From Candidatus Kaiserbacteria bacterium (GTDB lineage Bacteria; Patescibacteriota; Minisyncoccia; Phycocordibacterales; Phycocordibacteraceae): DNA of 57,524 nt. Both the position numbers and the translations under genes were made by a program. Where the stretch lies: assembly GCA_023269035.1 (NCBI GenBank), contig JAHFMJ010000003.1:1-57524 (forward strand). The letters run 5' to 3'. Within the stretch, counting starts at the first letter, position 1; the number at the start of each line of letters is the position of its first letter. The notes beneath the pieces are model-generated. The model was not told the origin of the DNA and ran no database searches. It saw only the letters and a list, made by a program, of their open reading frames with translations. This document shows positions 1 to 57,524 of the stretch, piece by piece.

Positions 1-3000
1 TCGTCCGTCGCGAGCGCATGGGCCATATCGAGCTCGCGTCGCCCGTCGCACACATCTGGTTCCTCCGTAGCGTCCCGTCGCGCATCGCGCTTATCCTCGG
101 CGTCTCCGCAACCGATGCAGAGAAAGTGGTGTACTTCGCTGGCTATATAGTCACGAAGGTCAACATCGAGGAGCGCGACCGCTTGCTCCGCGAACTTGAG
201 ACTGAATACAAGACCAAGTTCAAGGCGGTGACCAATGAGAAGGCGCAGACAGAATTGAAGACACTCATGCAGGGCGCAAAAGGCGACATTGAGCGCATCG
301 CGCCCGGTGTCGTCCTTGACGAGATCGAGTACCACCGTTTCTCGGTGAAGTACGGCACCTTCTTCGAAGCAGGCATTGGCGCAGAGGCTATTTACACTAT
401 CTTCAAGGGTCTTGACCTCACCAAGCTCGCCACGACTCTCGAGACACAGCTTGAGAAGGCAGGAGCTGCCGAGACCGAGAAGCTCAACAAGCGCCTCTCC
501 CTCATCCGCTCCATGATAAAGGCAGGCGTCCGCCCTGAATGGATGTTCCTCACCCGCATACCGATTACGCCTCCGGCGTTGCGCCCGATGGTGGCGCTTG
601 AGAGCGGCCGCCACGCGACTTCCGACGTCAACGACCTCTACCGCCGGGTCATCAATCGTAACAACCGCCTCGTTAAATTGCGCGATATTTCAGCGCCAGA
701 GGTCATCCTCCGTAACGAGAAGCGCATACTCCAAGAGGCCGTCGACGCGCTCCTCGACAACAGCATCCGCCGCGGTGGAGCAGCATTTTCTGCAACCTCT
801 CCGGCACAGCGCCGCCCGCTCAAATCTCTTGCAGATTATCTCAAGAGCAAACAGGGTTACTTCCGTTTCAACCTCCTCGGCAAGCGCGTGGACTACTCCG
901 GCCGTTCCGTCATCGTTGTCGGCCCGTCCCTCGCGCTTGATGAATGTGGTTTGCCCAAGCGCATGGCGCTTGAGCTCTTCCGTCCGTTCGTCATCGCGAA
1001 GCTCCTCGAACGCGAACTTGCGCACAATATCCGTGGAGCCGGTCGCCTTATAGAAGAGGGCATACCGGAAGTATGGGCCATCCTCGAAGAGGTCACTGAA
1101 GGCAAGTACGTCCTCCTCAACCGCGCACCGACATTGCACCGCCAAGGTATCCAGGCGTTCAAGCCTATCTTGATCGAAGGCAACGCTATCCAACTGCACC
1201 CGCTCGTCTGTCCGGCATTCAACGCGGACTTCGACGGCGACCAGATGGCCGTCCATGTGCCGCTCTCTGATGAAGCGCAGATGGAAGCACGCGAAATAAT
1301 GTCAGCTGCGAAGAACGTACTCAAACCGGGTTCAGGCCAGCCAGTCATCTTCGAGAAGCCGCTTGATATCGCGCTCGGTGTGTATTGGATGACCCGCGAA
1401 GCAGGAAATGAGAAAGGCGAAGGCAAGTTCTTCCCCTCGCCGAACGCAGCAATCATGGCGTATGATTTCGGCGCCGTCGGCATTCACGCAAAAGTGACGG
1501 TCCTTCCGACCGAGGGTAATCCGAAATATGCCGCGTTCAAGGGAGAGCGCTTTGAGACGACCGTTGGCCGCCTCCTCTTCAACAGCATCCTCCCGAAAGA
1601 TTATCCTTACCTTAATGGGGAGATAAAAAAGCAGCAGCTCGGCAAATTGGTTGACGACATCATAAGGATCTATGGCCTCGTCGAGACACCGCGCATCTTG
1701 GACAAGATAAAGCACTTTGGTTTCCAGTTCGCGACCAAATCCGGCATCTCCTTCAGCTTTGACGATCTTGCCGTTCCTGAGACGAAAAAGAAGCTCGTCG
1801 CCGATGCGCGTAAGGAAGTGCAAGCAATAGCTGATCAGTATGAAGACGGCCTTCTGACAGCGGAAGAGAAGCTCCGTCTGACAGTCGAAGTCTGGCAGAA
1901 AGCGATTGGTGATATCGAGAAGGAAATTCTTCCATCCCTCGACAAGCTTTCATCCGTATACACTATGGTCGTCTCCGGCGCCCGCGGTTCCGCTCGCCAG
2001 CTCTCGCAGATGGCCGGCATGAAAGGTCTCGTGACGAACACGAAAGGCGAGGTCATCGAGTTCCCGGTGGTCTCCTCCATGAAAGAAGGTCTCACGCCGA
2101 TCGAGTATTTCACGACGACGCACGGCTCACGCAAGGGCCTCACCGACACCGCACTCAAGACCGCACACGCCGGCTACCTGACGCGCCGCCTCTTCGACGT
2201 TGCCCAAGATATCGTAGTTGCTGAGCAAGATTGTGGAACCAAAAGCGGCATTCCTATCCGCCGTGTCCGTTCGACCGGCATGGAAGCTGACCTGGGCAAA
2301 CTACTTGCAGGACGCACGCTTGCCAAAGAAGTAACCGCAGGAGAGAAGACCTACAAGCGGGGCGTGCTGCTCTCCATAGACGACGCAAAGACGATCGCCG
2401 ATGCGGGGATTACCGAAGCCCTGGTCCGCTCTCCGATGTCGTGTGAGAGCGAACGCGGCATCTGCCAAAAGTGCTATGGCGCCGACCTTGCGACGCGACA
2501 GATCATCGACATCGGCGAAGCGGTAGGCACCATCGCGGCACAGGCCATCGGTGAACCGGGTACTCAGCTGACCATGCGCACCTTCCACACTGGAGGCGTG
2601 GCGACCATCGGCGGAGACATTACGCACGGCTTGCCGCGCGTCGAGGAACTCTTTGACAAACGTCCGCCAAAAACGCCTGCGGTCCTTTCACAGGTTGAGG
2701 GCGACGTCATCGAGATCAAGGACGATATGGGCAAAAAGACTATCGTCATCCTTCCAGACGTCGGGAGCGAAGGTGCTTCGAAGACACGCGATAAGATCGA
2801 ATACGAGGTGCCCCATCGTCGTGTCGCACTCGTCCAGACGGGCACGCACGTTATGCGCGGGGATGCGCTCACTGACGGCTCACTAGACCTCGACGAGCTG
2901 TTCGAGCTCGCTGGCTCGGAAAAGTTGCAGGAGTATATGATCGACGAGGTTTCGAAGATCTATGATCTCCAGGGAGCGCCGGTCTCACACAAACACATGG

Positions 3001-3452
3001 AAGTCATCATCCGTCAGATGTTCTCACGCGTGAGCATCGTTGACCCCGGCGACAGCACCTTTGTAAAGAATGAAGTAATTGAAATGGGCACACTCATCGC
3101 CACCAACCGGGAGCTCGAGGAAGCAGGAAAGGAGAAGGCAAAATCGGCTCCGATGGTGCTCGGCATTACTGAGGTTTCGCTGAATCGCAAAAGCTTCCTC
3201 TCCGCTGCATCTTTCCAGCACACGACGAGGATACTCATTAGCGCAGCACTCCGCGGAACGACCGACGTTCTCTCCGGTCTGAAGGAAAATGTCATCATCG
3301 GCAGGCTCATCCCTGCAGGAACGGGATTCACCGGCTCGACCAAACATGCTCGCATCAAGGCATTTCAAGAGGAAAATGCGCGCAAGCTCGAGGCTCGTCT
3401 TGCTTCTGAAGAGGAACTCAACGACATGGAGCGTATCCGTGACGTGGCTTGA
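1..3452 (+). CDS. rpoC: DNA-directed RNA polymerase subunit beta-prime, 5'-truncated at window edge (frame continues from nt 3)
   Basis: 1144-aa ORF with in-frame upstream codons. RERMGHIELASPVAHIWF, catalytic NADFDGDQMAVHVP, and Cys cluster CESERGICQKC. Confidence 0.97.
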   Translation, partial: VRRERMGHIELASPVAHIWFLRSVPSRIALILGVSATDAEKVVYFAGYIVTKVNIEERDRLLRELETEYKTKFKAVTNEKAQTELKTLMQGAKGDIERIAPGVVLDEIEYHRFSVKYGTFFEAGIGAEAIYTIFKGLDLTKLATTLETQLEKAGAAETEKLNKRLSLIRSMIKAGVRPEWMFLTRIPITPPALRPMVALESGRHATSDVNDLYRRVINRNNRLVKLRDISAPEVILRNEKRILQEAVDALLDNSIRRGGAAFSATSPAQRRPLKSLADYLKSKQGYFRFNLLGKRVDYSGRSVIVVGPSLALDECGLPKRMALELFRPFVIAKLLERELAHNIRGAGRLIEEGIPEVWAILEEVTEGKYVLLNRAPTLHRQGIQAFKPILIEGNAIQLHPLVCPAFNADFDGDQMAVHVPLSDEAQMEAREIMSAAKNVLKPGSGQPVIFEKPLDIALGVYWMTREAGNEKGEGKFFPSPNAAIMAYDFGAVGIHAKVTVLPTEGNPKYAAFKGERFETTVGRLLFNSILPKDYPYLNGEIKKQQLGKLVDDIIRIYGLVETPRILDKIKHFGFQFATKSGISFSFDDLAVPETKKKLVADARKEVQAIADQYEDGLLTAEEKLRLTVEVWQKAIGDIEKEILPSLDKLSSVYTMVVSGARGSARQLSQMAGMKGLVTNTKGEVIEFPVVSSMKEGLTPIEYFTTTHGSRKGLTDTALKTAHAGYLTRRLFDVAQDIVVAEQDCGTKSGIPIRRVRSTGMEADLGKLLAGRTLAKEVTAGEKTYKRGVLLSIDDAKTIADAGITEALVRSPMSCESERGICQKCYGADLATRQIIDIGEAVGTIAAQAIGEPGTQLTMRTFHTGGVATIGGDITHGLPRVEELFDKRPPKTPAVLSQVEGDVIEIKDDMGKKTIVILPDVGSEGASKTRDKIEYEVPHRRVALVQTGTHVMRGDALTDGSLDLDELFELAGSEKLQEYMIDEVSKIYDLQGAPVSHKHMEVIIRQMFSRVSIVDPGDSTFVKNEVIEMGTLIATNRELEEAGKEKAKSAPMVLGITEVSLNRKSFLSAASFQHTTRILISAALRGTTDVLSGLKENVIIGRLIPAGTGFTGSTKHARIKAFQEENARKLEARLASEEELNDMERIRDVA

Positions 3453-5083
3453 TGTCTGACACCGTACAAAAAATAAAGGACGCACTCGCCATTGTCGACG
3501 TGGTGCAGCCGTACGTGAAGCTCACGCGTGCTGGCAAATACTTCAAAGGAATCTCGCCCTTCACTAAGGAAAAAACCCCATCGTTCTTCGTCTCCCCAGA
3601 ACGAGGTCTGTACCATTGCTTTTCCTCCGGCAAGGGGGGTGACATGTTCACCTTCATCGAAGAGATAGAGGGCGTTGATTTTCGCGGGGCATTGAAGATC
3701 CTTGCCGAGAAAGCCGGCATACCTTTGGTCGTCGAGCGGCCGGGTGAGCGCGACATGCGCGAGAGGCTCTTTGCTGCGCTTGCTGAAGCGAACGAGTTTT
3801 TCGTGTTGAACCTTGCTTCGCGTACCGACGCGATGGATTACCTCGTTACAAGAGGACTGACGAAAGAGACTATCCGTGAATGGACGTTGGGTTATGCTCC
3901 TAAAGAATGGCAGAGCCTTCACGGATATCTTCTCGGAAAGGGATTTACGGAAAACGAGTTGGAACGCGCCGGACTCATCAAGAAGCCGGATACCGGCCTG
4001 CCTGCGCAGGCAGGCGAAGCTGGCACTCACCGCTATTACGACCGCTTCCGCGGACGTATCATGTTTCCAATCCGGGACGTTTCGAACAGGGTTATCGCTT
4101 TCTCGGGACGGATATTCGAGGACGATCCGGTTCACCCCCAGGCAAAGTACCTGAACTCTCCTGAGGGCGATGTCTTCGACAAATCAAAAGCGCTTTATGG
4201 CATAGAGAAGGCGAGGGAAGGCATCCGCACCCTTCATGCAACTATACTCGTGGAAGGCCAGATGGACTTGCTTCTAGCGCACCAGGCCGGATATCACAAT
4301 ACGGTTGCCACGTCAGGCACTGCATTTACTGACAAGCATGCCGAACTTATCAAACGCCACACTGAGAATCTCCTCATCGCCTATGACGGGGACAGAGCGG
4401 GGATAGCCGCTGCAGGCCGCGCTGCAGCGATAGCGCTCGGTAAAGGCATGAATGTCAAGATCGCCAAGCTCCCTCCAGGAAGCGACCCGGCAGACCTCAT
4501 CAAAGAGAACCCGGAGTCCTTCAAAACAGCGGTGAAAGGAGGCCTGCATGTTGTAGATTTCTACCTAGCGCACCTTATGGATGCGCACTATGATGCACGC
4601 ACCTTCCGTCTCGAAGTGTCGCGGACGGTACTGCCATACGTTGCCATGATCCAAAATAAGATAGACCAAGCGCATTTCGTGCAACGCGTCGCCGAGGTCC
4701 TCTCTGTTGAGGTTGATGCGGTAAAAGCTGAACTCAAAAAGGTCTCAAATCCGAGCGCGACTATGTCAAACGCCGTTCCTACGGTGGGAGAGCCATTCCT
4801 CTCTCGCGTTGAAGCCCTTGAGCGCCTTATACTGGGTATCGAGGGTAAGACCACAGAAACCGCAGCGCTCTTCGAGGCCGACCTTTTTCTTGAACGATAT
4901 CCTGAAAACGCTTCCCGCGAGGCAGCTGTCGAAGAGTTGCGAGCCGAGCTTCTGAGAGAGCGAAAGCACGAAGAGTATCGGGAAACCGTACGCGCGCTGC
5001 GCGCAGCAGAAGCCGCTCAGGACACAGTACAGGCAGAGCAGTTGATGAAGACACTTACCAACCTTGCTTTGCACCTAAAATAA
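3452..5083 (+). CDS. dnaG: DNA primase
   Basis: EKTPSF zinc-ribbon region (ligands degenerate, see findings). TOPRIM motifs ILVEGQMDLL and AYDGDRAG. ATG 3452 overlaps the rpoC TGA (TGATG); TTG 3449 is an alternative start. Confidence 0.93.
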   Translation: MSDTVQKIKDALAIVDVVQPYVKLTRAGKYFKGISPFTKEKTPSFFVSPERGLYHCFSSGKGGDMFTFIEEIEGVDFRGALKILAEKAGIPLVVERPGERDMRERLFAALAEANEFFVLNLASRTDAMDYLVTRGLTKETIREWTLGYAPKEWQSLHGYLLGKGFTENELERAGLIKKPDTGLPAQAGEAGTHRYYDRFRGRIMFPIRDVSNRVIAFSGRIFEDDPVHPQAKYLNSPEGDVFDKSKALYGIEKAREGIRTLHATILVEGQMDLLLAHQAGYHNTVATSGTAFTDKHAELIKRHTENLLIAYDGDRAGIAAAGRAAAIALGKGMNVKIAKLPPGSDPADLIKENPESFKTAVKGGLHVVDFYLAHLMDAHYDARTFRLEVSRTVLPYVAMIQNKIDQAHFVQRVAEVLSVEVDAVKAELKKVSNPSATMSNAVPTVGEPFLSRVEALERLILGIEGKTTETAALFEADLFLERYPENASREAAVEELRAELLRERKHEEYRETVRALRAAEAAQDTVQAEQLMKTLTNLALHLK

Positions 5084-5111
5084 GGCTACAGTCCTTTAAT
5101 TGCAACCTGTT

Positions 5112-6335
5112 ATGGCAAAGAAAACCAAAAAACGCTCTCCACGCCCGAAACGCAAGGCTCTTCGAACGAAGAAGAGCGTGAAAAAGGTTGTACCAAAGAA
5201 GAAGGCCCTCTCCAAAAGATCTACGCCGAAGATAGTAAAGCCCAAAAGTGTCTCGGGGAAGAAGCGCCAGCAACTGGAGATGAAAGGGGATCGCCTTATC
5301 GCCAAGGGCAAGGAGCGGGGTTACGTTACTTACAATGAGATACTAAAAGAGTTTCCGACCATCGAGGAGAATGTCGTTTTCCTGGAACAGCTTTATGAGC
5401 GGCTCTCGACTTCGGGCGTTGACGTGCTTGAAAGCGGAGGCATGCTTGAGGAGGTACCGGACGAGGTCGTGATGCGCGGCGGCTACCGGGGCGAGGGCTC
5501 TGCCCACGACTCCATCCAGATGTATTTGCGCGAGATAGGCCAGTACCCGCTCCTCACTGGCCAGGAAGAACGCGACCTTGCGAAGCGTATCGTCGAGGGA
5601 GATGAAGAGGCAAAGAACCTCCTCGCACGCGCAAACCTCCGTCTTGTCGTCTCCATAGCAAAAAAATATGCGTCTCGCTCTTCCGACCTCTCGCTCCTCG
5701 ACCTCATCCAAGAGGGGAACCTCGGCCTCTTCAAGGCAGTCGACAAATTCGACTATACGAAAGGATACAAGTTCTCTACCTATGCTACCTGGTGGATACG
5801 CCAGGCTATAACCCGTGCACTTGCCGACCAGAGTCGTACCATCCGCATCCCCGTGCACATGGTGGAGACGATCGCCAAGTACAAGCAGATAGTCCGTCGT
5901 CTCGAACAAGACCTTGGCCGCGACCCCATGCCCGAGGAGATATCCGCCGAGATGGGTGTTGATGTCGAAAAGGTCTACCAGATAGAACAGATAAACCAGG
6001 AAACGCTTTCACTCGAAGCGCCCATCACTTCAGGAGACGATGACGACTCCTCGGCACGCGGCGACTTTGTCGCTGACACCTCCCTCCCGATGCCCGACCA
6101 GGAGACCGCGCATCGTATCCTCGTTGAGCAGCTTCATGAGATACTGGACGACCTGACGCCGAAAGAAAGAAAGATACTTGCCATGCGGCACGGGCTTGAA
6201 GATGGCATCTATCATACCCTTGAGGAAGTGGGGCAGGAGTTCGGTGTTACGCGCGAACGCATCAGGCAAATAGAAGCGAAGGCACTGGAAAAGATCCGCA
6301 CCCATGGCAAGGCAAAAAAACTCCGTTCGTATTAG
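5112..6335 (+). CDS. rpoD: primary-type sigma-70 factor with Lys/Arg-rich N-terminal tail
   Basis: Region 2 [13 protein letters not shown], and region 4.2 [23 protein letters not shown]. dnaG-rpoD synteny. ATG 5112 (TTG 5100 alternative). Confidence 0.95.
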
Positions 6336-6365
6336 ATTGATTCTTTGGACGAACGGAGTATTATT
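6321..6365 (+). terminator. hairpin spanning the rpoD stop codon (candidate weak intrinsic terminator)
   Basis: Perfect 10-bp stem CTCCGTTCGT (6321-6330) / ACGAACGGAG (6349-6358) with an 18-nt loop. Followed by TATTATT, which is only a partial U tract. Confidence 0.45.
6337..6364 (+). promoter_or_regulatory. candidate sigma-70 promoter TTGATT-16-TATTAT, 8 nt before ATG 6373
   Basis: TTGATT 6337-6342 and TATTAT 6359-6364, embedded in the loop and 3' arm of the rpoD terminator hairpin. Confidence 0.45.
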
Positions 6366-6372
6366 GTGAAAT

Positions 6373-6546
6373 ATGCTTGAAGGAAAAATACTTACTGCGA
6401 GAAATATCACGACGACTGTATCAAGGCCTGAATTAAGGAAGGTCGCATACATCAGAGGAAAACATGTCTGCGATCATTGCAAGGTCGGTATTTTTTATAC
6501 CCGCGCCTTCAATTCAGATTGGTGTCAGGGTTGCTACGAAGATTAA
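6373..6546 (+). CDS. small (57 aa) zinc-ribbon-like protein, below the ORF-track length cutoff
   Basis: Hand translation: MLEGKILTARNITTTVSRPELRKVAYIRGKHVCDHCKVGIFYTRAFNSDWCQGCYED. CxxC-x16-CxxC pattern. Preceded by promoter-like elements with leaderless spacing. Confidence 0.45.
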   Translation: MLEGKILTARNITTTVSRPELRKVAYIRGKHVCDHCKVGIFYTRAFNSDWCQGCYED

Positions 6547-6660
6547 CCGAGTCTCTTAAAGGGGCAGCAGACCCCCTCACACACATGACCCTCTTTGCAG
6601 AGACATTTGGCATACGTACAGCTCCTATGCTTGCACGTGAGGCAAGGGATAGGTAAATTT

Positions 6661-6688
6661 AGAATTCCTACGCTAAGGTTCTTTTTTT
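6661..6688 (+). terminator. intrinsic terminator
   Basis: AGAA(TT)CCT / AGGTTCT stem with a 6-nt loop, followed by TTTTTT (6683-6688). Confidence 0.55.
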
Positions 6689-6740
6689 GTTCAATTCTCA
6701 TGATATTTTTTCAGTTCTGAAACCGGCTATACTATAGCAA

Positions 6741-7547
6741 ATGAGAAGGAAAATGCCCATTAGACATTGGAGCTATTCATCGCTTATGGCCTATTTGCGC
6801 AATCCGCTGGCGTGGCACAAGCGCTATGTGGAGGGGATACGCGATATGCCCTCAACCCCCAGCTCAATAGTAGGGCGGGCAGGGCATACGGCATTGCAGC
6901 ATTTCTACAGCGGGACAGAGAAGCGGGTTGCCATCGACCTCGGGCTTGACTACTTGCAACGAGTCCCGGATTTTGAGATACAGTTCGGCAAAGCATACAC
7001 CAAAGCCGCGCAACGCAAAAAGCGTCTCACGATGGAGAAAGAGTATCTGCAGGCCATTCACTTCTACCTCGAACGGCCTCCGCGCCACAAAGTCCTCGGC
7101 GTCGAGGTGGCGGCGATGGCTACGGTGCCGGGCCTGCCGCTCCCGGTCAAGGCCATCTCAGACCTCGTCGTCGTCTCGAAGGTCGAGCGTGGTGCGGTGG
7201 ATATCGTCGACCATAAGTTCGTCGACTCGTTTAATCACCTTGGCGCAGAAAAACCGCTTTTCATACTTCAAGCCATCTTCAACTATTACACGGTGCTCGA
7301 AGAGTTTAAAAAGCCGGTCCGGCGGTTTATCTTACAGGAGTGTAAAAAACGTAAGAACAAAGACGGCCGCTCGCAGATGCGTCGCTATGTCATCGATTTT
7401 CGCCTCTGCGAAGAGGAATTTGCTCTCTTTCATCGCCTGATTAGGGAAGCGACCGAGGACCTCGTACACCGAAAGCACTACCTCCCCAACCCATCCGATA
7501 TGTTCGAAGGTAAGAACGCCTTCGATATCTACCGGCTGGGCTTATAG
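6741..7547 (+). CDS. PD-(D/E)XK (RecB/Cas4-like fold) nuclease family protein
   Basis: 268 aa. ISD...VDIVDHK (D...D-x-K) and a QAIFNYY (QxxxY) motif typical of the RecB-like nuclease superfamily. TATACT 6728-6733 lies 7 nt before the ATG. Confidence 0.75.
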   Translation: MRRKMPIRHWSYSSLMAYLRNPLAWHKRYVEGIRDMPSTPSSIVGRAGHTALQHFYSGTEKRVAIDLGLDYLQRVPDFEIQFGKAYTKAAQRKKRLTMEKEYLQAIHFYLERPPRHKVLGVEVAAMATVPGLPLPVKAISDLVVVSKVERGAVDIVDHKFVDSFNHLGAEKPLFILQAIFNYYTVLEEFKKPVRRFILQECKKRKNKDGRSQMRRYVIDFRLCEEEFALFHRLIREATEDLVHRKHYLPNPSDMFEGKNAFDIYRLGL

Positions 7548-7568
7548 GAGAGACTCAGCCGCCATTGT

Positions 7569-8306
7569 TTACTTTGCTCCGCTGAGAACAGCATCAAGCA
7601 CGGTCTTCAGAGCTGCGTAGGGCTGTGCACCAGGTATAGCCACTTTTTGCCCATCCTTTGTGACGATGATGTTATGCGGAGTCCCTTGACCGCCTGCGGC
7701 AACCGCATCATTGAACTCTTTTGCGATCTTGTCCTTGTACTTCCCACTCGTGTAACACGCTTCGAACTTTGTCGTATCTACCCCGACTCCTGCGACCGTG
7801 GAGTCGAGCTTCGTGAAGTCAAAGAAAGTATTTACGGGGAATTGCGTAAAGGTCGAGTCCAGGAACTTCCAGTATGCGTCATTCCCGCCGATCTCAGCGA
7901 CACACTCAGCCGCTTCAGCGAGCTTCGGAGCGTTCGGGTGGAGCTGCTCGAGAGGGAAGTTACGGATGACCCATGCAACTTTGCCGTCCTTGCCATACGT
8001 GGCCATGACCTGTTTCATCGTCGAGTCGAACTGCTTGCAGAAGGGACACTCGAAGTCCGTGTACTCCACGATCTTTACAGGGGCATTGGGATCTCCGAGG
8101 ATGTGGTCTGCTGCGGATACTGCGACAAAATTCTTCACTTGGTTAGGCGCTGTGGTTCCCGCCGTTGGAGTTGTGGTGGCATGTCCTGAAAAGAAAAGGG
8201 CTCCGGCAACAAGCGCTCCGGCAATGACTATAGCGATAGGTACGGCGAGGTTAGGCGCTTGCGTTGCGGATACATGAGGTGCCTGCGGTGATTGTTCTGG
8301 TGGCAT
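7569..8306 (-). CDS. DsbA-family thiol:disulfide oxidoreductase, membrane-anchored
   Basis: CPFC active site (FECPFCKQF) and an N-terminal TM (VPIAIVIAGALVAGALFF). Start taken at MPPEQ (8306); the upstream part of the ORF overlaps uppP. Confidence 0.85.
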   Translation of the reverse strand: MPPEQSPQAPHVSATQAPNLAVPIAIVIAGALVAGALFFSGHATTTPTAGTTAPNQVKNFVAVSAADHILGDPNAPVKIVEYTDFECPFCKQFDSTMKQVMATYGKDGKVAWVIRNFPLEQLHPNAPKLAEAAECVAEIGGNDAYWKFLDSTFTQFPVNTFFDFTKLDSTVAGVGVDTTKFEACYTSGKYKDKIAKEFNDAVAAGGQGTPHNIIVTKDGQKVAIPGAQPYAALKTVLDAVLSGAK

Positions 8307-8348
8307 AGCTAAGTGGTTAGTACTATAGGTGCTATTATACATGACATC

Positions 8349-9164
8349 ATGGGGGACTGGATCACGTTTTCCATACTCGGTCTCATTGAAGGAATAACCG
8401 AGTTCCTGCCGATCTCTTCCTCCGGCCACCTCATAATCGCCCGGGAGATTTTTAGGCTCTCGGCCGATAACGGCCTTGCCGTTGACGCCGTGCTTCAGCT
8501 TGCTACCACGCTCGCGGTCGTTGTGTATTTCTGGAGAGACATTGCACGGCTTGTAAAAAGCGCGTGCGCTCCTCTTTTCGGACGCTCTATCCCCAAAGAA
8601 GACGGAAGGCTGATACTGGCGCTCATCATCGGTACTATCCCGGGTGTCCTGTTCGGACTTTTACTTGAGCACAGCATGGAGACTATATTCCGCAACTCCC
8701 ACTTGGTAGCATATGCTTCGCTTGTCGGTTCGTGCATCATGCTTGCAGCCGATTATGCAGCGAAGAAGCGAAGAGCATCTGGAGATATCGGATCGGTTGG
8801 GACGAAGAGGGGCCTCATCATCGGGTTGTTTCAATCTCTTGCGCTTGTGCCAGGCATGAGCCGCTCCGGCATGACGATCTCAGGCGGGCTCTTCCTCGGC
8901 CTCTCGCGCGAGGCAGCGGCGAGGTTCGGCTTCCTCCTCGCAGTTCCCATTATCCTTGGCTCGGGACTCAAAAAACTTGCGGACCTCGGGAGTGCGGGCT
9001 TGCTTGATTCACTCGGCGTTCCGTTCCTCTTCGGCGCATTGCTCGCCTTCATAAGCGGCATGCTGGCTATCCACTTCCTCTTGAAGTACCTGCGTACTCA
9101 CTCATTATCGGTGTTTGTGATATACCGCGTCATTCTCGCGGCTTTCATTCTTTTCTTCCTCTAG
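8349..9164 (+). CDS. uppP: undecaprenyl-diphosphate phosphatase
   Basis: GLIEGITEFLPISSSGHL signature and multiple TM segments. ATG 8349 (GTG 8313 alternative). Confidence 0.9.
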   Translation: MGDWITFSILGLIEGITEFLPISSSGHLIIAREIFRLSADNGLAVDAVLQLATTLAVVVYFWRDIARLVKSACAPLFGRSIPKEDGRLILALIIGTIPGVLFGLLLEHSMETIFRNSHLVAYASLVGSCIMLAADYAAKKRRASGDIGSVGTKRGLIIGLFQSLALVPGMSRSGMTISGGLFLGLSREAAARFGFLLAVPIILGSGLKKLADLGSAGLLDSLGVPFLFGALLAFISGMLAIHFLLKYLRTHSLSVFVIYRVILAAFILFFL

Positions 9165-9730
9165 AACGGCAGCGTGTGGGTGAGGGAGGCACCTTTCTCT
9201 GACTCCCAACGGCTGGTATCGAGAGATATATCCTTACGTTTTCCAAGGTCTAAATAGCGGACTTTGCCGTTTGTCATGGCGAACTCGTACACTTCCTTGG
9301 TAATGCGCACGTCGTCGAGGCAATACTTCTTCACTTTTTCATACTGCCCCTCTTCCCACCACCGTACCGCGTCGAGACCGTCGCCGCTCTTTCCTTTGCC
9401 GAGAGTGGCTTTAGCAACGGAGTCCAGCTTGAGCCTGCGCCCGAGTACACTCCTGATTTCCGCGAGGAGGTCGAGGCTTCTGATTTTTGTCAGGTCGCCA
9501 GGGTAATATTTGTTAAGGATAGGGATGTCAAAGTGATCGCTGTTGTAGCCGACAAGGAGATCCGCCCGCTCAAGAATCGGCCAGAGGCCGGGCAGTTCTT
9601 CCTTGGTGAAAGCCCTATAGGTGTCCGTCTCGGAGTCGTGGATGCCGATGACCGTCAGTTCGAGCGAGAGCGGATCGAAAATGCTACCTACCGCTCCGCG
9701 CGTCTCGATGTCGAGCGTGATACGCCGCAT
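9161..9730 (-). CDS. RNase H-fold 3'-5' exonuclease (DEDD, PolB-exo-like)
   Basis: TLDIET (DxE), GYNSDHFDIPIL, KYCLDDV motifs. 189 aa. Confidence 0.7.
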   Translation of the reverse strand: MRRITLDIETRGAVGSIFDPLSLELTVIGIHDSETDTYRAFTKEELPGLWPILERADLLVGYNSDHFDIPILNKYYPGDLTKIRSLDLLAEIRSVLGRRLKLDSVAKATLGKGKSGDGLDAVRWWEEGQYEKVKKYCLDDVRITKEVYEFAMTNGKVRYLDLGKRKDISLDTSRWESEKGASLTHTLPF

Positions 9731-9731
9731 A

Positions 9732-10919
9732 TCAAAGGGCAGAAGGTAGATCGGTAAGCGCTACGTTCTTCTCTTCCGCAGTTTTGATATTTTTTAGTGT
9801 AATCATTCCGCTTTGCTTTTCCTTTTCTCCGTATACTGCGAAATGGGGTATACCGAGCTTCAGTGCGGCTTTGATATGATCAGCGATCTTCTCGTGCTTC
9901 ATGCCGACCGCGACATTCACTCCCTCTGTACGCAAGGAGTCAGCAAAAGCAGCCGCTTCTGCGAAATCCTTTTCACTCGCCGGAGCGAGGTAAAGCTTTG
10001 TCGTTGGTGGAAGTGTAGGCAAGAGATCATGGGTTTCCAGGAAGTCCCGGGCGATAACGTCACCCATCGCAAAACCAACTGCAGGTACGCTTTCAGAACC
10101 ATACTGGCCAACGAGGTTATCGTAACGGCCTCCACCAAACATTGAACGTTTGTTTGCAGAATTCGTATCGAATACTTCAAATATCACCCCGGTGTAATAA
10201 TCGAAGCCCCGTGCGATGGTAACGTCAATAACCACGTTCGTGATGCCGCGCTCCCGTAAACTATGTTGTAATTTTTCAAAATACCCGAATGTCTCGCTTT
10301 TAGAAAGCGCGTTCAGAAGCTCTGTCGGAAGTTCAGCATCCTTGCCTTTTGAGTCCAACATACGTGTCATTTCTTGTCGTTTTTCCTTCGCGATCCCAGC
10401 CGCATCATATGCGAAGTCAAGAAATTCACGACTTGCAATGCGAATACTAAAATCAGTATCCGAAGCGCCAAGCTCCTTCATGACGCGGTAGGCGAGGGTT
10501 ATTACCTCGACGTCTGCCTCTGTTCCAGAAACGCCAAAGAGGTCAGCATTTAATTGCCAAAACTCGCGCAGCCGGCCACGCTGCGGGCGTTCATAACGAA
10601 AGAAATTTTGTATGCAATACCAGCGCAAGGGGAAACCCAGTTCGCGTTTGCGGGCGGCGACCATCCGCGCGACGGTGGGGGTCATCTCCGGCCGGAGCGT
10701 TACGGAGCGCTCGCCACGGTCGGTGAAGGTGTAGGTCTGTTCTTTGATTATTTCTTCACTGGTTTTTGCCGTATAGAGTTCTGTCGACTCGAGAATTGAT
10801 GCATTGTACTCTTCATAGCCGAAACTCTCTACGGCCCGGCGCATCGCGGCAAAAATATAATTCTGTATTCGCTGGTCTTCTGGGTAAAAGTCACGCACCC
10901 CTTTGTACGGCTCGATCAT
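9732..10919 (-). CDS. hisS: histidine--tRNA ligase
   Basis: Class II motifs RPEMTPTVAR and FRYERPQRGRLREFWQ. 395 aa with a C-terminal anticodon-binding region. Confidence 0.92.
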   Translation of the reverse strand: MIEPYKGVRDFYPEDQRIQNYIFAAMRRAVESFGYEEYNASILESTELYTAKTSEEIIKEQTYTFTDRGERSVTLRPEMTPTVARMVAARKRELGFPLRWYCIQNFFRYERPQRGRLREFWQLNADLFGVSGTEADVEVITLAYRVMKELGASDTDFSIRIASREFLDFAYDAAGIAKEKRQEMTRMLDSKGKDAELPTELLNALSKSETFGYFEKLQHSLRERGITNVVIDVTIARGFDYYTGVIFEVFDTNSANKRSMFGGGRYDNLVGQYGSESVPAVGFAMGDVIARDFLETHDLLPTLPPTTKLYLAPASEKDFAEAAAFADSLRTEGVNVAVGMKHEKIADHIKAALKLGIPHFAVYGEKEKQSGMITLKNIKTAEEKNVALTDLPSAL

Positions 10920-11491
10920 AGGCCGATGGTGTGATCTTCCATCTTTTTTATATGCGACTGTTCTATCTGCGTATTTCTGATCGTCCGCTCGACCCCTTGC
11001 GGGTTCGGCACCTCAGTGATCTCAAATTCGTCTCTCGTACCAGCGGTCTGCACCTCTACGGTCCCGAATCCGAGCAGGTTGCCGATGATGCCGTGCGCCT
11101 TGGTCTCGATGTCCTGGATGTGGTCCAGGTCGAGGAGCGTAGCAACATTGCGCTTGAAGAAACCTTGCTGGTCGATGTCGACGATGCGCAGGTTGGTGAT
11201 GATCCAGATGTCGAAGTAGTAGTCAGTCCAGCGCTCAAACAGAAGGTGCCAGAATACCAACGTCCATAAGGCACCGAAAAAGAGACCGAAACCAGCAGGG
11301 GGGTTGAGCGACGCGTTTCCTGATGCGATCAATGAGGCGACGAACGGGATGAAAAAGAAAGGCAGCAGGAAGAGGATGAGAAGGCCGACTATGTCGCGGA
11401 ACAACACGAACCAATGGTGACGGACGACGGCGACAACATGTTCGCCGGCGCGGCGATCGGCAAGATAGTGTGCGAATTGTTCTTCAGCCAT
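10916..11491 (-). CDS. membrane protein with bacterial PH (bPH/YdbS-YdbT-like) domain
   Basis: Two N-terminal TMs followed by the PH-like segment ...RNVATLLDLDHIQDIETKAHGIIGNLLGFGTVEVQTAG. Start at MAEEQ (11491). Confidence 0.78.
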   Translation of the reverse strand: MAEEQFAHYLADRRAGEHVVAVVRHHWFVLFRDIVGLLILFLLPFFFIPFVASLIASGNASLNPPAGFGLFFGALWTLVFWHLLFERWTDYYFDIWIITNLRIVDIDQQGFFKRNVATLLDLDHIQDIETKAHGIIGNLLGFGTVEVQTAGTRDEFEITEVPNPQGVERTIRNTQIEQSHIKKMEDHTIGL

Positions 11492-11495
11492 ACGC

Positions 11496-11726
11496 TTATA
11501 CGAGAGCGATTCCGGCGAGCATCGCGCCGATGAGCACCACGATGCCAACGATGTAGACCGGCAATGCCATCCAGACGAGCGGGTACATGTATCCAAAACG
11601 CAGCCAGTGGTAGAGCTCTGCAAAAACGTAATACACCGTGACGAGAAGCACGATAGCGAAGAAAAACCACAAGATTACTGTCGGGTCACCTGCTGGGATC
11701 GTGGTTGCTACGGGGACGGGCTGCAT
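11496..11726 (-). CDS. small integral membrane protein (76 aa, 2-3 TM)
   Basis: Hydrophobic ORF immediately upstream of, and co-oriented with, the bPH gene. Confidence 0.55.
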   Translation of the reverse strand: MQPVPVATTIPAGDPTVILWFFFAIVLLVTVYYVFAELYHWLRFGYMYPLVWMALPVYIVGIVVLIGAMLAGIALV

Positions 11727-11750
11727 ATGAGAGATAGTATAGCAAAAAGT

Positions 11751-12401
11751 TTACTCTGTGGAGATACGTGAGTATCGCAGCACTCCGTACTGGTCTTTTC
11801 TGACCTCAGCCTTTAGGTCGAGCAAGCTGGCGAGGGATTTGATAGGTACCGAATGTTCGGGCTCGTGTTCTATATAGAGCGCTCCGCCGGGGTTGAGGTG
11901 CGGCAAAAGCCCCTCTAAGGTCCTCCTGATGAGCGCAAAGCCGTCCTCTTCGGCAAAGAGAGCCTCTTCTGGCTCGAATGCCAAGACCGAATCCTGCACC
12001 CTTTCTATGCGGTTTTTGGAAAGGTATGGAGGATTGGCGAATACAGAGTCGTATGTTCCGGTTATTGCGCTCCAAACATCAGTCCTAATAAGCGAGACGC
12101 GTTCAGTCGAGATGCCATTTTCGGAGATATTTTTTTCAATAGTAGGAAAGTGCCGCTCGTCAATTTCAGCAAAATCAACATGTGCCTGAGGAAGGTGGGC
12201 AAGCAGCGCAATCCCTATGCAGCCGGATCCAGCAAATAAATCTAAAATGTGCAGAGCTCGGGTCTTTTCCAAGCTGCTTAGTGCTTGTTCGACCCAATAC
12301 TCAGTTTCGGTTCGGGGAATGAGCGGGCGAGAATCGAGAAAAATCTTCGTGTCCAAAAAGGGCACCCAACCTATCTGGTAGGCGCTAGGCTCGGCGGTCA
12401 T
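11751..12401 (-). CDS. prmC: release-factor glutamine N5-methyltransferase (HemK/PrmC family)
   Basis: SAM site DLFAGSGCIG and catalytic NPPY (FANPPY). Confidence 0.85.
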   Translation of the reverse strand: MTAEPSAYQIGWVPFLDTKIFLDSRPLIPRTETEYWVEQALSSLEKTRALHILDLFAGSGCIGIALLAHLPQAHVDFAEIDERHFPTIEKNISENGISTERVSLIRTDVWSAITGTYDSVFANPPYLSKNRIERVQDSVLAFEPEEALFAEEDGFALIRRTLEGLLPHLNPGGALYIEHEPEHSVPIKSLASLLDLKAEVRKDQYGVLRYSRISTE

Positions 12402-12703
12402 TACTGCACTTGAAGGTCCAAGCTCGGTACGTCGTTCTCAATGACTTCCCAGCCTTTCGGTACATCGCAAGGAGTGGGAAACTCTTTGATGGTACCGGTC
12501 TTTGGATCGCGAGCAGGAGTGATTACTTGGGCGCATATCTGTTGGTCAGCCGTGCCCCCGGTAGGCGTACCTTCTTGCGTCTGAGCTGAATTGTTTTGCG
12601 TGTTAGAGGGCCAAAGAGAGGTCCCCGAAGAAGCAAGCCAATAGGCGCCTGCCGCGATTACGGCGATGCCGATAAGTATAAGCACGAATTTTGGTACGAA
12701 CAT
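12401..12703 (-). CDS. small membrane-anchored/secreted protein (100 aa)
   Basis: N-terminal TM/signal anchor MFVPKFVLILIGIAVIAAGAYW. TATACT (12716-12711, minus strand) lies 7 nt before the ATG. Confidence 0.6.
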   Translation of the reverse strand: MFVPKFVLILIGIAVIAAGAYWLASSGTSLWPSNTQNNSAQTQEGTPTGGTADQQICAQVITPARDPKTGTIKEFPTPCDVPKGWEVIENDVPSLDLQVQ

Positions 12704-12716
12704 ATGTTCCAGTATA

Positions 12717-12752
12717 ACAAAAAACCCCGAGCTCGGAATGCGCGGGGTTTTT
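12717..12752 (-). terminator. bidirectional intrinsic terminator downstream of the RRM gene
   Basis: CCCCG (12725-12729) / CGGGG (12743-12747) stem, flanked by an A-run and a T-run. Confidence 0.65.
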
Positions 12753-12766
12753 AAGCTGAAAAAAAT

Positions 12767-13126
12767 TTACCAGCTGTTGCGGCGACCACCTTGGTCTCCG
12801 CCACGGCCACCACCGAAGCCTCCACGGCTTCCGCCGCCAAAGCCTCCGCGACCGCCTCCGCTACCGCGAGCACCCTCCTCCTGAGGACGAGCCTCGCTGA
12901 CGCGGACCATGCGTCCGTCAACCTCTTTGCCATCAAGCCCATCAATAACCGCCTTCGCCTCGTCGTCGGAAGACATCTCGACGAATCCGAAGCCGCGCGA
13001 GCGACCGGTTTCGCGGTCCATGATCACCTTTGCAGATGACACGGTACCGAACTGGTCACATGCCGCTTTTAAACTGTCATCGGTGCTGTCATAAGACAAA
13101 CCACCGAAATATAACTTTGTAGCCAC
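12767..13126 (-). CDS. RRM-type RNA-binding protein with RGG/Gly-rich tail
   Basis: RNP-2 LYFGGL and RNP-1 RGFGFVEM. C-terminal GGGRGGFGGGSRGGFGGGRGG tail. GTG start. Confidence 0.9.
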   Translation of the reverse strand: MATKLYFGGLSYDSTDDSLKAACDQFGTVSSAKVIMDRETGRSRGFGFVEMSSDDEAKAVIDGLDGKEVDGRMVRVSEARPQEEGARGSGGGRGGFGGGSRGGFGGGRGGDQGGRRNSW

Positions 13127-13236
13127 GATATTTTTCTAACTAGCTAATTAATTCGAGTTTGATGTGTTGGCCTGGTCCTGCGCGCCTCTCCGTAAGGCGC
13201 CTCGTAGAGGTTCTTGACAATCTTACCCGTACATAG

Positions 13237-13265
13237 ATTATAGCATTAACAACGTCATTGCGCAA
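13237..13265 (-). promoter_or_regulatory. candidate extended -10 promoter TTGCGC-17-(TGC)TATAAT for the RRM gene
   Basis: On the minus strand, TATAAT = 13242-13237 preceded by TGC, and TTGCGC = 13265-13260. Implies a 5' UTR of about 100 nt. Confidence 0.5.
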
Positions 13266-13269
13266 TGGT

Positions 13270-13857
13270 TTAGCCTTTCTTGCTGTGGACGATTTCCCAC
13301 ACGATCGGCAGGATAGAAACGATGGCGATAAGCACTGCAAATACGATGATGTAGTTATCGATCCCGGGGACAGTGTTGCCGAGGAAGAAGCCCAGAAGCG
13401 TCATGCCGGCGCCCCAGAGCGTACCGCCGATAACATTATAGGCAAGAAACTTGGCATACCGCATATTCGCAACCCCAGCAATGATGGGGGTGAAGGTCCT
13501 TACTGCAGGGATAAAACGCGCCAGGAGGATGCTCATGCCACCCTTCCGCTCAAAAAAGAGTCGCGCTTGCTCGACTCGGGCATGGCTGAACCAGAAAGAA
13601 TCAGGACGAGTGAAGATCATCGGACCGATTTTATTTCCGAACCAATATCCCACGGAATCTCCAGCGATACCTGCCACAACAACAAGTGAGAGCAGCATCG
13701 GGAGAGAGAAGAAGCCTCTGGAGGCCAGGAACCCCGCGGTAAAGAGCAGGCTGTCGCCGGGGAGGAAAAAACCAAAAAAGAGACCTGATTCGGCAAAAAC
13801 AATGCCAGCCAGGCCGACGTATCCGGCTGCCTCAAGTAGCGCGAGGAGGTTAAACAT
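13270..13857 (-). CDS. DedA-family membrane protein
   Basis: FAESGLFFGFFLPGDSLLF signature and multi-TM topology. Start at MFNLL (13857); the upstream part of the 297-aa ORF overlaps the divergent gene. Confidence 0.87.
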   Translation of the reverse strand: MFNLLALLEAAGYVGLAGIVFAESGLFFGFFLPGDSLLFTAGFLASRGFFSLPMLLSLVVVAGIAGDSVGYWFGNKIGPMIFTRPDSFWFSHARVEQARLFFERKGGMSILLARFIPAVRTFTPIIAGVANMRYAKFLAYNVIGGTLWGAGMTLLGFFLGNTVPGIDNYIIVFAVLIAIVSILPIVWEIVHSKKG

Positions 13858-13882
13858 GAGAACATTGTAACAGCACAGCACG

Positions 13883-14752
13883 ATGAGACATATTATTCTT
13901 ACAACACATGCTTCGACCGAGTACGAGCTTCTCGATTCCGGCGGTGAAGAAAAACTGGAACGGTACGGCAGCGTCGTCCTTGCGCGTCCCGACCCTTCCG
14001 CACTTTGGGAAAAGCACTTGTCAGATACTGTCTGGAAAGCAGCTGATGCCTGGTACGAAAGAAAAACTAAAGGCGGGGAATGGCATACCAAGAGCACCCT
14101 TCCAAAAGAATGGGCCATCGACTTCGGCGGCCTGCACTTCATCATCAAGCCCACTTCTTTCAAACATACGGGCCTCTTTCCTGAACAGCTATCGAATTGG
14201 GAGTGGACGGCACAGTTGATACAAAATGCAGGACGACCTGTATCAGTCCTTAACCTTTTTGCCTACACAGGAGGAGCGAGCCTTGCTGCAGCGCAGGCAG
14301 GCGCGTCAGTGACACACGTTGACGCGTCAAAAACCGCTGTCGCCTGGGCCCGTGAGAATGCCAAGCTCTCAGGTCTTGCGGAGAAGCCTATACGATGGAT
14401 TACCGATGACGTGCTGGTCTACATTGAACGCGAGATGAAGCGCGGAGTGCACTATGACGGCATCATCATGGATCCGCCCGCCTTCGGCCACGGACCTAAA
14501 GATGAACTCTGGAAGATAGAAGAGGATTTCCTTACGCTCATGAAACTGTGTCGGGAGTTGCTTACGGAGAAGCCGCTTTTCTTCATCGTAAACGGCTACG
14601 CCTCCGGCTATTCATCACTCGCATTTGCTCACAATCTCGCCACATTGGCAGAACGATTTACGGGCAGGGAGGTTGAGCATGGCGAATTGACCATCGCTGA
14701 ATCGGGGAGCGGACGCCTCCTGCCCTGCGGAATCTTTGCCAGGGTACAATAG
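13883..14752 (+). CDS. class I SAM-dependent (RlmI/RlmK-like) methyltransferase
   Basis: LNLFAYTGGASL SAM pocket and IIMDPPAFG. Confidence 0.82.
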   Translation: MRHIILTTHASTEYELLDSGGEEKLERYGSVVLARPDPSALWEKHLSDTVWKAADAWYERKTKGGEWHTKSTLPKEWAIDFGGLHFIIKPTSFKHTGLFPEQLSNWEWTAQLIQNAGRPVSVLNLFAYTGGASLAAAQAGASVTHVDASKTAVAWARENAKLSGLAEKPIRWITDDVLVYIEREMKRGVHYDGIIMDPPAFGHGPKDELWKIEEDFLTLMKLCRELLTEKPLFFIVNGYASGYSSLAFAHNLATLAERFTGREVEHGELTIAESGSGRLLPCGIFARVQ

Positions 14753-14757
14753 GACAC

Positions 14758-15483
14758 ATGATTCACGGAGGCCATCGACTCAAGATATATACCAGGGTCG
14801 AGCATGTGCTCGTCGCTCTCGCCACGCTTTTTTTGCCTGCGATATTTCTCCTCATTTACGGAAGCTTTGCAAAGTCTGATGCGTTCGTTCTCGCATCGGG
14901 ACTCGGCATCTCATTCGCTCGGCTGCTTGTCGGTTATGCCATCTCGCTTTTTGTCGGGCTCGCGATCGCTCTTTTGATCGGGACGAACAAAGCTGGCGAG
15001 TGGCTCATGCCGGTGTTCGATGTGCTGCAGAACGTCCCGTCCTTCGCCCTTATTCCCGTGTTCGCGCTCCTCTTGGGCTACTCGAACACGATGGTCGTCA
15101 TTTTTGCGGCAACCTCGATCGTCTGGCCCATCCTCTTTTATGCTCTCTCCGCACTCCGTACAGCGCACCAAGAGTGGGACGAAGCCGCGACGATATTCGG
15201 TGCTGTGGGATGGAAAAGAGTCTGGAACTACCACTTGCCGCTGGTCTTCCCCGCAATAGTGACCGGCTCTATCGTCGGGATCTCGATCGGTTGGGAGGCA
15301 GTGATCGGCCTCGAGATAATCGGTTTTCATACCGGCGTCGGTGTCTTCCTCGACAGTGCGAGCAAGCAGGGCGACCAGACAGCCCTCTTCCTTGGTATCG
15401 TTGCCATACTCTTCCTCGTAGTGACCATCAACAAGCTTGTCTGGTCGCCGCTCCTCAAACATGCGCGTCTGTATGCAGAATAA
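14758..15483 (+). CDS. ABC transporter permease (NitT/TauT family-like)
   Basis: Six TM-like segments. Adjacent to, and overlapping, the cognate ATPase gene. Confidence 0.83.
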   Translation: MIHGGHRLKIYTRVEHVLVALATLFLPAIFLLIYGSFAKSDAFVLASGLGISFARLLVGYAISLFVGLAIALLIGTNKAGEWLMPVFDVLQNVPSFALIPVFALLLGYSNTMVVIFAATSIVWPILFYALSALRTAHQEWDEAATIFGAVGWKRVWNYHLPLVFPAIVTGSIVGISIGWEAVIGLEIIGFHTGVGVFLDSASKQGDQTALFLGIVAILFLVVTINKLVWSPLLKHARLYAE

Positions 15484-16207
15484 ACCTGCCATTGCTGTCG
15501 AGGGAGTCTCATTCCGTTTTGCTGACGAAACGAAACGTGCGCCGTTAACGCTGAAAGATATTTCCTTCTCAGTGGCGCACAGTGAGTTTGTCTCTATAGT
15601 TGGCCCGTCAGGATGCGGAAAGTCGACACTCTTGCGCCTCATCCTTGATCTGCAAAAACCGACCTCAGGCAGCGTCGAGAAGAATTTCACCAAAAGCGCG
15701 ATGGTCTTTCAGGGAGTTGCAACTTTTCCCTGGCTCACGGTGTATGAGAATGTGGCTTTCGGGCTTCGTATGCAAGGTATGCGAGATGACACAATAGCCT
15801 CGATAGTGCGGGAGAAGATCAACGAAGTTGGCTTGCGTCAGAACGAGGGGAAGCACCCGCGCGAACTCTCCGGCGGTATGCGCCAGCGTGTCGGGGTTGC
15901 CCGCGCCCTTGCCGTATCGCCTGACTTCCTCGTCATGGATGAACCGTTCTCAAGCCTCGATTCCATCACGGCAACGGCGCTCAAGAACGATATCCTGGCG
16001 TTGTGGGAAAAATATCGCATGACCGTCCTCCTCGTCTCACATCTCATCAGTGAGGCAATAGAGCTCTCGGACAGGATCATCGTTATGGGAAAGCATCCAG
16101 GCATGATAAAAAAAGTGATTCCGATCGAGCTTCCACGACCACGCAACCCTCGTTCGTCGGAATTTTTCAAGCTCCTGGACGAGATCACCGCCCTCATCGA
16201 TGCCTAA
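15473..16207 (+). CDS. ABC transporter ATP-binding protein (TauB/SsuB-like)
   Basis: Walker A GPSGCGKST, signature LSGGMRQRV, and Walker B FLVMDEPFS. Start at MQNKPAIAVEG. Confidence 0.92.
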   Translation: MQNKPAIAVEGVSFRFADETKRAPLTLKDISFSVAHSEFVSIVGPSGCGKSTLLRLILDLQKPTSGSVEKNFTKSAMVFQGVATFPWLTVYENVAFGLRMQGMRDDTIASIVREKINEVGLRQNEGKHPRELSGGMRQRVGVARALAVSPDFLVMDEPFSSLDSITATALKNDILALWEKYRMTVLLVSHLISEAIELSDRIIVMGKHPGMIKKVIPIELPRPRNPRSSEFFKLLDEITALIDA

Positions 16208-16256
16208 AAACGAAGTGGTGTAATAAGCGCGCGGTTCTTGATACTATATAAAAACA

Positions 16257-17654
16257 ATGCCTTCCCTCTACAAGCCGATGTTCCGTGAATATGATGTCCG
16301 GGGGAGAGAATCCCTCGAGGAGCTTAATGAAAGTTCCATCTATCATATTGCGCGTGGATTCGGGCGGATGTTACAAGATCACAATGTCACCGAAGCGATC
16401 GTCGGGCATGATGCACGCTCTACGTCTGAGAGGTTCCACGACCAGGTCATAAAAGCCCTTACGGAGTCCGGTGTGAACGTGGTCGACATAGGTCTCGTAA
16501 CGACACCGATGAGTTATTGGGCGCAATTCCATTTCAATGTCAAAGGGCTTGTCATGATCACTGCAAGCCATAATCCAGTTGGATGGAACGGCCTCAAGCT
16601 CGGTACCGACCTTGCAAGGACACTCCTTCCGGACGCAATAAAAAACCTCTACGCAATAATAGCTCGCGAAGAATACACCGAAGGTGCCGGGAAGATACGA
16701 CATGAAGATGTGAAAGAAGCTTATTTTGCTGATCTTGTGTCGCGGGCGAAGCTCGGGAGGAAACTAAAGGTGTTAATAAACACCGGCAATGGAACTGCGG
16801 GTGCCTATGCGCCGGAGCTGTTCCGTCTTTTTGGATGCGAAGTGGTCGAGCACTATACCGCTATTGACCCGACGTATCCTCATTACACACCGAATCCCGA
16901 CGGTACGGTGATGATGGATGACACCGGGAAACAGGTCGTCGCGCATGGGTGCGACATCGGCCTGGCGTTCGACGGGGATGGCGACAGGCTCGGTGTCGTG
17001 GATGAAAAAGGCACCACGGTATGGCCTGACCGATATTTACAGCTCCTTGCTCGGCTCGTCTTGTCAAAAAAACCTGGAGCAAAAATAGTCTTCGACGTGA
17101 AAGTTTCTGAGGGATTACCGCAGGACATAGCCGCTCATGGCGGGGTGCCGATCATGTGGAAAACAGGCCATTCGTATATCAAGAGGAAACTCGCGGAAGA
17201 GCAAGCCGCTCTCGGCGGCGAAATGAGCGGGCATATCTTCTTTTCGCACGGGTTCTACGGTTTCGATGACGCCTTTTTTGCCGCTTTAATGGTCCTGGAG
17301 TATGTATCGCAACAGCGGGGTGCATCGGTATCACAGATCGTAGCTGATACCCCTTATTATGTTTCAACACCGACTATCCAGATCGAAACAACGGAAGAAG
17401 ACAAATATACTGTAGTAGATGCTCTTACTGCAGAGTTCAAGGAGGAAGGGCATAGGGTCGTGGATATCAACGGGGCTCGCGTCTACATGCACGGTGGATG
17501 GGGCCTTGTTCGAGCCTCATCAAACGTTCCTGCGCTTGTTCTCCGGTTTGAGGCGAATACTCAGAAGGACCTTGAGAAGATACAGTCGATATTCAAGAAA
17601 AAGCTGGACAGGTTTCCATCAGTAAAAAGTAATTGGGATTCATCCGGCCACTAA
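16257..17654 (+). CDS. phosphomannomutase/phosphoglucomutase
   Basis: Active-site TASHNP, metal loop FDGDGDR, and GEMSGH. Confidence 0.92.
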   Translation: MPSLYKPMFREYDVRGRESLEELNESSIYHIARGFGRMLQDHNVTEAIVGHDARSTSERFHDQVIKALTESGVNVVDIGLVTTPMSYWAQFHFNVKGLVMITASHNPVGWNGLKLGTDLARTLLPDAIKNLYAIIAREEYTEGAGKIRHEDVKEAYFADLVSRAKLGRKLKVLINTGNGTAGAYAPELFRLFGCEVVEHYTAIDPTYPHYTPNPDGTVMMDDTGKQVVAHGCDIGLAFDGDGDRLGVVDEKGTTVWPDRYLQLLARLVLSKKPGAKIVFDVKVSEGLPQDIAAHGGVPIMWKTGHSYIKRKLAEEQAALGGEMSGHIFFSHGFYGFDDAFFAALMVLEYVSQQRGASVSQIVADTPYYVSTPTIQIETTEEDKYTVVDALTAEFKEEGHRVVDINGARVYMHGGWGLVRASSNVPALVLRFEANTQKDLEKIQSIFKKKLDRFPSVKSNWDSSGH

Positions 17655-17666
17655 GTCTTACAATCC

Positions 17667-18458
17667 ATGAACTTTTCTCAAATTGAACTCAGAAAGCTTG
17701 AAATATCTGTCACCAGCATATTGAAAGACCTGCAGCAATTGCTGATTCAAGAATGGCAACGCGCCCAGGCTGTTTCTCTGAAAGCGTTGCGGGAACCGGT
17801 AACTGAAATCGACATACGAGTTGAGAAGGAGATACGCGGAGCCTTGGCTAAACTCTTACCGGAGGCCGGATTCATAGTGGAAGAAGGAGATAGCCTGAAA
17901 GGGAAGGAATATCAATGGGTTATCGATCCTATAGACCAGACCAAGAATTTCATCGGGCATATACCGCTCTTTTATACGCAGGTCGCACTCGTCTACCGCG
18001 ACGAGCCTATCCTCGGAGTCATTTTAAATCCCGTCTCGGGACAATTGTTTTCAGCGAGCAGCGGCAACGGCACAAAACTGAACGGTGAAACAATAATAAA
18101 AAACGTTAAGGACACGTTGAGCGAAGCCCTTGTGGACATAGATTTTGGAGGAAACAGCGAAGGAGTGGACTGGAAAATGCCTGCATTGAGCGCGCTTGCC
18201 CAAGCCGCCTACCGAATCCGCATCACTGGTGGAGCGTTTGCTCCGTACCTCATAACAGGAGGCATAGACGCTTTCATATCATTGAGCGAAGTGACAAAGA
18301 TCGTTGATCAAATGCCACGGATAATCCTCACAAGGGAACTTGGGCTGACATCAGAAATCCTCGATATTGGCGGACGTCGAGTCTACCTTGCAGGAAGCAA
18401 AACAGTTTTCGATGAGATAAGAAAAATATTGACTGAAATGGTAGTGGCGAAGTCTTGA
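17667..18458 (+). CDS. inositol monophosphatase family protein
   Basis: WVIDPIDQTKNF motif. 263 aa. Confidence 0.82.
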   Translation: MNFSQIELRKLEISVTSILKDLQQLLIQEWQRAQAVSLKALREPVTEIDIRVEKEIRGALAKLLPEAGFIVEEGDSLKGKEYQWVIDPIDQTKNFIGHIPLFYTQVALVYRDEPILGVILNPVSGQLFSASSGNGTKLNGETIIKNVKDTLSEALVDIDFGGNSEGVDWKMPALSALAQAAYRIRITGGAFAPYLITGGIDAFISLSEVTKIVDQMPRIILTRELGLTSEILDIGGRRVYLAGSKTVFDEIRKILTEMVVAKS

Positions 18459-18459
18459 G

Positions 18460-19059
18460 TCATTGTTTGAGCACTTTCCTTCGTGCGTATTTTGATATGC
18501 CAAATCCTAAGAGAACAGCCACAAGGATGGTCCCGATGAGGAATGTTATTTTCAGGCTCTCGGTCACTTTCACCAGGAGGTCAGCATACGAATAACCGAT
18601 GTAGAGCATCGCTGAGACCCATATCACTTCTCCGATAGCATTGACGAACATATACTTCCAGAAAGACACTTTTGTCGCGCCGCCGGTGATCAAGACTGCG
18701 ATTCCAAGACCAAGGCCCATGAGGAGTTTATTGCCCAGGAGCGTCACGGCATGGTACTTAGCGAAGAGCGATTTGATCCTATCGAATACTGCAGGCGTCA
18801 CGCTGAAGTAGCGTCCTGAACGAGCGATGAACCGATCTGCGTAGAAGTAACCAACAAAATACCAGCCCATGTCCCAGGTGAGTTCTCCGAGGGCGAGCGT
18901 GAGGAAGAGCGGTATGAGCTCGAAGGCGCCTTCGTGAAGAAGGAAGCCGGAGGCGAGCATGAGCGTCGGTCCTCCGAAAGTAGTTGCCAGAAAGATGATA
19001 GGATACTTGAGATATACTGCGAGAGATATCGCATACGATACGATAGCGGGTATCTGCAT
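18460..19059 (-). CDS. DedA/VTT-like multi-pass membrane protein
   Basis: Hydrophobic ORF of about 200 aa. Start at MQIPAIV (19059); the 19098 alternative overlaps the divergent GT2 gene. Confidence 0.65.
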   Translation of the reverse strand: MQIPAIVSYAISLAVYLKYPIIFLATTFGGPTLMLASGFLLHEGAFELIPLFLTLALGELTWDMGWYFVGYFYADRFIARSGRYFSVTPAVFDRIKSLFAKYHAVTLLGNKLLMGLGLGIAVLITGGATKVSFWKYMFVNAIGEVIWVSAMLYIGYSYADLLVKVTESLKITFLIGTILVAVLLGFGISKYARRKVLKQ

Positions 19060-19078
19060 AGTCCTAAAAGTATACCTT

Positions 19079-19801
19079 GTGAAAATCAGCTTCGTCATAC
19101 CGGCATATAACGAGGAACACTACCTGCCAGGGTGTCTGCAAGCCTTGAGGACAGAGATATCGCGGCATGGTGACGCGTTGGAAACCGAAATCATCGTCGT
19201 GAACAATGCCTCTACCGACGACACTGCAGAGGTGGCTTCTCTTTTTGGCGCAACTGTGGTTAACGAACCGACAAAAGGGGTCGCCCGGGCTCGGCAAAAA
19301 GGCCTTGAAAATGCGACCGGCGACATCGTTGCGTATATTGATGCTGATACGAAGGTCACTCCTGACTGGATTGTTCTGATGCTCTCGGAGTTCGCTGCCG
19401 ATCCTTCTTTGGTGGCGTTGAGCGGTTCATGCATATTTTATGACCTGCCTAATTTTTGGCGTTTCGTTGCTGGTCCTTACCAGGCGTTCGTGGGATGGAT
19501 GACCGATCTCGTAACCGGGCAGTTGGTGTTCGGGGGCAATTTTGCAGCACGTCGTTCAAGCCTGCTTGCGGTCGGAGGATTCGACGTCTCCATCGTCTTT
19601 TATGGCGAAGATCAGAACATCGTTCAACGTCTGAAAAAGATCGGCAAGTACAAATTCAGTTTGAAACTGCTGGCGTACACTTCTGCCCGTCGCTTCAATG
19701 CCGAAGGCGTCTTGCGAACGGCATCTACCTACGCATCGCATTTCGTCTACGCCTATGTTCTTGGACGTCCGCCGAGATCGGACTATCGCGATATCCGTTG
19801 A
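19079..19801 (+). CDS. family 2 glycosyltransferase
   Basis: SFVIPAYNEE N-terminus and IDADT (DxD). GTG 19079 inferred as the start; the upstream ORF part is antisense to the neighbouring gene. Confidence 0.8.
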   Translation: MKISFVIPAYNEEHYLPGCLQALRTEISRHGDALETEIIVVNNASTDDTAEVASLFGATVVNEPTKGVARARQKGLENATGDIVAYIDADTKVTPDWIVLMLSEFAADPSLVALSGSCIFYDLPNFWRFVAGPYQAFVGWMTDLVTGQLVFGGNFAARRSSLLAVGGFDVSIVFYGEDQNIVQRLKKIGKYKFSLKLLAYTSARRFNAEGVLRTASTYASHFVYAYVLGRPPRSDYRDIR

Positions 19802-20808
19802 TGAAGCAGATCATCTTTGTTACCGACGCATGGGAGCCGCAGGTGAACGGCGTCGTGACCGCAGTGGAGATGACCACTCGGATACTTAAGGAGAGAGGAT
19901 ATGAGGTTACCGTCATCCACCCTGGACATTTTAAAACTTTCCCGCTACCTCTGTATCCGGAGATCCGCCTTGCCCTCTTTCCGTACCTTCGTGTGCAAAA
20001 AATCCTTCGCCAACAACCGCATGCGGCTATTCACATCGCAACAGAAGGCCCGCTTGGCCTCGCGGCACGGCGTTTTTGTCTAAAAAACACCATTTCGTTC
20101 AGCACGTCCTATCACACCCAGTTCCATCTCCACCTCCAAAAGCGAGTACGGGGTCTCACTGGGGTTGCGTACCGTTTTTTGCGCTGGTTCCATGCGCCTG
20201 CCACGGTTACGATGGTTGCTAGCCAAAGCCTAAAAGACCAACTTGAAGGAGCCGGATTCCGGCATCTTGCCCTCTGGCCGCTCGGGGTCGACACAAAACT
20301 TTTCACCCGCAATCCCTCTCCACAGGTATTAAACCTCGTGCATCCCGTTTTTGGTTACTTCGGACGCCTCGCGAAAGAAAAAAGTCCTGAAGAATTTCTC
20401 AAACTCGACCTCCCCGGAACAAAATTGGTGATAGGCGACGGCCCTATGCGAAAAGAACTTGAAGCTCGGTATGGTGAGTCCGCAGCTTTTGTCGGATACA
20501 AAAAAGGGCAGGGCCTGGTTGATCACCTCTCTACCGTTGACGTGCTCGTATTCCCGTCTCGTACGGAAACCTTCGGGCTCGTGATTGTCGAGGCTCTTGC
20601 CATCGGCATCCCCGTCGCTGCGCATGCGGCCATGGGTCCGCAAGACATCATTGAGAACGGCGTTGACGGCTATATTGATGAGGACTTACAGAAAGCCGCA
20701 ATCACGTGTCTCTCGCTCAACAGAGATAACTGCCGCAAGAAAGCGCTTCTTTTTTCCTGGGAAAGAGCCACTGATATATTTCTCACTAACGTGGTGACGT
20801 CGCACTAA
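19801..20808 (+). CDS. family 4 (GT-B, GT1-type) glycosyltransferase
   Basis: MKQIIFVTDAWEPQVNGV N-terminus and FPSRTETFGLVIVEALAIGIPV (E-x7-E region). The ATG overlaps the GT2 stop (TGATG). Confidence 0.88.
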   Translation: MKQIIFVTDAWEPQVNGVVTAVEMTTRILKERGYEVTVIHPGHFKTFPLPLYPEIRLALFPYLRVQKILRQQPHAAIHIATEGPLGLAARRFCLKNTISFSTSYHTQFHLHLQKRVRGLTGVAYRFLRWFHAPATVTMVASQSLKDQLEGAGFRHLALWPLGVDTKLFTRNPSPQVLNLVHPVFGYFGRLAKEKSPEEFLKLDLPGTKLVIGDGPMRKELEARYGESAAFVGYKKGQGLVDHLSTVDVLVFPSRTETFGLVIVEALAIGIPVAAHAAMGPQDIIENGVDGYIDEDLQKAAITCLSLNRDNCRKKALLFSWERATDIFLTNVVTSH

Positions 20809-21425
20809 GTGCGATTTTTCCATTCCACCAAAGCGCCGGCCTTCTGTTCCATGTTGTCTGCCCGGCGGATAGAGCGTTCATTGTTCCGAGGAATGAGTGC
20901 GATGTGGGGAAGTGCATTGAGCCTCGTATCGATATACCAGAGTTCTTCTTCCGCGCTAATCCACTTGCTTCCAAGCGTGCGGAGGTTGAGAGGTGTCGAA
21001 TAACTACGCAGGGTCTTCTTGCCGTTTGTGTCCAAGAACCATTCATGGAAATAGGAGAGTGCGAGCTCCCGAAGCGTCTTGTATATAGGGTCACGAAATC
21101 GCAACACCGCATGATTGGTCTTGCTAATGGCCCCCCAGTAGCCATTGCGCTTGTAGAGCGCTACAACGTGGTCGTCATCCGGACGCTGTGCCGCGAGGTC
21201 CATAATGAGGGGTTTTTCTCCATAGAGCCAAAGCGCCGTAGCAGCAAAAAGGGCTCCCTCGATGCAATGAGCCTTTCTTTCGCGCAAGACCCGGCGCGGA
21301 GACATATGAGTTTCGCCGTGACGTTCGTGATTGAAAGGCAGCGAGTCAAGAAAGTCCTGGATTTTTATAGGTGAGGAGAGCTTTTTGAAGACCGCAAGCT
21401 CTTTTCCATCGAGAGAGAACATCAT
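20805..21425 (-). CDS. transglutaminase/papain-fold cysteine peptidase-like protein (functional call tentative)
   Basis: Candidate Cys (KAHCIEGALF) and His (DDDHVVALY) in the usual order. The start ATGATG overlaps the upstream stop codon. Confidence 0.55.
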   Translation of the reverse strand: MMFSLDGKELAVFKKLSSPIKIQDFLDSLPFNHERHGETHMSPRRVLRERKAHCIEGALFAATALWLYGEKPLIMDLAAQRPDDDHVVALYKRNGYWGAISKTNHAVLRFRDPIYKTLRELALSYFHEWFLDTNGKKTLRSYSTPLNLRTLGSKWISAEEELWYIDTRLNALPHIALIPRNNERSIRRADNMEQKAGALVEWKNRT

Positions 21426-21985
21426 GATGAGTAGAGGGTAGCGAGAATCGCTACTGCTCCGGTGAGAAATTTCTTGGTCTTTTCGACAAAAGCCAATTTC
21501 TCCTTGACCGTCAGCGTATCGTACCATCCGGGCTTTTGTAGCTCGCCCAGGAATTCCTGAGCATTTCTCACTAACGTCGTGAGCTTGCTTTTACCCTGCA
21601 AGGAAGATGGTGCCGCAAGAGCGGAGATAGTTTCAAGCGCATTCAATGCGGCTCCGATGTTATTAACCCTGAGCGCATTGGTGTCAAGAGAGGTCAGTAT
21701 CTGAACAGGAAGGGCTTTTCTCCAGGAGCGCCTCTCTTCGTGATTTGCAAAGGTGTCGATGATGATTGGGGCCCTGAGAAAGGAGTAGATTGAAGCGACT
21801 TGTGAAGAGAGGTACTTGTTGCCCATCTTCTCCAAACCTTCGACTTCCTGATCCGTCTTAGCCAGTATGAGAGAACTAGGGATCCGTATCTCTTTGATAT
21901 GGCCGGTCTGCAAAAGAAACCCGTGTACCTGTTCCGAGGTAAGCGGATTGTCACTGCTAGCTCGACTTTCCAGACCGGATGCCAT
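21422..21985 (-). CDS. hypothetical protein (187 aa)
   Basis: ORF translationally coupled to the downstream gene. No recognisable motif. Confidence 0.5.
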   Translation of the reverse strand: MASGLESRASSDNPLTSEQVHGFLLQTGHIKEIRIPSSLILAKTDQEVEGLEKMGNKYLSSQVASIYSFLRAPIIIDTFANHEERRSWRKALPVQILTSLDTNALRVNNIGAALNALETISALAAPSSLQGKSKLTTLVRNAQEFLGELQKPGWYDTLTVKEKLAFVEKTKKFLTGAVAILATLYSS

Positions 21986-22023
21986 AACAAGTATTATTAG
22001 TGTATACTACCTCAAAACTAAAT

Positions 22024-22959
22024 ATGGACAGAAACCTAGCGCTCGAGTTCGTGAGGGTGACAGAGGCCGCAGCGATAGCAGCTTATGCGTGGATAGGTAA
22101 AGGCGATAATAATGCCGCTGACGGCGCTGCAGTGGACGCTATGCGCACCTGGTTCAATGAGATACCTTTCAGCGGCAAGGTTGTCATAGGCGAGGGCAGT
22201 AAAGACGAGGCCCCGGAATTGTATACCGGAGAGAAGATAGGCCTCGGAGGCGCGCCCTACATGGACATCGCCGTCGATCCGCTTGAATGCACCAACTCAG
22301 TTGCCTATGGCCGCTACAACGCGACCAGCGTCATCGCGGCAGGCCCGCGCGGCACGCTGCTCTCCGCACCAGATACGTACATGGATAAGATAGCGGTCGG
22401 ACGCAAAGCAAAAAAAGCGATCAACCTCGATGCCTCTGTTGCGACGAACATCAAGAACGTTGCAAAAGCTCTCGGCAAGAAAGTCTCTGATGTTACGGTA
22501 ATCATCCTCGAGCGTGATCGGCACAAGAGCCTCATCCAGGAAGTCCGCAAAGCCGGAGCGCGGGTTCGGCTCATCAGCGACGGCGACGTTGCGGCGGCAA
22601 TAGCAACCTGCATGCCTGACTCCGGCATTGACCTCTTGTTGGGGGTTGGTGGCTCGACTGAGGCGGTCCTCGGGGGTGCAGCGGTCAAGATACTTGGCGG
22701 CGAGATGTATTGCCGTTTCAAGCCCACCGACGCGCACCACGCTAACCTGGTAAAAAAAGCTGGTTTCAATACGAAGAAGATCTATTCGACCGAGGACCTC
22801 GCGAAAGGGAAAGAGCTGATGTTCACCGCGACTGGCATCATAGACGGCCCGCTGCTCCCTGGCGTCCTCGTCACTAACGATGCACTCATAACGCACTCAG
22901 TCGTCGTGCGCGGAGAGACAAGCACCCTCCGCTATGTCACAACCCATCATCAACGCTAA
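22024..22959 (+). CDS. glpX: fructose-1,6-bisphosphatase class II
   Basis: GlpX-like throughout (LALEFVRVTEAAAIAAY..., ISDGDVAAAI). ATG 22024; TATACT 22003-22008 lies upstream. Confidence 0.92.
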   Translation: MDRNLALEFVRVTEAAAIAAYAWIGKGDNNAADGAAVDAMRTWFNEIPFSGKVVIGEGSKDEAPELYTGEKIGLGGAPYMDIAVDPLECTNSVAYGRYNATSVIAAGPRGTLLSAPDTYMDKIAVGRKAKKAINLDASVATNIKNVAKALGKKVSDVTVIILERDRHKSLIQEVRKAGARVRLISDGDVAAAIATCMPDSGIDLLLGVGGSTEAVLGGAAVKILGGEMYCRFKPTDAHHANLVKKAGFNTKKIYSTEDLAKGKELMFTATGIIDGPLLPGVLVTNDALITHSVVVRGETSTLRYVTTHHQR

Positions 22960-23198
22960 GAGACGAGGGTAAGGCCGTCAGGATGAAAAGGAGCCGCGAT
23001 CCAGCTGTTGCCTTTCTTAGTGCGGCATAACTTCCATAGGGTTCCATCCCAAAAGTCTAAAAAGACCGCTTTGTTGGTTATCGAAGAGACCCGAGAATGG
23101 CGCTTGATACCCTTATCAGCGCATAACTGTGCAATACTTCTTCTTTTCTCTTTCTGAGCGCTTGCGTGCATCACGAAGTATAAAGCGGTCTCGCGCAT
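22956..23198 (-). CDS. hypothetical small protein (about 80 aa), weak call
   Basis: ORF only. No motif and no clear promoter. Confidence 0.3.
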   Translation of the reverse strand: MRETALYFVMHASAQKEKRRSIAQLCADKGIKRHSRVSSITNKAVFLDFWDGTLWKLCRTKKGNSWIAAPFHPDGLTLVS

Positions 23199-23261
23199 GG
23201 ACAAAAGGTACCCCTCAAAGGGATGGCATGCAAGCGGCTTCCGGCTTAAGTCCGGAGAGTG

Positions 23262-23603
23262 CTAGATAGGGAAGTAGGAGGAAAACTTACCCACAAGCGG
23301 GAGTTGCTTTTCCTTTCCTTGGGTTACGTACACGATGCCGATGATGGAGAGGATAAGCGTGCCGATGTTGACGGCTTGCCAGAGGAGGAACAGCATCCAA
23401 AACATAGAACTCAATATCCAAACAGCAACCTCTATGACGAAGAGGACAAGTCCTTGCTTGATGTGGAACTTAACGAACGGGTCGTCTTTTGCGACAAGGT
23501 ACGAAACGATAACAAGCGGCCCGATGTAAGCAAGGATGCCCATCAGGGTGTTTTTCTTATCTCCTCCAGCCGGTGCGCTCATATTTTCCTCAGCCATATA
23601 CAA
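23262..23603 (-). CDS. DUF4870-like small membrane protein
   Basis: LMGILAYIGPLVIVSYLVAKDDPFVKFHIKQGLVLF pattern with 3 TM. Confidence 0.68.
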   Translation of the reverse strand: MYMAEENMSAPAGGDKKNTLMGILAYIGPLVIVSYLVAKDDPFVKFHIKQGLVLFVIEVAVWILSSMFWMLFLLWQAVNIGTLILSIIGIVYVTQGKEKQLPLVGKFSSYFPI

Positions 23604-23647
23604 ACTATTGGTGATTACTTTTTAAACTGCCGTCAAGCAGTATACCA

Positions 23648-23917
23648 CTAGTTTTGAGGAGGTTTTTCTTGTAGCAGGAACGTATCGTTGAGATACGCTA
23701 ACTCGCTGCGCATCTGCCTGACAAGCCGTAATTCAGGTTCGGGAGCGACCGTCCGCTCCAAAAGCGCTTCCTCGATGAAACCGAGCACCGTCGAGAGGTA
23801 GGCGAAGTAATCGGCCGAGTGGACGTGGAAGAGGAGGCGGTTTATCTTTTCCTTTTCAGCGGCTTCCAAAAAATGAATCGGTGGAAAGATAGGCGAGTGC
23901 TGATCATTAGTGTCCAT
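23648..23917 (-). CDS. hypothetical protein (89 aa)
   Basis: ORF only. Confidence 0.45.
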   Translation of the reverse strand: MDTNDQHSPIFPPIHFLEAAEKEKINRLLFHVHSADYFAYLSTVLGFIEEALLERTVAPEPELRLVRQMRSELAYLNDTFLLQEKPPQN

Positions 23918-24003
23918 AGAATACTATTTAGGTGAATGCAGATTCTACCACTCGGATCCTTAAAACAAACTGTGGATTATTTTTTCTGATACACTGCATC
24001 GAC

Positions 24004-25218
24004 ATGCAACGACGAATCCTACCTGTCCTTTTTGCAACGCTCGTGCTTGATGCGGTCTCGTTCGGTATTGTCATACCCATCATTCCCATAGTCCTTACCG
24101 ACCCGAGCTCGCCCTCGTTCATCCTGAAGGGCTTCTCCACCGCCTCTCAGCTCCTCATTGCAGGGCTCGTGACTGCGGTCTTCGGCCTCATGCAGTTCAT
24201 AGGCGCCCCGATCCTTGGAGAGCTCTCTGACGTGTATGGAAGAAAACGGCTTCTGACCGTCGGCGTCGGAGCCCTCGCCTTCTCCCAGCTCCTCTTCGGC
24301 TTTGGCGTTGAGATCCATGCCCTCTGGTTGCTCTTCTTCAGCCGTATCGTCGGCGGGCTTGCTGCCGCAAACTTCGCCATTGCCCAGGCCACCATCGCTG
24401 ACGTCACCGAGCCAAAGGATCGCGCAAAGAACTTTGGCCTGGTTGGCGCGGCCTTCGGCATCGGATTTATCATCGGGCCTCTTCTCTCAGGCTGGCTGAC
24501 CAATATTTTCTCAAGCGCGTCAGCACCATTCTGGTTTGCCGCCGCTCTTGGCCTGCTGAACGTCCTCTCCCTCTCCCTCTTAATGCCGGAGACGAAAAAG
24601 CATATCGCGGAATCCGCACGGAAATTCCACTTTATGAAGGGTGTACAGAATATTAAAGCCGCATTCAATGATGTCGACACTCGGCCGGTATACCTGACGA
24701 GCTTTTTGTATCTCTCGGGATTTGCGTTTTTTATAGCGTTCTCCGGTATCTATCTCGTACAGCGTTTTGGCATCTCTCCGGCTGAGCTGGGGACCTTTTT
24801 CGGGGTCGTTGGAGGTTGGATCATCTTGACCCAAGCGGTTATCTTACGCATCCTCACCAAGCGCTACAGTGAACGCACGATACTCCGCTATTCCATCCTT
24901 ATGATGGGTGCCGGGCTTTTCATCTACCCGCTTCTGCCCTCGATGGCCTTGGTGTACGCCATACTCCCTATCATTGCGATAGGGAACGGCCTCTCTGTAG
25001 CGAATGTCGGGGCTCTCATCAGTAAAGGCGTCTCGGCAGATAAGCAGGGGGCCGCACTCGGCATCAACGGGTCCTTGATGGCCCTCGGTAACGGGGTTGC
25101 ACCGATAGTTGCCGGTGCGATAAGCGCCTGGCTGTCCATAGCGGCACCTTTCTTCCTTGGAGCCTTTTTTGTCAGTTGCGCATGGCTCGTTCTTTTCGGC
25201 TTACGGAAGAGCGTATAA
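24004..25218 (+). CDS. MFS transporter (drug:H+ antiporter-like)
   Basis: About 12 TM, and motif A-like GELSDVYGRKRLL. TACACT 23990-23995 lies 8 nt before ATG 24004. Confidence 0.87.
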   Translation: MQRRILPVLFATLVLDAVSFGIVIPIIPIVLTDPSSPSFILKGFSTASQLLIAGLVTAVFGLMQFIGAPILGELSDVYGRKRLLTVGVGALAFSQLLFGFGVEIHALWLLFFSRIVGGLAAANFAIAQATIADVTEPKDRAKNFGLVGAAFGIGFIIGPLLSGWLTNIFSSASAPFWFAAALGLLNVLSLSLLMPETKKHIAESARKFHFMKGVQNIKAAFNDVDTRPVYLTSFLYLSGFAFFIAFSGIYLVQRFGISPAELGTFFGVVGGWIILTQAVILRILTKRYSERTILRYSILMMGAGLFIYPLLPSMALVYAILPIIAIGNGLSVANVGALISKGVSADKQGAALGINGSLMALGNGVAPIVAGAISAWLSIAAPFFLGAFFVSCAWLVLFGLRKSV

Positions 25219-25225
25219 TCGCTCC

Positions 25226-25459
25226 ATGTACGTAAAAGTCCGTGTTCACGCCGCAAGCAAGAAAGAGGAGATACGTGAGACCGACGATAACCATTTTGAG
25301 ATTTCCGTAAGAGAGGAAGCGGTACAGAACATGGCAAATAGGCGGGCCGTAGAGCTCGTGGCAGCATACCTCCATGTGAACGCCAGGCAGATACGCATCA
25401 TCAGCGGCCATCACTCGCCCTCGAAGATCTTTGTAGTGGATGATGCTGCCTTACGCTGA
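25226..25459 (+). CDS. DUF167 (YggU-like) protein
   Basis: MYVKVRVHAASKKEEIRE...ANRRAVELVAAYL pattern. 77 aa. Confidence 0.7.
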   Translation: MYVKVRVHAASKKEEIRETDDNHFEISVREEAVQNMANRRAVELVAAYLHVNARQIRIISGHHSPSKIFVVDDAALR

Positions 25460-25960
25460 CTTTGTTTTTTCGCCCGAAACATCGAGCACAAGCTTGTCCG
25501 ACGTGAATGACATACAGAGCGTGGTGACCGCATAGCCGCTCCTTGCCAGTAGCCGATTGAGTTGAGCCTGGAAAGTGGCGTTGATTTTCTCGCCGCCTAT
25601 CTTATCCTCGATCATCTTCTCGACATTCTTAATCGCGATCTTCTTCGGAACTACCGTGAATGAAGTCACGCTTATTTTTCCGGTGCTTTTGCCCTGGGGA
25701 TCGGTGATGTTTTCGAGATTGATAGTCAAGTTTATGTCTTTGGCACCTATCGGGGTATCTACGGTGAATTTTGTCGTTACAACCGCCTTAGCCGATTGGA
25801 TCTGAACCGAAAGGGATTCGATGTTTGTGACGTTTCCTAAGGAGAGGACGATGCTCCGCATCAGCGTTTCAAGCTCTTTCGGAGAGAGCTCTGCGTGGAA
25901 TGAGTTCCCGCTCTCGAAAGACTCGATGACCGGCGTAAGCCATGTCTTTTCTCCAGCCAT
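25451..25960 (-). CDS. hypothetical protein (169 aa)
   Basis: ORF. TATACT (25975-25970, minus strand) lies 9 nt before the ATG. Confidence 0.55.
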   Translation of the reverse strand: MAGEKTWLTPVIESFESGNSFHAELSPKELETLMRSIVLSLGNVTNIESLSVQIQSAKAVVTTKFTVDTPIGAKDINLTINLENITDPQGKSTGKISVTSFTVVPKKIAIKNVEKMIEDKIGGEKINATFQAQLNRLLARSGYAVTTLCMSFTSDKLVLDVSGEKTKSA

Positions 25961-25989
25961 GATGCGGCTAGTATATCAGCTTTATGCTA

Positions 25990-26017
25990 TTGGCAAAAGA
26001 TTTGTTTTAAGTACACT
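25990..26017 (+). promoter_or_regulatory. candidate promoter TTGGCA-16-TACACT, 7 nt before ATG 26025
   Basis: TTGGCA 25990-25995 and TACACT 26012-26017. Confidence 0.45.
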
Positions 26018-26024
26018 AAACAAT

Positions 26025-26156
26025 ATGAGCAATCCAGAGACAAAGGGATTCCGGATACACCGCGCAGCCGAAAAGTGTAGAAATCCATATGGCTACGAAC
26101 GCTGCCTGACCTCGCCTCATGGTACGCCAGAGACGTGCCGTGCTGCCTGGTGCTAG
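26025..26156 (+). CDS. small Cys-containing peptide (43 aa), candidate
   Basis: MSNPETKGFRIHRAAEKCRNPYGYERCLTSPHGTPETCRAAWC. This is the internal ATG of the 111-aa track ORF, positioned exactly at leaderless spacing from the promoter. Confidence 0.35.
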   Translation: MSNPETKGFRIHRAAEKCRNPYGYERCLTSPHGTPETCRAAWC

Positions 26157-26216
26157 TAGATTTTCCTTTGATTGGGTGCTATTTTACTCACAACAAGCGC
26201 GAGCTTGTTAAAGCAT

Positions 26217-26288
26217 TCCGCGGTAGCTCAATGGTAGAGCAGCTCCCTGTTAAGGAGTTGGTTGTAGGTTCGAGTCCTACCCGCGGAG
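26217..26288 (+). tRNA. tRNA-Asn (anticodon GTT)
   Basis: Hand-folded cloverleaf. Acceptor TCCGCGG/CCGCGGA, D arm GCTC-AATGGTA-GAGC, anticodon loop CTGTTAA, T arm GTAGG-TTCGAGT-CCTAC, and discriminator G. No encoded CCA. Confidence 0.95.
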
Positions 26289-26302
26289 CATCCGAGCGAA
26301 AA

Positions 26303-26330
26303 GAAGAGCCCTGAAGGGGCTTTTTCTTTT
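26303..26330 (+). terminator. intrinsic terminator after tRNA-Asn
   Basis: AGCCC (26307-26311) / GGGCT (26317-26321) with a TGAAG loop, followed by TTTTCTTTT. Confidence 0.7.
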
Positions 26331-26359
26331 TCGAGGATGCGACTGCGGGCAATCTTAAT

Positions 26360-26372
26360 TACCCGCGGAGCA
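26360..26372 (+). repeat. 13-nt direct repeat of the tRNA-Asn 3' end (TACCCGCGGAGCA; first copy 26278-26290)
   Basis: Exact 13/13 match, 82 nt downstream of the first copy. Confidence 0.85.
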
Positions 26373-26397
26373 CTTTTCAGTGCTAAAATTCCTCCAA

Positions 26398-26661
26398 ATG
26401 ACCATCCTCGCTTTACTCGCCTCCGGTATGGGTGTCGTCCTCGGACTTTCTAGTTTTCCGCAGGTCATTAAAATATTCATAACCAAAAGCGCGAAAGACC
26501 TGTCGCTCATCACATACCTGATTGTAGAGTTCGGCTCTATTGTATGGGTCTTGTATGGTTTTGAATTGCAGAATTTTGCAATCGTCATTTCTAACATGCT
26601 TGGATTGGTAACAACAACCCTTGTACTTATCGGCTACTTTTTATATGGCCGCAGTAAGTGA
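26398..26661 (+). CDS. SemiSWEET (PQ-loop) sugar transporter
   Basis: 3 TM with the PQ motif SSFPQVIKIF. About 87 aa from ATG 26398. TGCTAAAAT (26381-26389) lies 8 nt upstream. Lower GC than surrounding genes. Confidence 0.78.
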   Translation: MTILALLASGMGVVLGLSSFPQVIKIFITKSAKDLSLITYLIVEFGSIVWVLYGFELQNFAIVISNMLGLVTTTLVLIGYFLYGRSK

Positions 26662-26744
26662 ACAAGGTCTACCTTCCTAAGGTAACCTCTTGCTTCATGC
26701 TTCGGTTATAGTAGTAATAGAAGCGTGTTTAAAAATAAAACGCC

Positions 26745-27026
26745 ATGCTAAAACATCCGAGCGCTTGGGTTCCATTAGCTCTCACTGCTGCGATTCTAAT
26801 CATGTTTGGACTCTACTTCGCGAGAGTCATAGCACCTGATCCTACGGGCGATGAAGGTACAGCGGCACACTTATTTCAAATATGGATCGTGTTAGAGGCA
26901 CTTACGGTCGGCTTCTTTGCCTTGAAATGCCTCACAGCAAAGCCCAAAGAGGCGCTGACGATACTGGGACTTCAGATTGTATTCGCGCTCGTACCCCTCT
27001 CAATTGTTTTCAGCCTACGCCTATAG
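26745..27026 (+). CDS. small membrane protein (93 aa, 3 TM-like)
   Basis: Hydrophobic ORF. Confidence 0.5.
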   Translation: MLKHPSAWVPLALTAAILIMFGLYFARVIAPDPTGDEGTAAHLFQIWIVLEALTVGFFALKCLTAKPKEALTILGLQIVFALVPLSIVFSLRL

Positions 27027-27179
27027 TCGGCCCAACAAGGGTTTGTGGTCGAAAAACAAGTTCTAACCGCACTCAGTTCACGGAATTCCTCATTTCGGTT
27101 ACAAAACCCACTTACGATGGTTGTATTTCTCTCGTTAAGAGAGCAAGATGTAGATAAGAATTTATTAATACACTCGTTC

Positions 27180-28385
27180 ATGCATATGTACATTCGACCA
27201 AGAGGTGCAATTTCTACGAAAGGGATAGTCTGGAGCGCAGTAGTTCTTTTTTTGATCGTCGGCGGCATCGTCGTCGGATTAAACAGCACTAAGTCGTCAC
27301 CGACTCAAACCAATGCGCAATCCGGCGCAACACAAGCAGGAACGCCTGAAGGCGGCCAGGTCTCCATTCCTGTGCAAAACACAGTATCGGTTCCGACCAC
27401 GGTCACTGCAACTTTTTATGATCCGGGCCCGCATGGCTGGCACGCGGTACAGCAAGGCGGCGGCACGTTCATCCAGTACGACGGCACTACCGGACTCAGG
27501 TACACGTCTCCTGCGGCCAAAGACGCTTCTGGTAATTACACTGCCACCGTGCCAGACGATATCTGTGGCGACGTAATTTTGCCGCAGGGAGCTGCAACAC
27601 CCGCACCGAAGGTCATCGAGGTCACGCTGACCGGGCCTGACGGCAAACCGATCCCAGGCGTTGCGACTATGAAAATGGATCTTCAATGTGATATCTATCA
27701 CCTGGCTGCCACAATCAAGGCTAACCCCGACAAACTCCTGGCGGACGGTATCAGTGCCTCTATTGTGACAGCAAACTTTAGCGTCACCGGGCCTGCAAAG
27801 TTCATAAACGGCACAAGGATAGCTCACGGCTCTAAGCCGATCATACTCACCACGCCTCTCGGCTTGATGGAGGTACACTTCAATACCAGCTTGGGAGTGC
27901 TGGCACCAAGCCCATCGAATGTAAAAACCGACCTCAGCGGCAATGCATCGGTGACGGTAACCTCAGCGGATGCTGGCATCGCCAAAGTGATGGCCCAAGC
28001 GTCCGGCGTTGGTGACGCGCAAGTTAATGTGCATTTCATGCCGAAAATCACTGGTGTGAAGCAGGACTTCGTCCCGCCAACGAGCCCTACCAATTACCAG
28101 ATCTCGACCATCCCCGCTAATCCTAAAGACCTGACGATAGACTGGAAATTCATCCCCGCACCGGGGCTGGATTGCGGCCATATGACTGGCCCAGCTTCAG
28201 GGTTAGGTTTATCGAAGAACGGCTTTTACCATGGACCTGAAAAAAATTACCCTGACGGCTGTCCGGAAAAGTGGGAACATGCGAGCCAGATACAAGTTAC
28301 CGTTACCGACAAGGACGGCGGCAGCGACACGAAAACATTTTCCGCAAGAGACTTTGAAGGTCAGGGTGTGGTGAAGCTTCCTTAA
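27180..28385 (+). CDS. membrane-anchored surface protein with Ig-like (Big_1/invasin-type) beta domain
   Basis: Signal anchor GIVWSAVVLFLIVGGIVVGL. SGNASVTVTSADAGIAKVMAQASGVGDAQVNVHF is typical of bacterial Ig-like repeats. TACACT 27169-27174 lies upstream. Confidence 0.68.
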   Translation: MHMYIRPRGAISTKGIVWSAVVLFLIVGGIVVGLNSTKSSPTQTNAQSGATQAGTPEGGQVSIPVQNTVSVPTTVTATFYDPGPHGWHAVQQGGGTFIQYDGTTGLRYTSPAAKDASGNYTATVPDDICGDVILPQGAATPAPKVIEVTLTGPDGKPIPGVATMKMDLQCDIYHLAATIKANPDKLLADGISASIVTANFSVTGPAKFINGTRIAHGSKPIILTTPLGLMEVHFNTSLGVLAPSPSNVKTDLSGNASVTVTSADAGIAKVMAQASGVGDAQVNVHFMPKITGVKQDFVPPTSPTNYQISTIPANPKDLTIDWKFIPAPGLDCGHMTGPASGLGLSKNGFYHGPEKNYPDGCPEKWEHASQIQVTVTDKDGGSDTKTFSARDFEGQGVVKLP

Positions 28386-28394
28386 TTCTCAAGC

Positions 28395-28826
28395 CTAGAG
28401 TTTGTGCAGGGTATCAAACTCGTTTCTGCTCGGGATATGGCCTATTTGGCCAAGGAACATGGCGCGTATCGTCTTGACGCCGTGGTACAAGGCAAAGAGA
28501 AGGAACACCACACCCATCTCGCGAGCGGCAAAGAGCACGAATGATTGTTGCGAGTAAAAAGAGACCGCCGCGATCTCAAGCAAAAATGCGCCAACCCCCG
28601 CTACAAGCACGTCAGCACCGAGGATGAGCTTGCTGTGCGGATTGGTCAGTCCGGCCAAGAAGACCAGCAGTATGATGCTACCAACTTCGGCAAAGAGCCC
28701 GAAGGGGAGTACCTCGCCCCAGATGGGGATGACAACGACCGAGAGTATAGCCGTCGCGATAAAGCATACACGCACTCCATCTCCATGATAGTGGGGAACG
28801 CGCGGGCCTCGACTTAAGAAAGGCAT
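28395..28826 (-). CDS. integral membrane protein (143 aa, about 4 TM)
   Basis: Hydrophobic ORF. Confidence 0.55.
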   Translation of the reverse strand: MPFLSRGPRVPHYHGDGVRVCFIATAILSVVVIPIWGEVLPFGLFAEVGSIILLVFLAGLTNPHSKLILGADVLVAGVGAFLLEIAAVSFYSQQSFVLFAAREMGVVFLLFALYHGVKTIRAMFLGQIGHIPSRNEFDTLHKL

Positions 28827-28845
28827 AGTAATTATCCTACCACGC

Positions 28846-29589
28846 TTACTTTGGCGTCCACTTTGCGGCCAAGATGCTCAAGTCTCGTATATCAACTTTG
28901 CCGTCACCGTTGAGGTCGAACTTCTGATTTTTTCCGGTCCCAAAATTACCGACCAAGATACTCATATCGGTAAGGTCGACCTTATTGTCGCCATTGATGT
29001 CCGAGTTTTTCAGGACTGGTTTTACCAAACTCACTTTACTGGGACTGACATCAGTGAGAATATCGGTCCCCAACCCGTCGTTCGCTAGTACCTGTGCCTC
29101 CTTGGTCTCAATGACCGCATCACCCTCTGCTTTTACCTTGAAGACGATAGAAATGACCTGACCCGCAGGGCCGTTGAAACCGGGAGATGGTGATACTCCC
29201 GAAAACGATATCACACCATCTTTATTTGAATAAGAAGGGTCTTCTACCCAGAGCGTCAGTATTGAATTGCTCTTTGAGATACTTGTGACTTCCAATTTAT
29301 CTACGGGAAAATTGATTTTTCCGGCCACTGCATTAATGGATTTATCGGATGTATTAACGAGCAAGGAGATGGTGATAGTATCACCTACGTTGTAATTTCC
29401 CGATGACGGGCTTATCGAGAGTGCTGCTGCTTCCAAGTTGGAAGTATTTTGCTGAGTAAGCGTTCTAAAAAAGAGCGCGCCTTGTGGCGGTCGTGAAGGA
29501 GCGTAAATATAAACTAACACAACAAAGGAAGCAGGAATGACCAGGATACTCAGAAAATAGAGATGCCTTCTGAAAAAGGCGGCAAGCAT
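28846..29589 (-). CDS. membrane-anchored cohesin-domain protein with C-terminal type-I dockerin
   Basis: TM YFLSILVIPASFVVLVYIY and a cohesin-like beta module (ISPSSGNYNVGDTITISLLV...KINFPVDKLEV). Duplicated Ca-binding dockerin repeats DINGDNKVDLTDMSIL and DLNGDGKVDIRDLSIL. Start at MLAAFF (29589); 29700 is an alternative. Confidence 0.8.
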   Translation of the reverse strand: MLAAFFRRHLYFLSILVIPASFVVLVYIYAPSRPPQGALFFRTLTQQNTSNLEAAALSISPSSGNYNVGDTITISLLVNTSDKSINAVAGKINFPVDKLEVTSISKSNSILTLWVEDPSYSNKDGVISFSGVSPSPGFNGPAGQVISIVFKVKAEGDAVIETKEAQVLANDGLGTDILTDVSPSKVSLVKPVLKNSDINGDNKVDLTDMSILVGNFGTGKNQKFDLNGDGKVDIRDLSILAAKWTPK

Positions 29590-29656
29590 AGCTTTCAGTA
29601 TCGCAAATGCCTCACTCAGTGGGAATGTGCGAGTGGATAACTTTTGAGAGATAGTC

Positions 29657-30028
29657 CTAGGTTCCGTGTTCTTGTGTTGTGTTATTAGCAAGAAAAGCAA
29701 GTGCGATTGTGGCCATGGTGAGGCCGAAGTCGCGTACGCCTATCTCATTGAGGCCGATCTCGAAGGTGATGAGCGCGAGGTGGAGCGCGAGAAGGATAGC
29801 GGCCCCACGCAGCCATACACCAAACACGAGGAGCGCGCCGAATACAAGCTCAAAAAGGCCATTTGCCAGTACGATGGTAGTACCCGACAGGTGAGTGAGG
29901 CTTGAGGCCCACGCCGGTACCCAGGAGGTCCAATTGGCGGCATCGGAAAGCTGGGAGTAGCCAAACCAGAGGAATACCGCAGCAAGTCCGAAACGCAATA
30001 TGAGGAGGCCTAGCCGCATCTGCTTCAT
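29657..30028 (-). CDS. DoxX-family membrane protein
   Basis: MKQMRLGLLILRFGLAAVFLWFG... with 4 TM. TATAAT (30040-30035, minus strand) lies 6 nt before ATG 30028. Confidence 0.78.
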   Translation of the reverse strand: MKQMRLGLLILRFGLAAVFLWFGYSQLSDAANWTSWVPAWASSLTHLSGTTIVLANGLFELVFGALLVFGVWLRGAAILLALHLALITFEIGLNEIGVRDFGLTMATIALAFLANNTTQEHGT

Positions 30029-30118
30029 TGGAGAATTATACCCTACCGCCACAGACGGGCTCCTAGGTTGTGCTACACTATCAGAGGAAAGGAACGCATT
30101 AGAAGATAATTAATTTTT

Positions 30119-30376
30119 ATGGTGAGAACTGCTAATCCAGCTTTATTAAAGCCGCTTAACCTCTCCTCAGACCTTGAGGCTGTCGTCGGCTCAGGCCCTA
30201 TGGCACGTGGACAGGTCGTCAAGAAGCTCTGGGAATACATCAAGAAGAACGACCTCCAGAACCCGAAAAACAAGAGGAACATCCTTGCCGATGACAAGCT
30301 CAAGGCTATCTTTGGCGGCAAAGGCGAGGTGACCATGTTCGAGATGACGAAGCTCGTCTCGGCACACATGAAATAA
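30119..30376 (+). CDS. SWIB/MDM2-domain protein
   Basis: GPMARGQVVKKLWEYIKKNDLQNPKNKRNILADDKLKAIFG is a canonical SWIB pattern. 85 aa. Confidence 0.85.
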   Translation: MVRTANPALLKPLNLSSDLEAVVGSGPMARGQVVKKLWEYIKKNDLQNPKNKRNILADDKLKAIFGGKGEVTMFEMTKLVSAHMK

Positions 30377-30492
30377 GGCGGGTTTACCGAGCACTCCGCT
30401 GGCCTAAGGGCCAGGAATGTGCTACACTAAGAGCCTCAATGTAGGTTGAGGAGACGTAGTCGAAGTTTCAGAGAAAACAAACACTAAAACAC

Positions 30493-30693
30493 ATGCAAAC
30501 AGGAACAATCAAAAAGCTGGTTGCGGATAGGGGATTCGGTTTCATCGCTGTCGAAGGACAGGCGAAGGACCTCTTCTTCCACTCCAAGGATTGCAATGGT
30601 CAATTCGACTCCTTCAAGGAGGGCGAGACCGTTTCATTCGAGGTGAGCCAGGGCCCTAAGGGTCCGGCAGCAACAGGCGTCGTACGCGCATAA
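30493..30693 (+). CDS. cold-shock domain protein
   Basis: KGFGFI-type RNP-1 (RGFGFIAV) and DLFFHS. 66 aa. Confidence 0.93.
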   Translation: MQTGTIKKLVADRGFGFIAVEGQAKDLFFHSKDCNGQFDSFKEGETVSFEVSQGPKGPAATGVVRA

Positions 30694-30712
30694 CCCCTCG
30701 GTAGCGCAGAGC

Positions 30713-30747
30713 AAAAACCGCCCCGAGCTTGTCGAAGGGCGGTTTTT
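30713..30747 (+). terminator. bidirectional intrinsic terminator after csp
   Basis: AAAAA-CCGCCC (30718-30723)...GGGCGG (30737-30742)-TTTTT. Confidence 0.8.
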
Positions 30748-30757
30748 GCGTGTTTTG

Positions 30758-30771
30758 AGAATCATGATTCT
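30758..30771. promoter_or_regulatory. perfect 14-bp palindrome AGAATCATGATTCT (candidate operator)
   Basis: Located in the intergenic region upstream of the thioredoxin-like gene. Confidence 0.3.
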
Positions 30772-30845
30772 TCCTGTATTTCTTGTTATTATTATCGCAG
30801 ACTTCCACTTAGATTCAAGCTGGAAGGGAAATCCTATGAGACGAT

Positions 30846-31232
30846 ATGAGCGAACGCATTAGGGCACAAAGGATCGCTGACAATGACCCTTCTTCGGTTG
30901 AAACGCCCGGAGAACGCCGTGAACGTCTTCAGAAAGAGTTCGTGCTGTATACGACAAGCTGGTGCGGCCCGTGTAAGCGTGTAAAAGCGGTTATCGAAGA
31001 GTTGGGGCTTTCTCTCATCACTCTCAAGGATGTGGATAGGGATACCGGGCCCGAAAATCGAAAGGAGCTTGCGCGGATTTTCGTGGAACAAGGCGAGGAA
31101 CTGCCAAAAGGGAGCGACGTGATATTCCCGTACTTGTATAACACTGTAAGAAACATCAACGGGGAAAAGAAGGGGATGCGAGATTCGGAAAAGATCATGC
31201 AATTCCTGAGAGACACCTTTCCGCTCCAGTAA
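30846..31232 (+). CDS. thioredoxin-fold (glutaredoxin-like) protein with WCGPC site
   Basis: YTTSWCGPCKRVKAVIEELG. 128 aa. Confidence 0.75.
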   Translation: MSERIRAQRIADNDPSSVETPGERRERLQKEFVLYTTSWCGPCKRVKAVIEELGLSLITLKDVDRDTGPENRKELARIFVEQGEELPKGSDVIFPYLYNTVRNINGEKKGMRDSEKIMQFLRDTFPLQ

Positions 31233-31263
31233 CCCTTTAGTAAAATCGTAGTATCATAGATAG

Positions 31264-31632
31264 ATGCGCACCACGATAAAGGCTTCAGGAGAGGTAGTAC
31301 TGACCGAGGAATTGCGTTCCTACGTCGCAGAGAGGGTCGTTAGGTTGGAGAAGCTCATTGACAGCGCCGACACGACAGCATTTGCGGCAATTGAACTTGC
31401 CACAACCACCTCAGGACAAAAAACCGGCAACATCTACCGCGCGGAATTTAACGTGCAATTTTCCGGAGGGTTCGTCCGTGCCGAGGCGGTACGCGATACG
31501 ATGCATGCCGCAATCGATGAGGCGATTGAGGAAGCCAAGCGGGAGCTTCGCAAGGCGCGAGGCAGGCGCCGCGACCTCATGCGTCGAGGTGCCGCTCGTG
31601 TCAAGGACTTTTTTAGACAATTCGGCAAATGA
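31264..31632 (+). CDS. hpf: ribosome hibernation/ribosome-associated inhibitor (HPF/RaiA family, short form)
   Basis: Typical N-terminus (IKASGEVVLTEELRSYVAERVVRLEK...) with a basic C-terminus. 122 aa. Confidence 0.82.
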   Translation: MRTTIKASGEVVLTEELRSYVAERVVRLEKLIDSADTTAFAAIELATTTSGQKTGNIYRAEFNVQFSGGFVRAEAVRDTMHAAIDEAIEEAKRELRKARGRRRDLMRRGAARVKDFFRQFGK

Positions 31633-32915
31633 CCGGGAGCGACTCTCTGTATCAAGAGCATGTGCGCACACGCCAGGCAAAGGCCGAGGCGACACTGACT
31701 GCACATGGATTTGACTCTCTTATACTCTCGAGCGGAAAGCCTTTTACGTACTTTGCGGATGATCAGGAGGCTCCGCTCCATACCACGCCGCATTTTACAC
31801 ACTGGCTCCCGCTTGCTGGTGCTGGCAATCTCCTCGTCGTCCGCCCAGGGATAAAGCCACAGCTCATCCACCTCGTACCGGACGACTTCTGGCGCGAGCA
31901 TCAACCCATTACAGATTCATTTTGGAAAGAAGAGTTTGATATCGTTGAAGTAAAGAGTATTGAGCACGCATGGAAAATTGCCGGGGCACTCGCACACGCT
32001 GCCTACATAGGCGATGAACCGGAACGTGCGCGGGCTGCTGGCGTCATCGATACGAACATCAACCCAGCCGAACTTGTCGCACAACTCGATACGGAAAGGA
32101 GTTATAAGACCCCCTACGAGGTCGCCTGCATCGAAGAAGCCCAGGCGCGAGCGGCAGCGGGGCACAAAGCTGCGAAAATAATTTTTGAGAAAGGCGGTTC
32201 TGAGCTGGCCATCCACCAGGCCTACATGGCAGCCGTCGGTTGTACGGAAAATGAACTGCCGTATGAGACCATAACCGCGCTCGACAAAAAAGCAGCGATA
32301 CTTCACTATCAACACAAGAGAGCTCAGGGAAGCGGCACGGTGCTGCTTCTTGATGCGGGATTCGGCTACAACGGCTATGCTTCTGATATCACCCGGACCT
32401 GGGCGCTCGAAAGTGCCGATCCGCTCTTCAAAGAGCTCCTTGCACGCATGGAAACACTCCAGCAGGAGATGTGTGCACAGGTGCTCCCGAACATCGTTTA
32501 TGCCGACGTCCACCTCAAGGCACACCTCTGCATAGGCACCCTGCTTAACGAGCTCGGTATCATAACCGTCAGCGGGGAAGCGGCAATGGAACACGGGATT
32601 ACGAAAGCATTCTTCCCGCATGGCATCGGACACATGCTCGGCATCCAAGTACACGATGTCGGCGGTACTTCAAAAACCTCCGACGAACGACTTCACAAGT
32701 CATTCATCCTGGAGGAAGGGCAGGTCATTACCATCGAGCCGGGAGTGTACTTCATACCCATGCTTCTTTCAGCGCACCGCTCGGGAGTTACCGCCCCGCT
32801 CTTTAACTGGGACCTTATCGATCGGCTGACCCCATCCGGAGGTATCCGGATAGAAGACGATATCCTTGTAGGGAAAACGGGGCCTATAAACCTGACTAGA
32901 AAATACCTCCCATAA
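31629..32915 (+). CDS. pepQ: Xaa-Pro dipeptidase (M24B)
   Basis: Collinear with PepQ. Metal ligands LLLDAGFGYNGYASDITRTW, HGIGHMLGIQVHD, and ITIEPGVY. The ATG overlaps the hpf stop. Confidence 0.92.
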   Translation: MTGSDSLYQEHVRTRQAKAEATLTAHGFDSLILSSGKPFTYFADDQEAPLHTTPHFTHWLPLAGAGNLLVVRPGIKPQLIHLVPDDFWREHQPITDSFWKEEFDIVEVKSIEHAWKIAGALAHAAYIGDEPERARAAGVIDTNINPAELVAQLDTERSYKTPYEVACIEEAQARAAAGHKAAKIIFEKGGSELAIHQAYMAAVGCTENELPYETITALDKKAAILHYQHKRAQGSGTVLLLDAGFGYNGYASDITRTWALESADPLFKELLARMETLQQEMCAQVLPNIVYADVHLKAHLCIGTLLNELGIITVSGEAAMEHGITKAFFPHGIGHMLGIQVHDVGGTSKTSDERLHKSFILEEGQVITIEPGVYFIPMLLSAHRSGVTAPLFNWDLIDRLTPSGGIRIEDDILVGKTGPINLTRKYLP

Positions 32916-32934
32916 ACGAAGCGAGAGGGGGGTA

Positions 32935-32963
32935 TTGACTTTTCTTTATGAGTGTATTACTAT
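32935..32963 (+). promoter_or_regulatory. candidate promoter TTGACT-17-TACTAT, 7 nt before ATG 32971
   Basis: TTGACT 32935-32940 and TACTAT 32958-32963. Confidence 0.55.
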
Positions 32964-32970
32964 AGGGACT

Positions 32971-34659
32971 ATGGGGCATGAGGCCTTTAAACGCGAGGAC
33001 GCAGCGACCCGGGGAACCAGGGCCGCTTTTCGTGTGGAGACAAAAAGCTCTTTGGATATCCCGAGAGTCGTCATTGCAGAACCTCAAAGGTTCGAGTTTC
33101 CTGCATTACCTATCGACATGCGCCACCCGGAACGTCGGCATCAAAAACCTACTCAGGAAAAAAGCATCAGGCGAGTCAAGTCGGAAGATGAAAGAAAGGG
33201 TGGCTTAGATGGTGTCGTCCCTGAACAGACTCCGTCAAGTGCTGAGGAGGAAGAAACTTCCCGCCGTCCGCTGCACCCCATATGGCGTTTTGTTATAAAT
33301 ATCCCGACCGTCCTCGGATTCGGAGGCATGGCACTGGACGTATACGCGATGAAAGCAGGCCTTGCCTTGCTCCACTCGTTTCTGACCCCGATCGCATTGG
33401 GACTCCTCGCGGTGTCATTCGCAAAAAGCGTGGAGCATCTGCTGCGCACCGGGATCTACTTTGCAGGACAAAAGATCGCTAACTTGGGAGAACGGCTTGG
33501 CCAGGATTGGGAGAAGATGAGAAACCCAGGCTTGCTTCAGACCACCTTTGTCGAACGGTATATCGAAGGCCCGCTCCTGAGTTTGCCGGGGCATGTGTTG
33601 AATGGTATTGGAGCGGTCCTTGGCGCTTTGGCACGAGTGGTGTTAGCTGCCCCGGGTGTTATAGGAAAAGGCCTTTGGGAAGGGCTCTTATGGGGAGCGG
33701 AGGCCTCTGGCGCAGGAGTCCGATTGGGTGCGCGCGCCCTTGGTGGAATTTGGAAATTCGTACGAGCGGTACCACCGACCATAGGGGACGGCATTGTTGC
33801 GCTCAGCGGAAGGTGGAAAGAGGTTCGGCGTCGCAGGGCTGAGCGCAAGGCCTTTAACGCCTCAAGCAAGGCACACATGGACCAAAACTTCATCAATACT
33901 ATCGAAAGGCTAATCGGTACTGGAGGAAATTATAAGGCAGCGGCGCGTAAAGTACCTTTTGTCCACGACCCAGCAATCCGTTCAGAATTATGCGAACGTA
34001 TCATCACCGGGATGTTCCCGTATGGAGTCACGAGCGGGATCACCCATCTCGGGGAGGGCCACCTTTCTAGAAAAGACTTGAAAAAATTGCAAGGATTCCT
34101 CCCGATCGCGCAGAATCTCGTATCATATGTGCACGACCTCTCGGTAAGGAACGATATCAACCTGCGTCTCACCGAGATACGTATCGCTTTCGCAGAGAGG
34201 GGGTTGGGCAAGGAAAATCAGGCTCAGAGCGGTGGCTTCGTCCAGAAAATAGGATCCGGCTTGAAGAGGTGGCTCGGGAAGCGGAGCGAGAACGAATACA
34301 GCGCCGCCGCAAGAAGCATAGGGAACATACACGGAAATTGGAACCCGTGGAGTAAGGCAAGTAAGGACGCACGCACAATGCGAGATGATGCACGCAAGCA
34401 GATCATTGAAAGCATCTATTCATACGACCGCATCAATCTCATCCCGCAGCTGACTCCGATCGGCATCAATCTGTTCAAAGGAAAACTCGCGTTCGCCATC
34501 GGTGTCGCGAGAGATATACATGATGACGAAGTGTACAATGACATGCGCGATCGTCTGATACTGGTGCGCAATAAACTCATCGGCCGGATGATCGAACTCG
34601 GCATGAACATTGCTTACGACGGGTCCCTGCACACGGAACTAAAGGAAAGAGGAACGTAA
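32971..34659 (+). CDS. large hypothetical membrane-associated protein (562 aa) with internal duplication
   Basis: Charged N-terminus, two or more TM (IWRFVINIPTVLGFGGMALDVYAM, LTPIALGLLAVSFA), and a Gly-rich region. Two C-terminal repeats of about 95 aa (NYKAAARKVPFVHD... / EYSAAARSIGNIHG...). Confidence 0.7.
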   Translation: MGHEAFKREDAATRGTRAAFRVETKSSLDIPRVVIAEPQRFEFPALPIDMRHPERRHQKPTQEKSIRRVKSEDERKGGLDGVVPEQTPSSAEEEETSRRPLHPIWRFVINIPTVLGFGGMALDVYAMKAGLALLHSFLTPIALGLLAVSFAKSVEHLLRTGIYFAGQKIANLGERLGQDWEKMRNPGLLQTTFVERYIEGPLLSLPGHVLNGIGAVLGALARVVLAAPGVIGKGLWEGLLWGAEASGAGVRLGARALGGIWKFVRAVPPTIGDGIVALSGRWKEVRRRRAERKAFNASSKAHMDQNFINTIERLIGTGGNYKAAARKVPFVHDPAIRSELCERIITGMFPYGVTSGITHLGEGHLSRKDLKKLQGFLPIAQNLVSYVHDLSVRNDINLRLTEIRIAFAERGLGKENQAQSGGFVQKIGSGLKRWLGKRSENEYSAAARSIGNIHGNWNPWSKASKDARTMRDDARKQIIESIYSYDRINLIPQLTPIGINLFKGKLAFAIGVARDIHDDEVYNDMRDRLILVRNKLIGRMIELGMNIAYDGSLHTELKERGT

Positions 34660-34719
34660 GCTATGGGGCTCGCTGCTTCAATCGTGCTGAACCTCAAGCC
34701 TAGGGCTGGAAGCGAATCC

Positions 34720-35577
34720 CTAGCTGCGTAAGAAATCCTCGTACGCCATCTCGCGCTTGCCTTCGGGTATCACTCGGCTGATACGGAATTCGCCGTTGCT
34801 GAACTTCGCATCGGCAATCTTGATCCGCTTGGATCCCTTGAAAAAATACGTGCCCGGCCAGCCATCGTAGGCACAGAATTTCAAATAATTCTGACGGGGG
34901 TCGGCAGAAAGGTCGATATGGCCGTCTTCTTTCTCTATCTTTTTTGTAAAAGTTGCCTGGCTGTGGGCCTGGGGCTCAGGGATAAGCGTCCTGTCGTCCG
35001 CACCTTCTTCGTCATAAGCCGCCTCTTGTATCCACGTGGGTATTATTTCAGCAAGCAATGCTCCTCCCGCGCGCGCAAGCCGCTCTTCGAGAGCTGACGC
35101 TGGCAAAGGCCATGCCTCGAGCGGGATAGCCTCTTGCTTCACGATAGGGCCATGGTCGAGCTCCTCATCTACAAGCATGATGCTGACGCCGATATCTTTT
35201 TCATCCGCGAGTATCTGGCTCTCTACCGGAGATGGGCCACGATATTTTGGAAGGAGCGAAGGGTGGACGTTCAGTGTTCCCGCATGAGGCAGCTTAAGCA
35301 AAGAGAAAGGAAGTACTTTTCCATATGCTGCAACGATAAAAAGGTCCCAATCGCGTTTCGCAAGGGTATCAAAAGATTCAGCGACGGGGATATCTTTTCC
35401 TTCAGCCCAAACTTTTACCGGAGACGCTTTCGGCACGAGCCCCCGGCCCGCGGGCCTGTCTGGCATCGTTATGACCAGGTTCGGAAGGATGCCTGCTTTT
35501 TCCATCTCCTCAAGCACCTGTACCGCGAACCGCGGCGTCCCGAAAAAGGCGATGCGTGCGTTAGCTGTTTTGCTCAT
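34720..35577 (-). CDS. fmt: methionyl-tRNA formyltransferase
   Basis: NVHPSLLPKYRGPSPV motif. def-fmt synteny. Confidence 0.93.
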   Translation of the reverse strand: MSKTANARIAFFGTPRFAVQVLEEMEKAGILPNLVITMPDRPAGRGLVPKASPVKVWAEGKDIPVAESFDTLAKRDWDLFIVAAYGKVLPFSLLKLPHAGTLNVHPSLLPKYRGPSPVESQILADEKDIGVSIMLVDEELDHGPIVKQEAIPLEAWPLPASALEERLARAGGALLAEIIPTWIQEAAYDEEGADDRTLIPEPQAHSQATFTKKIEKEDGHIDLSADPRQNYLKFCAYDGWPGTYFFKGSKRIKIADAKFSNGEFRISRVIPEGKREMAYEDFLRS

Positions 35578-36118
35578 CTTTTTTTACACCATCTTCCTCC
35601 TCTTTCTTGGTCTCGTGCACCTCTTCGGCCTTGTCGACGTACAAGATGCCTTCGAGATGGTCAGTCTCATGCTGAAATATCTGCGCCAAGAGGCCCGAGC
35701 CACCGCGCTCGAAGCGCTTGCCATCTTTATCATATGCACGTACGGTCGCCTGTACTGACCGCTTGATGAAGCCATAGTACCCGGGTACGGAAAGGCACGC
35801 CTCTTCAAGCAGCTCCTTCTTCCGGGAGATCTTGGCCATCTTTGGATTGATGAAGACAACGTCAGGAATGGTGTCATCACGCTCGGCCTTCGGAAGCCCT
35901 TCTTGCCCAGCCATAATGCATCCGCGGACTACGAAGATGCGGTAGGAAAGCCCTATTTGCGGAGCGGCGATAGCGACCCCGTGTTCGGTCGTACGCAACG
36001 AGGCAGACATACGCGCTATCAGAGTAGCGAGCTTTTTTGTCCCGAAAAAATCCTTAGGGACTTCGTGCGCGTGCTCTCCAAGTACTTTTGCGCCTTTCTC
36101 AACGATTGGGTCTATCAT
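35561..36118 (-). CDS. def: peptide deformylase
   Basis: GVAIAAPQIG, EACLSVPG, QHETDHLEG. Confidence 0.93.
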   Translation of the reverse strand: MIDPIVEKGAKVLGEHAHEVPKDFFGTKKLATLIARMSASLRTTEHGVAIAAPQIGLSYRIFVVRGCIMAGQEGLPKAERDDTIPDVVFINPKMAKISRKKELLEEACLSVPGYYGFIKRSVQATVRAYDKDGKRFERGGSGLLAQIFQHETDHLEGILYVDKAEEVHETKKEEEDGVKKDEQNS

Positions 36119-36137
36119 AAGGATACTGCCTTCCAGA

Positions 36138-38048
36138 TTATACTATTTCGTCCGGATCGATAGTTATCGCAATGTCGGGGGGCAAGGCACGGAGCCGCTC
36201 CACGAGAGACGGGTCGGGCCATCCTTGTAAAGGTCCGTTCTGCGCAATACGGATGACAGCGCGCGCATGCCACTCGGTCTTACCGAGAGCGGTCGCCGGC
36301 AACGGCCCTACGAGATCGAGATCTTTAAAACTTTCAGAAACTTTCAGACTGAGTTTCTCCACAAGAGCTTTGTTCCCGCCCCACGAGAGGCCGATAAAGA
36401 CCGTAAAGGGCGGGTAACCATATTTCTCACGCTCACTTATGTCCTTTCGATAAAAATCGAGTGGGTTGCCCGAGGCGAGCGTTTTCATCACCTCGTCCTC
36501 CGGTCGGCGCGTCTCGACAATGAGCTCGTTTTCAGCACGCTCGCGGAGATAAAATAGGATGGAGAGGGCATGCTCGTGCGCACGCCATGCGGAGAGCGAG
36601 AGGATGCTGTCGAGAGAGGCGACCGCAACAAGCTCGACCGGTTCGGAAAGGTAGGGGAGCATGCGCTCTGTGCCGACGAGTATCGCGCCGCCAGTGCCGA
36701 AAAATTGGGCGGCTAACTTCTTCGCTGCTTTCTGGGTAGGCGTCGTGTCTCTGGTAAAGACAAAGATGGGCGTTTTGGGAAAAGATTTCTGAAGCTCCTC
36801 GGCGACCCTGTCGACACCGATGCCGAGCGTCACCAGGTTCCATCCGCCGCAATTCTTGCAGGAGGTATGCGCAGAAAGGGTCGCGCCGGAGCGATGGGAC
36901 ATGAAAATATTACCCTCTGGTGTCTTATGGAGCACCATTGGCGCACCCGTCGATGGGTCGGATACGGGCGTGCCGCAATCATTACAGACGGTCAAAGGGG
37001 CAATGCCGCGCCGCGCTGCGAATACCACCGCCCGACCGCCTTTGGCAACCTCACGTTGTATGCTTTCTTTTGTTTCGTCGGTGAGAGTCGTAAAGAGTCT
37101 CTTTTGTCCCTTGGCCTCGTCTTTCTTCCGTTCGTCAATGACGGTGACGAGAGCGGTGCTTGTCGGCCGCAGTTGCGAACGTGCCAGTTCATCGACCTCG
37201 TTCGTATCGACACGATAACGGGTTTCAACGCGGAGCGGGAAATCAGCGAGGATAAGTCGCGCTCCGGTCGTGCGGGCGAGATACTGCGCTGCAAGCCGGA
37301 CGTCGAGGTGCGGGCGCGTAACGGCGCGATAGGATCGAGCGCTCTCACGCTCGATCACGAGCGTGTCGATGTTTTGGCGGGGGACTGACAGAGCAAATGA
37401 AGTCCCCACAATAAGCAGCGGCGCGGTATCGATAACGACGCGCTTCCATCGTTCGATGAGTTTTTTCTTCTGCACTTCGCTCGTGAGGAGTATAACGCTC
37501 TCCTCAATGCCGCGCTCAAGCTCTTTGACCAAGTGTTCAGCCTCTACGACGGTCGGCGCGAGGATAAGCATCGACGCGTTGCGGGCAAACGCTTCACGCG
37601 CCAAATTGCGATACGTACGGATGCGCTCACCGCGCTCAGCCTGCAGAACGAGCAGGTCTGGGCTCACCATGCTACGCGGGGTCTCCTCCTGCGCCTCGAT
37701 GAGCTGCGGGAGCGAACTGAGCAATACTCCAGAGGTGAGCGCGGCAAGGACGGCGCCTTCATGGACACCATGCCAGAGCGCCGTCTCTTTTACTGCAGCT
37801 ATGAACGCATTGGTAAAAATGCGCTTCGGCTTTGCTACCGGAGATATTTTCTTAAGAGAAAACTCGGCACTCTTAAGATCGAGCTTTTCTTCTCGAACAT
37901 CTTTCGACTCGAGAACGAGAGAGGGCGTAGGGCGGCTACGGACGGACGTCGTGACGACGCTTCCGACGGGAAGAGGGGTACGGGAAAAAAACGTAAGGTG
38001 GTCCTTAAAGACACCGCGCGCGATAGGCATCACTCGTACGACGAACAT
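36138..38048 (-). CDS. priA: primosomal protein N' (PriA)-like, with degenerate helicase motifs
   Basis: Collinear with PriA, including APTVVEAEHL, LIVGTSFAL and the CNDCG...CKNCGG Cys region. Start at MFVVRVMPIARG (38048). Confidence 0.82.
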   Translation of the reverse strand: MFVVRVMPIARGVFKDHLTFFSRTPLPVGSVVTTSVRSRPTPSLVLESKDVREEKLDLKSAEFSLKKISPVAKPKRIFTNAFIAAVKETALWHGVHEGAVLAALTSGVLLSSLPQLIEAQEETPRSMVSPDLLVLQAERGERIRTYRNLAREAFARNASMLILAPTVVEAEHLVKELERGIEESVILLTSEVQKKKLIERWKRVVIDTAPLLIVGTSFALSVPRQNIDTLVIERESARSYRAVTRPHLDVRLAAQYLARTTGARLILADFPLRVETRYRVDTNEVDELARSQLRPTSTALVTVIDERKKDEAKGQKRLFTTLTDETKESIQREVAKGGRAVVFAARRGIAPLTVCNDCGTPVSDPSTGAPMVLHKTPEGNIFMSHRSGATLSAHTSCKNCGGWNLVTLGIGVDRVAEELQKSFPKTPIFVFTRDTTPTQKAAKKLAAQFFGTGGAILVGTERMLPYLSEPVELVAVASLDSILSLSAWRAHEHALSILFYLRERAENELIVETRRPEDEVMKTLASGNPLDFYRKDISEREKYGYPPFTVFIGLSWGGNKALVEKLSLKVSESFKDLDLVGPLPATALGKTEWHARAVIRIAQNGPLQGWPDPSLVERLRALPPDIAITIDPDEIV

Positions 38049-38062
38049 GGCTCTAGTGTACA

Positions 38063-39343
38063 ATGATGCGCATGTCAGGCGATACATTCGTCATCGAGGG
38101 CCTCTCAGGGAAGAAACTCCTCTCCGGGACCATCCCCGTCTATGGGGCAAAAAACGCCGTTTTGCCGATCATGGCGGCGGCGGCCCTCCTTGAAGGCGAG
38201 ACGAAGCTTGCCAATGTCCCCGGCATTACCGATGTCGGCTCTATGTCACGCCTTCTTGAAGATCTTGGCGCTTTTGTAACGCAAACAGGAAAAGAAATGA
38301 CCATAAGCGCGAAAGGGGTGAGCGGTACGGTGCTAAATCCAGACATCGCCAAGCTGATGCGCGCAAGCATCGTCCTCACCGGACCTATATTGGCACGGAT
38401 GGGGCAGGTGACCTTCCCGCATCCCGGAGGCGACGTCATCGGGGAGAGACCTATTGATATATTTGTCTCCGGCTTCAAGAAGCTCGGAGCCACGTACACG
38501 GAGACAGCAGAATCGTACACGCTCTCCGCACCAGGCGGACTTTCAGGAGGCGAGTTCTTTTTCCGCATCGTATCCGTCACTGCAACCGAGACGATCATGA
38601 TGGCAGCGGTGCTCGCCAAAGGCCCGGTCACATTGAAGAACTGCGCGATGGAGCCGGAGGTCATCGCGGTCGCTGACTTCCTCATATCCTGCGGCGCGCA
38701 GATAGAAGGAGCAGGAACTCCTACCATCCGTATCAAGCCCTCAGTGCTTCATGTACCAGAGAACGTGTGCTCGATCATTCCCGACAGGATCGAAGCGACA
38801 ACCTTTCTTGCGCTCGGAGCCCTTGCAGGAGAGGAACTTCAAATAACCAATATCGAGCCCTCGCACCTTGATGCCGTACTTGATATGTTCTCTGCTGCCG
38901 GCGTAACATTTTCCATTACAAAGAACGCTATCACCGTCCGTGCTCCGGAGAAGTTCAATCCCGTGAAGCTCCGAACGCATGAGTATCCTGGATTTCCTAC
39001 GGATGGACAGGCCCCCATGACCATCCTTCTGACACAGGCGGAAGGGGAGAGCGCCATTTACGAAACTATCTTTGACGGGCGCTTACGCTACATAGATGAG
39101 CTTACCGGCATGGGAGCAAACGTAACCGTGGTCAACCCGCATCGAGCGAACGTCAAAGGATCGACGCCGCTTACAGGCCGTGACATCGCAACCCCCGATA
39201 TCCGAGCAGGCCTTGCCTTTATACTCGCCGCTGCGATTGCCGACGGAAAGTCGAACATCGGAAATGCACATCTGATAGACCGCGGTTATGAAAAGATAGA
39301 AGAGCGACTCAGCGCAGTGGGGCTTTCGATCAAACGAGTATGA
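38063..39343 (+). CDS. murA: UDP-N-acetylglucosamine 1-carboxyvinyltransferase
   Basis: YGAKNAVLPI and PGGDVIGERPID (Asp at the Cys115 position). ATG 38072 is the likelier start, 7 nt after TACAAT 38059-38064. Confidence 0.95.
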   Translation: MMRMSGDTFVIEGLSGKKLLSGTIPVYGAKNAVLPIMAAAALLEGETKLANVPGITDVGSMSRLLEDLGAFVTQTGKEMTISAKGVSGTVLNPDIAKLMRASIVLTGPILARMGQVTFPHPGGDVIGERPIDIFVSGFKKLGATYTETAESYTLSAPGGLSGGEFFFRIVSVTATETIMMAAVLAKGPVTLKNCAMEPEVIAVADFLISCGAQIEGAGTPTIRIKPSVLHVPENVCSIIPDRIEATTFLALGALAGEELQITNIEPSHLDAVLDMFSAAGVTFSITKNAITVRAPEKFNPVKLRTHEYPGFPTDGQAPMTILLTQAEGESAIYETIFDGRLRYIDELTGMGANVTVVNPHRANVKGSTPLTGRDIATPDIRAGLAFILAAAIADGKSNIGNAHLIDRGYEKIEERLSAVGLSIKRV

Positions 39344-40272
39344 CCCACGAAGATATACAGACACAACTTGCCTATGTGCCTGTTGTAGAAAATAAAACCG
39401 TACTACCAACTGCTCACGTGGTGATTGGCGGTATGGGAGGCTCAGCGCTCGGCGCAGAGGCTCTGGTATTTCTTGACCCAACGCTTCCTATCAAAATCTA
39501 CAGGGGTTACGGGCTTCCCCAGCATGATGATGGAAGCGCTCTCCATATCGCGATTTCGCACTCAGGGACTACCGAGGAGGCCCTGTCTTTCGCACAGGCA
39601 GCCAAGGAGAAAAATGTGCCGATCGCGGCTATCGCCTCGGGTGGAGCGCTTATAGCATTCGCAAAGGATGCCGGTATACCTTTTGTACAAATCCCGCCTT
39701 CAGGCCAACCAAGGAACGCACTCATGTATCTTTGCCGAGCAGTCTCCACGCTGATAGGCAGGGAGGACCTGCTCACCGTGCTTGAGAGAGCAGCGTTCGA
39801 TGAGGATGCGGCACAAAAAGATGCCGAGCGGCTTGCAGCCGCCATAACTGGGGCGCTACCGATTTTCTATGCTTCTGACAAAAATGGATTTCTCGCGCGC
39901 CTTGCCCGCATCAACATGAATGAGACTGCAAAGATGCCCTCGTTCGACAATGTCTTTCCGGAGCTCAACCATAACGAGATGCAGTCATACGACACGGCCG
40001 CGCCTGAAGAAGTGGCCGCGCTCGCGCGCTTTATCCTCATCACGGACAGTGATGACGACCCCCGTATCATAAAGCGGATGGATATCTTTGCGGAGCTTAT
40101 GCGCGAGCGGGGCCGGAGCGTCACTGAGTTATCACTCATCGGAAATTCTCGCGCCGAGAAGCTCATCCGTTTCTGGTACACCGCCCAGCGCAGCGCAGGT
40201 GCGCTTGCGCAAAAACGCGGCATAGACCCCGATAGCGTCCCGCTCGTCGTTGATTTCAAAAAACGCCTTTAA
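39340..40272 (+). CDS. SIS-domain bifunctional phosphoglucose/phosphomannose isomerase (archaeal type)
   Basis: GGMGGSALG and SHSGTTEE SIS motifs. About 310 aa. Confidence 0.78.
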   Translation: MTHEDIQTQLAYVPVVENKTVLPTAHVVIGGMGGSALGAEALVFLDPTLPIKIYRGYGLPQHDDGSALHIAISHSGTTEEALSFAQAAKEKNVPIAAIASGGALIAFAKDAGIPFVQIPPSGQPRNALMYLCRAVSTLIGREDLLTVLERAAFDEDAAQKDAERLAAAITGALPIFYASDKNGFLARLARINMNETAKMPSFDNVFPELNHNEMQSYDTAAPEEVAALARFILITDSDDDPRIIKRMDIFAELMRERGRSVTELSLIGNSRAEKLIRFWYTAQRSAGALAQKRGIDPDSVPLVVDFKKRL

Positions 40273-40326
40273 AAGTGCTTGGTTTTGTTATTTTAAATAC
40301 AGCCCGAATCCTGTAGAATGGCCGTA

Positions 40327-41343
40327 ATGTCATTCTTTTCCCCCAAGCTTGGAATCGATCTCGGCACGACGACGACCCTCGTGTTCGTCCCGGGCGTGGG
40401 CATCGTGCTCAACGAGCCGTCCGTCGTCGCCGTCTCGGAAGGGGATAGGAAGATACTCGCTATAGGGAGCGAGGCGAAAGAGATGATCGGCCGCACGCCA
40501 GAGAGCATCATCGCGTACCGTCCGATGAAGGACGGCGTCATCGCGGACTATCGCGTGACCGAAGCGATGCTGCGCTACTACATCAAGAAGGCGCTCGGCT
40601 CATGGAACCTCTTCAAGCCCGACGTCATCGTTTCGGTTCCCGCAGGAGTAACCTCGACCGAACGTCGTGCAGTGGTTGAAGCCGCGCTTAAGGCGGGAGC
40701 AAAAAACGCCTACGTCATCAAGGAACCGATACTCGCCGCGATAGGCGCGGGCATCCCCATCCACGAGCCGCGCGGGCACATGATCGCGGACGTTGGCGGC
40801 GGCACTATTGACGTGGCGGTCATCTCGCTCGGCGGCATTGTCGCCTCCACCTCCGTAAAGTGCGCCGGCAACCGCCTGGACCAGGCCATCGCTGACTATA
40901 TAAAGAAGACATACAACCTTGCGATAGGCGACAAGACCGCTGAAGACATAAAGATAGAGATAGGCTCGGCAGTTCCCGTTGAGGAGGAACTCTCAATGAT
41001 CATCAAGGGGCGCGATCTGCTCTCGGGGCTTCCGCGTACAGCGACGGTCACGACCAACGAGATAGTACGCGCCATCGCGCGGGAGCTACGCGAGATGATA
41101 AAAGCGATACGCAATGTCCTGCAGGAGACGCCGCCCGAGCTCGCTGCCGACATCATCGACCGCGGCATCATCATGACCGGCGGCACGTCGCAGCTGCGGC
41201 ATTTCCCCGAGCTCGTCTTCCGTCGCACTGGCGTGCAGGCGGTTATGGCGGAACAAGCGGCCTTCTGCGTGGCCAAAGGTACCGGCATCGCGCTCGACCA
41301 CCTTGAAACCTACAAAAAGACGATGACCACCAAGCGCAGATAA
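40327..41343 (+). CDS. mreB: rod-shape protein MreB (paralog 1)
   Basis: GIDLGTTTT and DVGGGTIDVAV actin-fold motifs. TAGAAT 40314-40319 lies 7 nt before ATG 40327. Confidence 0.93.
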   Translation: MSFFSPKLGIDLGTTTTLVFVPGVGIVLNEPSVVAVSEGDRKILAIGSEAKEMIGRTPESIIAYRPMKDGVIADYRVTEAMLRYYIKKALGSWNLFKPDVIVSVPAGVTSTERRAVVEAALKAGAKNAYVIKEPILAAIGAGIPIHEPRGHMIADVGGGTIDVAVISLGGIVASTSVKCAGNRLDQAIADYIKKTYNLAIGDKTAEDIKIEIGSAVPVEEELSMIIKGRDLLSGLPRTATVTTNEIVRAIARELREMIKAIRNVLQETPPELAADIIDRGIIMTGGTSQLRHFPELVFRRTGVQAVMAEQAAFCVAKGTGIALDHLETYKKTMTTKRR

Positions 41344-41345
41344 AA

Positions 41346-42035
41346 ATGAAAGTACACGAACTCGCGGCAATAGAGCATCTTCACCACGCATATCTCGTAA
41401 CGGGGAACGCGGCAAAAGGAGCCGAGGAGGTGCTTGCCATGCTCGCGAAGCGCGGAGTAAAGACGATAGGGAATCCGGATGTACTGACGTACTCATACGC
41501 GGAGTTCTCGGTTGACGCTGCGCGCGAAGTATCCTCTTACGCACTGCTCAAATCGCTCGGAGAAGCGAAATACCTCATCATCTCTTTCAGCAAGGCAACC
41601 AATGAATCCCAGAACGCATTACTGAAGATCATCGAAGAGGCGCCGGGGAGTACCATCTTCTTTTTCTGTATCGACGCTCTCGGACACGTCCTTGCAACTA
41701 TCCGCTCGCGCACTATCGCCGTCTCGGTTTCTGACGCAAACTTGAAAACCGGCGACGAGGATACCGCAAAAGAGGTACGTGAGTTCTTACAGGGCGAGTA
41801 CCCCGAACGACTCGCCATGGTAGATAAAATGACGAGTTACATAACGAAGACGCAGGACCGCTCGCCCGTGCGCGCTTTCGTAAAGGAGTTGCTCTCTCGC
41901 GTTCATGAACAAGGTGCATCTCCGCAAGCGCTCCGCGACCTCCTCGATGCAGAAGGCTACATGAGGATGCAAGGCTCTTCGGTCAAAGCGATCCTCGGCC
42001 ACTTGGCGGTGACACTGCCAAGAAGCAGGTCATAA
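41346..42035 (+). CDS. holB: DNA polymerase III delta-prime-like clamp-loader subunit
   Basis: HHAYLVTGN N-terminus, QNALLKIIEEAP, and SRT sensor-like (IRSRTI). No Walker A. Confidence 0.6.
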   Translation: MKVHELAAIEHLHHAYLVTGNAAKGAEEVLAMLAKRGVKTIGNPDVLTYSYAEFSVDAAREVSSYALLKSLGEAKYLIISFSKATNESQNALLKIIEEAPGSTIFFFCIDALGHVLATIRSRTIAVSVSDANLKTGDEDTAKEVREFLQGEYPERLAMVDKMTSYITKTQDRSPVRAFVKELLSRVHEQGASPQALRDLLDAEGYMRMQGSSVKAILGHLAVTLPRSRS

Positions 42036-42062
42036 CCGGAAGTTTGGTATACTAAAAATAAT

Positions 42063-42611
42063 ATGTACGACCTTAACGCATTCAAAAAAACAGCGAATGA
42101 AAAAATAGATTGGCTCGGTCAGGAGATGCAGGGCCTGCGCACCGGACGTGCATCACCAGCGCTGCTCGACGGGGTGTCGCTTGAGGTGTACGGCTCACGG
42201 ATGAAGCTCAATCAGGCTGCGAACATCACTATCGAGGACGCGCGCACTCTCTACGTCAACCCGTGGGACAAGGAGCAGGTGAAGGCGATCGAAAAAGCTA
42301 TAACTTTGGCAGAGCTTGGCGTGGGCGTGGGCTCGGACGACAAAGGCATCCGCGTGTCGTTCCCCGAGCTGACCGCCGAGCGACGGACACAACTGATAAA
42401 GCTTGCGAAAGGAAAACTGGAGGAGGCGCGCGTCGCGCTCCGTGGCGCGCGCACGAAAGCGATGAGCGAGCTTGAAGCGCTCGAGAAAGGGGGCGGCATG
42501 GGCAAGGATGACGCGAAGCGCCAGAAGGACGAGGTGCAGAAAGTGGTGGATGACGTGAATGGCAAGCTTGAAGGCATACTAGAGAAGAAAGAGAAGGAGC
42601 TCAATTCCTAG
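42063..42611 (+). CDS. frr: ribosome recycling factor
   Basis: 182 aa, RRF pattern throughout. TATACT 42048-42053 lies 9 nt upstream. Confidence 0.95.
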   Translation: MYDLNAFKKTANEKIDWLGQEMQGLRTGRASPALLDGVSLEVYGSRMKLNQAANITIEDARTLYVNPWDKEQVKAIEKAITLAELGVGVGSDDKGIRVSFPELTAERRTQLIKLAKGKLEEARVALRGARTKAMSELEALEKGGGMGKDDAKRQKDEVQKVVDDVNGKLEGILEKKEKELNS

Positions 42612-42612
42612 C

Positions 42613-43698
42613 ATGAGCATCGTCATATTCATCGTGATGCTCCTCGTGCTTGTCGTGGGGCACGAGTTTGGGCACCTCATCGTTGCCAAGCTCTCCGGTA
42701 TGAAAGTGCCGGAGTTCGGAATCGGTTTTCCGCCCAAGCTCTGGGGAAAGAAAATAGGGGAGACGGAATATACCATAAACGCCTTGCCCTTCGGCGGCTT
42801 CGTCAAGATATTCGGCGAGGACGATACGGCCCAAGGTGACCCGCGCGCGTTCGGCAACCGGCCTGTGCTTACGCAGGCCGGAACACTGTTCGCCGGGCCT
42901 TTTGCGAACTTCGTTTTGGCCTTCCTCCTCTCGACTGCAGCCTTCATGATAGGCGTACCGACAGCTATCGACTCTGCTCAAAAGCAGGACGTCAGCAATC
43001 CGCGCGTCCTCGTCGCCGAAGTGCTGAAAAGCTCTCCTGCGCAAATGGCAGGCATCCAGACAGGGGATGAGATACGCTCGATACGCGTCGCCGGAGCCGA
43101 ACAGGCGATCAAGACGCCAGAAGACATACTGACGACGATAGGAGAAGCCAGAGGTCCCATCAACCTCACCATACTTCGCAATAAGCATGAGATCTCTCTA
43201 CAGATGACACCGAAAAGCGGGGTCATCGCGGAAGAGCCCAACCGGCCCGCGATAGGCATTGCAACCGCGCTGGTCGGCATTCGCACACTCCCGCTCTTTG
43301 AGGCCATCGCCACCGGGTGGAGAGACACGCTCGATCATGCATGGAGCATCCTCATAGGAATAGGTACCCTTATCGGTTCTGCATTTACTTTTTCCGCAAA
43401 ACTCTCTGACGTAGCGGGCCCCATCGGCATCGTCTCGCTCGTCGGCGATGCGACGGCTTTCGGCCTCGGCTCGCTACTCTCGTTCGCTGCGCTCATCTCA
43501 GTCAACCTCGGCGTCATCAACCTGTTACCGTTCCCGGCCCTCGACGGGGGCCGCCTAGCACTCCTTGGCGTCGAAACGCTTTCGCGCCGCAAGATACCAG
43601 TATCGGTTGCGAACGCCCTGAATCTCGGCGGCTTCGCTGTGCTCATACTTCTTATGCTCGCGGTGACGGCCCACGACATCCTCCGATTGCTTACTTGA
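42613..43698 (+). CDS. rseP: RIP metalloprotease RseP (site-2 protease)
   Basis: HEFGHLIVA, a central PDZ domain, and NLLPFPALDGG. Confidence 0.9.
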   Translation: MSIVIFIVMLLVLVVGHEFGHLIVAKLSGMKVPEFGIGFPPKLWGKKIGETEYTINALPFGGFVKIFGEDDTAQGDPRAFGNRPVLTQAGTLFAGPFANFVLAFLLSTAAFMIGVPTAIDSAQKQDVSNPRVLVAEVLKSSPAQMAGIQTGDEIRSIRVAGAEQAIKTPEDILTTIGEARGPINLTILRNKHEISLQMTPKSGVIAEEPNRPAIGIATALVGIRTLPLFEAIATGWRDTLDHAWSILIGIGTLIGSAFTFSAKLSDVAGPIGIVSLVGDATAFGLGSLLSFAALISVNLGVINLLPFPALDGGRLALLGVETLSRRKIPVSVANALNLGGFAVLILLMLAVTAHDILRLLT

Positions 43699-43722
43699 CA
43701 TTTTTAAGAAGAAGAGTATACT
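43695..43722 (+). promoter_or_regulatory. near-consensus sigma-70 promoter TTGACA-16-TATACT
   Basis: TTGACA 43695-43700 (overlaps the rseP stop) and TATACT 43717-43722. Confidence 0.6.
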
Positions 43723-43728
43723 TTAAAG

Positions 43729-43927
43729 CAGTTGAATAAAAGCGCCCGAGTGTGGTACCCCGCCACACGAGCTGCCCGAAAAACGGGACGGAAGGATACC
43801 GTAAAAATGAATCCACAGTGTGTCATCCAGAGGCCAAGGCCGAAGGAAGGAGCACTCGCATCCTCACACACCGGTTAGGTGTGTTTTTGTTTAAGAAGGA
43901 TGCGGAATGGTATTGTAAAGACACGAT
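43729..43927 (+). ncRNA. unclassified structured RNA: proA leader/riboswitch-like element or stand-alone sRNA of about 165 nt
   Basis: Non-coding stretch between a strong promoter and proA. Has multiple alternative helices and an intrinsic terminator (see findings). Confidence 0.55.
43866..43892 (+). terminator. intrinsic terminator/attenuator upstream of proA
   Basis: ACACACC (43866-43872) / GGTGTGT (43878-43884) with a GGTTA loop, followed by TTTTGTTT. Confidence 0.75.
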
Positions 43928-45124
43928 ATGAAAAACAGCATCGACTACAAAAAAATACGCCGCGCTTCGGTACTGCTCGCGCAGTCGACCGACGTGCAAA
44001 AAAACCTTTTCCTGAAGAGCCTCGGCGAGAAAATCGTACGCAACCAGAAAAAGATACTTGCGGCCAACGCTCGTGACATCAAAAGCGCGGAAGCCAAGGG
44101 CCTTGAACGTGCATTTATACAACGCCTCGTCCTTGATGAGAAAGGCCTGCGGCACCTTGCCGTAAAAGTGCAAAGCGTACAGAAACTCAAAAGCGGTCTT
44201 GGAGAGACGATAGAGAAGACCGAGAGAGACGGCTTGATACTCAAAAAGGTTCGGGTCCCGCTCGGCGTCCTGGCCGTCATCTATGAAGCACGGCCGGAGG
44301 TGACTACTGACGTTGCGTCGCTGTGTGTTAAAAGTGGCAACGCCGCGATACTCAAAGGCGGTTCGGAAGCGCTTGCTACCAATACGGCTCTCTACGCCTG
44401 TATCCGTGCGGCACTAAAAAAATCAGGGCTGCCGGAGGATGCAGTAACCTTTATCACGACAGGGGACAGGGCAGTGACGAACGAGATGCTTACTCGGCAC
44501 GATGGTATCGACCTTGTTATCGCTCGCGGTGGATACGCTATGGTCAAGGGAGTGATGGAGCGGACAAAGATCCCGGTCCTCGCGCACAGCGCGGGCGGCG
44601 CGCGCGTGTACGTGGACAAGAGCGCTGACCTTGCCATAGCGGAGAGGACGCTGGTGAACGCAAAGATAAACAAGCCCTCTGCCTGTGATTCGCTCGACAC
44701 CATCCTCGTGCATCGCGCAATAGCAAAAAAGTTCATCCCACTCATTACGAAGGCCATGGAAGCTGAAGGCGTAACGGTCAGACGGCAGATGGATTGGGAC
44801 GAGGAAACCCTGAGCCTCAAGGTAGGCATCAAGGTGGTAAAGGACGCTGATGAAGCGATCGCTTTCATAGAAAAACATTCCAAGAAGCACACCGAGGGTA
44901 TCGTCGCGAAGGACGCGAAAGTGGTGAAGCGATTCCTTAATGTCATCGACGCTGCGGCTCTTTTCGTCAATGCTTCTATACAGCTCCACGACGGGTACGT
45001 CTTCGGCCTGGGTGCGGAGATGGGCATCTCGACCTCCAAGCTTCATGCGCGCGGACCGGTCGGGCTGAAAGAATTGACGACGTATAAGTGGGAAGTGTAC
45101 GGACATGGCAACATAAGACAGTGA
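43928..45124 (+). CDS. proA: gamma-glutamyl phosphate reductase
   Basis: 398 aa, collinear with ProA from the first residues. Confidence 0.95.
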   Translation: MKNSIDYKKIRRASVLLAQSTDVQKNLFLKSLGEKIVRNQKKILAANARDIKSAEAKGLERAFIQRLVLDEKGLRHLAVKVQSVQKLKSGLGETIEKTERDGLILKKVRVPLGVLAVIYEARPEVTTDVASLCVKSGNAAILKGGSEALATNTALYACIRAALKKSGLPEDAVTFITTGDRAVTNEMLTRHDGIDLVIARGGYAMVKGVMERTKIPVLAHSAGGARVYVDKSADLAIAERTLVNAKINKPSACDSLDTILVHRAIAKKFIPLITKAMEAEGVTVRRQMDWDEETLSLKVGIKVVKDADEAIAFIEKHSKKHTEGIVAKDAKVVKRFLNVIDAAALFVNASIQLHDGYVFGLGAEMGISTSKLHARGPVGLKELTTYKWEVYGHGNIRQ

Positions 45125-45125
45125 T

Positions 45126-45881
45126 ATGAAGACGAATATGAAAAAGATCGCGATCATCGGCAGCGGACATATGGGGACGGCCCTCTTAGAAGGGTTCGTG
45201 AAAAGCGGCATCGCGAAGTCACGTATTGCGATGAGTGATGGCTCCAAGACGAACGTCCGCGTTGCGGCATCGGCTGACGTCATATTCCTCGCGGTAAAGC
45301 CTGGCGTGGTCCAGAGTGTTCTTGCTGAGATTAAGGATGTCTCGTCGGGAAAGCTCATCGTCTCTGTGGCCGCAGGGGTTACGATAGCGGCGATGAAGAA
45401 AAGTACGAGTGCGCGTGTCGTGCGTATGATGCCGAACATTCCTGTTGCCGTAAATGAAGGAGCGATCGGGATTTTCGCCGGAGGCCTGCCAGCGTTGGAG
45501 AAAAAGGCTCTGCGCGCACTTTTGGAGAAGCTCGGTATCGTCATCGAAGTAAAGAAGGAAAGCGACCTTGATACGCTGACGCTCATAGCTGGGTGCGGGC
45601 CGGGGATCGTGGCGTATCTCGTGGCGACGCTCGCTCTTGAGGCAAAGAAGCTCGGGATTTCAACCTTTGAGAGCGAGATGCTCGCGTTTCAGATCTTCAA
45701 GGGGACGCTCGCGTATATGGAAAACACGAAGACTCCTGCCGAGACCATGATGCGTTCGGTGGCAACAAAGGGGGGCGTGACGGAGGCCATCCTTGCACGT
45801 CTGACGAAAGAAGGGACCCGCAAGGCTTTTGCGCGTGCGATAGGCGAAGGACGCTCCCGCTTGAGAAAGATCAAGAAATAA
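45126..45881 (+). CDS. proC: pyrroline-5-carboxylate reductase
   Basis: Rossmann motif IAIIGSGHMG and C-terminal P5CR pattern (SVATKGGVTEA). Confidence 0.9.
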   Translation: MKTNMKKIAIIGSGHMGTALLEGFVKSGIAKSRIAMSDGSKTNVRVAASADVIFLAVKPGVVQSVLAEIKDVSSGKLIVSVAAGVTIAAMKKSTSARVVRMMPNIPVAVNEGAIGIFAGGLPALEKKALRALLEKLGIVIEVKKESDLDTLTLIAGCGPGIVAYLVATLALEAKKLGISTFESEMLAFQIFKGTLAYMENTKTPAETMMRSVATKGGVTEAILARLTKEGTRKAFARAIGEGRSRLRKIKK

Positions 45882-45882
45882 C

Positions 45883-46938
45883 ATGTACAAGAGAGTCGTC
45901 ATAAAAATAGGGAGCGGAGTGATCACTAAGGATGGGCGTCTTGCTGAAGACGTCGTGGCAGGACTGGTGGAACAGGTGGCAGCTTTGCGTACACGAGGTG
46001 TCGAGGTGCTTATCGTGACCTCTGGAGCTGTCGTGACCGGCAAGAGCATACTCTCAGAACGAGGAATGTCCGAGAGCATCCCTGACCGGCAAGCATTGGC
46101 TGCCGTCGGGCAGATAGGCCTTATGGCTTTGTATGCAAAGCTCTTTAACGAACAGGGGATGCACTGCGCACAGGTGCTGGTGACGAAGGGCGACTTCAGG
46201 GATCATCAGCATTACATAAACATGAAAAACTGCCTGGAAAATCTCCTGCAGAGGGACATCATCCCCATCGTGAACGAGAACGACGCCATCGCTATCACCG
46301 AGCTCATCTTTACTGACAACGATGAGGTGGCGGGGCTCATTGCGTCGCTCTTGAACGCGGAAGCAGTGGTCTTTCTCACGAGTGTTGACGGTATCCTCGA
46401 GCAGGAAACCGGCACGGTAATAACGGAGATACATCCTGATGCAGCTCAATCATTCGAAAGCCATATCACGAACGTAAAATCAGCTACGGGTCGGGGCGGT
46501 ATGCATAGGAAGTTCGAGATAGCCAAAAAGCTCATGGCACAAGGGATCGCGGCTCATATAGCGAACGGCGCGAAAAAAGATGTCGTGGAAGATATCATTG
46601 AAGGGAGAAAGATAGGAACAACTTTTATTCCTGATAAGAAAGCTTCCGCTCCGAAGAGACGGCTTGCGTATGCTGAAGGCCTTTCAGCTGGTGCGGTCTA
46701 CGTAGATAACCGCGCAGAAGATATCCTGCTATCGAAAAAGTTCGTGAGCCTTTTGCCGGTCGGCGTCGTGAAGGTTGAAGGACAGTTCAAGAAAGGCGAT
46801 ACCATAGAAATACGCAACGAGAGCGGGAAGAAGCTCGGCTTCGGCGTCGCGCAATATGATGCCGAAAAAGCAAAAGAGCTGAGGGGCAGGAAAGGCGGCC
46901 GCGCCTTGATTCATTACGACTATATGTTCATTGGCTAA
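45883..46938 (+). CDS. proB: glutamate 5-kinase (with PUA domain)
   Basis: VIKIGSGVIT, VTSGAV, and a C-terminal PUA-like region. 351 aa. Confidence 0.95.
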   Translation: MYKRVVIKIGSGVITKDGRLAEDVVAGLVEQVAALRTRGVEVLIVTSGAVVTGKSILSERGMSESIPDRQALAAVGQIGLMALYAKLFNEQGMHCAQVLVTKGDFRDHQHYINMKNCLENLLQRDIIPIVNENDAIAITELIFTDNDEVAGLIASLLNAEAVVFLTSVDGILEQETGTVITEIHPDAAQSFESHITNVKSATGRGGMHRKFEIAKKLMAQGIAAHIANGAKKDVVEDIIEGRKIGTTFIPDKKASAPKRRLAYAEGLSAGAVYVDNRAEDILLSKKFVSLLPVGVVKVEGQFKKGDTIEIRNESGKKLGFGVAQYDAEKAKELRGRKGGRALIHYDYMFIG

Positions 46939-46944
46939 TGAGGG

Positions 46945-46973
46945 TTGATTTTTATAAAATTTCGTTTTAGAAT
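46945..46973 (+). promoter_or_regulatory. candidate promoter TTGATT-17-TAGAAT, 8 nt before ATG 46982
   Basis: TTGATT 46945-46950 and TAGAAT 46968-46973. Confidence 0.5.
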
Positions 46974-46981
46974 AAAAATAT

Positions 46982-47164
46982 ATGGAGATACGATACCGAG
47001 GTCTTGCGAAAGAGCGGCCAATTCTAGTGAAGACTGGGCGTACTTGCCGTGCAGGGATTTGTGAAGGTCCTGGGAATAATGGATGCTTGGGTTGCGAAAA
47101 TTATTTTTGTAATGACCATATACGAAGTCATTATTGCGAGAAGGACGGCGGCGGCCCATGGTAG
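46982..47164 (+). CDS. small (60 aa) AN1-like zinc-finger protein
   Basis: Pattern C-x4-C-x7-C-x2-C-x4-C-x2-H-x3-H-x-C (CRAGICEGPGNNGCLGCENYFCNDHIRSHYC). Own promoter. Lower GC than flanking genes. Confidence 0.5.
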   Translation: MEIRYRGLAKERPILVKTGRTCRAGICEGPGNNGCLGCENYFCNDHIRSHYCEKDGGGPW

Positions 47165-47178
47165 GGCCACGACTCTTT

Positions 47179-47206
47179 TTGACGAGACGAGGGGCTACGG
47201 TACAAT
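47179..47206 (+). promoter_or_regulatory. candidate promoter TTGACG-16-TACAAT, 6 nt before proS ATG
   Basis: TTGACG 47179-47184 and TACAAT 47201-47206. Confidence 0.55.
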
Positions 47207-47212
47207 GACCTG

Positions 47213-48466
47213 ATGCGCCAATCACAGCTTTTCACGAAGACCAGGAAGGAAGCCCCGAAAGATGAAGTTTCAAAAAACGCCCAGCTCCTCGTGCGCGCTG
47301 GCTATATACACAAGGAGATGGCAGGAGTCTATGATCTCTTGCCATTAGGATTGCGGGTCATAGATAAGATACGGAACATCATCCGCGAGGAGATGAACGG
47401 CCTTGGGGCGCAAGAGGTGTCGCTTTCAGCTCTGCAGGACCCGGCGTTATGGGAAGCGACGGACCGCTGGGATGACGAGAAGATCGACGTCTGGTTCAAG
47501 ACAACGCTCAAGAATGGCACGGAGCTGGGTCTCGGCTGTACTCATGAAGAGCCGATGGCGAACATGCTGAAGAATCACATCAGCTCGTACCGCGACCTTC
47601 CGCGCTACACCTATCAGTTCCAAACTAAATTCAGGAATGAGCTGCGCGCGAAAAGCGGCATCATGCGCGGACGTGAATTTCTTATGAAAGACATGTATTC
47701 CTTCAATAGGACGGAGGAAGAGTTAGAAAAATTTTATACGGATGCGGGCGTCGCGTACGAAAACGTATTCCGCAGGGTCGGCCTCGGGGATATCACGTAT
47801 CTTACCTTTGCGTCAGGGGGGATGTTCTCGAAGTTCAGTCATGAGTTTCAGACGGTCTCGGAAGCGGGCGAAGACATCATTTACATCGACACCGAGAAGC
47901 GCATTGCGGTGAATAAGGAAGTATATAAAGATGATATCCTCTTTGACCTTGGCTTAGAAAAGGGAAAGCTGGTCGAAGCAAAGGCAATAGAGGTCGGAAA
48001 TATATTTAAATATGGCACTCGATACTCTGTACCTCTTGGCCTCACCTTCAAAGACGAGGAGGGGAACGAGAAGCCGGTGATCATGGGAGCCTACGGCATC
48101 GGGCTCGGAAGAGTGATGGGCACGGTGGTGGAAATGCTTGCGGACGAGAAAGGCATCGTCTGGCCAGAGTCTATCGCGCCGTTTGCCGTCCATCTCGTGG
48201 AGCTTTCGCAAGGAGACGCGACGATACGCGAGAATGCCGACGCGCTCTATGAAGACCTGAAGAGCGCAGGTATCGAAACCCTCTACGATGACCGTGATCT
48301 CCGTGCGGGAGAAAAATTCGCTGACGCCGACCTGCTCGGTATCCCGTACCGCATCATCGTTGGAAAAAGCACGACAAACGAGATGATAGAAGTTGTCCGC
48401 CGTAAAGACAGCGAAAAGCGCACCGTTTCGAAAGAATCACTCCTCTCTGGTTCCTATGGCTTTTAG
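47213..48466 (+). CDS. proS: proline--tRNA ligase, bacterial-type but lacking the INS editing domain
   Basis: Motif 2 FRNELRAKSGIMRGREFLMKD, motif 3 GAYGIGLGRV, and a C-terminal anticodon-binding domain. Only 417 aa. Confidence 0.92.
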   Translation: MRQSQLFTKTRKEAPKDEVSKNAQLLVRAGYIHKEMAGVYDLLPLGLRVIDKIRNIIREEMNGLGAQEVSLSALQDPALWEATDRWDDEKIDVWFKTTLKNGTELGLGCTHEEPMANMLKNHISSYRDLPRYTYQFQTKFRNELRAKSGIMRGREFLMKDMYSFNRTEEELEKFYTDAGVAYENVFRRVGLGDITYLTFASGGMFSKFSHEFQTVSEAGEDIIYIDTEKRIAVNKEVYKDDILFDLGLEKGKLVEAKAIEVGNIFKYGTRYSVPLGLTFKDEEGNEKPVIMGAYGIGLGRVMGTVVEMLADEKGIVWPESIAPFAVHLVELSQGDATIRENADALYEDLKSAGIETLYDDRDLRAGEKFADADLLGIPYRIIVGKSTTNEMIEVVRRKDSEKRTVSKESLLSGSYGF

Positions 48467-49517
48467 GCTTCCGAAAGGCATCGTCGAGCGTTTTTCGCGC
48501 GAGATCGGCATCGACCTCGGCACGGTCAATACGCTCGTGTATCTGAAAGGAAAGGGGGTCGTGGTCAATGAGCCCTCCGTCGTCGCGGTAAATCAGAAGA
48601 CGGGGCAGGTGGTCGCCGTCGGCACCCAAGCTCGCGACATGATCGGACGAACGCCCCTCCACATCACCGCAGTGCGGCCGCTCGTCGAAGGCGTCATATC
48701 AGACTTCGAGGTCACTGAAGAGATGCTGACGTATCTTATTGGAAAAGCGCAAGGGGAGCAGATGAGCTTAGGCCCGCGCGTCGTCATCGGCGTGCCCTCC
48801 GGCATCACGAACGTCGAGATACGCGCTGTTCGCGACGCTGCGAAGAACGCGGGCGCACGCGAAGTATTCATCATCGAAGAGCCGATGGCAGCTGCGCTCG
48901 GAGCGCGGCTGCCCGTACACGAGGCGGTAGGTACCATGCTGGTCGATATCGGTGGAGGAACGACAGACATCGCACTCATGGCGCTCGGCGGCATCGTCCG
49001 TGCGAAAAATGTGCGTATTGCGGGCGACGTCCTCAATCAGGATATCGCGGCATACATCAGAAGCGAGTTCAAGATACTGATAGGGGACAGGACCGCGGAA
49101 GATGTTAAGATCGCCGTCGGCTCGGTCATCAAGCTCCCCGCACCGCTCCAGACCACCATCCGTGGGAGAGACCTCGTCACCGGGCTTCCGCGCGAGATTG
49201 TCATCACCGACGCGGACGTCCGCGAGGCAATAGGCGCCTCGGTCGCAACCATAGTAGAGGCGATCAAAGAGGTGCTTGAGACAGCGCCGCCTGAAGTGAT
49301 CTCCGACGTCATGCGCCTCGGCATCTACGTGACCGGAGGCGGAGCGCTCCTGCGCGGACTGCCAGAACTCCTCGCGCTCGAGCTCAAGGTCCCGATCCAC
49401 GTCGTCGATGACCCGCTCTCAACGGTCGTACGCGGAACCGGTGTGGTGTTGGAAGATGTCGAAAAATACCGTTCAGTCTTAGTTGATGACGATGATGGCT
49501 CGATCGCGAATTTCTAA
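48456..49517 (+). CDS. mreB: rod-shape protein MreB (paralog 2)
   Basis: GIDLGTVNT and DIGGGTTDIAL. Start at MAFRLPKG (48456), overlapping the proS end by 11 nt. Confidence 0.92.
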   Translation: MAFRLPKGIVERFSREIGIDLGTVNTLVYLKGKGVVVNEPSVVAVNQKTGQVVAVGTQARDMIGRTPLHITAVRPLVEGVISDFEVTEEMLTYLIGKAQGEQMSLGPRVVIGVPSGITNVEIRAVRDAAKNAGAREVFIIEEPMAAALGARLPVHEAVGTMLVDIGGGTTDIALMALGGIVRAKNVRIAGDVLNQDIAAYIRSEFKILIGDRTAEDVKIAVGSVIKLPAPLQTTIRGRDLVTGLPREIVITDADVREAIGASVATIVEAIKEVLETAPPEVISDVMRLGIYVTGGGALLRGLPELLALELKVPIHVVDDPLSTVVRGTGVVLEDVEKYRSVLVDDDDGSIANF

Positions 49518-50247
49518 GCCCACCACGGCGCTCGCTGCTTGTGCGCTCATCGCGATAGTTGTTCTTCTTTTCTATTCTCATGCCGGAGTATATCTCCGTG
49601 GAGCGCTTGCTAATCTGCTTGCCCAGCCTTCGGTACAGAGTGAATATGCGCCGCTCTCACGGGATGCGCTTATCGCTCGCCTTACGAACGCGGAAAAACA
49701 GCTCTCGCGAGTAAAGTACCAAGCGCTGCTCTATGGGCTTATCACGCAGGAGAACGAGTCGCTTCGTAAAGCGGCAGGAGCCGCTACGGTGCCACAGGGT
49801 ATCACCGGACGCGTCATCACGCGCCCGCCGAAGAGCGCCTACGACACGCTCATGCTCGACGTCGGTAAGAATCAAGGAATCGTTAAGGACGACCTCGTTG
49901 TATTCGAGAGTATCGCACTGGGAAAAATAATTTCGATCGGAGATACCACATCTCTTGTGCAGCTCTTCTCAAGCCCGGGAGCCGAACATGACGTGCTTAT
50001 CGGCGAACCGCACGCGGTCTCAGTAGCAAAGGGGCAAGGGGGCGGGACTTTCGAGCTTTCTCTTCCACAGAGTGTCGCTGTCGCACAGGGAGATATCGTG
50101 CGCATTCCAGGAACTGAGACGCTCATATTGGGAGTCGTCGTGTCCGTCGAAGCTCAGAGTGTCGATGTAACGCAAACGGTGCACATCGCAAGTCCAGTAT
50201 CGTTCGCTGACCTTGACTTCGTGCGTGTACTGCCGCGAGAGCCATGA
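49483..50247 (+). CDS. mreC: rod shape-determining protein MreC
   Basis: N-terminal TM, coiled coil, and beta-rich C-terminus. mreB-mreC-mreD-mrdA synteny. The exact start (49483-49495) is uncertain. Confidence 0.8.
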   Translation: MMTMMARSRISKPTTALAACALIAIVVLLFYSHAGVYLRGALANLLAQPSVQSEYAPLSRDALIARLTNAEKQLSRVKYQALLYGLITQENESLRKAAGAATVPQGITGRVITRPPKSAYDTLMLDVGKNQGIVKDDLVVFESIALGKIISIGDTTSLVQLFSSPGAEHDVLIGEPHAVSVAKGQGGGTFELSLPQSVAVAQGDIVRIPGTETLILGVVVSVEAQSVDVTQTVHIASPVSFADLDFVRVLPREP

Positions 50248-50498
50248 TACACCTCTTGACCATTACGCTTTTCCTCATCAGCATCCTCGTCGCGCCTGTA
50301 TGGATTTCCGTCGCGCTCGCGGTTTTGCTGCTCTCGGAGTGGGGCGATTATGCGCTCGTGGTCCTCGCTGGAGCGTGCATGGACCTCATGTTCGGAGCGC
50401 CGATAGCGCTTTTCGGTGGATTCGCTTTCGTCTATACGAGCATCTTCGCGGTACTTGCGGTTGCCTCGTTGTACTTGCGCGCTACTATACTTGAATGA
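50244..50498 (+). CDS. mreD: MreD-like small membrane protein (84 aa)
   Basis: 3 TM. Call is positional (between mreC and mrdA, with overlapping stops/starts). Shorter than typical MreD. Confidence 0.5.
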   Translation: MIHLLTITLFLISILVAPVWISVALAVLLLSEWGDYALVVLAGACMDLMFGAPIALFGGFAFVYTSIFAVLAVASLYLRATILE

Positions 50499-52186
50499 GC
50501 TTCTGGAGGCGGCGCACGCACAGCAAGGGTCGCTACCAAGCGATCGAGCCTGACGAGATACTCATCGATGCCGCGAACTTACCGGCATTCGACACCACGC
50601 GCCTCGAGGGGCGGATAGAGAAGCCGATACCTCAAAGCACCTTCAGGATGTTCCTGACAGCGTTCTCACTCCTTCTCATTATCGCGCTCGGCCAGCTCGC
50701 GCACCTGCAGATATTCAGCCACGATGCACTTTCCGCTCGCGCTGAAAAAAACCGCCTCACAACAAAGTTGGTACCGGCCGAGCGCGGCCTCATCACCGAC
50801 CGCAACGGAACCACTCTTGCCGAAAATATCCCTGGCAAAGATCCGGACACCGCAGAACGCTCGTACCCGCTGGGAAAAGCGGCGGCGCATGTCGTAGGCT
50901 ATGTCTCGTATCCGAAGCGCGATCAGAACGGCTATTGGTACCAGGAAGATGTGCAAGGGACTGCGGGCGTCGAGCAGGCTTACAACGCAGCCCTCTCCGG
51001 AAGGAACGGATTGAACATAGCTGAGACCGATGCGGCGGGAGCTGTCGTTTCAGGGAACATGGTGCGCAGCGCTCTTCCTGGCACGAACGTGACGCTCTCT
51101 CTCGATGCTGGCATCCAGAAGGATTTATATGAGACTATCGCGCATCGTTCAGAGGCCTCAGATTGGCAGGGAGGAGCCGGTGCGGTGATGGATATACACA
51201 CGGGCGAGGTCATCGCGCTCACGAGCTACCCGTCGTACGATCCTGAGGTCATGTCGCGTGGAGAGCCGAAAGATGAAGTGAAGGCTTTCCTGACCGACCC
51301 GCGTTCGCCATTCCTCGACCGAGCGGTCTCCGGGCTTTATGCGCCCGGCTCGGTAGTAAAACCTTTCGTCGCGACCGCGGCGCTCGAAGAGCATGTCATC
51401 ACTCCGGAAAAACAGATACTCTCGACCGGGTCTATCTCGATACCGAACCCGTACGACCCAACAAAGTCATCGGTATTCAAAGATTGGCGCGCGCAAGGAT
51501 GGGTAGATATGAGACACGCTATTGCCGTGTCGTCCGATGTGTACTTTTATGAAGTTGGCGGCGGCTTTCAGAGCCAGCCCGGCTTAGGTATCGCTGCCAT
51601 AGAACGGTATTTGCGATCGTTCGGGTTCGGATCACAGACGGGCATCACCATGCCCGGTGAGGAAGCCGGCGTGATACCCGACCCGGAGTGGAAGGCAAAC
51701 CTCTTCGACGGCGAACGGTGGTTCTTGGGTGACACGTACCATACCGCCATCGGCCAATACGGCGTGCAAGTAACGCTCGCGCAGCTCGTGCGCGGCGTCT
51801 CTGCGATAGCGAACGGCGGCACGCTTGTCACCCCCGTGTTGGAAAAAGGCGCGCAAGGCGCGCAAACGCCGACTGGCGTTGCGGATAGCAACCTGCAAGT
51901 CGCGCGCGAAGGGATGCGGCTCGCGGTCACCGAGGGTATCGCACAAGCACTTGCCGTGCCTGGTGTACAGGTTGCTGCGAAGACCGGCACTGCGGAAGTC
52001 GGTGCGAAAAAAGAGTTCACCAACTCGGTCGTCATCGGGTTCTTCCCGTACGAGAAGCCACGATACGCTTTTGCGGTCGTGATGGAGCGCGCGAAGGCAG
52101 GCTTGCGCGAGGGCGCGCCTTCCGTGATGGGCGAAGTGATGCGCTATATCGTTGAGAACAAGCCGGATATGGTGAAGGAGATTTGA
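50495..52186 (+). CDS. mrdA: penicillin-binding protein 2 (elongasome transpeptidase)
   Basis: TM anchor, SVVKPF (SxxK), SSD, and KTGTAE. Confidence 0.92.
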   Translation: MSFWRRRTHSKGRYQAIEPDEILIDAANLPAFDTTRLEGRIEKPIPQSTFRMFLTAFSLLLIIALGQLAHLQIFSHDALSARAEKNRLTTKLVPAERGLITDRNGTTLAENIPGKDPDTAERSYPLGKAAAHVVGYVSYPKRDQNGYWYQEDVQGTAGVEQAYNAALSGRNGLNIAETDAAGAVVSGNMVRSALPGTNVTLSLDAGIQKDLYETIAHRSEASDWQGGAGAVMDIHTGEVIALTSYPSYDPEVMSRGEPKDEVKAFLTDPRSPFLDRAVSGLYAPGSVVKPFVATAALEEHVITPEKQILSTGSISIPNPYDPTKSSVFKDWRAQGWVDMRHAIAVSSDVYFYEVGGGFQSQPGLGIAAIERYLRSFGFGSQTGITMPGEEAGVIPDPEWKANLFDGERWFLGDTYHTAIGQYGVQVTLAQLVRGVSAIANGGTLVTPVLEKGAQGAQTPTGVADSNLQVAREGMRLAVTEGIAQALAVPGVQVAAKTGTAEVGAKKEFTNSVVIGFFPYEKPRYAFAVVMERAKAGLREGAPSVMGEVMRYIVENKPDMVKEI

Positions 52187-52210
52187 CTCTCGCGCACAAC
52201 CCGTTACAAT
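52183..52210 (+). promoter_or_regulatory. candidate promoter TTGACT-16-TACAAT, 6 nt before greA ATG
   Basis: TTGACT 52183-52188 (overlaps the mrdA stop) and TACAAT 52205-52210. Confidence 0.55.
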
Positions 52211-52216
52211 GGCGCG

Positions 52217-52711
52217 ATGGCATTCAAAAGCGTCGCCAAGACAGCAGCACAGGAGGAGAATGTCCTCACGCAAGAGAAGTTCGACGAGCTCAAGGAAGAG
52301 CTCGAACGCCTCACCACGGTGAGCAGGAAAGAAATAGCGGAAAGCCTTGAGTACGCTCGCTCGCTTGGCGACCTCTCCGAGAACGCCGAGTACCAGGCTG
52401 CACGCGAGCTACAGGCCGCCACTGAGGAGCGCATTCGCCGCCTTGAGCACCTGGTCAAATCAGCGGTCATCGTTTCTGATAAGAAGAAGGGTATAGTCGG
52501 TTTCAGTTCTAAAGTCACGATCAAGAAAAAAGGTGAGAAGGAAGAACATGCCTACACGATAGTCGGCTCGGAGGAAGCGGATATGCGCGAGCATAAGATC
52601 TCGCACCTCTCGCCCTTAGGCGAGGCCATGATGGGAAAGAAGAAAAGCGACACCTTTACTTTCAACACCCCTAACGGGAGGCAGGAGTATACGATAGTCG
52701 AGATCGCGTAG
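52217..52711 (+). CDS. greA: transcription elongation factor GreA
   Basis: Coiled-coil tip GDLSENAEYQAA and a C-terminal FKBP-like domain. Confidence 0.93.
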   Translation: MAFKSVAKTAAQEENVLTQEKFDELKEELERLTTVSRKEIAESLEYARSLGDLSENAEYQAARELQAATEERIRRLEHLVKSAVIVSDKKKGIVGFSSKVTIKKKGEKEEHAYTIVGSEEADMREHKISHLSPLGEAMMGKKKSDTFTFNTPNGRQEYTIVEIA

Positions 52712-52723
52712 TACTATTTGAGG

Positions 52724-54316
52724 ATGTTCTGGCTCGATAGGGTTTGTGAGCAAGCGCGGGAAGCCCTGAAAGAAAAAATCGCTTCAGGCGAAACCCTTTT
52801 AATACGTGATGAGAAGACGGCCTCAGGGCGCGTACATGTCGGAAGCATGCGCGCGCTCGCGCTCCACGCGGCCATAGCCGAGCGGCTCGACGAAGCCGGC
52901 GTGAAAAATGTGTTCAAGTTCGAGATAAACGACTTTGACCCAATGGACGGGCTGCCGGTCTATCTTGATGAAAAAGCATATCGCCAGCACATGGGAAAGC
53001 CGCTTTATAAAATCCCGTCTCCGGAGGCAGGCGCGCCAAATTTCGCTGAATATTTTGCGCAAGAGTATATAGGGGCAATCCATGATGCAGGCTTTACTCC
53101 GGAATTCTATCGTTCGAGCGAACTGTACCTCTCTGGAAAGATGAACGCCGCGATACGGCTCGCGCTCGAGAAAGCGGATAGAGTGCGAAAAATCTATAAA
53201 GAGGTCTCGGGTGCAGAAAAAACGGATGACTGGCACCCGCTGAACGTCATCTGTGAAAATTGCGGGAAGATAGGCACGACGAAAGTAACCGCTTTTGACG
53301 GAGAAAAAGTGACCTACACGTGTTATCCGACTGCGGTGAAGTGGGCTGAGGGCTGCGGGCACTCGGGAACCATATCTCCGTTCGATGGGAGAGCGAAATT
53401 GACGTGGAAAGTAGAGTGGCCAGCAAAGTGGTTCACCCTCGGCGTCGATATCGAAGGCGGTGGCAAAGACCACTTCAGCAAGGGTGGCGCACGTGACGTG
53501 GCACGACGCGTTTCAGTCGAGGTATTCGGCTATCCGGAGCCGTTCGGGGTGCCGAACGAGTTCTTCCTCATCGGCGGCAAGAAGATGTCTTCATCCAAAG
53601 GACAGGGCTCCTCGGCGAAAGATATCGTCGACCTCATCCCGCCGCGCATCTTCCGCCTCGCCCTTTTCCAAAAAGAAATCAACCAGCAGATCAACTTCGA
53701 CCCTGCGGGCGATACCATACCGCTCCTCTTCGATGCGTATGACAAGCTCGCGGAAAAATATTGGAGCGGAGTTGAGGACGACGATACGCGCCTCTTCCTG
53801 TATGCGCACACGCCGGAGGAGCGGAAGAATATCAAAAAAAGATTTTTGCCGCGCTTCTCTTCGGTCGTCTTTCTCCAACAAATGTCTCACCTCGACTTCG
53901 TGCAGGAGATAGCGAAACTGAAAGGGGAGCTACTCACCGAAGACGACAAAGAGGAATTGGAGCTTCGCGCGAAGTACGCCGACAAATGGCTTTCAACCTA
54001 CGCTCCAGAAGAGTATCAGTACAAGATACAAGAGACGCTTCCTGCGGGGGCAAAACCTCTCTCTGAGCTACAGAGACAGGCCTACGAGGAAATCCTGACC
54101 TATCTGAAAGGGAATACCGAGGCCCCACTAGATAGCCAGGAGTTGCACACGCTCCTGCACGAGGTCCGAAAGAAATACGACCTCAAGCCGGATGACTTCT
54201 TCGGAGGCATCTATATGGCCTTCCTGGGCAAGCGGAGCGGCCCAAAGATGGGCTGGTTCCTCTCCGTCCTCGGCCGCCCCGCCCTTATCAATCGTTTGAT
54301 AGACTTACTCTCTTAA
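52724..54316 (+). CDS. lysK: lysine--tRNA ligase, class I
   Basis: HVGS (HIGH-like) and KMSSSKG (KMSKS). About 530 aa. TACTAT 52712-52717 lies 6 nt before ATG 52724. Confidence 0.9.
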   Translation: MFWLDRVCEQAREALKEKIASGETLLIRDEKTASGRVHVGSMRALALHAAIAERLDEAGVKNVFKFEINDFDPMDGLPVYLDEKAYRQHMGKPLYKIPSPEAGAPNFAEYFAQEYIGAIHDAGFTPEFYRSSELYLSGKMNAAIRLALEKADRVRKIYKEVSGAEKTDDWHPLNVICENCGKIGTTKVTAFDGEKVTYTCYPTAVKWAEGCGHSGTISPFDGRAKLTWKVEWPAKWFTLGVDIEGGGKDHFSKGGARDVARRVSVEVFGYPEPFGVPNEFFLIGGKKMSSSKGQGSSAKDIVDLIPPRIFRLALFQKEINQQINFDPAGDTIPLLFDAYDKLAEKYWSGVEDDDTRLFLYAHTPEERKNIKKRFLPRFSSVVFLQQMSHLDFVQEIAKLKGELLTEDDKEELELRAKYADKWLSTYAPEEYQYKIQETLPAGAKPLSELQRQAYEEILTYLKGNTEAPLDSQELHTLLHEVRKKYDLKPDDFFGGIYMAFLGKRSGPKMGWFLSVLGRPALINRLIDLLS

Positions 54317-54344
54317 AAAACCGCCCGAATGGGCGGTTTTTGTT
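54315..54344 (+). terminator. intrinsic terminator after lysK
   Basis: AAAAAA-CCGCCC (54321-54326)-GAAT-GGGCGG (54331-54336)-TTTTTGTT. Confidence 0.85.
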
Positions 54345-54346
54345 AT

Positions 54347-54410
54347 GTGGATAAGTGTTAGCGTGTGGGGGAGAGTGGCATATACTTTACTACTAGTGGG
54401 ATAAAGTGGA
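54347..54410 (+). promoter_or_regulatory. mraZ promoter region with phased GTGG(G/A/C) direct repeats (candidate MraZ operator)
   Basis: GTGGA 54347, GTGTT 54355, GTGGG 54365, GTGGC 54375, TATACT 54381-54386, GTGGG 54396, GTGGA 54406. Spacing is about 10 bp. Confidence 0.6.
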
Positions 54411-54415
54411 ATGAT

Positions 54416-54850
54416 ATGTTAATCGGCGAATACACACACTCCCTGGACCCCAAAAAGCGCCTTTCGCTGCCTGCTAAATTTCGCAAAGAACTCGGAAAAA
54501 CCGTTATCGTCACGCGCGGCCTCGATCACTGCCTTTTCATCTTTTCCGCCCCGTCATGGAAGAAACTTGCGGGCAAATTCGCCGATCTCTCCATCGGCTC
54601 GACCGACACGCGCGGGTTCAACCGCTTTATGCTCTCAGGAGCAGTGGAAGCGGAGGTGGACGGCGCCGGGCGTATCCTGATTCCTGACTTTTTGAAAAGC
54701 TTTGCTGAGCTCAAGAGCCACGTGGTACTCGCGGGCGTCAACGACCGTGTGGAAATTTGGGACGAGAAACGTTGGGAGACCTACAAGGCGCAGATCGAGA
54801 GCCAGGCAGACACGATGGCATCGAAGCTTGGCGAGATCGGAGTCATCTAA
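54416..54850 (+). CDS. mraZ: transcriptional regulator MraZ
   Basis: Two SpoVT/AbrB-like halves with DxxxR (LDPKKRLSLP, VDGAGRILIP). Start at MLIGEYTH (54416). Confidence 0.92.
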   Translation: MLIGEYTHSLDPKKRLSLPAKFRKELGKTVIVTRGLDHCLFIFSAPSWKKLAGKFADLSIGSTDTRGFNRFMLSGAVEAEVDGAGRILIPDFLKSFAELKSHVVLAGVNDRVEIWDEKRWETYKAQIESQADTMASKLGEIGVI

Positions 54851-54854
54851 CCCC

Positions 54855-55757
54855 ATGAAACAGAAAAACTCGACACATGAGACAGTCTTGCTTGCCGAAA
54901 CGGTGGATGGCCTGGATTTAAAACAGAAAGGCGTCGCGATAGACGCGACCGTCGGCGTCGGCGGTCATGCAGAGCGCATCGCAAAGATGCTCGGCAAAGG
55001 CGGAACGCTTATGGTGCTTGACGCGGATGATCACTCGCTCAATCTTTCAAAAGAACGACTCGCTGATGCGCCAGCAAAAGTGATATTCGTGCAGGGCAAC
55101 TTCAGGAACCTGAAAGAGCTCGCGAGTGATGCGGGCGTGACGAGTGCGCAGGGCATCGTGTTTGATCTTGGTTGGCACAGTGACCAGCTTGCCGGAGGTC
55201 GTGGGCTTTCCTTCAAAAGCGAAGAACCGCTCATCATGACGCTCGGCACGCACGGCGACTATCCACTGACCGCGAAAGACATCATCGCCGACTGGGATGA
55301 AGAGGAGATAGCAAAAATAATCCGTGAGTATGGCGAAGAACGATTTTCCGGACGCATTGCCCGCGTCATCGTCGAACATCGTGACAAGAAGCCTATAGAG
55401 ACCGCGCGCGAGCTCGGGGAAATAATCTTTTCCGCTGTTCCCGGTTTTTATCGCCATGGCAAATTGCATCCGGCAACGCGGACGTTCCAGGCCCTGCGCA
55501 TCGCGGTCAACGATGAGCTCAATGCGCTCACTGAAGCGCTCATCCAAGCTATCGACTTGCTGACGCCCGGCGGACGCGTTGCGGTCATCTCATTCCACAG
55601 CCTCGAGGATAGGATCGTAAAGCGCGCATTCCGCGAAGCTGAGGAGCGCGGAGAAGGAAAGCGCATCACCAAGAAGCCGCTCGTCGCCGGTGATGATGAG
55701 CGCGCAATAAATCCTCGCGCACGCAGCGCAAAATTAAGAATTTTTCAAAAAAAATAA
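54855..55757 (+). CDS. rsmH: 16S rRNA (cytosine1402-N4)-methyltransferase
   Basis: DATVGVGGHAE and SFHSLEDRIVK. Start at MKQKNSTHETV. Confidence 0.93.
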   Translation: MKQKNSTHETVLLAETVDGLDLKQKGVAIDATVGVGGHAERIAKMLGKGGTLMVLDADDHSLNLSKERLADAPAKVIFVQGNFRNLKELASDAGVTSAQGIVFDLGWHSDQLAGGRGLSFKSEEPLIMTLGTHGDYPLTAKDIIADWDEEEIAKIIREYGEERFSGRIARVIVEHRDKKPIETARELGEIIFSAVPGFYRHGKLHPATRTFQALRIAVNDELNALTEALIQAIDLLTPGGRVAVISFHSLEDRIVKRAFREAEERGEGKRITKKPLVAGDDERAINPRARSAKLRIFQKK

Positions 55758-55761
55758 TACT

Positions 55762-56136
55762 ATGGGACGTAAAAAAACAATTCGGATTCCGGAAGGGCAG
55801 GAACACCTGCCGTTCCGTGGGAAGGGGACCGGAGTGTGGGCGCTCAGTACCCGCACCGAACGACGTATACTCATAGGACTCTCTGCGCTATGCGTATCCG
55901 TCATGCTGCTCTATATGTACTTTCTTATAGCCTCCGTCGCACACGTAGCGGCACGAGGGGAACTTGCCGGAGAGGCGCGAATCCTCGATTCGAGAGTTGC
56001 CTCGCTTGAGGCGACCTACCTCAGCCGCTCAACAGGGATTTCTGAGTCGTATGCGCGCTCTGTCGGCTTTGTGCCGGCACGTAGCACGAGCTTTGTCGAG
56101 AAGGGGGCTGTCGTCACTCTTCATACCGCACCGTAG
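55762..56136 (+). CDS. FtsL-like single-pass membrane protein (positional call)
   Basis: Single TM (ILIGLSALCVSVMLLYMYFLI). Located between rsmH and ftsI. Confidence 0.5.
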   Translation: MGRKKTIRIPEGQEHLPFRGKGTGVWALSTRTERRILIGLSALCVSVMLLYMYFLIASVAHVAARGELAGEARILDSRVASLEATYLSRSTGISESYARSVGFVPARSTSFVEKGAVVTLHTAP

Positions 56137-56160
56137 AGCGTGGTTTATACTGGAGACTTC

Positions 56161-57524
56161 ATGAGGTCTCGATTTGCGTACCGCGTCCGCTTTATTGCGT
56201 TCTTGATCATCGCGGTTGCGGTGGTGCTCTTGATACGCCTCTATTTCCTCCAAGTCGTGCACGGGAAAGAGTACCGGCTCAAAGCGGAAAGCCAATACGT
56301 GAAGCAAAGCAGCAATCAGATCGACCGCGGAACGATCTATTTTACGCAGCGCGACGGCTCGCTCATTTCGGCAGCAACGCTGAACTCTGGCTATACGATC
56401 GCACTCAACCCGACACTGATACAAAATCCTGAAAAAACGTACGGGTCTCTCGCGGCGGCGCTTCCGAGCATTGATAAAGCGTCTTTCCTTGAGAAAACAG
56501 CAAAAAAGGAAGACACTTATGAAGAGATCGCGCGGAAAGTCTCCGATCAGACAGGCCAGGATATCGCTGCGCTCAACATCCCCGGCGTCCAAACATTGCG
56601 GGAACGGTGGCGCTTTTATCCGGGGAACAGCCTGGCAGCGCACACCATCGGCTTCTTGGGTTACGGAGGCGATGGCAAGACGCTGACCGGCCAGTACGGG
56701 CTTGAGCGCTCTTACGAGACCGCGCTCACGCGCGAGGGCGGGGGATTATACCTCAACTTTTTTGCCGATCTCTTCACTAATATCCGCACGCAATTCTTCT
56801 CTGACGACGCATCGGCAGGTGCCGACCTCGTCACCTCTATCGAACCATCGACGCAGCAGTTCCTCGAGGGCATCCTCGACAGGTACGGGACAGCATGGAA
56901 CCCGAAAATCGCCGGCGGCATCATCATGGATCCGAAGACGGGTGCCGTCATTGCCATGGCCAGCCGCCCCACGTTCGACCTGAATAATTTCAAAGATGCC
57001 GATGCGAACGATTTTGCGGACCCGCTCGTGCAGCGGGTGTACGAGTTCGGCTCGACGATGAAAGCGATCACGATGGCCGCCGGCATCGACAGTGGCACGG
57101 TAACACCAACGACGCAGTACAACGATACCGGATGCATCACGGTAGATACCGCAAAGATATGTAACTACGATCATAAAGCGCGAGGTGTAGTACCCATGCA
57201 AGAGGTGCTCAATCAATCACTGAACCTCGGTGTCTCCTTTATCGCGACAAAAATGGGAAACCAGGCCTTCACTGACTACTTCAAGCGCTTCGGCATCGCT
57301 GAGGAGACTGGCATCGACCTGCCAAGCGAGGCCACGCCGCTTGTGTCAAACCTGGAGAGCCCGCGCCAAGTGGAGCATGATACCGCCGCGTTCGGCCAGG
57401 GCATTGCGCTCACTCCGATCGCGATGACACGCGCACTCGCCACATTAGCGAACCACGGGGTCGTCCCCGGACCCCATGTCGGGGTTGAGCTGCGCTACGG
57501 CGGTGGTATAACGAAAAAGCTCGG
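56161..57524 (+). CDS. ftsI: penicillin-binding protein FtsI-like (class B PBP), 3'-truncated at window edge
   Basis: Hand translation is open to the end of the window (not in the ORF track). TM FIAFLIIAVAVVLLI, STMK (SxxK), and SLN (SxN). Confidence 0.88.
   Translation, partial: MRSRFAYRVRFIAFLIIAVAVVLLIRLYFLQVVHGKEYRLKAESQYVKQSSNQIDRGTIYFTQRDGSLISAATLNSGYTIALNPTLIQNPEKTYGSLAAALPSIDKASFLEKTAKKEDTYEEIARKVSDQTGQDIAALNIPGVQTLRERWRFYPGNSLAAHTIGFLGYGGDGKTLTGQYGLERSYETALTREGGGLYLNFFADLFTNIRTQFFSDDASAGADLVTSIEPSTQQFLEGILDRYGTAWNPKIAGGIIMDPKTGAVIAMASRPTFDLNNFKDADANDFADPLVQRVYEFGSTMKAITMAAGIDSGTVTPTTQYNDTGCITVDTAKICNYDHKARGVVPMQEVLNQSLNLGVSFIATKMGNQAFTDYFKRFGIAEETGIDLPSEATPLVSNLESPRQVEHDTAAFGQGIALTPIAMTRALATLANHGVVPGPHVGVELRYGGGITKKL

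Follow-up and report, generated by a model that had tools for sequence, protein, structure and literature searches.

Introduction

T-box riboswitches are regarded as mainly Gram-positive regulators that are defined by the T-box sequence, and T-box control of proline genes is known in Bacillus. Class I, transcriptional T-boxes (RF00230; e.g. Bacillus subtilis tyrS, glyQS, and proBA) carry in Stem I a codon-like specifier fitting the pathway of the downstream genes. This Stem I, with a GA motif at its base and a distal platform for the tRNA elbow, is followed by Stem II, the Stem IIA/B pseudoknot with the F-box, Stem III, and, finally, the AGGGUGGNACCGCG core with its UGGU bulge and mutually exclusive antiterminator and terminator. 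Terminated leaders may also act as sRNAs, as in the Listeria SAM riboswitches SreA and SreB, i.e. an aptamer freed by its own terminator can function as free RNA.

Translational T-boxes from Actinobacteria, e.g. the ileS leaders of Mycobacterium tuberculosis and Nocardia farcinica, have an intermediate or ultrashort Stem I, control ribosome binding via a sequestrator and retain the full discriminator, whereas the platform is, according to a review, otherwise essential in transcriptional T-boxes (PMC7583486, PMC11297988). In the glyQS T-box RNA polymerase (RNAP) pauses at programmed sites at 138, 178, and 207 (PMC13001445), which constitute a kinetic checkpoint around Stem III, i.e. before the antiterminator, and buy time for tRNA binding.

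Here we analyse the leader of the proA-proC-proB genes of a Candidatus Kaiserbacteria bacterium (Patescibacteriota), located on a stretch of 57,524 nt from contig JAHFMJ010000003.1 (hereafter the window). An initial annotation had regarded this leader as a structured RNA that fits no known class. No paper in the full-text collection that we searched brings together riboswitch, T-box, and the candidate phyla radiation (CPR).

Results

The ~160-nt RNA upstream of proA is the tRNA-recognising front of a T-box riboswitch from which the charge-checking part has been lost, and it is almost certainly a proline-specific member of a lineage of T-box leaders in Patescibacteria. A covariance model (R1) built from 17 complete leaders, with the truncated leaders, including that of the window, left out, matches positions 43736-43856 over the full model length (83.4 bits, E = 1.8e-18); the truncated leaders reach 56-91 bits with R1, as compared to 53-88 bits for complete relatives of the same subclade. 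In a structure model of 52 distinct relatives 97.3% of the cells are paired and 17 of the 24 pairs exhibit compensatory changes. The covariation score is 0.459 vs 0.160 when shuffled and 0.02-0.07 when slid, none of 500 shuffles being as good. It is this homology, i.e. the R1 match and the covariation, that provides the decisive evidence for an element that is more than chance. The segment also folds better than its shuffled versions (z = -3.56, 0/200 as good); terminator-like sites (2 observed vs 1.7 expected), being single pattern matches, are weak evidence. Thus, a clear homologue of T-box leaders is present, though one without the name-giving T-box.

For the whole window, Rfam returned nothing useful at the gathering score, and a cmscan of positions 43600-44000 at E ≤ 10 yielded only chance-level matches to CRISPR-DR42, InvR, and an L31 leader, and none to T-box (RF00230), SRP, 6S, or riboswitch models. 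Complete relatives, which bear AAGGUGGUACCRCG and a terminator, score 28-40 bits with the Rfam T-box model, i.e. below its gathering score of 93. The first hints at a T-box came from a scan of genome contigs with ProA, which returned only two distant loci. A search for a second leader in the window found the conserved 21-mer only once, and the second-best R1 match (5181-5268; 11 bits, E = 0.44) is at chance level.

Table 1 Features of the proline leader and of the adjoining genes in the window
Feature	Position	Strand	Description
Promoter P1	43695-43722	+	TTGACA 43695-43700, 16-nt spacer, TATACT 43717-43722
Base helix P0 with flanking GA...GA	43741-43773	+	AGC 43741-43 with GCU 43771-73; encloses Stem I
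Ultrashort Stem I	43750-43768	+	GUGUGG 43750-55 with CCACAC 43763-68; 7-nt loop UACCCCG 43756-62
Stem II	43775-43787	+	CCCG 43775-78 with CGGG 43784-87; loop AAAAA
Stem IIA/B pseudoknot	43788-43814	+	IIA, ACGG 43788-91 with CCGU 43799-802; IIB, loop GGAU 43794-97 with AUCC 43811-14
Stem III (P3)	43818-43855	+	GUGUGUC 43818-24 with GGAGCAC 43849-55
Apical extension of Stem III, variable			UCC 43826-28 with GGA 43845-47; GGC 43832-34 with GCC 43839-41
Outer helix enclosing T1	43857-43904	+	CGCAUCCU 43857-64 with AGGAUGCG 43897-904
T1 hairpin and U-tract, terminator- or pause-type	43866-43892	+	ACACACC 43866-72, loop GGUUA 43873-77, GGUGUGU 43878-84, UUUUGUUU 43885-92
Possible extended -10 of second promoter P2 for proA	43908-43916	+	TGGTATTGT; 11 nt before ATG
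proA	43928-45124	+	Pfam
proC	45126-45881	+	Pfam
proB	45883-46938	+	Pfam
Small Cys-rich ORF	46982-47164		3' of proB
proS	47213-48466		3' of small Cys-rich ORF; own leaderless promoter

Members of the family are composed of an ultrashort Stem I whose terminal loop bears the specifier codon, Stem II, the Stem IIA/B pseudoknot, Stem III, and the T1 hairpin, after which a canonical T-box antiterminator and then a strong second terminator normally follow (positions in the window: Table 1). The 3-bp base helix P0 covaries (outer pair AU in 30, UA in 8, GC in 4, and CG in 1 case), and AGC-GCCC-GA...GA-GCU is, by eye, arranged like a K-turn, some relatives having AA for GA; P0 and the GA...GA probably form the basal K-turn/GA motif of Stem I. 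All six pairs of Stem I covary, and the GTGTGG/CCACAC helix of the initial annotation is thus a conserved element. With 6 bp and a 7-nt loop Stem I corresponds to that of the ultrashort translational T-boxes (PMC7583486); the long stem with distal interdigitated T-loop platform for the tRNA elbow that is typical of transcriptional T-boxes is absent.

The specifier is the proline codon CCC (43759-61), followed by the purine G43762. Loop codons CCC or CCU are found upstream of genes for AA_kinase (short ProB), proA, ornithine cyclodeaminase, and proS, and CGC followed by A is found upstream of argG and argH; L081 carries the CGC hairpin with CCC in place of CGC, and there the downstream gene encodes ornithine cyclodeaminase. 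The loop in the window specifies proline, ahead of the proline genes. The earlier suggestion of a leader that senses proline or tRNA-Pro is right as regards the relation to T-boxes and the specificity, but not as regards a true T-box core, which is absent.

Stem II exhibits compensatory changes in all four pairs and is paired in 100% of the cells. In the window no S-turn is recognisable by eye in this 4-bp stem with its AAAAA loop; in relatives the loop is of the GAAGA type or the stem is long. IIA does not vary in sequence across the family and is followed by the F-box-like CCGUAAAAA; the IIA loop is altered in L089. The pseudoknot covaries: for IIB, an exact complement of at least 3 nt is found in 32 of 39 distinct sequences, as compared to 11 (maximum 18) in shuffles. 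In Stem III (predicted energy -14.9 kcal/mol) five of seven pairs show compensatory changes. The purine string on its 5' side, normally AAAG, is ACAG in the window. The two bases preceding Stem III are purines in 41/41 complete members, but not in three of the seven truncated ones, i.e. the window (CA), L087, and L094 (both CG).

The terminator-like hairpin that the initial annotation had placed in front of proA is present and corresponds to T1, although with a predicted energy of -10.8 kcal/mol it is weak; in the DNA TTTTGTTT follows the stem. Of 46 distinct family members ~38 have a homologous hairpin with U-run, which precedes the T-box core where one exists. The second terminators, with a median of -24 kcal/mol, are much stronger than these T1 hairpins. 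The outer helix around T1, which had been recognised as a CGCATCC/GGATGCG pairing, is conserved as well (z = -3.1 for the duplex in the window): its two strands can pair in every truncated relative despite differing sequences, e.g. CGAAUCCU/AGGAUUCG in L089, GAAUCCC/GGGGUUC in L094, GAAUCUC/GAGAUUC in L087, GGAUUGA/UCGAUCC in L085, and CUUUGU/ACAAAG in L061. As its 3' strand is kept by compensatory changes although it lies 3' of the T1 U-tract, the read-through RNA appears to matter.

In the window T1 competes with an alternative fold. When the RNA ends in the T1 loop, the MFE fold pairs the 5' arm of T1 with the 5' arm of Stem III (-20.0 vs -14.3 kcal/mol), whereas at full length the terminator fold is favoured (-25.1 vs -21.2 kcal/mol). 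The alternative pairing, proposed earlier as GTGTGT/ACACAC, is plausible and stands out against shuffled arms in the window (z = -3.2), but across the family its conservation is not significant (mean z of -1.4 and -0.65 in two tests); at the decision length, 29 of 45 arms pair with upstream sequence. A further proposed pairing, CGAGTG/CACTCG, has no counterpart in relatives and is treated as chance, although the positions assigned to promoter, hairpin, and all four pairings agree with the sequence. At the 5' end, AAUAAAAG is complementary to the T1 tail UUUU(G/A)UU, a form of the tail found in 12/12 members of the UACCCCG subclade, and this pairing would stabilise a terminated, free-standing RNA. 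An antiparallel pairing of the T1 U-run with the A-run after IIA was dismissed as the register does not fit.

T1 is the only terminator-like element of the leader in the window, which lacks a T-box sequence, an A1/A2 antiterminator, and a second terminator alike: a pattern search and Rfam (E ≤ 10) found no T-box core between T1 and proA or nearby, and two 12-mers resembling the core, at 33766 and 57501, do not exceed chance expectation. Six more leaders are devoid of T-box core and second terminator, i.e. L085, L087, L088, L089, and L094, all 5' of proA, and L061, which precedes a tRNA_bind gene and proS; all seven truncated copies lie directly upstream of, and co-oriented with, proline genes. 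Their decoding domains are 0.66-0.90 identical, as compared to 0.27-0.44 at the fourfold-degenerate sites of the adjacent proA, suggesting that the domain is under purifying selection. At the same locus relatives form a deletion series that ranges from complete leaders (L092, L006) via leaders without discriminator (the window and five others) and a T1-like terminator with downstream sequence only (L004) to nothing (L003, L084, L091). An insertion of proABC into a T-box, with the 3' half of the second terminator stranded after proB, was rejected, the similarity being merely A/T-rich.

Promoter P1 matches 11 of 12 consensus positions, confirming the initial annotation, and is the sole such site found by a pattern search of 43000-44500; its -35 element overlaps the stop codon of rseP, the last gene of the upstream mreB-holB-frr-rseP operon. 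Transcription from P1 likely starts at A43730, the first base of the conserved AGUUGAAUAAAAGCG, and TTGAC(A/T/G)...TA(T/A)A(C/A/G)T is located 6-7 nt 5' of AGUUGAAU in L085, L088, L089, L094, L061, L016, and L092, the P1-type promoter being near consensus in all copies. Positions 43699-43927 contain no credible ORF, and the listed ORFs were discarded as small leader peptides since they are not conserved in relatives. The start of proA aligns with the N-termini of relatives. TGGTATTGT is an uncertain candidate for the extended -10 of a proA promoter P2: a TGGTAT extended -10-like element lies 5' of proA in all relatives, even as TGGTAT(C/T)NT in those without any leader (L084, L091, and L004, in the latter after a plain terminator), but the candidate -10 itself (TATTGT) is poor and lies 11 nt from the ATG, whereas good leaderless promoters of the window are spaced by 6-7 nt. 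The proB-proS interval was considered as a further T-box site but consists of the small ORF and the leaderless promoter, without a T-box.

Discussion

The leaders analysed here belong to a sizeable T-box lineage in Patescibacteria that has been missed by standard models, leaving the annotation of the tiny CPR genomes without one of few recognisable regulators. They share with class I T-boxes the codon-like Stem I specifier matching the pathway, a probable GA motif at the stem base, Stem II, the IIA/B pseudoknot with F-box, and Stem III, and the complete members also the core with the UGGU bulge and the mutually exclusive antiterminator and terminator. In contrast to class I, however, the specifier sits in the terminal loop of a Stem I of only 6 bp, which has no distal tRNA-elbow platform, and an outer helix, a hairpin, and a U-run are inserted between Stem III and the core; the copy in the window has lost core, antiterminator, and second terminator. 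The short, platform-less Stem I, recognition by Stem I, Stem II, and IIA/B, and the order of linker-pseudoknot, purine string, and Stem III after IIA/B are features of the actinobacterial ileS T-boxes as well, but the Patescibacteria leaders end in intrinsic terminators, and that of the window has no discriminator. An ultrashort Stem I combined with transcription terminators is unexpected from the structural literature, and these leaders additionally bear a conserved internal hairpin of terminator or pause type. T1 is located where the kinetic checkpoint of glyQS is found, yet as a conserved hairpin with U-run it has the signature of a terminator rather than of a pause sequence only, and it may pause RNAP, terminate transcription, or do both.

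Moreover, in a conserved subgroup the charge-sensing half is lost while the tRNA-decoding half is under strong selection, a natural test of what a decoding module does alone, and a single locus offers an evolutionary series from a complete riboswitch to nothing. We consider a discriminator-less proline T-box leader that acts by read-through of T1 the best overall explanation, with a probability of roughly one half. The likeliest function, to which we give slightly less credence, is tRNA-Pro-dependent read-through of the weak T1 into proA-proC-proB; tRNA binding, termination at T1, and read-through are all inferred. RNAPs coming from P1 and from the mreB-holB-frr-rseP operon would enter the leader, where T1 might act as weak terminator or pause. 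The decoding module would bind tRNA-Pro, probably the isoacceptor with the GGG anticodon, via the CCC specifier, which may shift the balance between the terminator fold (Stem III and T1) and the alternative fold, in which GUGUGU (43818-23) would pair with ACACAC (43866-71). This balance would set the share of RNAPs reading through to proA-proC-proB, and the outer helix would close in the read-through RNA. With the NCCA-sensing parts lost, the leader would respond, if at all, to the availability of tRNA-Pro instead of giving a canonical charging read-out; lacking a discriminator, it cannot tell charged from uncharged tRNA in the known way.

The TGGTAT element in front of proA in all relatives, in L004 after a plain terminator, counts against read-through in cis, as proA may not need it. 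Further points against it are the loss of canonical charge discrimination, the alternative pairing that is not significantly conserved in the family, the complementarity of AAUAAAAG to the T1 tail, the deletion series, and the short Stem II of the window with its AAAAA loop, in which no S-turn can be made out.

More doubtfully, Patescibacteria T-boxes may use two serial checkpoints, of which the window and its six relatives would have kept the first only. Checkpoint 1 would be the hairpin with U-run after Stem III, governed by anticodon recognition through the decoding module alone, and at checkpoint 2, the classical T-box antiterminator, the tRNA 3' end would decide. If so, the seven truncated leaders would be natural 'T-box-less T-boxes' that regulate proline genes, with the decoding module controlling transcription, or acting as free tRNA-binding RNA, without discriminator.

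The main rival, which the initial annotation had already raised and which is still alive though on balance unlikely, is a stand-alone sRNA: P1 and T1 would define a released, T-box-derived RNA of ~160 nt that could bind or buffer tRNA-Pro via the CCC loop or act in trans like some terminated riboswitch leaders, and proA would be transcribed separately from its own extended -10. Like SreA and SreB, such an RNA would be freed by its own terminator, here with a tRNA as ligand, but no target or trans effect is predicted for it. In its favour, a near-consensus promoter is followed by a hairpin and a U-run, AAUAAAAG would close the terminated RNA by pairing with the T1 tail, the -10-like element before proA is kept even where the leader is gone, sensing of charging in cis is impossible without discriminator, and the decoding domain is under purifying selection. 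However, the 3' strand of the outer helix is maintained by compensatory changes beyond the U-tract, where it is relevant only in read-through RNA, T1 is weak in comparison to the real terminators of the same family, and the putative -10 of proA is poor and unusually far from the ATG. All truncated copies being 5' of proline genes argues against a stand-alone sRNA, too, although this position may simply be inherited.

Another explanation is a decaying remnant: once the discriminator had been lost, the leader would no longer regulate anything, and T1 would just end the rseP operon while the rest is being deleted. The deletion series among relatives also fits slow decay, as every stage from a complete T-box to nothing is seen at the same locus in related genomes, and both the relaxed purine string in three of the seven truncated members and the altered IIA loop of L089 would agree with it. 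Nevertheless, we regard decay as improbable: truncated leaders share 66-90% identity in the 5' domain, whereas silent sites of the neighbouring proA are saturated (27-44%), the model scores equal those of complete relatives, the stems stay paired through compensatory changes, and the promoter is near consensus in all copies. Should the leader turn out to be just a slow remnant, the improved model would still be of practical use for detecting T-boxes in CPR genomes.

Finally, the proposal of a canonical but rearranged T-box, with GTGTGGTACCCCG (43750-62) as core whose UGGU pairs with the tRNA 3' end, or of an SRP- or 6S-type class, suggested by the purine-rich stretch 43832-55 with its likeness to SRP domain IV, has next to no chance of being correct: Rfam yielded no match to any of these classes at E ≤ 10, 43832-55 is the length-variable tip of the Stem III helix, and the comparative data refute the rearranged T-box. 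Its 11/13 match to GGGTGGTACCGCG is coincidental, the segment being the 5' arm and loop of Stem I with the CCC specifier. Many such leaders also carry the true T-box core ~150 nt downstream, and in relatives the segment is a covarying hairpin with a codon loop (e.g. GUUUGG-UUUCCCG-CCAAAC and GCAGGG-UACCCCG-CCUUGC).

Results

The ~160-nt leader between rseP and proA-proC-proB (window ~43730-43892) belongs to a T-box leader lineage of Patescibacteria, is specific for proline and lacks the T-box itself: the leader region of the window has no T-box core, no A1/A2 helices and no second terminator. This identity is secure. The covariance model R1, built from 17 complete members of the family described below and without the window or any such truncated leader, matches 43736-43856 over its full length (83.4 bits, E 1.8e-18), which is its sole significant match in the window. 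The RNA 43729-43895 folds better than 200/200 shuffles (z = -3.56), and just 23 nt separate the outer helix from the proA ATG. The promoter, the terminator-like hairpin and all four helices listed in the initial annotation are present; the promoter, P1, agrees with 11/12 consensus positions and is the sole strong promoter-like site within 43000-44500.

Features of the leader and its surroundings in the window
Feature	5' part	3' part	Remark
Promoter P1	TTGACA 43695-43700	TATACT 43717-43722	16-nt spacer
AAUAAAAG / T1 tail	43735-43742	43885-43892	
Stem I	43750-43755	43763-43768	loop UACCCCG, specifier CCC + G
Stem II	43775-43778	43784-43787	
IIA	43788-43791	43799-43802	
IIB	GGAU 43794-43797	AUCC 43811-43814	
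Stem III	43818-43824	43849-43855	long tip
Outer helix	43857-43864	43897-43904	
T1 (43866-43884 + U-tract)	ACACACC 43866-43872	GGTGTGT 43878-43884	loop 43873-43877; followed by TTTTGTTT
AATGGTATTGT before proA	43905-43916		
Region compared with L016 and L027	42613-48466		
60-codon Cys-rich ORF	46982-47164		between proB and proS

The leader is preceded by mreB, a holB-like gene, frr and the M50 protease gene rseP, and proA, proC and proB are followed by the Cys-rich ORF and a class II synthetase starting MRQSQLFTKTRKEAP, i.e. proS. The nearest relatives of ProA (57-72% identity) come from Patescibacteria, Paceibacterota and Parcubacteria metagenome bins, and among relatives the order holB-frr-rseP-proA-proC-proB is kept while the rseP-proA spacer varies from 10 to 448 nt. 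The 448-nt spacer, that of the metagenome locus L006 (L numbers denote such loci), provided the first clue, as it can be aligned to window 43729-43807 in the 5' part and has, in the 3' part, a terminator as well as a textbook T-box core (AGGGTGGTACCGCG). With the Rfam T-box model L006, L001 and L002, all 5' of proline genes, score sub-threshold (28-35 bits vs a gathering score of 93).

Using the conserved 21-mer GACGGAAGNNNACCGTAAAAA as query against metagenome contigs, we collected 77 loci, ~50 of which are leaders of one family. From 5' to 3', its members have a promoter and AGUUGAAUAAAAGCG, then a base helix of 3 bp flanked by GA...GA, and a Stem I of 5-6 bp, its terminal loop presenting the specifier. 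Next come Stem II and Stem IIA, the latter with CCGUAAAAA and joined to the linker by the pseudoknot IIB; the purine string AAAG leads to Stem III (GUGUC...GGAGCAC). An outer helix then surrounds T1, a short G+C-rich hairpin with 5-8 U behind it, and AAGGUGGUACCRCG with the antiterminator and a long second terminator complete the leader. T1 forms an insert after Stem III, 5' of the T-box core, in ~38/46 distinct members. When 54 leaders are aligned to R1, 97.3% of cells are paired and compensatory changes are seen in 17/24 pairs; the alignment has a covariation score of 0.459 vs 0.160 for shuffled (0/500 reach the observed value) and 0.02-0.07 for slid alignments, and the IIB pseudoknot covaries in 32/39 distinct sequences vs 11 in shuffles. 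The loops UUUCCCG, UACCCCG and UUUCCUG present CCC or CCU upstream of short ProB-type kinases, proA, ornithine cyclodeaminase and proS, GUCUAC-CGC-AGUAGAC presents CGC upstream of argH and argG, and the same GUCUAC...AGUAGAC hairpin carries CCC upstream of ornithine cyclodeaminase (L081). Because the structure covaries and the loop codons fit the regulated genes, these leaders are genuine T-boxes, similar to the actinobacterial type with ultrashort Stem I (PMC7583486, PMC11297988), but they end in transcription terminators; the full-text literature searched contained no mention of T-box riboswitches in the candidate phyla radiation.

About 50 loci in L007-L083 (e.g. L011:859-1065(-), L016:5182-5322(-)) make up this T-box lineage, to which the Rfam T-box model gives only 28-40 bits (gathering score 93). 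A third class with the loop GUCGCGA or AUUCGCGA (L014, L019, L020, L026, L033, L035, L050, L056, L062, L077, L080) probably reads CGC + purine, which would be arginine; it precedes GNAT acetyltransferases whose C-terminus has a Cys motif, zinc-ribbon-like ORFs of 75-82 aa and proteins without Pfam match (377, 273-289, 339, 467 aa). These may be unrecognised arginine-related genes. An extra hairpin within or before the Stem I loop gives a three-way-junction Stem I in L034 (~3690-3760), L067 (~925-1000), L088 (1252-1330) and L009 (~100-190), with the UUUCCCG / UAUCCCG specifier segment retained. In L006 ~250 nt of unassigned sequence (2053-2300) lie between rseP and the promoter of the proline T-box, which lacks the Stem III/T1 module and has its core almost directly after the IIA/B pseudoknot.

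Among the closest proA loci that could be retrieved, discriminator-less leaders as in the window are found in L085/86, L087, L088, L089/90 and L094, and a seventh copy (L061) lies 5' of a tRNA_bind-domain gene and proS. T-boxes are complete in L092/93, whose Stem I (L092) is nearly identical to that of the window, and in L006; the leader is absent at L003, L084 and L091, and in L004 just a T1-like terminator is left, together with what follows it. The truncation is a recurrent, conserved state. L016 and L027 have the order mreB-holB-frr-rseP-[complete Pro T-box]-small ORF-proS without proABC, the window rseP-[truncated leader]-proA-proC-proB-small ORF-proS; therefore, the proABC block is present or absent exactly at the 3' boundary of the leader.

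Discussion

The element is a known kind of RNA, structured and conserved, in a new form. What sequence comparison identifies as conserved is the promoter, the tRNA-decoding module with its proline specifier, a weak hairpin with a U-run, and a helix whose 3' strand lies past that U-run. T1 has 5-7 bp (-10.8 kcal/mol for the window copy) and thus falls far short of the second terminators of the family (median -24 kcal/mol); its position corresponds to that of a programmed pause in the glyQS T-box (PMC13001445). From this we infer that T1 is a leaky terminator or a pause. As the outer helix can form in read-through RNA only, selection appears to act on read-through transcripts.

In nascent window RNA ending in the T1 loop, the MFE fold pairs ACACAC 43866-71 with GUGUGU 43818-23 and AGGAGC 43848-53 with GCAUCCU 43858-64 (-20.0 kcal/mol vs -14.3 for Stem III alone), and once the 3' arm of T1 is transcribed, Stem III + T1 is favoured (-25.1 vs -21.2). 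This is the competing GTGTGT/ACACAC register proposed in the initial annotation, and in the window it stands out (z = -3.2 vs shuffled arms). Its family-wide signal is weak (mean z -0.65; 29/45), so that a conserved anti-T1 structure is unproven. Our best guess is that binding of tRNA-Pro to the decoding module would bias the choice between the alternative fold and Stem III + T1, and that this choice would set the level of read-through into proA-proC-proB.

Alternatively, the element might be a free ~160-nt tRNA-binding sRNA, with proA being transcribed from TGGTATTGT. P1 is strong and is followed by T1, the conserved 5' AAUAAAAG can pair with the tail of T1, and the TGGTAT element is also found in leader-less relatives, all of which favour this explanation; the conservation of the outer helix argues against it, as does the proA -10, which lies at an atypical 11 nt from the ATG vs 6-7 nt for good leaderless promoters of the window. 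These carry a TAC(A/T)AT -10 (47170-47215; e.g. 52217, 32971, 50495, 52724), the spacing implying leaderless mRNAs, in agreement with the short distances remarked on in the initial annotation; proA is an exception.

The leader could also be a remnant that is being lost, which the deletion series among relatives favours, but strong purifying selection argues against this. Truncated leaders score 56-91 bits with R1 vs 53-88 for complete leaders of the same subclade, they share 0.66-0.90 identity (~100 positions) vs 0.27-0.44 at fourfold-degenerate sites of the adjacent proA, and their stems, T1 and outer helix still pair though the sequences differ, all of which argues against neutral decay. The two bases immediately 5' of Stem III, for which known structures show contacts to the duplex of tRNA end and T-box (PMC7583486), are purines in 41/41 complete leaders and not both purines in three of seven truncated ones, including the window, a relaxation that would be expected if acceptor-end sensing was truly given up. 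A rearranged T-box and an SRP-like RNA are refuted, as the supposed T-box core at 43750-62 is the covarying Stem I and the SRP-like stretch is the long tip of Stem III, Rfam finding nothing in the leader region either at gathering score or at E<=10.

Before proA, relatives show a series from the T-box core GGTGGTACC (L092) via GGTGGTATC (L089 ~1225-1240, L094 ~1180-1195) and AATGGTATTGT (window, L087) to TGGTATCCT / TGGTACTCT, located 6 nt 5' of the start codon at loci without the leader (L084 ~800-812, L091 ~1185-1197, L004 ~2472-2484); an extended -10 promoter element may have been made out of the T-box core.

T1 resembles a terminator sited 5' of the true antiterminator/terminator switch, and it might serve as a pause, a first checkpoint or a leaky terminator. 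Its stems differ among the window, L085, L087, L088, L089, L094, L061, L016, L009 and L027, GGU always being in the loop (CGGUUA, AGGUCA, UGGUCA, CGGUAG, CGGUUC, UGGUUC, AAGGUC, CGGUAA), where pairing with A73-C74-C75 of tRNA-Pro would be possible; among arginine-type leaders this loop motif is not general. The T1 tail complementary to the 5' AAUAAAAG, UUUU(G/A)UU, in which the interrupting G or A faces U, occurs in 12/12 leaders of the UACCCCG subclade and in ~60% of the family, and in RNAfold this pairing closes the terminated RNA.

The Cys-rich ORF of the window (CRAGICEGPGNNGCLGCENYFCNDHIRSHYC) gave no significant match in Pfam; L016 has a different small Cys-rich ORF at the equivalent place before proS. 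In L004 a long inverted repeat (CCCGTTAGAAATCGCGGACGC ... GCGTCCGCGTCCTATTTCTAACGGG, ~5600-5750) lies directly 5' of proS.
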